Below, one piece after another: positions 1 to 32,000 of a stretch of 32,000 nucleotides of DNA. The DNA comes from Candidatus Dasytiphilus stammeri. GTDB taxonomy: Bacteria; Pseudomonadota; Gammaproteobacteria; Enterobacterales; Enterobacteriaceae. The stretch covers positions 283,621 through 315,620 of the forward strand of contig CP145879.1 in NCBI GenBank assembly GCA_041944835.1. Reading direction: 5' to 3'. The notes below the pieces were generated by a model. That model did not search any database and was not told where the DNA came from. It was given only the letters and a program-made list of their open reading frames with translations. Made by a program: the position numbers and the translations under genes. Each line of letters starts with the position of its first letter. Position 1 is the first letter of the stretch.

Positions 1-141
1 ATGATACTTAAATAATATAAAAAGAGTCATCATAATAAATAAAAAAATTATAAAGAGATTAGCAATAGACTCACGAACCAAATATAAAACCCACCAAAGA
101 GTTTTAAAAATTTTTTTTATATTCTGCCAGATTGTTTTCAT
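1..141 (-). CDS. sppA: N-terminal fragment (47 codons, runs off the window start) of a membrane protein resembling signal peptide peptidase SppA (protease IV)
   Basis: Not in the ORF track because the window edge truncates it. A reverse-strand ATG at 141..139 reads MKTIWQNIKKIFKTLWWVLYLVRESIANLFIIFLFIMMTLFILFKYH and stays open to position 1. The pattern M-[KR]-T-[IL]-W..I...FK..W..L..VRE...NLF.IFL matches my recollection of the enterobacterial SppA N-terminal membrane anchor. Confidence 0.45.
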   Translation of the reverse strand, partial: MKTIWQNIKKIFKTLWWVLYLVRESIANLFIIFLFIMMTLFILFKYH

Positions 142-282
142 ACAATCTCCTATTATTAAGTAATAGTTTTTATGGTAATTTAAAAAATTATTGATATGAT
201 ACCAAATTTAATTGTATACATTATCTTAATATTAGATTTTTATCTATATTAGATTGTAAAAAAATAGTAAATAAAATTTTTT

Positions 283-987
283 ATGCTTATGAAGAGTGTT
301 CAAGATTATTTTTTATATGAAATTATAGATAATGAAAAAACATTATTAGCACTTTCTCAATCTCTTGCAGGTTATAATTTAGGTGATTTAGCTGCACATG
401 TTGGATTAAAAATTCCAATAGATTTAAAATCTAATAAAGGTTGGATAGGTAATTTAATAGAAAAATGTCTTGGGGTGAATGCAAAAAGTAAACCCCAACC
501 TGATTTTTCCAATTTAGGAATTGAACTAAAAACTATACCGATAAATAGTTATGGGTGTCCACTTCAATCAACATTTATTTGCTCAGTATCATTATCTATG
601 AATAAAAATATAGGTATTACATGGAAAATATCTAATGTTCGGCATAAAATATCTAGAATTTTATGGGTACCTATAGAAGGTGAAAAAAAAGTTCCTCTTC
701 CTTTGAGAAGAGTAGGTACTCCTTTTTTGTGGAGTCCAAACTCTTATGAAGAAGATATTATCCGATGTGATTGGGAAGAATTAATAACATTAATTATATG
801 TGGAGAAATAGAAAATGTAAGTACAAGAAATGGAGAAGTATTACAAATACGTCATAAAGCTATTATTAATAATAAATACCCGAAAATAATTGGAAAAGAT
901 GGTCACTCAATTATAATTAGGCCTCTAAGTTTTTATTTAAGAAAAAATTTCACTGCTATTATCTTAGCTCGTCAATTTTTACTGTAA
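283..987 (+). CDS. mutH: DNA mismatch repair endonuclease MutH (GATC-specific nicking enzyme)
   Basis: The 234-aa ORF aligns along its full length with E. coli MutH. Matching segments include LSGYNLGDLAA, KGWIGNLIE, SKPQPDF..LGIELKTIP, VRHKISRILWVPIEGE, RRVGTPFLWSP, DWEEL, FYLRKNFT and LARQFL. It is followed by ygdQ, as in E. coli. Confidence 0.93.
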   Translation: MLMKSVQDYFLYEIIDNEKTLLALSQSLAGYNLGDLAAHVGLKIPIDLKSNKGWIGNLIEKCLGVNAKSKPQPDFSNLGIELKTIPINSYGCPLQSTFICSVSLSMNKNIGITWKISNVRHKISRILWVPIEGEKKVPLPLRRVGTPFLWSPNSYEEDIIRCDWEELITLIICGEIENVSTRNGEVLQIRHKAIINNKYPKIIGKDGHSIIIRPLSFYLRKNFTAIILARQFLL

Positions 988-1008
988 ATATTTTATAGAA
1001 TCATAAAA

Positions 1009-1716
1009 ATGTTTATTACTCCAAATGCCTGGTTATCTTTAATTACTTTAATTATTCTAGAAATAATATTAGGTATTGATAATATGGTTTTTATTTCATT
1101 AGTAGTTGCTAAATTACCTAAAAATCAACAAAAAAAAGTTAGCTATTTCGGCTTAATAGCAGCAATGTTAATACGTCTAATATTATTATATTTTATGGGT
1201 CGGCTTATTAAAATTAACAAAGCGCTATTTATAATCTTTGATTATGTTTTTACTATTCATAACATTATTTTATTAGTTGGTGGATTTTTTTTAATAATAA
1301 AATCTATTATAGAAATTTTTTATTTACTTAGAGTAAAGACAAATGAAATAAAAACCACTGTAAATTATTGTTTTTTAAAGACAGTTTTTCAAATAATTTT
1401 TTTAGATATTCTTTTTAGTTTTGATTCGGTAATTACAGCTGTTGGTTTATCGAATAATATTTTTATTATGTTTACTGCTATAATAATAGCAGTTATTATT
1501 ATGATATATACAACATTAAAAATTTCTAAGTTTATTAATCATCACTTGTCATTTAAAATATTAGCATTAGCCTTCTTATTTTTAGTTGGATTAACTTTGT
1601 TTATGGAAGGATTTTCGATCCACATTCCAATTGAATATATTTATTTTTCATTATTTTTTTCTATATTTGTAGAAATATTAAATTTATTAACTAATAATAG
1701 AAAAAGAAATATTTAA
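1009..1716 (+). CDS. ygdQ: TerC-family integral membrane protein (YgdQ-like)
   Basis: The 235-aa polytopic hydrophobic ORF carries PNAWLSL..LEIILGIDNMVFISLVVAKLP and LDILFSFDSVITAVGLS motifs typical of TerC/YgdQ proteins. Its position immediately downstream of mutH matches E. coli mutH-ygdQ. Confidence 0.85.
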   Translation: MFITPNAWLSLITLIILEIILGIDNMVFISLVVAKLPKNQQKKVSYFGLIAAMLIRLILLYFMGRLIKINKALFIIFDYVFTIHNIILLVGGFFLIIKSIIEIFYLLRVKTNEIKTTVNYCFLKTVFQIIFLDILFSFDSVITAVGLSNNIFIMFTAIIIAVIIMIYTTLKISKFINHHLSFKILALAFLFLVGLTLFMEGFSIHIPIEYIYFSLFFSIFVEILNLLTNNRKRNI

Positions 1717-1744
1717 AGACATTAAGATTTTCTCTATAAAAAAT

Positions 1745-2704
1745 TTAATATTCTATAACTACAGAAACCGTATCGGAATAAATTCCAGATGGAAGATCTC
1801 TTTGGATTGGATTTATCATAGCTTTATAATATATAAATTGGGGAATTCCAGTTCCAATTAATTTCTTTTTACTATTTTCATTCCAAATAAAATTATTATC
1901 TGGATAATAAATATTATATTCAATATAATGATTATTATTATCACTTAATCGACGCCATAGATTATTAATATTTTTACCTTCAGTAAACCAAAGTTTATAA
2001 TTTTCTTTTTTTGTACAACTTACACTCATATTAAGTTTTAGAGGTTTAAATTGACTTACTAATGCATGACTTCCAAAATTTATATCAGAAATAGTATTAA
2101 TTACACAATCTTTCTTTATGATGGATTGAACGGTTATGAAGGTTGAACCTTTTCCATTCCAAGATGATAAACATACTAAACTACCCAATCTACATATAGA
2201 ATATTCCCAATTAATTTGAATAATATCTTGATATACTCCAGCTCGTACATTGGCATTAGGAAGAGTTTTAATATAAATAGGAACTCTAGAATTAGTGGAG
2301 GAAAAAATCATAGAGATTAAATTAAGATTTTTATAGTCAATAGAATCTCCGATTCTATAAGCATATTGATAATTTTTATCAGGATAAATCATATAAGGAA
2401 TGGAATCTCCTGAACCATCTAAATTTTTCAATTGCATGTTATAAGATGTTCCAATAATCTTACCTTTAATTTTATTATTAGTTAGTAAGGTCATGCTTAG
2501 TCCAGAACATGCTAGTCCAGAGTTACCTTGTGCTTTTATGCTGCCATTTAAAACTGCAAAAGAAGTCGAGTCTCCTAATTCTACTTTTCCATCTGATAAC
2601 CAACAATTAGCTGTTACTCTATTACAAAAAAATAATTTTATTATTACCAATGCTAATGTAATAATAAAAATGGTTTTTTTTAAAATATAACTATTTACTG
2701 ACAA
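1745..2704 (-). CDS. Two-domain fimbrial tip adhesin (CsuE-like) built from two tandem SCPU-like modules; last gene of the chaperone-usher operon
   Basis: The 319-aa ORF has an N-terminal signal peptide (KKTIFIITLALVIIKLFF..VTA). Module 1 ends AGVYQDIIQINWEY and module 2 ends SGIYSDTVSVVIEY, which is the C-terminal beta-strand signature of SCPU pilins. Each module has a Cys pair (NCW..LACSG and KDCVIN..VSCTK). The apparent TTG start at 2704 overlaps the usher stop by 10 nt. Confidence 0.7.
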   Translation of the reverse strand: MSVNSYILKKTIFIITLALVIIKLFFCNRVTANCWLSDGKVELGDSTSFAVLNGSIKAQGNSGLACSGLSMTLLTNNKIKGKIIGTSYNMQLKNLDGSGDSIPYMIYPDKNYQYAYRIGDSIDYKNLNLISMIFSSTNSRVPIYIKTLPNANVRAGVYQDIIQINWEYSICRLGSLVCLSSWNGKGSTFITVQSIIKKDCVINTISDINFGSHALVSQFKPLKLNMSVSCTKKENYKLWFTEGKNINNLWRRLSDNNNHYIEYNIYYPDNNFIWNENSKKKLIGTGIPQFIYYKAMINPIQRDLPSGIYSDTVSVVIEY

Positions 2705-5091
2705 ACTTGTTTCCCTAAATTCAATATTCCATTAAATGTTTTTATTGGTAATCTTACATGACAAGATTTTCCATTATCTGATCGAGTAATTGTGAGTTTA
2801 GGATATTTTTGGTTAAATCCTTCAATCCAAACTTGTCCCTGCCAACCTAACCAAGTTACTATCGATGTTCCTTTTATTTTAACTATACTACCATTGGGTA
2901 AATAATTACCTTTTTTATCGACTATACTAAACAGTAGTGCATTAAATTTATGAATATCAAACTCTATTAAATATCCACTATGTTCTTTGATAGGTATTTT
3001 TTTGGTGGTTTCTGTTGCAATTACATCGACTGGTAATTTAAGAGGATTTATATCAAATTTTGATCTATACCATCCAGTAATTGTTGGAATTAATAAATAT
3101 CCCAACCGGTTTGTTTTACCTACAAACTGATTTTCATAAAATACTGGGATTTTACCATATCCCTTAGTAGATACTAATACAAAAGCATCATAAATAGGTT
3201 GAGTGACATAGATATGTCCTGCTATATTAACTAGCGATCCCTCAAATTCAATCCAGCTATTTTCATTATTATAAAAATCACCAAAAATTCCAAATCTATT
3301 TTCAAAATATCGATTTTTCCAAAAAAAATTAGCTTCATGATATTTATTATCTTTTGCATTTTGAGAAACCATTAAATTCCAACCAATTTCTGCATTATTA
3401 TTTGTGGTAATTTTATTACTCCAGATTTGACTTGAATTAATATTTTCATTGTCATCTACAGTTGATGATAATGAAGTATTACCATTACCCCAAAAATTCA
3501 AGGGTAAAGTTAACATTAATTGGGCATTAAAATTAGGATGATTGGTTTTTTTGTTTATAGAAGCTAATAAATTTATAGTTTTTGGCAATGTAATACTATA
3601 AGAGAGATTAAAAAATCGATTTGTCTTACCTTTATTATTCCATGTATTTATTAATCCTAAACTCAAATTTCCATAATTTCCAAAATTTATGCTTCCACTA
3701 AGATTATTTACATGCCTCTTGGCTTTTGAAAATTTATAATCAGACAAATTACTATAATTATAATTGCTGAAGCTATGTAAAGCACTTAAATTAAAGTATG
3801 TATTATTATAATTATAACCAATACTTATTTTTTGACCCCGATTATTTGGAATTAATGATGATTTATAAAAATGACTTTTAATATTATTATTAGTGATACC
3901 ACTTCTACTCCAAGATATATTAACAACTCCTAACATCATTGGTTTGATATTGGCACCCACACCATAATTTAGTAAATCTCGATTTACTTCCATTTTTCCT
4001 TCTAAAGTCAACCAAGATTTTATTCCATGACGCATCATACCACTAGCAATTAGATGACTATAATTCATTGAATTTATACCGTAATCTTCACGCAATAGTC
4101 CTAATGAGAGACTAAAATTAGTTAATCCTTTCTTTAATAGTTCACTAGTAACATAAAAGGGTATTAGATTAATTTTCTTCTTATTTGGAGAAAAAATAAC
4201 TATTTTTGCTTTACTAGCACCTTGTAAATTAGGAATTGCATCTATTAAAATGAAAGGTCCAGGATTAATCTTCTTTGCAGACATTATTTGAGAATTATTA
4301 ATATAAAGATCAACTTTACTTGGTTCAACTGTCTGACTATAAAAAGTAGGTAATGGATATGTAATTAGATCGGGACATAATGAAAAATTACGGAATAATT
4401 TAATGCCACCTATCCTTAGAGGAATAGATCCAAATAATGTATCAGTAATACTATCTCCTATTATATAACTTACTAGATGTTTTTCATCGTTTATATCCCA
4501 ATGAGTATCATAGCGTATAAAGGGTTTAGATAATTCATTACTCCAACTACTTGTATTTGACAAAACCCCCCACTTACTAAATACACGTAATTCGGACCAA
4601 AACGTTAAAAATCCAATGTTATATTTATATGAATAAAATTGTCTATGAAAATAAAAATTATAATTAAATAACCATCCAAAGTTACTTTGACTAGGTATAT
4701 TTTTTTCAAGTAATCTTTTCTGATTACTTAAAAATATTTTTTGCTTTGGAAACCAAAAAAATGGTACGTTGATGATTAATTTTTGCGATTTAATCTCATA
4801 TTGAATATGTACATCTTTGATTTCATCTATAGCAATAAAATTGGAAAGCTTTATATTATTTGGAATAATAAGTCCAGCAGATCTAAGTTCTTTCAATCTA
4901 ATATAATAATGACCATTATTTAAATTAACCCTAATAATTTTTCCTGTATCTATTCCATTAAGAACTAATTCTAGATAAAGCTGATTAGCAGCAGGTATTA
5001 CTTCTAAGTAATTACCTAATGCAAAGTTTATTGAAAGTAAAAATATAATCAATAAAAAAAAAATTTGTTTAATAAATTTATATCCATTCAA
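2695..5091 (-). CDS. Outer-membrane fimbrial usher (FimD/PapC/CsuD family)
   Basis: The 798-aa ORF has a signal peptide (FFLLIIFLLSINFALG). Its size, its aromatic, Asn/Ser/Gly-rich beta-barrel-like composition, and its position between a PapD-like chaperone and an adhesin gene all fit an usher. The apparent TTG start lies 3 nt after the chaperone stop. Confidence 0.8.
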   Translation of the reverse strand: MNGYKFIKQIFFLLIIFLLSINFALGNYLEVIPAANQLYLELVLNGIDTGKIIRVNLNNGHYYIRLKELRSAGLIIPNNIKLSNFIAIDEIKDVHIQYEIKSQKLIINVPFFWFPKQKIFLSNQKRLLEKNIPSQSNFGWLFNYNFYFHRQFYSYKYNIGFLTFWSELRVFSKWGVLSNTSSWSNELSKPFIRYDTHWDINDEKHLVSYIIGDSITDTLFGSIPLRIGGIKLFRNFSLCPDLITYPLPTFYSQTVEPSKVDLYINNSQIMSAKKINPGPFILIDAIPNLQGASKAKIVIFSPNKKKINLIPFYVTSELLKKGLTNFSLSLGLLREDYGINSMNYSHLIASGMMRHGIKSWLTLEGKMEVNRDLLNYGVGANIKPMMLGVVNISWSRSGITNNNIKSHFYKSSLIPNNRGQKISIGYNYNNTYFNLSALHSFSNYNYSNLSDYKFSKAKRHVNNLSGSINFGNYGNLSLGLINTWNNKGKTNRFFNLSYSITLPKTINLLASINKKTNHPNFNAQLMLTLPLNFWGNGNTSLSSTVDDNENINSSQIWSNKITTNNNAEIGWNLMVSQNAKDNKYHEANFFWKNRYFENRFGIFGDFYNNENSWIEFEGSLVNIAGHIYVTQPIYDAFVLVSTKGYGKIPVFYENQFVGKTNRLGYLLIPTITGWYRSKFDINPLKLPVDVIATETTKKIPIKEHSGYLIEFDIHKFNALLFSIVDKKGNYLPNGSIVKIKGTSIVTWLGWQGQVWIEGFNQKYPKLTITRSDNGKSCHVRLPIKTFNGILNLGKQVCQ

Positions 5092-5094
5092 ATA

Positions 5095-5871
5095 TTAAAA
5101 TTCTGGCATTAATTGTTGAAACTGCAAATTATCGTTAACTTTAGCTACTAAAAATCCTTTAGAGAATATAAATGGCGTGGATAAAGGCAAAAAAATTTCA
5201 GCTTGAGGTAAAATATATGCAAACAATCCATTATTAATGATATGTTTGATTTTTCCATCTAAAAACATAATATCAGTAACTTTAGCATGAACTAACCCTT
5301 TATTATGGATTATTAATAATTTTTTACCATTTTTTGTTATTATACGATAATATAATATCGGATGAGTGGCTGGCCTTAGATGGTTTAGATGTTGATAATC
5401 CGGTTTAGTCCAAATATTCTTACCATCTATAAATAATGGTATGGAATAACGCATTTTAAAATTTAAACCGATTTTATTTTTAGTAGGTTCTATAGTTTTA
5501 GGAATTTCATCAATAAGTATTCGATAACTCCATTGGTGGTATTGAGGAGGAGTTAAAATTTTTACTAGTCTAATTAATTGCTTATTTTTAGGTAAAATTT
5601 CAACCATGGGTGGACTAACAATTATTTCCTGTTGTTCTGAAAGCTGATTCTCATAATTTTTTTGTTTCCAACTAAAAACTCGAATTTGTACTAAAATAGA
5701 ATTAGAATTATGGTTTTCTAACCATAATTCAGCCGCATTTTGATCCGCTTCAATTACCGGATCAAGCGGCCAAATTAATATTGATGAATTAGCTAAAAGT
5801 GAAGTATTGCATATCATTAAATATGATGCTAATATCACTAGCCAAGAAAATATTGTTCTTTTTGTCTGCAT
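5095..5871 (-). CDS. Periplasmic fimbrial chaperone (PapD-like, CsuC type)
   Basis: The 258-aa ORF has a signal peptide. It carries motifs I recognise from Csu-type chaperones: ILIWPLDPVIEA, VQIRVFSWKQ, IIVSPPM, SYRILIDEIP and FKMRYSIPLF. Confidence 0.85.
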   Translation of the reverse strand: MQTKRTIFSWLVILASYLMICNTSLLANSSILIWPLDPVIEADQNAAELWLENHNSNSILVQIRVFSWKQKNYENQLSEQQEIIVSPPMVEILPKNKQLIRLVKILTPPQYHQWSYRILIDEIPKTIEPTKNKIGLNFKMRYSIPLFIDGKNIWTKPDYQHLNHLRPATHPILYYRIITKNGKKLLIIHNKGLVHAKVTDIMFLDGKIKHIINNGLFAYILPQAEIFLPLSTPFIFSKGFLVAKVNDNLQFQQLMPEF

Positions 5872-5889
5872 AATCTTTTTTTTTAATAC

Positions 5890-6459
5890 CTAATAACTAA
5901 TAGTCATCGTTACTATATCCTCATACTGACCGGCTTCTGGTAAAATATTAGAATTGAATAAACGTGCATAAATATAATATTTATTAACTATTCCTAATAT
6001 AATTATAGATTTACTATTACCACCATTAATATCATTTCCCCAGATTATACTATGTGCAGCGTCTTGAAATAATTGATACCGTAACATTTTATTTCCAGAT
6101 TTTTTCTTTAGTAAGCGTCCCTGACTGATATTACCCATTCGATTTATTCCACTATCTAATGCTAAATTTACATTAACACCTGGAGTACATTTTAATACTA
6201 TTGATCCTAAATCATAACTAGAAAGAGTATCTATAGGTTGTTGAATAGAAGTAACATTACCAAAATTAATAGTATTTAGATGAATGGAATTGTGATTTAA
6301 TTTACAACCTTTAACTATATTTGCATGAACCTGAAAATTTCGGCTATTACTAGAAGAATAAGTTTGGTTATCTGCTTGAATACTTACGACAAAGAAGACC
6401 TCTAGTAGTATAACCATACCTATTCGTAATAGTAGTAAAATTAAATATTTGATGAGCAT
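5890..6459 (-). CDS. SCPU (spore coat U) domain fimbrial subunit, minor/second pilin
   Basis: The 189-aa ORF has a signal peptide ending SIQA. Family hallmarks are GCKLN...INFGNV, LKCTPG, YQLFQDAAH..IWG and the C-terminal AGQYEDIVTMTISY. Confidence 0.8.
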   Translation of the reverse strand: MLIKYLILLLLRIGMVILLEVFFVVSIQADNQTYSSSNSRNFQVHANIVKGCKLNHNSIHLNTINFGNVTSIQQPIDTLSSYDLGSIVLKCTPGVNVNLALDSGINRMGNISQGRLLKKKSGNKMLRYQLFQDAAHSIIWGNDINGGNSKSIIILGIVNKYYIYARLFNSNILPEAGQYEDIVTMTISY

Positions 6460-6504
6460 AAAACTATAATGATTATAAAGTAGTCATAATTTTATATCAT
6501 TTCC

Positions 6505-6999
6505 TTACCAACTAACTGTAACAGTTACTGTATCGGTATAAGTCCCAGCTTTAACTGATGGTTGTTTTGGGATGCGTCCATAAATCGTTAAAGCAGTTTC
6601 TTTTCCGGTTCCAGCTTGAGATAATTTACTGTCCCAGAGTTTTGTATGGGCAGCATTTTGGTACAAATCATATTTAATATAATCTCCTTGTTCTCCTTTC
6701 ATACGTCTTTGTTTTCCATCTGGTTGTGATCCATCATTTAAACTTACATAATAACTTAATCCTTTTGTACAATTTAATCCTATAGATCCTCCAGTTCCCG
6801 TTGACTGAGCATCAATTACATTATTAAGATTTGGATGTTCTCCAAAATCTATATTACCAAAATGCATTAAGGTCCCTCGTGTCACTTCACAACCATTACC
6901 GATAATTATTTGTACATCTAAATTATTTTCTATTTGTCCTCCTGCATAAACATAAGCAGAAAAAAATAGAATTGATAGTATTGATAATACTTTTATCAT
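6505..6999 (-). CDS. SCPU domain fimbrial major subunit (CsuA/B-like), first gene of the operon
   Basis: Hallmarks are GCEV...IDFGEH, LNCTKG, YDLYQNAAHTKLW and the C-terminal AGTYTDTVTVTVSW. I place the start at the internal ATG 6999..6997 (MIKVLSILSILFFSAYVYAGG, a clean signal peptide). That ATG is preceded by AAGGA 8 nt upstream, whereas the ORF-track start at 7044 adds 15 non-signal residues and has no RBS. Confidence 0.8.
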   Translation of the reverse strand: MIKVLSILSILFFSAYVYAGGQIENNLDVQIIIGNGCEVTRGTLMHFGNIDFGEHPNLNNVIDAQSTGTGGSIGLNCTKGLSYYVSLNDGSQPDGKQRRMKGEQGDYIKYDLYQNAAHTKLWDSKLSQAGTGKETALTIYGRIPKQPSVKAGTYTDTVTVTVSW

Positions 7000-7070
7000 A
7001 TTGATTATCCTTTTAGTTATTTCATCATATATGGATATGATCAATGAATGATATAAATCTTATTCTTTAA

Positions 7071-7098
7071 AGTGTAAAATAAGTCGATGATTTGTCAA
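7071..7098 (-). promoter_or_regulatory. Candidate sigma70 promoter for the pilus operon
   Basis: On the minus strand: TTGACA (7098..7093), a 16-nt spacer, then TACACT (7076..7071). It lies about 70 nt upstream of the pilin ATG, in the 125-nt gap after hflC. A perfect -35 hexamer is uncommon but not rare by chance in AT-rich DNA. Confidence 0.3.
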
Positions 7099-7124
7099 AT
7101 TTAAGCAATGATTGTTTTTAACAC

Positions 7125-8054
7125 TTAAGATGATGGATGAGGTTTTTTATTATAATATGGAATTATATTACGTAAAAAAGGAAGATTAATATTTAATATA
7201 ATTAAATCTTGATTATATTTAAATATTTTTTTATAAGCCTGCAAAGTACGAACAAAACGATAAAAATTAGTATCGTGATTAAAATAAGTTGCAAATAGTT
7301 TAGCTACTAATGCATCAGCTTCTCCATGTATAACATGTGCTTGTTTTTTAGCTTCAGCTATAGTATATATTACTTCATAATCCGCAGCCGCACGAATTTT
7401 TTCAGCTTTTTCTTTACCTTGATAACGATGAAGAAGAGCATCTGAATCCAGTTCAGCACGCATTCTATTATATATAGAATCTGAAACTTCATTAGGTAAA
7501 TTTATTTTTTTGATACGTACATCTACTACTTGAATTCCTAATATATTTTGTGCTAGTTGTTCAGTATCATATGTATTAATAATACTTTTATTTAATTTTT
7601 GACGCAATATTGAAATTAACTTTCCTTGTGAATCATTTACAATATCTTTTAGATTTAAATGTCCTATTTCAGAACTCAATTTATCACTAAATGTTTTTCT
7701 AAGAAAATTTTCTACTTGAGAAATTTCTCCTCCTGTACTAACATACAAACGATTAAGATCAGTGATACGCCATTTTATATATGAATCTACAATTATATTT
7801 TTCTTTTCCTTGGTTACAAATTTCTCACTTTTATTTTCTAGAGTTTGAATACGGATATCCAAACCTTTTACTTTTTCAATTAATGGTTTTTTAAAATGTA
7901 ATCCGGGGGATAATACTACTACATTATGATTAATATCTCGTAAAACCTTACCAAAATGTAATAAAATTCCTCGTTGACCTTCTTGGATAATAAAAAAGGA
8001 TGAGTAAAGTAATATTAATATTACTATTAATAAAAATGATAAATATTTACGCAT
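7125..8054 (-). CDS. hflC: FtsH modulator HflC (SPFH/band-7 protein)
   Basis: The 309-aa ORF is colinear with E. coli HflC. Matching segments are EGQRGILLHFGKVLRD, PGLHFKKPLIE, FVTKEKKNIIVDSYIKWRI, VVDVRIKKINLP and IYNRMRAE. Confidence 0.93.
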   Translation of the reverse strand: MRKYLSFLLIVILILLYSSFFIIQEGQRGILLHFGKVLRDINHNVVVLSPGLHFKKPLIEKVKGLDIRIQTLENKSEKFVTKEKKNIIVDSYIKWRITDLNRLYVSTGGEISQVENFLRKTFSDKLSSEIGHLNLKDIVNDSQGKLISILRQKLNKSIINTYDTEQLAQNILGIQVVDVRIKKINLPNEVSDSIYNRMRAELDSDALLHRYQGKEKAEKIRAAADYEVIYTIAEAKKQAHVIHGEADALVAKLFATYFNHDTNFYRFVRTLQAYKKIFKYNQDLIILNINLPFLRNIIPYYNKKPHPSS

Positions 8055-8059
8055 GAATT

Positions 8060-9235
8060 TTATTCCTGATTAGTGCGTATGGCATTAGCTTTACGTTTAT
8101 TCAAAATATCATCGGGTTTTTTATAGTTAGTACTAATATTATTAGATTTTTTATTACTCATTACATCAGAATTCATATTAGTTGTTATAATTTTATTAGA
8201 TCGAGAATTTTTTATTTTTTCTCTAGGAGAAAAATTTTTAAAGTTCAAGGGTATAAATAAAATATTATGAGTATTAGAATCAACCAGTATCTTATGGACA
8301 TGACTCAACATATATTCCATAGTCTGAATATATAATCGTTCTTTAGTAAAGTCAGAAGCTCTTTTATATTCAAGTAGAACTTTCGCAAATTCTGTTACTT
8401 CTCCTTGAGCTTCTAATATAGTACGTGTTTTATAAGCCTGGGCATTTTCAATTATGCGTTGTGCTCTACCACTAGCTTGTTTTTTTACTGCATTAGCATA
8501 AGCTTCTGCTTCACGAATATATTGTTGTTCATTTTCTCGTGCAACCATCGCATCATTAAAAGCAGATTCTACTTCTTCAGGCAGCAGACTAGATCCTTGC
8601 AAATTTATATCTACTAATGTAATTCCCATATGATATGGATCAATAATTTGTTCTAATTCATGTTTAATCTTTCGACAAATAATAGTACGTCCTTCAGTAA
8701 GAAGAGTATCCATACTCAATTTTCCAATTACACCACGCAAAGCACTCTCAGTAGCTTGCCGTAAGCTATCATCTGGATTAGTAACGGAAAAAAGATAATT
8801 TATCGGATTAGTAATCTGATATTGTACATTAATTCTTACCTTAACGATATTTTCATCAGAAGTTAAGATTCTTCCTGTAGCTACTATTTCACGTATCGCT
8901 TCTACATTTATAGGATATACTCTATCAATAAAAGTTAATTTCCAATTTAAACCTGGCATAACTATATGACTAAATTTACCAAACCTAGTTATTACAGCTC
9001 GGTCAGACTCTTTAATGGTATAAAAACCAGTGCTTAGTAAAATTATCAGAGTAATAATCATTATTATTAAAAATAAATTAAAGTTTAAAACTGGATTATT
9101 TTTATTGTGATTACCTCTTATTAGATAAATAAATTTTTGAAATTTACTCGATCCATTTTCATCAAATGTATTTTTATTTTCCCAAGGATCACGAGTTTTT
9201 TTTATACTTTTTCCAGAAGATTGATATAGATTCAT
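8060..9235 (-). CDS. hflK: FtsH modulator HflK
   Basis: The 391-aa ORF matches E. coli HflK at GFYTIKESDRAVITRFGKFSH, PGLNWKLTFID, LTSDENIV, SLRQATESALRGVIGK, ARENEQQYIREAEAY and ILEAQGEV. Confidence 0.93.
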   Translation of the reverse strand: MNLYQSSGKSIKKTRDPWENKNTFDENGSSKFQKFIYLIRGNHNKNNPVLNFNLFLIIMIITLIILLSTGFYTIKESDRAVITRFGKFSHIVMPGLNWKLTFIDRVYPINVEAIREIVATGRILTSDENIVKVRINVQYQITNPINYLFSVTNPDDSLRQATESALRGVIGKLSMDTLLTEGRTIICRKIKHELEQIIDPYHMGITLVDINLQGSSLLPEEVESAFNDAMVARENEQQYIREAEAYANAVKKQASGRAQRIIENAQAYKTRTILEAQGEVTEFAKVLLEYKRASDFTKERLYIQTMEYMLSHVHKILVDSNTHNILFIPLNFKNFSPREKIKNSRSNKIITTNMNSDVMSNKKSNNISTNYKKPDDILNKRKANAIRTNQE

Positions 9236-9324
9236 TTTTATTATACCAAATATAAATATAACCTAAATTGATAATTATTTATTACTACTCTAAAGATTAT
9301 AAAAACCAGCCGGAGTATTGGACT

Positions 9325-9421
9325 CTAGTAAGAAAAAGATTTTGATGGAACTACAATACAAATAGCATGTTTATATATCATTTTAATAACACTTTTTAAA
9401 ATAAAATTGCCCTTTAGCCAT
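9325..9421 (-). pseudogene. hfq: hfq relic: start codon plus Sm2 motif retained, Sm1 region deleted, 1-nt frame disruption
   Basis: The minus strand from 9421 reads atg gct aaa ggg caa = MAKGQ, the Hfq N-terminus. This frame stops after 12 codons. The frame shifted by +1 nt (starting one base 3' of the ATG) reads WLKGNFILKSVIKMIYKHAICIVVPSKSFSY*. Compare E. coli Hfq ..[27 protein letters not shown]. The 97-nt relic sits where hfq belongs, between miaA and hflK. Confidence 0.75.
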
Positions 9422-9532
9422 TCTTTTTATTTCCTTTTCACATAATTTTATATTTATACATAGAGAATTAAAAATTCCATAAGAATAGGTGAATTAAAAA
9501 TTCATGGTATAAACTCGATTACTATAAAATAA

Positions 9533-10465
9533 CTATACCCCGATCTTAATAAGGATATTTTTACATGCTAAATTCAGATTCTCATTATCAAGCCAGTAAG
9601 TATTTTTCCATTTACGTAACCAAGTGAACTGATGTTTAGCTAGACTACATGTTGCATGAATTGCTTGTTTCAACATTGCGTCATAATTAATTTTTCCTTC
9701 AAGATAAGACCACATTTGACGATAACCAACACAACGAAGAGAAGGCATATTTCCATTTAAATCTCCTCTATCAAATAATTTTTGAACCTCATCTTGAAAA
9801 CCTTCATTTATCATTCTAAACAAACGTTGTTCAATAAGATTATATAATTTAAATCGACATGAAGGAGAAATTACAAATTGTATAATATCATATTCTAAAT
9901 CATTATCATTTTTTATTCGATTTAATGCAGTTAGTGTATTACCAGAAATTAAACAAACTTCTATTGCTCGTGAGATTCTTTGTCGATCATTGCAATTAAT
10001 TCTTTTTGCGGCAATTGGATCTAATTGAGATAATTGTTCGTGAATATTTTTCCATCCTTGTTGAGTTGCTTGTTTGTAAATATATTCACGTATCATGTAA
10101 TTAGATGCAGGTAAGAGTGATAATCCATTCATTAATATTTTAAAATAAAGCATAGAACCACCTACTAATAAAGGTAATCTACCTTTTTTAGTAATAGAAT
10201 CCATTTTTTTTATAGCATCTTTCCTAAATTCTGCAACTGAATAAGTTTCTGAAGGATCACGAATATTCAATAAATGATGTGGAACTTGACAAAGTTGTTG
10301 ATTTGTAGGTTTAGCTGTACCAATGTTCATTTGTCTATATACCATAGCTGAATCAACACTTATTACTTCTATTGGAAGTAATTCACTTAATTTTATAGCT
10401 AATTCAGTTTTTCCAGAAGCTGTGGGACCCATTAAAAAAATGGATTTAGGTAATTTATTTTTCAT
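9533..10465 (-). CDS. miaA: tRNA dimethylallyltransferase MiaA
   Basis: The 310-aa ORF has the P-loop GPTASGKT, plus [18 protein letters not shown] and GGSMLYFK motifs. It overlaps the 3' end of mutL by 11 nt, consistent with the mutL-miaA arrangement. Confidence 0.93.
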
Positions 10466-12098
10466 AATTTTTTTTGAGTACGCTTAATGCTGAAGTAATA
10501 TCAACGCGTTGTAAAAAGTGCAGAGGTGGTGAGCTAATTAAATTAGGACAAAATTTTACTAGATCATAAAATAAATTTATAGCTTGTGAAAGGTTCCATT
10601 TTGGGTTTTTATCAATATTTTTTACTAAAAAATTGATAATTTGAATTTCTGATATTTCGGTTTGTGTCGAAAGATAAGTTAAAAGTGCCGAAAATACCTC
10701 AGAAAAATTTTTAGAACGTAATATTAAAGGTATTGAACGAACCAGTAATAGATTATTATCTATTACTAAATGAATTCCAATTTTTTTAAAAATATAAGAA
10801 TTATTATAAATAATATCTAATATTTTTTTTTTTATATTAAATCGTAATGGAATTAATAATGGATAATTTTTTTTTTTAAAATTTGATTTAAGTTGTATGA
10901 AAATTAAATATCTATGAGCTACGGATAATGCAATCAATATTAGTCCTTTTTTATCTTCTACTAATGCGATATCTTCTTTCAGTATGCTTAGTACTTTTCC
11001 AAACTTTACAATTTCATTATTATCTAATTCTAATCGGTGAAAATTTTTGGTTTTAAAAAAAGGTAATTTATCTTTTTTTTCATCAATCGTTAGATTGAAT
11101 AAATTTCGTTTCTTATATTCTTTAAGTTTATTTGTTAATGCATTATAAATAAATTCGTATATTAATCTTGATTGATAAAATCGTACATCCTTTTTTGTAG
11201 GATGTACATTAATATCTATTTCTTTTGGAGAAATATTTAAATATAAAATAAACTTAACTGGATTTTCATTACCTATGATATCATAATATGCTTGACGAAT
11301 TGCATGAAATAACAGTCTATTTTGTACTATTCTTCCATTCACATAAAAATAGTGTAAATAATTTGGCAGATTAGATTCATTTTTATAGGATACCCATCCA
11401 TGTAATTGGATTTCTTTAGATTGCCAATGAATACTAAATATATGAGACATAAAAATATTTCCGCAAATTGAAGCAATTCTCTGTTCCGGTTCAATGGTAT
11501 TTAGATATTGTCTAATTAATTTTCCATTATGTGTAAGAGTAATTGCTACATCAAATCGTGCTAATGCTATACGACGTATTATTTCATCTATATGTAAAAA
11601 TTCCGTCCTTTCAGTTCGCATAAATTTCCGACGCGCTGGAGTATTATAAAATAAATCACATACCTCTACAGTGGTACCAATAGGATGAGCTACGGGGATA
11701 AGGTTGATTTTTTGATTCTGCATGGTATATGTTTGCCATGCTTCTTTTTGGATTTTAGTTCTTGATATTAATTTTAATCGTGAGACTGAACTAATACTTG
11801 CCAATGCTTCTCCACGAAAACCCAAACTAGTAATAATATTTAAATCATCAATAGTGGATATTTTACTAGTAGTATGATTATCTAATGCTAATAGAATTTC
11901 ATCCTTATTAATTCCGCAACCATTATCACGAATACGGATCAATTGTATACCGCCTTTATTAATTTCGATATTAATCGTATTAGCTCCAGCATCTAAGCTG
12001 TTTTCTAATAGTTCTTTTACTACTGAAGCAGGACGTTCTACTACTTCTCCAGCCGCGATTTGATTGGTAATCTGTATAGGTAATTTTTTTATCGACAT
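10455..12098 (-). CDS. mutL: DNA mismatch repair protein MutL
   Basis: The 547-aa ORF has a GHKL ATPase N-terminus: [46 protein letters not shown] and NVHPTK.DVRF. It is shorter than E. coli MutL in the linker and C-terminal region. Confidence 0.93.
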
Positions 12099-12140
12099 AG
12101 TTATTATTATTTATATAACTTATATGCAATAAGTTATAAA

Positions 12141-12647
12141 TCATGGGTTAATAGTTATACAATTTCTATATTGTTTCAATACTTTTATTCCATTTTCAGA
12201 AATACCACATATTTCGGCATTATATGGTTTTTGATTATAATAATCCAATCGAAGTTCAAGATCGGGTAATGGTAAAAAGTGATGAACTTTTTCAGGCCAT
12301 TCAATTAGATAAATTCTATTTTTTTGACAAAAAAAATAGTCTCGTATTCCTACATATTCAAGTTCTTGATAATTAGAAATTTGATAAAAATCAAAATGAT
12401 GAATAATAATTTTTGAAATATAATAAGAATTTACTAATAAGTAAGTTGGACTTTTAATTTTTTTTTTATAACCTAAAGCATATATAAAACCTCGACAAAA
12501 AGTGGTTTTACCAGTTCCTACCTGACCATATAACCAAATTTTATTACTCATTACATCATTTTTATAACATATTTGTGCTATTTTGCTACCTAATAATAAA
12601 GTGGCAGTTTCATTAGGTAATGAAAATTTCAATGACACATTATTCAT
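12141..12647 (-). CDS. tsaE: tRNA t6A37 biosynthesis ATPase TsaE (YjeE)
   Basis: The 168-aa ORF has the P-loop LYGQVGTGKTTF and the SPTY and HFDFYQ motifs. It lies between nnr and mutL, the yjeF-yjeE-(amiB)-mutL order. Confidence 0.85.
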   Translation of the reverse strand: MNNVSLKFSLPNETATLLLGSKIAQICYKNDVMSNKIWLYGQVGTGKTTFCRGFIYALGYKKKIKSPTYLLVNSYYISKIIIHHFDFYQISNYQELEYVGIRDYFFCQKNRIYLIEWPEKVHHFLPLPDLELRLDYYNQKPYNAEICGISENGIKVLKQYRNCITINP

Positions 12648-12648
12648 A

Positions 12649-14151
12649 CTATTTATATTGATTATTTAAAATATTAGGATTAATAAATTTATGAATAACT
12701 GAAAATAAATCTGTTGCTAGAAAACCTCTCATTCCAAAATTCATTGCTAAAAAATCACCGGCAGCACCATGTACTAAAGATGCAACCATTGCAGATTGAT
12801 TAAGGGAAATATTCTGACCTAAAATACCCCCAATGATTCCCGATAATACATCTCCCATTCCTCCTGTAGCCATTCCTGCATTTCCAACATCTACAATAAA
12901 GTATTCATCTTGAGTAGCAATTATTGTTCCTGCTCCTTTTAGTATAACTACTCCCCCATATTTTTGAACTATAAGTTGTGCAGATAGTAATCTATCGCTA
13001 TTAATTTTAGCTTCATTGGTATGAAGCAAACGTGCAGCTTCTTTAGTATGCGGTGTAATTATCCTATGATCACAAAAATTCCAATTATTTGCTAAAATGT
13101 TAAGTGCATCTGCATCCCATACCATTTTATGTTTATATTTTTGGACTTTTTTAAGAGCATCTATTGCTAATGGTTTAAATCCTAAACCTGGACCAATAAC
13201 AATGGTATTTGCCCATTCTAAATCTAATTCTAAAGTAGTCATAGTTAATTTTTGTACCATTAATTCCGGACGTGCTGATAATATCGGACATATATTATCT
13301 TTATGAGTAAGAACTTTTACCAATCCAGCTCCACTTCTTAATGCTGCTTCTGCAGCTAAACGAATAGCACCTCCTTTCCCTACATCACCACCAATTAATA
13401 ATAACTTTCCATAATTACCTTTATGAGAACTAGGTAATCGCAAGGGCAAGGGATTTTGAAGTAAATATGAATGATCAATTCTAAAAATTGAGGTACATTT
13501 TTTTTTGAGCCATCTATCTATTCCTAAAGAATTATAATGAAGTTGTCCTACATGATTACGTGCTTTACCAATTAATAATCCTGTTTTTAAAGTCATAAAA
13601 GTTAAAGTATGTGTAGCGTTAATTACTTGTCCGGGAGTATCACCAGTATCCGATAATAATCCAGAAGGGATATCTATGGAAAAAATAGGTGCGTTATACT
13701 CATTACATTTTTTGATGAGAATATCATATGGATATCTTGGAGCACGATTTAATCCCGTACCAAGTAATCCATCTACCATAAGATCTATATTAGTGGGGAA
13801 AACAGTATCGATTGAGAGGATTTTTCCTCCTAATTTTAACCAAGCATCTTTCGCTTGTCTATTGATATTTTTATCACTTTCTATAGCCAATAAAGTTACA
13901 TTAATATTTTGGGTTTTTGCTAAACATGCAATTATATATGCATCTGCTCCATTATTGCCATGACCACATAAAATAAGCCAATTATGAGCGTTAGGCCATA
14001 ATTTAATTATTAAATTAAAAGCTGCTTGTCCAGCACGTTCAATCATATCAAATATAGTAATACCTATACTTTTTGCTGCTTCATACTCCATTTCTTTAAT
14101 ATTTTTGGTAGACCATACTTTATTAGGAAGATCACTATTAGATTTTATCAT
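12649..14151 (-). CDS. nnr: Bifunctional NAD(P)H-hydrate repair enzyme Nnr (YjeF: epimerase + ADP-dependent dehydratase)
   Basis: The 500-aa ORF has an N-terminal YjeF_N region (CGHGNNGADAY, DGLLGTGL) and a C-terminal carbohydrate-kinase region (HKGNYGKLLLIGG, GMATGGMGDVLSG). Confidence 0.9.
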   Translation of the reverse strand: MIKSNSDLPNKVWSTKNIKEMEYEAAKSIGITIFDMIERAGQAAFNLIIKLWPNAHNWLILCGHGNNGADAYIIACLAKTQNINVTLLAIESDKNINRQAKDAWLKLGGKILSIDTVFPTNIDLMVDGLLGTGLNRAPRYPYDILIKKCNEYNAPIFSIDIPSGLLSDTGDTPGQVINATHTLTFMTLKTGLLIGKARNHVGQLHYNSLGIDRWLKKKCTSIFRIDHSYLLQNPLPLRLPSSHKGNYGKLLLIGGDVGKGGAIRLAAEAALRSGAGLVKVLTHKDNICPILSARPELMVQKLTMTTLELDLEWANTIVIGPGLGFKPLAIDALKKVQKYKHKMVWDADALNILANNWNFCDHRIITPHTKEAARLLHTNEAKINSDRLLSAQLIVQKYGGVVILKGAGTIIATQDEYFIVDVGNAGMATGGMGDVLSGIIGGILGQNISLNQSAMVASLVHGAAGDFLAMNFGMRGFLATDLFSVIHKFINPNILNNQYK

Positions 14152-14172
14152 AATTGTGCATTATATTATGTA

Positions 14173-14248
14173 TGGAGCGGGAAACGAGAATCGAACTCGC
14201 GACCCTAACCTTGGCAAGGTTATGCTCTACCAACTGAGCTATTCCCGC
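14173..14248 (-). tRNA. glyV: tRNA-Gly (anticodon GCC), CCA encoded
   Basis: The reverse complement is GCGGGAATAGCTCAGTTGGTAGAGCATAACCTTGCCAAGGTTAGGGTCGCGAGTTCGATTCTCGTTTCCCGCTCCA. The acceptor stem (GCGGGAA/TTCCCGC) and anticodon stem (TAACC/GGTTA) pair perfectly, and the loop TTGCCAA gives anticodon GCC. It is near-identical to the E. coli glyVXY tRNA and has the same position next to orn. Confidence 0.97.
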
Positions 14249-14259
14249 TAAAATTATGA

Positions 14260-14802
14260 CTATAACTGGATAAAATGTTCACGATAATAAGCTAATTCAG
14301 CGACTGATTCACGAATATCTTCTAAAGCTTGATGAGTTCCACGTTTCTTTATTCCCTGCAGTATATTTGGTTTCCATCTACGAGCCAATTCTTGAATCGT
14401 ACTAACATCTAGATAACGATAGTTAAAATATGCTTCTAATTCCGGCATATAACGAATTAAAAAACGTCGATCCTGACCAATACTATTTCCACAAATAGGT
14501 GATGTATTTTCTGGAACCCATTTTTTTAGAAATTCTAAAGTTGCTAATTCTGCATCCCGTTCCGTATATTTACTGGCTATAACACGGTTAATTAATCCAG
14601 TAGCACTATGAGTTCGTAAATTCCACTGATCCATTTCTGCTAATTTTACCGATGATTGATGTACAGCCAATACCGGACCTTCTGCTAAAATATTGAGACT
14701 GACATCAGTCACTAAAGTAGCAATTTCAATAATCCTATTATGGATAGGATCTAAACCAGTCATTTCAAGATCAATCCAAATAAGATTCTTCTTATTTATC
14801 AT
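14260..14802 (-). CDS. orn: Oligoribonuclease Orn
   Basis: [46 protein letters not shown] and [17 protein letters not shown] closely match E. coli Orn. I chose the start at ATG 14802 ([13 protein letters not shown]) by alignment length. The ORF-track start at 14835 adds 11 residues and remains possible. Confidence 0.9.
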
Positions 14803-14873
14803 GAAAGTTATTGTTTTCTCCTTATCATTGATCAATAGAATTGATAACTTTAGATTTTTTGATAAAAATATAA

Positions 14874-15440
14874 CTATTTTATTCGCGAAATATACTCAGC
14901 TGATTGAGTATTAATTTTTACTACTTCTCCTATTTCAACAAATAAAGGGACTTTTACCACTGCACCAGTACTTAAAATAGCATATTTAGTTGTTGTAGTC
15001 ACTGAATTACCTTTTAAATTAGGATCTGTATTAATAATTGGTAATTCAACAAAATTAGGAGGAGTAACAATTATAGGAGTACCATTCCATAGAGTTACAA
15101 GACATTTTGCTTGTTCAGTAATCCATTTTGCATTCTCTCCAACCACTTTATGATGGGCAGCAAATTGTTCAAAAGTTTTATCTTCCATAAAATACCACAT
15201 CATACCATCATTATATAAGTAAGTTAGATTCAATTCTACAACATCAGCTAATAAAACTGTATCGGTAGCTTTAAAGGTTTTTTCAATTTGTTTTCCAGTA
15301 AATAACCTTCGCATTTTCACTCGTACAAAAGCTTGTCCTTTACCTGGTTTTACAAACTCAGTACTTTCAATAGCATAGGGTTCTTGATCAAATATAATTT
15401 TTAACCCCGAATAAAAATCTTTACTTAAAAAAGTCGTCAT
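14874..15440 (-). CDS. efp: Translation elongation factor P
   Basis: The 188-aa ORF has [18 protein letters not shown] (which includes the conserved modified Lys), [25 protein letters not shown] and [19 protein letters not shown]. Confidence 0.95.
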
Positions 15441-15477
15441 CCTCTTTATTCAATTTTAAACCATTAAATATAGTTCT

Positions 15478-17286
15478 TTATTTATTTTTAAAATTTAACC
15501 AATTAATTATTGTCTGTTGTATTCCAAATGCATCTAAACCATAACACTTCCTTATTTCTTCTTGTGAACCGTGCGGAATAAATTGATCTGGTAACCCAAT
15601 ATTTAAAATTGGAATAAAAATCTTATTTCTTAGAAGGAGTTCATTCACCGCACTTCCAGCGCCACCAAAAATAGCAGCTTCTTCTAAAGTCACAAGTATC
15701 TCATGATTTGTAGTTAACTTCAATATATATTCTTTGTCAAGCGGTTTAACAAACCGCATATCAACTAGGGTTGCATTAAGATTTTCAGCAACTTTTATAG
15801 CTTGAGATAATAAATGTCCAAAATTCAGAATAGCTATTTTCTTTCCTAGTCTTCTTGTTAGACTTTTTCCAATAGGTAGAAGTGATAATAAAGTAGTTGT
15901 TAATTTATTAACTAAATTACTAGAACCACGGGGATATCTTACTATACAAGGACCTTTTTTATAATTATAACCGGTATGTAACATATTTATTAATTCATTT
16001 TCATCACTAGGAGTCATAATAACTGTATTAGGTATACAACGCAAAAAACTAATATCAAATGCTCCTTGATGAGTTTGGCCATCAAAACCAACAATACCTG
16101 CACGATCTATAGCAAATAAAACTGGTAGTTTAGGAATAGCTATGTCATGGATTATTTGATCATAGCATCTTTGTAAAAATGTAGAATAAACAGCAACAAC
16201 CGGTCTTAATCCTCCAATTGCTAAACCCGTAGATAAGGTTACTGCATGTTGTTCTGCAATTCCTACATCACAATATTGATCAGGATATTTTTTTGCAAAA
16301 CTGGACATTCCAGAACCTTCACCCATGGCTGGAGTAATAGCTATCAATTTTTGATCTTTTTTAGCGGTTTCATTCAACCATAATCCAAAAGTATTGGAGT
16401 AATTAATCTTTTCTTTTTTAGAAGCACTTTCTTCTACTACTAACTCATTTTTATTTAAATCAAATTTATTAACAGCATGCCATTTAGTGGGGTTTTCTTC
16501 TGCTGGAGTATAACCTTTTCCTTTTTTAGTAAAAACATGTAACAAATAAGGACCAGATAAATTACGTACTGATTTTAAAATTTCAATTAAATCTAATAAA
16601 TTATGTCCATCATAAGGACCTATATATTGCCAACCTAATAAATCAAAAAGAGTACTTTTAATAAGATCTTTTTGATGATTTATTCGAAAATCGGTTTTTA
16701 AGGAAGATAAATGTTCTTTTAAAGCACCTACATTTTCTGAAATAGACATTTGGTTATCGTTAAGAATAACTAAAATATTTGTTGATTTAATATATCCACC
16801 ATGATTAAGTGCTTCAAAAGCCATTCCAGCCGTCATAGCACCATCACCAATTACACACACTGTACGACGATTTTTGTTTTCTTTAGAAGCAGCTATTGCT
16901 AATCCTAATGCTGCGCTAATAGAAGTAGATGAATGACCAGCTGTAAGAACATCATATTCGCTTTCTTCACGACAAAGAAAGGGATGTAGTCCACCTCTTT
17001 TACGGATGGTATTAATAGTATCACGACGACCCGTAATAATTTTATGCACATATGCTTGATGTCCAATATCCCATACTATATTATCAAATGGAGTATTATA
17101 TATATAATGCAATGCAACTGTTAATTCAACTACACCTAGCCCCGAAGCAAAATGTCCACTGTTAGTACTAACACTCTCCAGTAAATAATCACGTAATTCT
17201 TGACAGAATGGTACTAATTGTTCTTTTGGTAAGGAACGCAGCGTTTCTAGTGAATTTAGACTTCGAAGAAGTGAATATTTTTTCAT
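15478..17286 (-). CDS. dxs: 1-deoxy-D-xylulose-5-phosphate synthase
   Basis: The 602-aa ORF has [63 protein letters not shown] and [20 protein letters not shown]. It sits in the xseB-ispA-dxs operon order. Confidence 0.95.
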
Positions 17287-17296
17287 ATAAAATTTA

Positions 17297-18205
17297 TTAT
17301 TTATTACGTTTAATAATATAGTTTGCTAATGCTTTTAAATAGTTAGTATTAAAAGAACAATCAGAGATTGTTTTTAATGCTTCCATAGCTTCTTGATATA
17401 ATTTTAAAGCTTCTTTACGAGCATTTTCCATTCCTAGTATAGATGGAAAAGTATTTTTTTTTAAACTTTGATCCGATCCTTGCCTTTTACCCATTATATT
17501 GGTTTCACCAATGACATCTAAAATATCATCTTGTATTTGAAATGCTAATCCAATCGCATTAGCATAATTTTGTAAGGATGAATAGATTATATTTTTTTTT
17601 TTATTTAAACTAGAGCTACTTAATGCTCCTAATTTAACGGCGGCGTTAATTAGCGCTCCAGTTTTATGATAATGAATGTTTTTTAATTTTTCAGTGCTTA
17701 TATTTTTTCCAGTAGTTATCAAATCCAATGCTTGGCCACTACACATTCCTGCTACACCACTAGCATAAGCTAATTCTTTTATCATTGCTAATCGATTGGT
17801 GATTTCTACCTCCGGCATAGGTGTTTCACTAAGAATTGAAAATGCAAGAGTTTGTAATGCATCGCCGGCTAAAATAGCTATAGCTTCGCCAAACTTTATA
17901 TGACAAGTTGGTTTTCCACGACGTAATAAACCATTATCCATCATTGGTAAATCATCATGAATTAAAGAATAAGCATGAATACATTCAACTGCTGCTGCAG
18001 GAGCATCTAAACTAGAATTATTTGAATTTAACATTTCACCAATACTATAAACTAGAAAAGGACGCAATCTTTTGCCATTTGAAAACAGACCATATTTCAT
18101 AGCATTCAATAATTGACTATCTTGAAATGGTAATTCTTTCATAAAAGAATCTAATGCAAGATTCACACGTTTTTGATATCCTTCAAGTAATTTTTTAAAA
18201 TTCAT
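17297..18205 (-). CDS. ispA: Farnesyl diphosphate synthase IspA
   Basis: The 302-aa ORF has both aspartate-rich motifs, [11 protein letters not shown] and FQIQDDILD. Confidence 0.93.
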
Positions 18206-18208
18206 TTT

Positions 18209-18472
18209 TTATTCACTATCAAAAGGATTTTTATCCGGTTTTATAAAAGAGGATAATTCAGAATTATTTTCGGAGTTTAGTAAAATTTGAATACGTTGCT
18301 CTGCTTGTTTTAATTTTTTATGACTCACTTGAGCCAAATAAATTCCTTTTTCAAAAGCATTTAGAGCATCTTCTAAAGATAATTCTCCATTTTCTAAATA
18401 ACTTACTATTTTTTCTAGTTCTTTTAAAGAAGATTCAAAATTAATTTTTGAATCTTCATCATCTTTAAGCAT
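18209..18472 (-). CDS. xseB: Exodeoxyribonuclease VII small subunit
   Basis: The 87-aa ORF has FESSLKELEKIVSYLENGELSLEDAL..FEKG, typical of XseB. It lies upstream of ispA, as in E. coli. Confidence 0.88.
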   Translation of the reverse strand: MLKDDEDSKINFESSLKELEKIVSYLENGELSLEDALNAFEKGIYLAQVSHKKLKQAEQRIQILLNSENNSELSSFIKPDKNPFDSE

Positions 18473-18518
18473 AGTTAATACTCAAAATTTTTATGTAATA
18501 ATATATATTTATATCATA

Positions 18519-19910
18519 TTATTTTCCAATACAAAATTTTGAAAAGATTTTTTCTAATAAATCTTTTGAGGAATAATTTCCAATAATATCATTAAGAGCT
18601 TCTTGACTTAAACGCAACTCTTCAGCTAATAATTCATAAGAATAAGAATGATTTTTGATAAGTTCTTTTTTTCCTTGATCTAAATGTGATATAGCAAGTA
18701 ATAAAGCTTGTAAATGACGCTGTCTTGCCATAAAAATACCTTCAGTGGTATTTAAAAATCCGAGAGTTTTTTTTAAATGATAACGTAATAATTCTATTCC
18801 TTCTCCTGTTTGGGCGGAGATATTAATAATGACCCGATCAGATAATTCTCTCAACTGAGATGATGCGCATCTATTAAAATCTGTTAAATTATTTATTATT
18901 GTTAATGGAACTAACGAAGGAATTTTATCAAAAAAATCAGGAAATATAATAGATAAATCTGCAGTAAGATCAAGATCTTCATCTCTTACTACTAAGATGA
19001 TATGATCAGCAATTTTTATTTCTTGTATAGCACGTTCTATACCAATTTTTTCTACAGAATTATTAGTTTTATGTAAACCTGCAGTGTCAATTATATGCAA
19101 TTGCATGCCTTCAATATTAATATACTCATGTAACATATCTCTTGTAGTACCAGCATAATGTGTAACTATCGCCATTGGTTTTCCAACAAGAGCATTAAAA
19201 AGAGTTGATTTTCCAACATTAGGAGCTCCAATAATTATTGCTTTACGTCCTTCTCGTAATAATGCTCCTTTATAAGAAGTATTATATACTTCATAAATTG
19301 ATGTAATAATTTTATTAAGATTCATTTCCATTTCATCTTTAGATAAATCATTTACATCATATTCATTCGGAAAATTAATTGCTGATTCTAAATCAACCCG
19401 CAAATTGGTTAGCTGCTTTGCTAAACAGCGAATTTTATCAGAAAACACGCCTTGTAAAGAATTCAATGCTGAACGAGCTGCTTGTTCAGAAGTAGCATTG
19501 ATTAAATCTGCAATTGCTTCAGCTTGGACTAAGTCAATTTTATTATTCATAAATGCTCGTTCAGTAAATTCTCCAGGTTTTGCAAGACGAACTTCAGGAA
19601 TATTAGATATTATTTTTAATAATAGATCTATGACTATAGGACTTCCATGACTATGCAATTCTAATACATTTTCACCTGTAAAAGAATTAGGAGCAGGAAA
19701 CCATAGAGTAATTCCTTTATCAATAATACGACCTTTTTCATCATAAAATGATAAGTAATGAGCAGAACGAGGAGAGAGGAATTTTTTACCTAATACCTGT
19801 TGTGCTACTTTTGAAGCATTATCACCAGAAATCCGTATTACACTTATTCCTCCATAACCAGGCGGAGTTGCCTGAGCAACAATAGTATCGGCTAAAGTGT
19901 ATATTTTCAT
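18519..19910 (-). CDS. mnmE: tRNA modification GTPase MnmE (TrmE/ThdF)
   Basis: The 463-aa ORF has DTIVAQATPPG.GGI.VIRISG, the G-domain motifs GAPNVGKST and DTAG, and the C-terminal CIGK motif. Confidence 0.94.
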   Translation of the reverse strand: MKIYTLADTIVAQATPPGYGGISVIRISGDNASKVAQQVLGKKFLSPRSAHYLSFYDEKGRIIDKGITLWFPAPNSFTGENVLELHSHGSPIVIDLLLKIISNIPEVRLAKPGEFTERAFMNNKIDLVQAEAIADLINATSEQAARSALNSLQGVFSDKIRCLAKQLTNLRVDLESAINFPNEYDVNDLSKDEMEMNLNKIITSIYEVYNTSYKGALLREGRKAIIIGAPNVGKSTLFNALVGKPMAIVTHYAGTTRDMLHEYINIEGMQLHIIDTAGLHKTNNSVEKIGIERAIQEIKIADHIILVVRDEDLDLTADLSIIFPDFFDKIPSLVPLTIINNLTDFNRCASSQLRELSDRVIINISAQTGEGIELLRYHLKKTLGFLNTTEGIFMARQRHLQALLLAISHLDQGKKELIKNHSYSYELLAEELRLSQEALNDIIGNYSSKDLLEKIFSKFCIGK

Positions 19911-19947
19911 TTCAATTTTTATGAGTAAATAAAAGATTCGGATAAAA

Positions 19948-21558
19948 TTATTCTTTCTTTAACTTATGATAAATTAATTGTTGTTGAATGATAGTAACTA
20001 AATTATTTACAATATAGTATATAACTAATCCTGATGGAAACCATAAAAAGAATAATGTAAATATTATTGGCATATATGTCATAATTTTTTCTTGCGTTGG
20101 ATCAGTTAGATTAGATGGAGATATCTTTTGAATTATCAACATAGTAATTCCCATTAAAATAGGTAGAACATAATACGGATCTTTAGCTGATAAATCATGA
20201 ATCCATAATATAAAAGGAGCATGTCTTAGCTCAACAGTATTAATTAACATAGAATAAAGAGCAAAAAAAATTGGCATCTGAATTATCAATGGTAAACACC
20301 CACCTAAAGGGTTAACCTTTTCTGATTTATATAAAGCTATCATTTCCTCGTGCATTTTTTGTTTATTATTTCCTACTCGATCTCTAATGGCCTGAATTTT
20401 GGGTTGTAATGATCGCATTTTTGCTATTGAAGTATATTGTACTTTTGTTAAAGGATACATAATCATTCTGACTAGAAGGGTAATTATTATTATAGAAAAA
20501 CCCCAATTACCTATTTTAATTTCTATAGCATTTAGTAATTTAAACAATGGTTGAGATAGAAACCACAGCCATCCATAATCTACTGTAAGATCTAAATATG
20601 GTGCTGTTATAGCCATCTTATCCTGAATCTTAGGCCCCATCCATAAAGTTGCTGATATATTTTTAGTTTCTCCCGGAGAGATTGTTATTGGAGTAGATTC
20701 ATAACTAATTGAAACTATTCCTGGAGTATTACTGTTAGTATGAAAGATATTGATACCTTTACTATGTGGAATCCAAGCAGTTACGAAATAATGTTCTACC
20801 ATTGCTATCCAACCATTTAAGGTATTAACTTTAAGATTATTATTAATTTTACTAAATTTATATTTTTTATATTTATTGTAGATTGTAGAATATGCTACAT
20901 AACGATTACTTTCTGAATTTAAATTATGAATTTTAATATCATTTATAGGAAGAGTAGTTGATTGTTTTAAAATTCCAAACATAATTACTTGCATCGCATA
21001 TGCATTTGTATTAGTAATATAATACTTTACATTAATAGAATATTGATTTTTTTTAAAAGAAAAAATTTTTTTATAAAAAAGACCATTATTATCCTTGCAA
21101 TAAAAAGGTATTTCTAAAGTATTTTGTGCGGGATTCATTATATATGTATCATTTGGTACATGATACATAAGCTTTTTTTCTTTTATTGGTATTGAAGAAT
21201 TATTTAAAACTGATAAACCACTTTTTGCTTGATAACTAAAAGTAGGATTCGTTTGAAGTAACTTAAAAGGATGATTACTATTTAAGCTTTCTGGATAAAA
21301 TAATAATTCAGATTGAATAATATCCCCTCCATAAGTATTAATGCGTAAGGATAATACATCAGTTCTAACTGATATTATCTTTCCTTTTTTCTTAAAAGGA
21401 AAATTATTGGTATTACTTTTTAAAAAAAAATTATCATAGTTATTAGTTTTTACTTGTAATTGGTTATGCTTATTATGATCATTCAGCCAAGTTTGCCACA
21501 TAATAAAAGATACAAATATAAAAGCCATTAAAAGTAGATTACGTTGTAAATCCATCAT
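19948..21558 (-). CDS. yidC: Membrane protein insertase YidC
   Basis: The 536-aa ORF has M(M)DLQRNLLLMAFIFVSF, DYGWLWFLSQPLFKLL, GNWGFSIIIITLLVR.IMYPLT, NPLGGCLPLIIQMPIF and LVIYYIVNNLVTIIQQQLIY. Either of two adjacent ATGs (21558 or 21555) could be the start. Confidence 0.94.
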   Translation of the reverse strand: MMDLQRNLLLMAFIFVSFIMWQTWLNDHNKHNQLQVKTNNYDNFFLKSNTNNFPFKKKGKIISVRTDVLSLRINTYGGDIIQSELLFYPESLNSNHPFKLLQTNPTFSYQAKSGLSVLNNSSIPIKEKKLMYHVPNDTYIMNPAQNTLEIPFYCKDNNGLFYKKIFSFKKNQYSINVKYYITNTNAYAMQVIMFGILKQSTTLPINDIKIHNLNSESNRYVAYSTIYNKYKKYKFSKINNNLKVNTLNGWIAMVEHYFVTAWIPHSKGINIFHTNSNTPGIVSISYESTPITISPGETKNISATLWMGPKIQDKMAITAPYLDLTVDYGWLWFLSQPLFKLLNAIEIKIGNWGFSIIIITLLVRMIMYPLTKVQYTSIAKMRSLQPKIQAIRDRVGNNKQKMHEEMIALYKSEKVNPLGGCLPLIIQMPIFFALYSMLINTVELRHAPFILWIHDLSAKDPYYVLPILMGITMLIIQKISPSNLTDPTQEKIMTYMPIIFTLFFLWFPSGLVIYYIVNNLVTIIQQQLIYHKLKKE

Positions 21559-21574
21559 GAATTTTCTCTAATTA

Positions 21575-21823
21575 TTATTTCTTCTTTGGCACTGGGTCAC
21601 TCATATCACCCGTTAAATTTAACGGATGACATTTAATTAAGCGTTTTATAGTTAAAATTATTCCTTTTATAATACCAAATCTCGTTATAGCTGTAATACT
21701 ATAGTGAGAGCAAGTAGGTTTAAAACGACATCGTGGCATTATCAAGACACTAATGAATTTTTGATAATTATAAATAAAAGTTATCAATATTTTTTTTAGG
21801 GTAAAAGATAATAAATCTTCCAT
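21575..21823 (-). CDS. yidD: Membrane protein insertion efficiency factor YidD
   Basis: The 82-aa ORF has YQKFIS.....RCRF.PTCSHY...A....G..KG..L...R..KCHP. It overlaps the rnpA 3' end by 28 nt. Confidence 0.85.
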
Positions 21824-22149
21824 AATTGTTTAAGTTTTTCCATTATTATTTTATTATTCATTAAATCTACTTTTTTTTTTATTATGATAATGAAATCCAT
21901 TGATGGCAATTCATTGTGAGTTAAACGAAAACTTTCACGTATTAATCTTTTTATCCTATTACGTTGATATGCATACTTAATATTATGTTTACTGATAATG
22001 AATCCAAGACGAGCATATTTATAAATATTAGGACAATATAACATAATCATGTGTAATTTATTTATCTTCATTGAGTGATGCATAATAAAGTTAAATTCTT
22101 TGGAATTTAATAAACGTAATTTTTTCGGAAAATTATAAGAGTTCAGCAT
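21796..22149 (-). CDS. rnpA: RNase P protein component
   Basis: The 117-aa basic ORF has [13 protein letters not shown] and [12 protein letters not shown] (the RNR motif). It lies between rpmH and yidD. Confidence 0.9.
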
Positions 22150-22170
22150 GCTAATTTGTTCAAAATTCGT

Positions 22171-22332
<162 letters not shown>

Positions 22333-22349
22333 TTATAAGAGATAAGGTT

Positions 22350-22378
22350 ATTTTATCAATTCTTGTTATAGTAGTCAA
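22350..22378 (-). promoter_or_regulatory. Candidate sigma70 promoter for rpmH-rnpA-yidD-yidC
   Basis: On the minus strand: TTGACT (22378..22373), a 17-nt spacer, then TAAAAT (22355..22350). It lies about 40 nt upstream of the rpmH ATG. Confidence 0.35.
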
Positions 22379-22390
22379 TTTCGTTAATAT
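22363..22390 (+). promoter_or_regulatory. Candidate sigma70 promoter for dnaN-gyrB, overlapping back-to-back with the rpmH promoter
   Basis: On the plus strand: TTGTTA (22363..22368), a 16-nt spacer, then TAATAT (22385..22390). It lies about 90 nt upstream of the dnaN ATG. Such hexamers are frequent by chance in AT-rich DNA. Confidence 0.25.
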
Positions 22391-22478
22391 ATTTTAAAAT
22401 ATGTATTTATCTAAAAATTGAGTATATGATCTAACCTTGAGATTTTTAATCTACTGAATTTTAAAAAAAAATTATAAG

Positions 22479-23579
22479 ATGCAATTTATTATTCAACGCG
22501 AAAATTTATTAAAACCATTGCAAAAGATAAGTAGGATTCTGAGTAATAAACCATTATTACCTATTGGAAATAATGTTCTTATGAAAATAACTGGTAACCA
22601 ATTATTGTTAACTGTAACTAATTTAGAAATAGAAATTTCTACATTTGTTATTTTAACTGAACAATATACAACTGGAAGTTGTACAGTTTCAGCTAAAAAG
22701 TTATTAGATATATGTCGATATTTACCAGAAAAAGCTTACATAAAAATTTCTTTAATAAATAGTAGAATACTGGTATATTCTGGACAGAGTAAATTTTATC
22801 TTTCTACATTACCAGTAAGTAGTTTTCCAAATTTGGATAATTGGAAAACCCAAATGGAATTTTCTCTCCAAGCTAAAATAATGAAACATCTTCTTGAATC
22901 CACGTATTTTTCTATGTCATATCAAGATGTTAGGTATTATTTAAATGGTTTATTATTTGAAACTAAAGATAATTTATTATCTTGCGTAGCTACTGATGGA
23001 CATCGAATGGCTATTTGTAGAATGGAAATAATTCAAATTATACCTAAATATTCCGTTATTTTACCACGCAAATGTATTATTGAATTTTTACGTTTACTCA
23101 AAGAAAATGACTTTTTACTTAAAATTCAAATAGGAAATAATAATATTAGAATATATATAAGCGATTATATTTTTACTTCACGATTAATTGATGGAAATTT
23201 TCCAAATTATACCCACGTATTACAGAAAAATTATAATAAAATTATCGTAATTAATCGTGAAATATTAAAAAAATCATTTTCAAGAATATCCATTTTATGT
23301 AACCATAAATTAAATGAAGTGCATCTTCATATTAAAAATAATGAGCTTAAAATCACCACGAGTAATTGGTCCCATGAAGAAGCAGAAGAAATATTACCAA
23401 TATCTTATGATGGTGATGATATACAAATTAATTTGAATATCAATTATATACTTGAAGTTTTATGTGTATTAAAATGTGATACAATTAAATTGTCACTATT
23501 AGATTCAATATCTAGTATTCAAATTAATGATATTACTAATGATTCTTGTGTTTATCTAATAATGCCCATTAAGTCCTAA
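22479..23579 (+). CDS. dnaN: DNA polymerase III beta sliding clamp
   Basis: The 366-aa ORF has M.F.I.RE.LLKPLQ, YYLNGLLFE, ATDGHRMA and SRLIDG.FPNY. It has the same length as the E. coli clamp. Confidence 0.94.
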   Translation: MQFIIQRENLLKPLQKISRILSNKPLLPIGNNVLMKITGNQLLLTVTNLEIEISTFVILTEQYTTGSCTVSAKKLLDICRYLPEKAYIKISLINSRILVYSGQSKFYLSTLPVSSFPNLDNWKTQMEFSLQAKIMKHLLESTYFSMSYQDVRYYLNGLLFETKDNLLSCVATDGHRMAICRMEIIQIIPKYSVILPRKCIIEFLRLLKENDFLLKIQIGNNNIRIYISDYIFTSRLIDGNFPNYTHVLQKNYNKIIVINREILKKSFSRISILCNHKLNEVHLHIKNNELKITTSNWSHEEAEEILPISYDGDDIQINLNINYILEVLCVLKCDTIKLSLLDSISSIQINDITNDSCVYLIMPIKS

Positions 23580-23627
23580 TTAAAATTTAATTTAGTTTTT
23601 AAATAAGATATATTTTATTAATAATAA

Positions 23628-26048
<2,421 letters not shown>

Positions 26049-26054
26049 AGAATA

Positions 26055-27560
26055 TTATTGAAGATTTCTCAAGATGGGAAATAAAATTACATCACGTATG
26101 TTGGTATTGTTAGTAAGAATCATTATTAAACGATCAATACCAATTCCTAATCCTGCGGTCGGGGGTAAACCATATTCTAATGCCATCAAATATTCTGCAT
26201 CATATTTATGATAGAGGCTTTCATCTTTAGAATTCTGTTGTTGTAAAAATCTTTTCTTTTGTTCTTCTACATCATTTAATTCCGAAAAACCATTCGCTAT
26301 CTCATAACCATTAATAAATAATTCAAATCTATCTGCAATAAAAGGATTTATTTCATTAGTACGAGCTAATGGTGATATTTCTATTGGATATTGCGTAATA
26401 AAAGTGGGGTAGATTAAATTATTTTCAATTTTTTTTTCAAAAATTTCATTTAAAATACGTCCATGTCCCCAATTTTCTTGAATTTTCAGACCTAATAACT
26501 TTGCATAATAAATAGTTTGATTAGGATCTTCCAAATCTTTAATATCAATACTCAATTCAGATATGTATTTACAAATAGCTTCTTTCATAGTCATTTTTAT
26601 AAATGGTTTTTGAAAATCAAAAGTATATTGTCCATATTTTATATATGGAGATTTAAAAATATCGACAATTAAAGTATTTAAGAGTTTTTCTGTAAAAACC
26701 ATTAGATCTTTATAATCAGCATATGCTATATATAATTCCATCATAGTAAACTCCGGATTATGTTGTGGTGATAATCCTTCATTTCTAAAATTACGATTAA
26801 TTTCGAATATTTTTTCAAAACCACCTACTACTAAACGTTTTAAATAAAGTTCCGGAGCTATACGTAAATATAAATTTAAATTCAATGCATTGTGATGTGT
26901 AATAAAAGGTTTTGCATTTCCTCCTCCTGGTATAGGTTGCATCATCGGAGTTTCTACTTCTAAAAAATTTTGTTCTATCATGAATTTACGAATTTTGGAT
27001 ATTACTTGAGAACGTAATATAAAAGTATTACGTGAGTGATTATTAACAATTAGATCTAGATATCTTTGACGATAACAGATTTCTTTATCTGCTAGTTTAT
27101 GAAATTTTTCAGGTAAAGGACGAAGTGCTTTAGTTAATAACTGAAGTTTATGACAATATATTGTTAGTTCGTTAGTTTTAGTTTTAAATAATTTTCCATG
27201 TACACCAATAATATCTCCTAGATCAAATTTCTTATAATTACATGATTTTCGATTATTTGCATATAACTGAATTTTACCTCCTGCATCTTGTAAAGTTATA
27301 AAAACTGATTTACCCATAATACGACGTGCTAATATACGACCTGCAACACTAATAATATTATTTAATTGTTCTAATTGATCATTATCTTTGTCATCAAATT
27401 CAATATGCAATTGATTAGAAGTATAATTTCTTTTAAAATTATTTGGATATGCAATACCTTCTTGACGTAATTTCTTTAATTTTTCTTTTCTGATGTCGCG
27501 TTCGGTTTGTATATTACCAAATAGATTATTTTCTATATCAGTAGAATTTGATTTATACAT
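26055..27560 (-). CDS. lysS: Lysine--tRNA ligase (class II)
   Basis: The 501-aa ORF has [43 protein letters not shown] and [11 protein letters not shown]. An AAGGA RBS lies 6 nt upstream of the start. It is immediately downstream of prfB, as in the E. coli prfB-lysS operon. Confidence 0.95.
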
Positions 27561-27574
27561 TTTAAATCCTTATT

Positions 27575-28669
27575 TTAAAATCCTGCATTTAAACTTGCCT
27601 TAATAAATATATCTAATTCACCATTTAAAATATCTTGTATATCATGGCTTTCTACTCCAGTGCGTAAATCTTTAATGAGAGAACTATCCAGTATATAAGA
27701 ACGTATTTGTCTTCCCCATCCAATATCCGATTTATTTTCTTCAATTACTTGTTTTTCCGCATTCTTTTTTTTTATTTTTAAGTCATATAATTTAGCTTTC
27801 ATTTGTTTTAATGCTTGATCTTTATTTCTATGTTGTGATCGTTCATTTTGACATTGAGTAACCACTCCTGTTGGTAAATGAGTAATGCGTACTGCAGATT
27901 CAGTACGATTCACATGTTGTCCACCTGCTCCTGATGCACGATAAACATCAATCCTTAAATCTCCTGCATTTATTTTAATTTCAATGTTATCCTTTAGTTC
28001 GGGATATACGAAAACTGAACTAAACGAAGTATGTCTTTTCCCGGTAGAGTCAAACGGACTCTTACGTACTAGACGATGAATTCCAGTCTCTGTTCGTAAC
28101 CAACCAAAAGCATATTGACCTAAAATTTGTAAAGTTACTGATTTAATACCCGCTATATCTCCTACAGTTTCAGAAATTATTTTGGTTTTAAATCCTTTCT
28201 TTTCAGCCCATCGTAAATACATACGCATTAATACATTTGCCCAATCTTGAGCTTCGGTTCCACCCGAACCGGCTTGAATATCAATATAGCAATTAGCATA
28301 ATCGTTTGGTTTGCAAAACATAGTACTAAATTCTAATTGTACTATTTTTTCTTCGATGATATTCATATCACGAATAATTTCATTTAATAGAGCATTATCT
28401 TTATCATCTAAAATATCTAGCAAACCTGAAAGATTTATTATTTCAATATATAATTCATCAAAATTTTCTATTTTACTTTCTATGAAAACACGTTCTTTAT
28501 TTAATGATTGTGCATAGTTGATCTCTTTCCATACCGAGGTTTTTTCTAATTCTTTATTAAGATTTATCAACTTGATTTTATCATCATCATATTTTATATT
28601 TTGTTTGAGCATCTTCGCTCGAGTTATAATATTTTGAATTCTATGTTTTAAACAATGAATATCTAACAT
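27575..28669 (-). CDS. prfB: Peptide chain release factor 2, encoded in one uninterrupted frame
   Basis: The 364-aa ORF is colinear with E. coli RF2 from residue 1. It has [15 protein letters not shown], the SPF motif (VRKSPFDS) and the GGQ motif ([22 protein letters not shown]). Confidence 0.94.
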
Positions 28670-28806
28670 AATATAAAGTGTATAAAAATAAGAGTAATTA
28701 TAAATAACTATAAAATTCTTTCCTTAATAAAACAATAATTGATAATTATAACTGATAATAATTTTTATAAATTAAATCTTTTTCATGTAAAAAGAGATAT
28801 TTACTT

Positions 28807-29784
28807 ATGAATTATTTAGTTTTTCCTTCTTTAGCTCCAATAGAATCAAAATTGTTACCTTTAACACTAATATCATTAGAAAAATGGTGTATGGTAACTA
28901 TTAGGGGGGTTGATACTTTTAGTTATATTCAACAACAAATAACCTTTGACATAACTAAATTAAAATTAAACCAACATTGTCACACTGCGCATTGTAATGC
29001 TAAAGGAAAGATGTTGAGTAATCTACTTTTATTTCATTATAATGATGGTTTAGCTTGGATAATACGACAATCAATGCAATCAATACAACTTGAGGCATTA
29101 AGAAAATATTCTATTTTTTCAAATGTAATTATCTCTCCTAATCCGAGTAAAATATTAATAGGTATAGCTGGATTTCAAGCACGTAAATTATTATCAAATT
29201 TATTTAACCCACTTCCTTCTATAAGATCTCCGGTTGTATATTATAAAAATATGGTTTTATTATGGTTAAAGAATCCATCAGAACGCTTTATTATTATAAG
29301 TAATATTATGATTATAAAACAAATACAAGAGCAATTATCTAAATATTGCCAAATCAATAATAGTATACAATGGATGTCATTAGATATAGAATCGGGGATT
29401 CCAATTATTGATGAAATGAATTGTTGTAAATTTCTCCCCCAAGCTGCTAACATGGACCTTCTTGGAGCTATTGATTTTAATAAAGGATGTTATTTAGGAC
29501 AAGAAATGATAGCCCGTGCTAAATTTCGGGGAATAAATAAATATGCTCTTTATTGGTTAATCGGAAAATTCACAAAAATTCCTCAAAATACACATATAGA
29601 TCTAATTATATCAAATGATAACAATCATTGTACATATTCTGCCCATATACTAGCTCTTTGTCGCATGAGAAATAATGAGGTTTGGATTCAAGCAATCATA
29701 AAAAATGATCTTCCATATGATGCTATTTTTCGCATAGATGGTGATGATGATAGTTACTTTTATATTAGTCGAATATATTATTAA
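28807..29784 (+). CDS. ygfZ: Folate-binding Fe-S cluster repair/tRNA-modification protein YgfZ
   Basis: The 325-aa ORF has HCNAKGKM, GIAGFQARKLLSNLF, QWMSLDIESGIPIID and the signature KGCYLGQEMIARAKFRG. Confidence 0.9.
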   Translation: MNYLVFPSLAPIESKLLPLTLISLEKWCMVTIRGVDTFSYIQQQITFDITKLKLNQHCHTAHCNAKGKMLSNLLLFHYNDGLAWIIRQSMQSIQLEALRKYSIFSNVIISPNPSKILIGIAGFQARKLLSNLFNPLPSIRSPVVYYKNMVLLWLKNPSERFIIISNIMIIKQIQEQLSKYCQINNSIQWMSLDIESGIPIIDEMNCCKFLPQAANMDLLGAIDFNKGCYLGQEMIARAKFRGINKYALYWLIGKFTKIPQNTHIDLIISNDNNHCTYSAHILALCRMRNNEVWIQAIIKNDLPYDAIFRIDGDDDSYFYISRIYY

Positions 29785-29841
29785 TGATAAAATTATTCTT
29801 TAAATTTAAACGCTTCATAACTGTTATCTAAAAAAAAAAAT

Positions 29842-30504
29842 TTAATTTTTTTTTAGGGTTTTAATACCAGAACTTGTAGCAATCAAAGCAATATCTGCAC
29901 TACGAATTGTAAATAATCCTACAGTGACTACTCCAACAATCATACTAAGTTTTTTTTCTATTTCAATGGGTTCAATTAAAGATGCATTATATATATCAAT
30001 AATTATGTTACCGTTTTCAGTGATTACACCATTTCTATATTTTGGTAATGCTCCTAATTTTACTATTTGACGAGCAACATATGCTCGTGCCATAGGTATG
30101 ACTTCCAATGGTATTGGAGAATTTTTTCCTAATATTCTTACATATTTTGATTCATCAGCAATACAAATAAACTTTTTTGATATTGCAGCAATAACTTTCT
30201 CTTGAGTTAAAGCACCTCCTTTTCCTTTAATCATTTGTAATCTATCATTTATTTCATCAGCACTATCTATATATAAAGGTAGTAAGTCTATATTATTAGA
30301 GTCAATAACTTGAAGCCCACATCTTTTTAATTTAAAATAAGTTTCTCGTGAACTAGATACTGCACCTTTTATTTTAAATTTAATGGTCTCTAGCATATCA
30401 ATAAAATTATTTACAGTACTTCCAGATCCTACACCAATGATTGAATCTGGTTGTATATATTGTAGAGCTGCTATTGCTGCATTTTTTTTTAAATCATTAT
30501 TCAT
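29842..30504 (-). CDS. rpiA: Ribose-5-phosphate isomerase A
   Basis: LKKNAAIAALQYIQP, IGVGSGST, DSADEI, MIKGKGGALTQEK and VVTVGLF match RpiA. I take the ATG at 30504 as the start; the ORF-track start at 30507 is a TTG one codon upstream. Confidence 0.93.
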   Translation of the reverse strand: MNNDLKKNAAIAALQYIQPDSIIGVGSGSTVNNFIDMLETIKFKIKGAVSSSRETYFKLKRCGLQVIDSNNIDLLPLYIDSADEINDRLQMIKGKGGALTQEKVIAAISKKFICIADESKYVRILGKNSPIPLEVIPMARAYVARQIVKLGALPKYRNGVITENGNIIIDIYNASLIEPIEIEKKLSMIVGVVTVGLFTIRSADIALIATSSGIKTLKKN

Positions 30505-30518
30505 CAATATATTCCATT

Positions 30519-31322
30519 TTATTTATAATATTTATTAAGAGCTTCTTGAAATTGTTCAAGTAAATCCCAGTACACATCTTGTAAATCATGACCTTTACTC
30601 CACCATCGAACGATTAAATTTAAAGAAGATACTCCTATTTCATGTAGTCTTATAGTTATTTCACGTTCTTTTATAATACGTTCATCTGCATACACTATAT
30701 CATGTATAATTTTTTTTAAAGTATTAATATTTGCATTAGGAGCAACTTTAAGTATGATTTCGTTACGACGTATAGGTTCACGAGAATAATTAATAATATT
30801 GCCGGCAATCACTTTACCATTAGGGATAACTATTGTTTTTCCATCAGCAGAAAGGAGTGTAGTTGAAAAAATCTGAATTTGTTGAACTATACCAGTAATA
30901 CCACCTAGATCAACGAATTCACCTACCCGTAAGGGTCTAAATATTACAAGTAATACTCCAGCTGCTAGATTTGAAAGAGATCCTTGTAATGCTAAACCCA
31001 CAGCTAAACCTGCGGCACCTAAAACGGCAATAATAGATGCTGTCTGCACCCCAACACGATTTAGTGCGGCAGTAACTGAAAAAGTGATAATACTATATCG
31101 TAACAGCATAGATAAAAAGTCTGCTACAGTAATATCTAAATGTCTTGCTAAAAATATTTTGTTTATATATTTTGCAATATAATTAGCAATTATCATACCA
31201 ATACATATAATTGTTATAGCAGATATAATATTTATTATATAACTCAATAATAATGAATGATTCAGTAGCATCCAATTAGCTGCATTTTTTATAAATGTAA
31301 TTATATTCTTGACTATTTCCAT
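30519..31322 (-). CDS. mscS: Small-conductance mechanosensitive channel MscS (YggB)
   Basis: The 267-aa ORF has VGVQTASIIAVLGAAGLAVGLALQGSLSNLAAGVLLVIFRP and IFSTTLLSADGKTIVIPNGKVIAGNIINYSREP, near-identical to E. coli MscS TM3. It is adjacent to fbaA, as in E. coli. Confidence 0.93.
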   Translation of the reverse strand: MEIVKNIITFIKNAANWMLLNHSLLLSYIINIISAITIICIGMIIANYIAKYINKIFLARHLDITVADFLSMLLRYSIITFSVTAALNRVGVQTASIIAVLGAAGLAVGLALQGSLSNLAAGVLLVIFRPLRVGEFVDLGGITGIVQQIQIFSTTLLSADGKTIVIPNGKVIAGNIINYSREPIRRNEIILKVAPNANINTLKKIIHDIVYADERIIKEREITIRLHEIGVSSLNLIVRWWSKGHDLQDVYWDLLEQFQEALNKYYK

Positions 31323-31345
31323 ATAATTTATAAAATTATATTTAT

Positions 31346-32000
31346 TTAAAATAAATCAATAGCGTTTAATTGTATAAAAATTTCTTCTAAACGTTCACAC
31401 ATACTTAACTGACCTGCTCGTAACCAATTTCTTGGATCATAAAATTTTTTATTTGGTTTATAAGTTCCTTCCGGATTTCCTAATTGACTATGTAAATATG
31501 CGGCATTATGTTGGTAATATTTCAAAACTCCATTCCAAGTGGCCCATTGTAGATCAGTATCAAAGTTGATTTTAACTACACCATAATTTATAGATTCTTT
31601 AATTTCCTTAAAAGTACAACCAGAACCTCCATGAAAAACAAAATATAATGGATTATATGGTAAATTATGTTTCTTACTTATAAAGTTTTGAGAACTTTTC
31701 AGTATAATTGGCATTAATTTTACATTTCCTGGCTTATAAACTCCATGTACATTACCAAAAGAAGCTGCTATTATAAATTGGGAACTAATAGAATTAAGTT
31801 GTTCGTAACAATAATTAACATCTTCTGGTTGGGTATATAATAAGGTATTATCTAAATGCACATTATTTACTCCATCTTCTTCACCACCAGTACAACCTAA
31901 TTCTACTTCTATAGTCATACCTATTTTTGACATAATAGATAGATAATAACAACTCATCGAAATATTTTCTTTCAGAGGTTCTTGAGAAAGATCCAGCATA
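31346..32000 (-). CDS. fbaA: Class II fructose-1,6-bisphosphate aldolase, C-terminal ~217 codons (5' end beyond the window)
   Basis: IEVELGCTGGEEDGV, AASFGNVHGVYKPGNV, FVFHGGSG, YGVVKINFDTDLQWA and YDPRNWLRAGQ match FbaA. The frame stays open to the window edge, so the M at 31999 is internal. Confidence 0.93.
   Translation of the reverse strand, partial: MLDLSQEPLKENISMSCYYLSIMSKIGMTIEVELGCTGGEEDGVNNVHLDNTLLYTQPEDVNYCYEQLNSISSQFIIAASFGNVHGVYKPGNVKLMPIILKSSQNFISKKHNLPYNPLYFVFHGGSGCTFKEIKESINYGVVKINFDTDLQWATWNGVLKYYQHNAAYLHSQLGNPEGTYKPNKKFYDPRNWLRAGQLSMCERLEEIFIQLNAIDLF

Follow-up and report, generated by a model that had tools for sequence, protein, structure and literature searches.

The beetle Dasytes alpigradus carries a bacteriome symbiont, "Candidatus Dasytiphilus stammeri", whose 477-kb genome almost certainly encodes an archaic chaperone-usher pilus operon (sigma, Csu/CupE type) that is intact and kept by selection. 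The operon occupies positions 1745–7098 (minus strand) of the analysed 32,000-nucleotide stretch of DNA, hereafter the window. Its best explanation, to which we assign a probability of roughly 55%, is a working pilus operon that has been inherited vertically, evolves under purifying selection, and is used in extracellular transmission or colonisation. To our knowledge, bacteriome symbionts with such small genomes normally lose all surface organelles. The genes themselves are already public, being annotated in GenBank and in the supplement of the genome paper, which does not discuss them; hence, the novelty lies in their reading rather than in their annotation.

The operon is comprised of five consecutive ORFs in the order major pilin, minor pilin, chaperone, usher, and adhesin, which is the order of archaic-pilus operons. 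The first-pass annotation had described the ORFs as full-length and free of frameshifts and internal stops, and the ORF listing agrees, with no internal stops found. The same gene assignments, including the two-domain structure of the adhesin, follow from HMM searches, matches to solved Csu/CupE structures, and structure predictions. In Pfam, all five genes are matched above the gathering score. The major pilin (first position, CsuA/B or CupE1 equivalent; 6505–6999, minus strand, 164 aa with the signal peptide), the minor pilin (third position of the six-gene ancestor, CsuB position; 5890–6459, minus strand, 189 aa), and the tip adhesin (CsuE equivalent; 1745–2704, minus strand, 319 aa) carry the SCPU domain (PF05229) and not the classical Fimbrial domain, with E-values of 1.2e-34, 1.1e-25, and 2.8e-34 (in two stretches), respectively, all three scoring over the 22.4-bit gathering threshold. 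The four C-terminal SCPU motifs listed earlier, AGTYTDTVTVTVSW, AGQYEDIVTMTISY, AGVYQDIIQINWEY, and SGIYSDTVSVVIEY, are all present in the ORF translations, AGVYQDIIQINWEY lying at the end of the adhesin N-terminal domain. As to the signal peptides, all five N-termini look Sec-like by eye, as had been claimed, and in the AF2 models an N-terminal helix leads into a stretch of low confidence.

The five-gene span needs one correction: the ORFs are real, but the start of the first pilin moves inward. The uncorrected ORF (6505–7044) comprises 179 aa, while the most likely start is the ATG at 6999, given the AAGGA Shine-Dalgarno sequence upstream of it and the same start in other strains. With this start, positions 7000–7098 would be noncoding, consisting of the 5′ untranslated region and the promoter. 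A consensus scan yielded a candidate sigma-70-type promoter at 7071–7098 (minus strand; −35 box TTGACA, 16-nt spacer, −10 box TACACT), and alignment of the hflC–pilin intergenic regions delimited a 5′ untranslated leader at 7000–7070 (minus strand), which contains the Shine-Dalgarno sequence and a short palindrome, ATCATAT-CCAT-ATATGAT, seen in the Dasytes clade only. We read the pilus locus in ten strains, that of the window and nine others, from three host clades. The −35 box together with a TACACT or TACAAT −10 box is kept in eight of the ten (the Dasytes and Dasytastes clades), the TTGACA being identical in all eight, with synonymous sites near saturation.

The major pilin is present in all ten strains and is the orthologue of pilin 1 of the free-living Chimaeribacter. 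It matches the solved SCPU pilin 8cio (1e-23, residues 23–164) and CsuA/B 7zl4 (1e-12), the N-terminal donor-strand segment included: the mature N-terminus, IENNLDVQIIIGNGC, aligns by sequence with the N-terminal segment of 8cio and is predicted to serve as the donor strand. The best solved-structure match, 8cio, belongs to CupE of Pseudomonas aeruginosa (PMC10104325), and cupE is also the KEGG name for the Dasytiphilus pilins and adhesin. The minor pilin is most similar to Chimaeribacter pilin 3 (40% identity, 2e-45). This third-position pilin is found in strains of the Dasytes clade only; the Dasytastes clade has the second-position pilin instead, and Listrus strains do without the third-position one. 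The operon in the window had been noted to have one pilin fewer than the Csu order, and indeed it lacks the second-position pilin. The full series runs from six genes, retained in the D. niger symbiont and in Chimaeribacter, through five genes, with two alternative minor-pilin losses, to four in Listrus strains.

For the periplasmic chaperone (CsuC equivalent; 5095–5871, minus strand, 258 aa; PapD_N, 1.4e-16), a sequence search for solved relatives gave CsuC chains only. It matches 5d6h/6fjy at 2e-31 over residues 30–226, and the segment MRYSIPLF is identical. The outer-membrane usher (CsuD equivalent; 2695–5091, minus strand, 798 aa) starts with a TTG three bases past the chaperone stop and matches Pfam Usher at 4.2e-28, with a PapC_C match (1.5e-4) below the cut-off. 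Its AF2 model (pLDDT 89) can be aligned from one end to the other with complete FimD 3rfz_B (812 columns, TM 0.66) and also with PapC, so that the usher has all five domains: the N-terminal domain, the barrel, the plug, and the two C-terminal domains. Although the usher model superposes on both FimD and PapC over its full length, sequence similarity to the ushers of these pili is marginal (PapC, 6e-5), and their pilins are of the Fimbrial family (PF00419) rather than SCPU. Archaic fibres are thin zigzags that bind via protruding loops, as opposed to rods that are thick and helical and have a receptor pocket (PMC9452303, PMC6003481).

The adhesin starts with a TTG that overlaps the end of the usher gene by 10 nt. 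It matches CsuE 6fjy_B over its full length (5.8e-17), with an identity of about 22%. In fold comparisons, its AF2 model (pLDDT 82.6) is closest to CsuE (1e-18), followed by CfaE, FimH, FocH, and PapG; the two-domain tip adhesin LpfD is matched as well. The mature protein opens with a cysteine-containing binding domain and not with a donor strand; among its conserved features are six invariant cysteines and a pair of hydrophobic loop motifs. The mean identity of the N-terminal domain among the strains is 66%, level with HflC, and that of the two finger-like loops is even higher, 74 and 70%. No other part of the operon is as well conserved as this domain and its loops. CsuE uses finger loops to bind hydrophobic surfaces (PMC6003481). 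The equivalent of finger 1 is conserved as C-S-G-L/F-S/N-M/L/A-T-L/V/F-L, with LSMTLL aligned to SLALAN of CsuE. By contrast, CsuE fingers 2 and 3 are replaced by one shorter hairpin tip: the region is ∼16 residues shorter than in CsuE and has a hydrophobic tip between two conserved cysteines, C-x-(L/F/V)-G-x-L-x-C, so that binding may differ from that of CsuE.

Across the ten strains, all pilus genes are free of internal stops and frameshifts. When neutral evolution was simulated at the third-position divergence observed, 7–57 premature stops per gene were expected, compared with none seen, and thus the open frames are not due to chance. The YN00 omega values for the pilus genes range from 0.08 to 0.49, compared with 0.09–0.43 for hflC, terC, and mutH, while the bootstrapped NG86 estimates for the concatenated operon are 0.34–0.40, with upper confidence limits of at most 0.49. 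For the major pilin, omega falls to 0.08–0.12 in some pairs, indicating strong constraint. The initial suggestion that the operon is actively maintained is thus upheld: the orthologues are open in the nine other strains, with dN/dS of about 0.1–0.5, no higher than in hflC, terC, and mutH, and neither frameshifted orthologues nor dN/dS near 1, both named at the outset as evidence against maintenance, are seen there. Such housekeeping-level constraint suggests that, at some stage of its life, the symbiont has to hold on to something with its cell surface.

In all ten strains and all three host clades, the locus has the same flanks, hflK-hflC and (lysA)-terC-mutH, from which it does not differ in GC content. 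The nearest non-symbiont relatives are the six-gene SCPU operons of free-living Yersiniaceae (Chimaeribacter californicus PJZF01000001, and Nissabacter, Edaphovirga, Serratia, and Yersinia), with identities of 46% for the adhesin, 42% for the major pilin, 41% for the chaperone, and 36% for the usher; Chimaeribacter and the D. niger symbiont share the order p1-p2-p3-chaperone-usher-adhesin. Given the shared position, the flank-like GC content, and these relatives, we infer vertical descent of the locus from an Enterobacterales ancestor that was free-living. The neighbours of the Yersiniaceae operons differ, being pqiAB or rsmF on one side and DUF1480 and ASCH genes on the other, and a PAS-GGDEF gene behind the Chimaeribacter operon is missing from Dasytiphilus. 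Around the operon, the losses of dnaA, recF, hfq, hflX, and amiB proposed in the first-pass annotation are visible in the gene order: dnaN directly follows rnpA-rpmH, gyrB comes next after dnaN, only a 297-nt gap separates miaA from hflK, and mutL comes after tsaE. According to the published gene table, Dasytiphilus lacks lipid A synthesis, flagella, and secretion systems, and in some strains peptidoglycan synthesis is also gone.

The Dasytiphilus operon shares its gene order and protein families with the prototype of archaic pili, Csu of Acinetobacter baumannii (csuA/B-A-B-C-D-E). However, Csu has six genes, compared with five in the window and four to six in the sister strains. A. baumannii, a free-living opportunist, needs both minor pilins for normal fibres and biofilm, whereas Dasytiphilus, an obligate insect endosymbiont with a genome below 0.5 Mb, has lost one or both. 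Unlike Csu, the operon has no linked regulator in Dasytiphilus. CupE is encoded by six genes under the control of a two-component system, while no such control is evident in Dasytiphilus.

The pilus is probably made, its purpose being attachment and/or cell aggregation outside the bacteriocytes; we put a role in transmission or colonisation at even odds. In this scheme, which follows what is established for the pilus family, all five products would be exported by Sec, and the CsuC-like chaperone would cap the open groove of each subunit in the periplasm. The usher would begin assembly with the two-domain adhesin and then thread the major pilins, joined through donor-strand exchange, to yield a thin zigzag fibre, with no need for ATP at the outer membrane, and the adhesin at the fibre tip would bind via its two conserved hydrophobic loops. 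The phase outside the bacteriocytes would consist of transmission via the gut and the egg surface followed by re-colonisation of the larval bacteriome. The symbionts have never been observed in ovaries and once in a gut, and transmission via the gut and egg surface has been hypothesised in the genome paper (PMC11191362). An attachment or transmission role, as initially suggested, would fit this published hypothesis, the route itself being hypothetical (PMC11191362). The pilus offers a molecular handle on the open question posed by the genome authors of whether transmission of a bacteriome symbiont can include a phase outside the host body. A conceptual analogy is provided by Wigglesworthia in tsetse, a reduced endosymbiont that has kept flagella, which are tied to transmission. 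These are likewise a costly envelope machine in a small genome, plausibly used for leaving bacteriocytes to reach the offspring, although the machine, the host, and the route are all different.

In the published orthologue table, the chaperone, usher, and adhesin are present in 16 of 20 strains and absent in the remaining four, which are the Danacea strains, "Dasytes" lineellus, and Listrus sp. 07. Hence, the operon is dispensable in some hosts. This counts against our preferred explanation, as do the lost minor pilins, both of which A. baumannii needs, the shortened finger region of the adhesin, and the altered usher start codon of the Psilothrix strain. Nor does the published table list dsbB, leaving no evident route for the re-oxidation of DsbA, or lpxA, and we know of no precedent for an usher working in an outer membrane without lipid A. 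Tentatively, these independent losses could be marks of a changed transmission route. If so, the four-gene version of Listrus would be the smallest natural archaic pilus, with minor pilins unneeded.

The pilus might instead act inside the bacteriome, anchoring cells to one another or to the membrane of host origin, or moving them between bacteriocytes. The symbiont has been seen almost exclusively in bacteriocytes (PMC11191362), steady housekeeping-like selection would suit a constantly used structure, and the regulation has apparently been lost along with the PAS-GGDEF gene of the Chimaeribacter operon. Still, we consider this unlikely: the four pilus-less strains live in bacteriomes, which means that bacteriome life as such needs no pilus, and other bacteriome symbionts of similar genome size do without any adhesin. 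We also know of no precedent for pili at work in symbiosomes.

Somewhat less probable is that the fibres mainly bundle cells by pilus–pilus stacking into a protective aggregate or biofilm, for instance on the egg surface, with the tip adhesin serving chiefly as an initiator. Csu pili form three-dimensional biofilms via antiparallel rod stacking (PMC12996565), Csu assembly cannot start without CsuE, and the strong constraint on the major pilin in some pairs would agree with such a role. However, the best conserved parts of the operon are the N-terminal domain and the finger-like loops of the adhesin, which would not be expected if the pilin domain alone mattered for initiation.

It is improbable that co-option has turned the operon into a means of envelope integrity, with a dense SCPU fibre coat or the usher pore offsetting the lack of lipid A and, in certain strains, of peptidoglycan. 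In favour of this reading, lpxA was not found in the published orthologue table, and the symbionts of D. virens, D. aeratus, and P. viridicoerulea keep the operon without peptidoglycan synthesis. Yet the presence of the operon is not tied to the envelope state, as strains with peptidoglycan also keep it and the pilus-less strains live without it, and a coat needs no complete tip adhesin with conserved loops. Finally, the operon is hardly a non-functional relic awaiting decay, a reading that could draw on its absence in four strains, the differential loss of minor pilins, and the mutated usher start codon of the Psilothrix strain (TTG to TTA, the sole blemish among the strains read), but is refuted at the sequence level by more than 40 orthologous genes that are open in ten strains against the stops expected under neutrality, by omega values that are far lower than 1 and match those of the housekeeping neighbours, and by the conserved −35 box.

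The six-, five-, four-, and zero-gene versions of the operon form a natural experiment on which subunits of an archaic pilus are dispensable. Of the helper genes, secY, lepB, dsbA, surA, bamA, bamD, and degP are present in the strain of the window, while dsbB was not found in the published orthologue table. In the same table, the Danacea strains alone are without dsbA and surA, and they have no pilus genes either; this apparent co-loss hints at which helper genes are kept for the pilus alone.

In the window, the operon (1745-7098) consists of five ORFs that lie head-to-tail on the minus strand and are flanked, according to the ORF listing, by hflC (7125-8054) and a terC-family gene (1009-1716). 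They encode a major pilin (6505-6999), a minor pilin (5890-6459), a chaperone (5095-5871), an usher (2695-5091), and an adhesin (1745-2704). All five proteins passed the Pfam gathering scores: SCPU for both pilins, PapD_N for the chaperone, Usher with a weak PapC_C for the usher, and two SCPU stretches in the product of the last gene. NCBIfam yielded no match for the three SCPU proteins, and weak, sub-threshold ones for the chaperone and the usher. In a sequence search of solved structures, the major pilin matched the SCPU pilin 8cio (1e-23) and also CsuA/B, the chaperone had CsuC as its sole match (2e-31), the adhesin matched CsuE over the whole length (5.8e-17), and the usher had a marginal match to PapC. 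By sequence, each operon gene is placed in the archaic group of the Csu pili of Acinetobacter baumannii and the CupE pili of Pseudomonas aeruginosa. The Pfam and solved-structure matches agree with the identities proposed in the first-pass annotation (pilin, pilin, chaperone, usher, two-domain adhesin), and all four C-terminal motifs quoted there are present in the ORF translations.

The usher is 100% identical to a GenBank protein of "Candidatus Dasytiphilus stammeri". Its AF2 model, built with 68 homologues as input (pLDDT 89), can be overlaid along its entire length on full-length FimD and PapC, and thus no usher domain is missing. For the adhesin model (pLDDT 82.6), CsuE was the best fold match, followed by the classical two-domain tip adhesins CfaE, FimH, FocH, and PapG. 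A 65-aa antisense ORF within the adhesin gene (2493-2690) was set aside as probably due to chance.

The start of the first pilin had been placed at TTG 7044; an AAGGA ribosome-binding site and the use of the same start in other strains make ATG 6999 the most likely start. Both the usher and the adhesin of the window strain start with TTG. The usher TTG lies three bases past the chaperone stop (5089-5097), and the adhesin TTG overlaps the usher end by 10 nt (2695-2704), an overlap kept in most strains. This arrangement suggests translational coupling, which would fix the subunit ratios. In the symbiont of Psilothrix viridicoerulea, the usher TTG is changed to TTA, while the remaining frame is intact and the frame encoding the signal peptide is open (locus L007, 3836-3990); the GenBank product is 737 aa long and lacks the signal peptide. 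The TTA could be a first step of decay or a non-canonical start.

We compared the locus in nine further strains: four from the Dasytes clade (hosts D. virens, D. aeratus, D. niger, and Psilothrix viridicoerulea), three from the Dasytastes clade (Dasytastes bicolor, Dasytastes sp. 02, and a 585,967-bp strain, placed here by similarity and shared synteny), and two from Listrus (Listrus sp. 06 and a draft genome, assigned by near-identity with the Listrus sp. 06 locus). A scan of species-representative genomes yielded one locus only, since the strains share a single species name there. In all nine strains, the operon occupies the same position, with hflC on one side and terC-mutH on the other; in the Dasytastes clade, lysA is an additional gene in this interval. 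Every pilus gene has an open frame. Synteny in three host clades, together with a GC content equal to that of the flanks, led us to reject recent horizontal acquisition.

Third-position divergence at the locus is 21-54%. Under neutrality, simulations at this divergence leave each gene with 7-57 premature stops, and no more than 1 in 1000 runs stayed free of them. The ranges of YN00 pairwise omega were 0.08-0.49 (major pilin), 0.22-0.33 (chaperone), 0.12-0.27 (usher), and 0.12-0.16 (adhesin), compared to 0.09-0.43 in hflC, terC, and mutH; three gene pairs returned nan. Since NG86 underestimates dS in this AT-rich genome, we report both methods; the bootstrapped NG86 omega of the concatenated operon was 0.34-0.40, and none of 200 resamples reached 0.55. 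The N-terminal domain of the adhesin is as conserved as HflC (66% mean identity), and two adhesin loops aligned to the finger region of CsuE are above it, at 74 and 70%. The HMM matches, the open frames of the orthologues, and omega values well below 1 bear out the earlier claim that the operon is maintained.

The number of pilins varies. Chimaeribacter californicus, the closest non-symbiotic relative, which is free-living, has six genes (three pilins, chaperone, usher, adhesin), as do the D. niger symbiont and another Enterobacterales contig. Reciprocal BLAST yielded three pilin orthogroups. The second-position pilin has been lost in the window strain and its close relatives, the third-position one in the Dasytastes clade, and both in the Listrus strains, leaving a four-gene operon. 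In A. baumannii, both minor pilins are needed: when either is deleted, fibres are few and abnormal and no biofilm forms (PMC6003481). Hence, the absence of one or both in most of the compared Dasytiphilus strains reflects a genuine difference in assembly or else some loss of function. Immediately after the operon of Chimaeribacter californicus there is a gene for a PAS-GGDEF protein, a diguanylate cyclase (locus L012, 7872-9362). The Dasytiphilus locus, on the other hand, has no counterpart, which suggests that the symbiont operon has lost c-di-GMP-linked control.

According to a published orthologue table (PMC11191362), the adhesin, usher, and chaperone are present in 16 of 20 strains. Neither Danacea nigritarsis strain has them, nor does "Dasytes" lineellus, and the sole remnant in Listrus sp. 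07 is a chaperone orthologue not recognised by KEGG. As none of the seven Dasytiphilus proteins listed in our HflC search came from Danacea, "Dasytes" lineellus, or Listrus sp. 07, this pattern of loss rests on the table. The operon is complete in the D. virens, D. aeratus, and P. viridicoerulea strains, reported to lack peptidoglycan synthesis.

The disulfides of pilins and the adhesin need DsbA, and the folding of the usher depends on SurA. The window strain has secY, lepB, bamA, bamD, degP, dsbA, and a surA orthologue; the two Danacea nigritarsis strains are alone in having neither dsbA nor surA, both of which the other 18 keep (PMC11191362). The pilus operon, too, is wholly absent from these two strains; the joint absence of the pilus, dsbA, and surA is suggestive, although it represents a single evolutionary event. 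DsbA and SurA may thus be retained mainly for pilus biogenesis. In the same table, dsbB, lpxA, and genes for flagella or secretion systems do not appear, so lipid A synthesis and other surface organelles seem to be missing. On this evidence, the pilus would be the sole surface organelle, and DsbA seems to lack its usual re-oxidiser DsbB.

By analogy with known systems, the subunits would be exported by Sec and each capped by the chaperone in the periplasm; the usher would start assembly with the adhesin, and donor-strand exchange would join the pilins into a thin zigzag fibre. The folding of such a fibre itself drives secretion (PMC9452303). By gene count, the archaic pilus is the cheapest adhesive organelle, and at the outer membrane it runs without any energy source, which may explain its persistence in so small a genome. 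In CsuE, protruding hydrophobic loops bind hydrophobic surfaces (PMC6003481). The adhesin of the window strain retains the equivalent of finger 1 (LSMTLL), whereas the region of fingers 2 and 3 is replaced by a shorter hydrophobic tip between two conserved cysteines.

Transmission of Dasytiphilus to the offspring has been proposed to proceed via the gut and the egg surface; the bacteria have never been seen in the ovaries, and once in the gut (PMC11191362). The best explanation of the operon, to which we give roughly even odds, is that the pilus serves attachment or aggregation in the gut and egg-surface phase. Its rivals are an intracellular role, aggregation through stacking of pili, and support of the envelope by the pilus. 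The sole rival excluded by the sequence data is that the operon is a relic.

The operon proteins are already annotated in GenBank, and are listed in a supplementary table under the KEGG category "Two-component system" (PMC11191362). This filing may be why the pilus genes went unremarked in a pathway-centred analysis; the main text of PMC11191362 does not mention fimbriae, pili, usher, or adhesion. Our search of the open-access literature turned up no chaperone-usher pili, fimbriae, or SCPU proteins described from reduced insect endosymbionts, which is not proof of absence. The family itself is well known, and the interest of the operon lies in its location, the strength of conservation, and the experiments made possible.

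A consensus scan predicted a promoter, TTGACA-16-TACACT, in the upstream intergenic region. The scan alone is uninformative, with 51 promoter-like sites in place of the expected 45.5 and three terminator-like sites in place of 1.5, and the promoter call leans on conservation across strains: the intergenic alignment shows the -35 hexamer TTGACA to be identical in eight strains from two clades. No convincing attenuator was seen in the stretch that separates the major pilin from the gene downstream. The 5' leader carries a palindrome, ATCATAT-CCAT-ATATGAT (7020-7040, minus strand), kept in four Dasytes-clade strains (the window strain, L001 from D. virens, L005 from D. aeratus, and L006). Neither the Psilothrix strain nor the other clades have this palindrome, which could serve as an operator or form an RNA hairpin.

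The other genes in the window are housekeeping ones (mutH, hflKC, miaA, mutL, tsaE, efp, dxs, ispA, mnmE, yidC, rnpA, rpmH, dnaN, gyrB, lysS, prfB). Gene order confirms that dnaA, recF, hfq, hflX, and amiB are missing from their usual places, as had been noted. At 22150-22478, rnpA and rpmH are followed after ∼150 nt by the divergently transcribed dnaN, dnaA being absent, and gyrB comes directly after dnaN, without recF. Between miaA and hflK, where other Enterobacterales have hfq and hflX, there is a 297-nt non-coding gap (9236-9532) with no ORF of at least 31 aa and no Rfam match. The sole RNA gene detected in the window is tRNA-Gly(GCC), at 14173-14248 on the minus strand.

What the first reader, a model, noticed from the sequence alone, without database searches (positions are those of the whole stretch)
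9325..9421. hfq reduced to a 97-nt relic that keeps the start codon and the Sm2 motif
At the position of hfq in the miaA-hfq-hflX-hflK order, the minus strand reads ATG GCT AAA GGG CAA (MAKGQ, identical to the Hfq N-terminus) followed directly by Hfq residues from about F42 onward. The frame shifted by +1 nt gives FILKSVIKMIYKHAICIVVPSKS, compared with E. coli [26 protein letters not shown]. About 36 codons are therefore missing, covering the N-terminal helix and the Sm1 motif. A single-nucleotide frame disruption lies in the T run after CAA. The MAKGQ frame stops after 12 codons. The relic cannot encode a functional Hfq. It records a loss of the sRNA chaperone recent enough that the sequence is still recognisable.
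Basis: seen in the sequence. Interest (0 to 1): 0.6.

Follow-up and report, generated by a model that had tools for sequence, protein, structure and literature searches.

The report
Dead hfq remnant in beetle endosymbiont
The stretch is a real, non-functional leftover of the RNA-chaperone gene hfq in the tiny genome of a beetle endosymbiont. This is an ordinary case of endosymbiont gene decay, made somewhat more instructive because sister symbionts show the same gene intact, half-erased in a different way, or almost gone.

Summary
The window comes from the 476,890-bp genome of "Candidatus Dasytiphilus stammeri" from the beetle Dasytes alpigradus. Between miaA and hflK the minus strand keeps the hfq ribosome-binding site, the start codon and codons 1-5. 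A net 116 nt is then missing, which removes the N-terminal helix and Sm1. The 3' half of hfq follows in the +1 frame.

The remnant is longer than reported. It runs from 9421 to about 9275, which is 147 nt rather than 97, and reaches the ancestral stop codon.

The match is far above chance:
- blastn against the intact orthologue gives E = 3e-20 genome-wide.
- 0 of 2000 shuffles reach the observed protein score.
- MAKGQ occurs only once in the six-frame genome.

No second hfq, hflX or ProQ exists in the genome.

Only one of the 16 species genomes in the genus keeps an intact, conserved hfq. This is the 486,045-bp genome, the size of the D. niger symbiont. One sister keeps the complementary 5' half with stop codons, and two sisters keep only about 35 nt. 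Eleven others have nothing recognisable.

How recent the loss is cannot be shown. The remnant is as diverged as neighbouring third codon positions. Hfq loss in insect endosymbionts is already known, so this is a new instance of a known kind. The scan has not noted an hfq relic on other DNA.

The parts
9533..10465 (-). miaA, intact upstream neighbour
   Evidence: TIGR00174 MiaA, E = 2e-97, above the cut-off.
9422..9445 (-). Retained hfq leader with the Shine-Dalgarno-like AAGGAAAT
   Evidence: It aligns almost base for base with the leader of the intact hfq in G004.
9405..9421 (-). hfq 5' end: the start codon plus codons 1-5 (MAKGQ)
   Evidence: 16 of 17 nt are identical to nt 1-17 of the G004 hfq. 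MAKGQ is unique in the six-frame genome.
9405..9407 (-). Deletion junction with ATT microhomology. About 115 nt of hfq (helix and Sm1) is missing here.
   Evidence: The two blastn segments (hfq nt 1-17 and nt 130-261) overlap by 3 nt. The pairwise alignment agrees.
9383..9385 (-). TAA that ends the 12-codon MAKGQ frame
   Evidence: Translation.
9275..9407 (-). hfq 3' half (nt 130-261 of the intact orthologue), in the +1 frame relative to the ATG and decayed
   Evidence: blastn gives 76% over 134 nt, E = 3.4e-20 genome-wide. An nhmmer hfq DNA profile gives E = 7e-6.
9340..9381 (-). Sm2 core, MIYKHAICIVVPSK (Hfq residues 53-66)
   Evidence: 39 of 42 nt are identical to G004. S60C and T61I change residues that are invariant in the 16 Hfq sequences listed. 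The Pfam Hfq match covers positions 46-62.
9325..9327 (-). Premature TAG in the Sm2 frame
   Evidence: Translation. The intact orthologue reads on for 15 more codons.
8060..9235 (-). hflK, intact downstream neighbour. hflX is absent between the remnant and hflK.
   Evidence: TIGR01933 HflK, E = 3e-101. No HflX match above the cut-off anywhere in the genome.

Best explanation
Window 9275-9421 (minus strand) is a vertically inherited, non-functional remnant of hfq. It lies in the genome of Ca. Dasytiphilus stammeri, the bacteriome symbiont of the beetle Dasytes alpigradus.

Shown:
- An ancestral hfq sat between miaA and hflK, as it still does in the sister genome G004 (486,045 bp, the size of the D. 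niger symbiont).
- In this lineage a roughly 115-nt deletion, joined at an ATT microhomology, removed codons about 6-43 (N-terminal helix and Sm1) and shifted the frame.
- Further small indels, two replacements at invariant Sm2 residues and a premature TAG followed.
- No Hfq can be made and no other copy exists.

Inferred:
- The remnant is carried passively on the miaA-hflKC transcript, because no terminator-like site lies between the genes.
- It is being erased by the deletion bias of a drifting, repair-poor endosymbiont genome.

Unresolved: inactivation happened after the split from the G004 lineage. Whether it happened once in the ancestor of G000, G008, G014 and G015, or separately in each, cannot be told. 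The large deletions are lineage-specific.
For: - Synteny is mutL-miaA-[remnant]-hflK-hflC.
- Nucleotide homology to the intact orthologue gives E = 3.4e-20, and 16 of 17 nt match at the start.
- Shuffle and genome-tile controls give 0/2000 and 0/1601.
- The Hfq models find no other copy.
- G004 has an 86-aa Hfq in the same place that passes the NCBIfam equivalog cut-off (134.9 against 95 bits). Its core is 60/66 identical to free-living relatives.
- G014 keeps hfq nt 14-151 with stop codons and lacks Sm2. G015 and G008 keep only the last ~35 nt.
- The tree is (G004,(G000,G008,(G014,G015))) with 100/100 support.
- Three contig sets from the source sample are identical over 8900-9900.
- The genome was identified by its size in PMC11191362 and by the names of its relatives.
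Against: - No RNA data could be listed, so transcription and lack of translation are inferred.
- The 42-nt Sm2 core is better conserved (93%) than the rest of the remnant. This could hint at residual constraint, but the excess is marginal once the choice of segment is taken into account.
- The three DNA runs come from the same sample as the assembly, so they are not independent resequencing.
Confidence: 0.93

Rival explanations
1. The remnant is not neutral junk. The retained leader, the 12-codon MAKGQ mini-ORF or the Sm2-coding stretch is kept because it now serves hflKC expression. It might act as a promoter or 5'-UTR element, as an upstream ORF for translational coupling, or through a +1 frameshift product.
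For: - The ribosome-binding site and start codon are almost unchanged compared with G004.
- The Sm2 core is 39/42 identical.
- There is no terminator between miaA and hflK.
- The last ~35 nt of hfq survive in all four hfq-less sisters.
Against: - G015 and G008 run hflKC with spacers of 73-101 nt that lack the leader, the ATG and the Sm2 stretch. Six other species have spacers of 36-82 nt.
- Promoter-like sites are no more frequent than in shuffles.
- No Rfam family matches the region.
- A 32-aa product without Sm1 cannot form an Hfq ring (established knowledge of the Sm fold).
Confidence: 0.04
2. hfq was inactivated only once and long ago, in the common ancestor of the G000, G008, G014 and G015 symbionts. 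On this view the relic records an old loss that is being erased slowly, not a recent one specific to this species.
For: - All four descendants lack a working hfq.
- The two remnants are equally diverged from the intact gene (75-76%), about the same as third codon positions of miaA (79%).
- All four share the same junction between the hfq 3' end and the hflK leader, whereas G004 has about 150 nt more there.
Against: - No inactivating lesion shared between the G000 and G014 remnants is visible in the parts that overlap (nt 1-17 and nt 130-151).
- The large deletions do not overlap, so they happened after the split.
- The stretches compared are too short for dating.
Confidence: 0.4
3. The deletion is an assembly artefact and the real genome carries an intact hfq.
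For: None was found. The only general ground is that metagenome-derived assemblies can collapse sequence.
Against: - Logan contigs built separately from three runs (word depth 82, 30 and 28) span the site with no differences or gaps.
- The remnant also carries substitutions at invariant residues, extra indels and a premature stop, which a collapse would not create.
- Sister genomes show comparable decay.
Confidence: 0.01
4. The resemblance to Hfq is a chance match in AT-rich spacer DNA.
For: The protein-level hit on its own is weak (Pfam 17.1 bits, below the cut-off).
Against: - blastn gives E = 3.4e-20 genome-wide at the exact syntenic site.
- 0/2000 shuffles and 0/1601 genome tiles reach the observed score.
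- MAKGQ is unique in the genome.
- An nhmmer profile hit gives E = 7e-6.
Confidence: 0.005

Closest known systems
Intact hfq of the sister Dasytiphilus genome G004 (486,045 bp, the size published for the Dasytes niger symbiont)
   Same: It occupies the same position between miaA and hflK and has the same leader and start. It is 16/17 identical over nt 1-17 and 76% identical over nt 130-261. hflX is likewise absent.
   Different: G004 has an open 86-codon frame with complete Sm1 and Sm2 and passes the NCBIfam Hfq equivalog cut-off. The window copy lacks about 116 nt, is frameshifted and has a premature stop.
Hfq of free-living Enterobacterales (Pfam PF17209, NCBIfam NF001602/TIGR02383)
   Same: The N-terminal MAKGQ and the Sm2 core (M-x-YKHAI-x-x-VVPS) are recognisable.
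   Different: The N-terminal helix and Sm1 are missing. Residues S60 and T61, which are invariant in the relatives, are replaced. The score is below the family cut-off, so this is not a member as a protein.
Loss of hfq in Buchnera and many other Gram-negative insect endosymbionts (Sun et al. 2002, as reviewed in PMC4972996)
   Same: It is the same outcome in the same kind of genome: the sRNA chaperone is dispensable in a host-restricted, highly reduced gammaproteobacterium.
   Different: Here the loss is caught in progress within one genus. There is one intact copy, two complementary remnants, two ~35-nt stubs and eleven genomes with nothing. It is not mentioned in the Dasytiphilus genome paper or in its held supplements.
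E. coli amiB-mutL-miaA-hfq-hflX-hflK-hflC superoperon (Tsui and Winkler, 1990s; from my own knowledge)
   Same: The gene order tsaE-mutL-miaA-[hfq]-hflK-hflC lies on one strand without a terminator-like site between miaA and hflK.
   Different: amiB and hflX are deleted, and hfq is a remnant. Co-transcription is inferred here, not shown.

Membership tests
Functional Hfq (PF17209 / NF001602) | Uninterrupted ORF of about 70-110 codons | tested here: not met
   The ATG frame stops after 12 codons. The Sm2 frame has no start of its own and ends at a premature TAG.
Functional Hfq (PF17209 / NF001602) | N-terminal helix plus Sm1 motif (residues about 7-40) | tested here: not met
   A net 116 nt is missing between codon 5 and Met53. 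The HMM match covers only positions 46-62.
Functional Hfq (PF17209 / NF001602) | Sm2 motif YKHAI | tested here: met
   MIYKHAI is present in the +1 frame. The following invariant residues S and T are replaced by C and I.
Functional Hfq (PF17209 / NF001602) | Score above the curated family cut-off | tested here: not met
   PF17209 scores 17.1 bits against a cut-off of 27. TIGR02383 gives no match at E <= 10.
Orthologous hfq pseudogene remnant | Syntenic position between miaA and hflK | tested here: met
   Flanking genes were identified. The intact orthologue lies in the same place in G004.
Orthologous hfq pseudogene remnant | Significant nucleotide homology to an intact orthologue | tested here: met
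   blastn gives E = 3.4e-20 genome-wide. nhmmer gives E = 7e-6.
Orthologous hfq pseudogene remnant | No functional paralogue elsewhere in the genome | tested here: met
   Two Hfq models were run over the complete single-contig genome, rated 100% complete. tblastn was also run.
Orthologous hfq pseudogene remnant | Not expressed as protein, or transcribed only passively | not testable with these tools
   No RNA run could be listed.

The most novel reading that the evidence does not exclude
The Dasytes-clade Dasytiphilus genomes form a natural allelic series for Hfq dispensability: intact, 5' half, 3' half and stubs. Their gene sets are otherwise nearly identical. G004 differs from G000 only by hfq, talA and nupC on one side and hdfR on the other. 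All of them keep rpoS and csrA, and none has a detectable DsrA, ArcZ or ProQ. If the well-conserved Hfq of the D. niger symbiont is still functional, it must be working without the classical Hfq-dependent sRNAs. This would point to an sRNA-independent role, for example in rpoS translation, ribosome or tRNA biogenesis, or RNA turnover. That role would be testable by comparing sister symbionts.
Probability: 0.25. Interest if true: 0.45.

Novelty: new member of a known kind. Interest (0 to 1): 0.22.

Why it matters
Taken alone it matters little. Hfq loss is a familiar step of endosymbiont genome reduction, and the remnant has no plausible function.

Its value is comparative. In one recently described beetle-symbiont genus, hfq has been lost at least twice, and three times with midpoint rooting. 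Inside one clade it is caught at every stage of erasure. A near-isogenic sister species still keeps a conserved copy.

This gives a small, clean example of how deletion bias dismantles a dispensable gene, through non-overlapping deletions of 115-180 nt at short repeats. It also offers a possible handle on what Hfq still does in a genome without recognisable Hfq-dependent sRNAs.

The remnant should be annotated as a pseudogene, so that the spacer is not mistaken for regulatory DNA.

Tried and rejected
- **Three-way MAFFT alignment.** Aligning the spacers of G004, G000 and G014 misplaced the 5' end of the G000 remnant. I used pairwise alignment and blastn segments instead.
- **TIGR02383.** This model found nothing at E <= 10. 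The Pfam model did find the remnant.
- **Programmed frameshifting.** I considered it because TTT-AAA-AAG resembles the dnaX slippery site. A -1 slip there would not enter the Sm2 frame, which needs +1. The product would in any case lack Sm1. Rejected.
- **Dating.** I compared the remnant's identity (76% overall, 93% in a 42-nt core) with miaA third positions (79%). The stretches are too short and the composition too biased, so the result is inconclusive.
- **RNA evidence.** No RNA run was listed.
- **Rfam.** The region 8900-9900 gave no match at E <= 1.
- **Partners co-retained with hfq in G004.** ProQ is absent in all five genomes, CsrA and RpoS are present in all five, and ArcZ and DsrA are absent in all five. 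A whole-genome ORF comparison gave only talA and nupC besides hfq.
- **Remnants in the other 11 species.** None were found by tblastn, blastn or nhmmer.
- **The Dasytiphilus genome paper.** Its text and held supplements contain no mention of hfq.
- **Two possible alignments of 9236-9300.** This stretch can be aligned either to the hfq 3' end or to the hflK leader of G004. Both carry a TA[G/C]TAATAAA motif. I favour a deletion between these two repeats in the ancestor of the four hfq-less species, but I could not polarise it without an outgroup.

Full report
**What is in the sequence.** On the minus strand, 9421-9383 reads MAKGQFYFKKCY followed by a stop. The frame that starts at 9405 reads FILKSVIKMIYKHAICIVVPSKSFSY followed by a stop. 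The flanking genes on the same strand are nnr, tsaE, mutL (10455-12098), miaA (9533-10465), then a 297-nt spacer, then hflK (8060-9235) and hflC (7125-8054). The window has about 27% G+C.

**Where the window comes from.** It is G000:C1:283621-315620 of a single-contig genome of 476,890 bp. The nearest named relatives are "Candidatus Dasytiphilus stammeri" chromosomes. The genome table of Wierz et al. 2024 (PMC11191362) lists 476,890 bp for the symbiont of Dasytes alpigradus. That paper describes 20 eroded genomes of 437-601 kb with ongoing gene loss. It does not mention hfq in its text or held supplements.

**Is the match more than chance?**
- The Pfam Hfq model hits one relevant place in the whole genome. 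This is the relic, at model positions 46-62 (E = 0.0019, 17.1 bits, below the 27-bit cut-off). TIGR02383 finds nothing.
- The intact Hfq of a sister genome finds the relic by tblastn at E = 0.001. Its gene finds it by blastn at E = 3.4e-20 (nt 130-261, 76% over 134 nt, window 9407-9275). Nt 1-17 match 16 of 17 at 9421-9405.
- The best six-frame local alignment score of the spacer against Hfq is 67-71. Dinucleotide shuffles give 29-31 ± 4. None of 2000 shuffles and none of 1601 genome tiles of the same size reach the observed score.
- MAKGQ occurs once in the six-frame translation of the genome.
- An nhmmer profile built from hfq genes of relatives also hits the spacer (E = 7e-6).

**Anatomy.**
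- The leader with AAGGAAAT and the start codon are nearly identical to those of the intact orthologue.
- The ATG and the Met53 codon are 40 nt apart here and 156 nt apart in the orthologue. This is a net loss of 116 nt.
- The two blastn segments overlap by ATT at 9407-9405. This fits one deletion of about 115 nt at a short microhomology (CAATTATTA against GATTTTATTA in the intact gene). A few small indels lie just downstream.
- Because the deleted length is not a multiple of three, the 3' half lies in the +1 frame.
- The Sm2 core (9381-9340) is 39/42 identical to the orthologue. It carries S60C and T61I at residues that are invariant in the 16 Hfq sequences recovered from relatives.
- A premature TAG follows at 9327-9325.
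- Homology continues to the ancestral stop region at about 9275. The remnant is therefore about 147 nt, not 97.

**No rescue copy.** There is no second hfq. There is no hflX anywhere; only the GTPase domains of other genes match, below the cut-off. There is no ProQ. CsrA is present.

**Assembly.** Logan contigs built separately from three DNA runs span 8900-9900 with zero differences and zero gaps, at word depths 82, 30 and 28. The three runs come from one sample, probably the source of the assembly. This argues against an assembly artefact but is not independent resequencing.

**Comparative picture.** The genus holds 16 species genomes of 0.4-0.6 Mb.
- Only G004 has an Hfq match above the cut-off. 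G004 is 486,045 bp, the size published for the D. niger symbiont.
- In G004 the order is mutL-miaA-hfq-hflK, again without hflX. Hfq is 86 aa and passes the NCBIfam equivalog cut-off (134.9 against 95 bits). It is 60/66 identical to free-living relatives over the core, so it looks functional.
- G014 matches the D. aeratus symbiont record found. It keeps hfq nt 14-151 at 75% identity, with an insertion after codon 5 and several stop codons, and it lacks Sm2. This is roughly the complement of what the window keeps.
- G015 (D. virens symbiont) and G008 (Psilothrix symbiont) have spacers of 73-101 nt in which only about 35 nt resembling the hfq 3' end survive.
- The other 11 species show no remnant by tblastn, blastn or nhmmer. 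Their spacers are 36-82 nt in six species and 197-394 nt in five.

**Phylogeny and number of losses.** A tree from MiaA plus parts of HflK and MutL (960 columns) gives (G004,(G000,G008,(G014,G015))) with full support. The other 11 species fall in two further clades. Since hfq was present in the ancestor of the Dasytes clade, it was present in the ancestor of the genus. It was therefore lost at least twice, or three times under midpoint rooting. G014 and G015 are 94.7% identical in miaA but differ by about 180 nt of remnant, so erasure is still going on.

**Timing.** The miaA genes of G000 and G004 are 85% identical overall and 79% identical at third positions. The remnant is 76% identical to the intact gene, and the G014 remnant is 75% identical. 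Neither remnant looks fresh. No shared lesion is visible in the short parts where the two remnants overlap, and their large deletions do not overlap. All four hfq-less species share the same junction between the hfq 3' end and the hflK leader. This junction could come from a deletion between two TA[G/C]TAATAAA motifs that are both still present in G004. One old inactivation followed by independent erasure, and several separate inactivations, both remain possible. I put about 0.4 on the former.

**Function.**
- There is no terminator-like site between miaA and hflK, and promoter-like sites are no more frequent than in shuffles.
- No Rfam family matches the region.
- No RNA run could be listed.
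- Sister genomes express hflKC from much shorter spacers that lack these pieces. This argues that the remnant is dispensable.
- A +1 frameshift product would lack Sm1 and could not form an Hfq ring. The dnaX-like TTT-AAA-AAG would shift to the wrong frame.

I conclude that the remnant is passive, and I infer that it is co-transcribed with its neighbours.

**Wider context.** Loss of Hfq in many Gram-negative insect endosymbionts is established (Sun et al. 2002, as reviewed in PMC4972996). The kind is therefore known, and this is a new, unreported instance.
- A whole-genome ORF comparison shows that G004 and G000 are nearly identical in gene content. G004 alone has hfq, talA and nupC, and G000 alone has hdfR.
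- rpoS is retained in all five Dasytes-clade genomes. According to the paper's supplement it is retained in the strains listed there.
- DsrA and ArcZ are not detectable in any of the five, including the genome that has hfq.
- This leaves open what the conserved Hfq of the D. niger symbiont does.

**Verdict.** It is an ordinary pseudogene remnant of low to moderate interest, with a neat comparative series.

Noticed in passing
G000:C1:401227-402063 (outside the window) and the same gene in G004, G008, G014, G015: rpoS scores above its curated cut-off (437-450 bits against 378.7) in all five Dasytes-clade genomes of about 0.46-0.49 Mb. hfq is dead or gone in four of them, and DsrA and ArcZ are undetectable in all five. 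Retention of the stationary-phase sigma factor without its usual Hfq/sRNA translational activators is unusual for genomes this small.
   Followed up: partly
L033:2484-2615 (G014, D. aeratus symbiont): This is a complementary hfq remnant. It keeps nt 14-151 (helix and Sm1) at 75% identity, with an ~8-nt insertion after codon 5 and several stops, and it has lost Sm2. The sister genome G015 (94.7% miaA identity) has deleted this piece as well.
   Followed up: yes
G004 whole genome (L063-L087) compared with G000: The two genomes differ by very few intact genes. G004 alone has talA (L068:16236-17183), nupC (L083:13563-14762) and hfq. G000 alone has hdfR (G000:C1:108580-109419).
   Followed up: partly
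L040, L042, L044, L045 (G009, G003, G007, G011), miaA-hflK spacers: One clade keeps non-coding spacers of 360-394 nt at the hfq position with no recognisable hfq or hflX signal (nhmmer, blastn, tblastn). They may be remnants degraded beyond recognition, or something else.
   Followed up: partly
L035:964-1190 (G004) compared with window 9236-9300: G004 carries two similar motifs, TA[G/C]TAATAAA, one at the hfq stop and one about 150 nt downstream in the hflK leader. The four hfq-less sisters have a single copy with the intervening ~150 nt missing. This fits a repeat-mediated deletion shared by all four.
   Followed up: partly
window 9236-9324 and 12099-12140: hflX is absent at its usual place and genome-wide. 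Only 42 nt separate tsaE from mutL, where amiB sits in E. coli.
   Followed up: partly
window 2695-7044: ORFs downstream of hflC give weak fimbrial-chaperone hits (E = 1e-5). I did not pursue this here.
   Followed up: no
window 10455-10465: mutL and miaA overlap by 11 nt on the minus strand, which is consistent with translational coupling in the retained superoperon.
   Followed up: no
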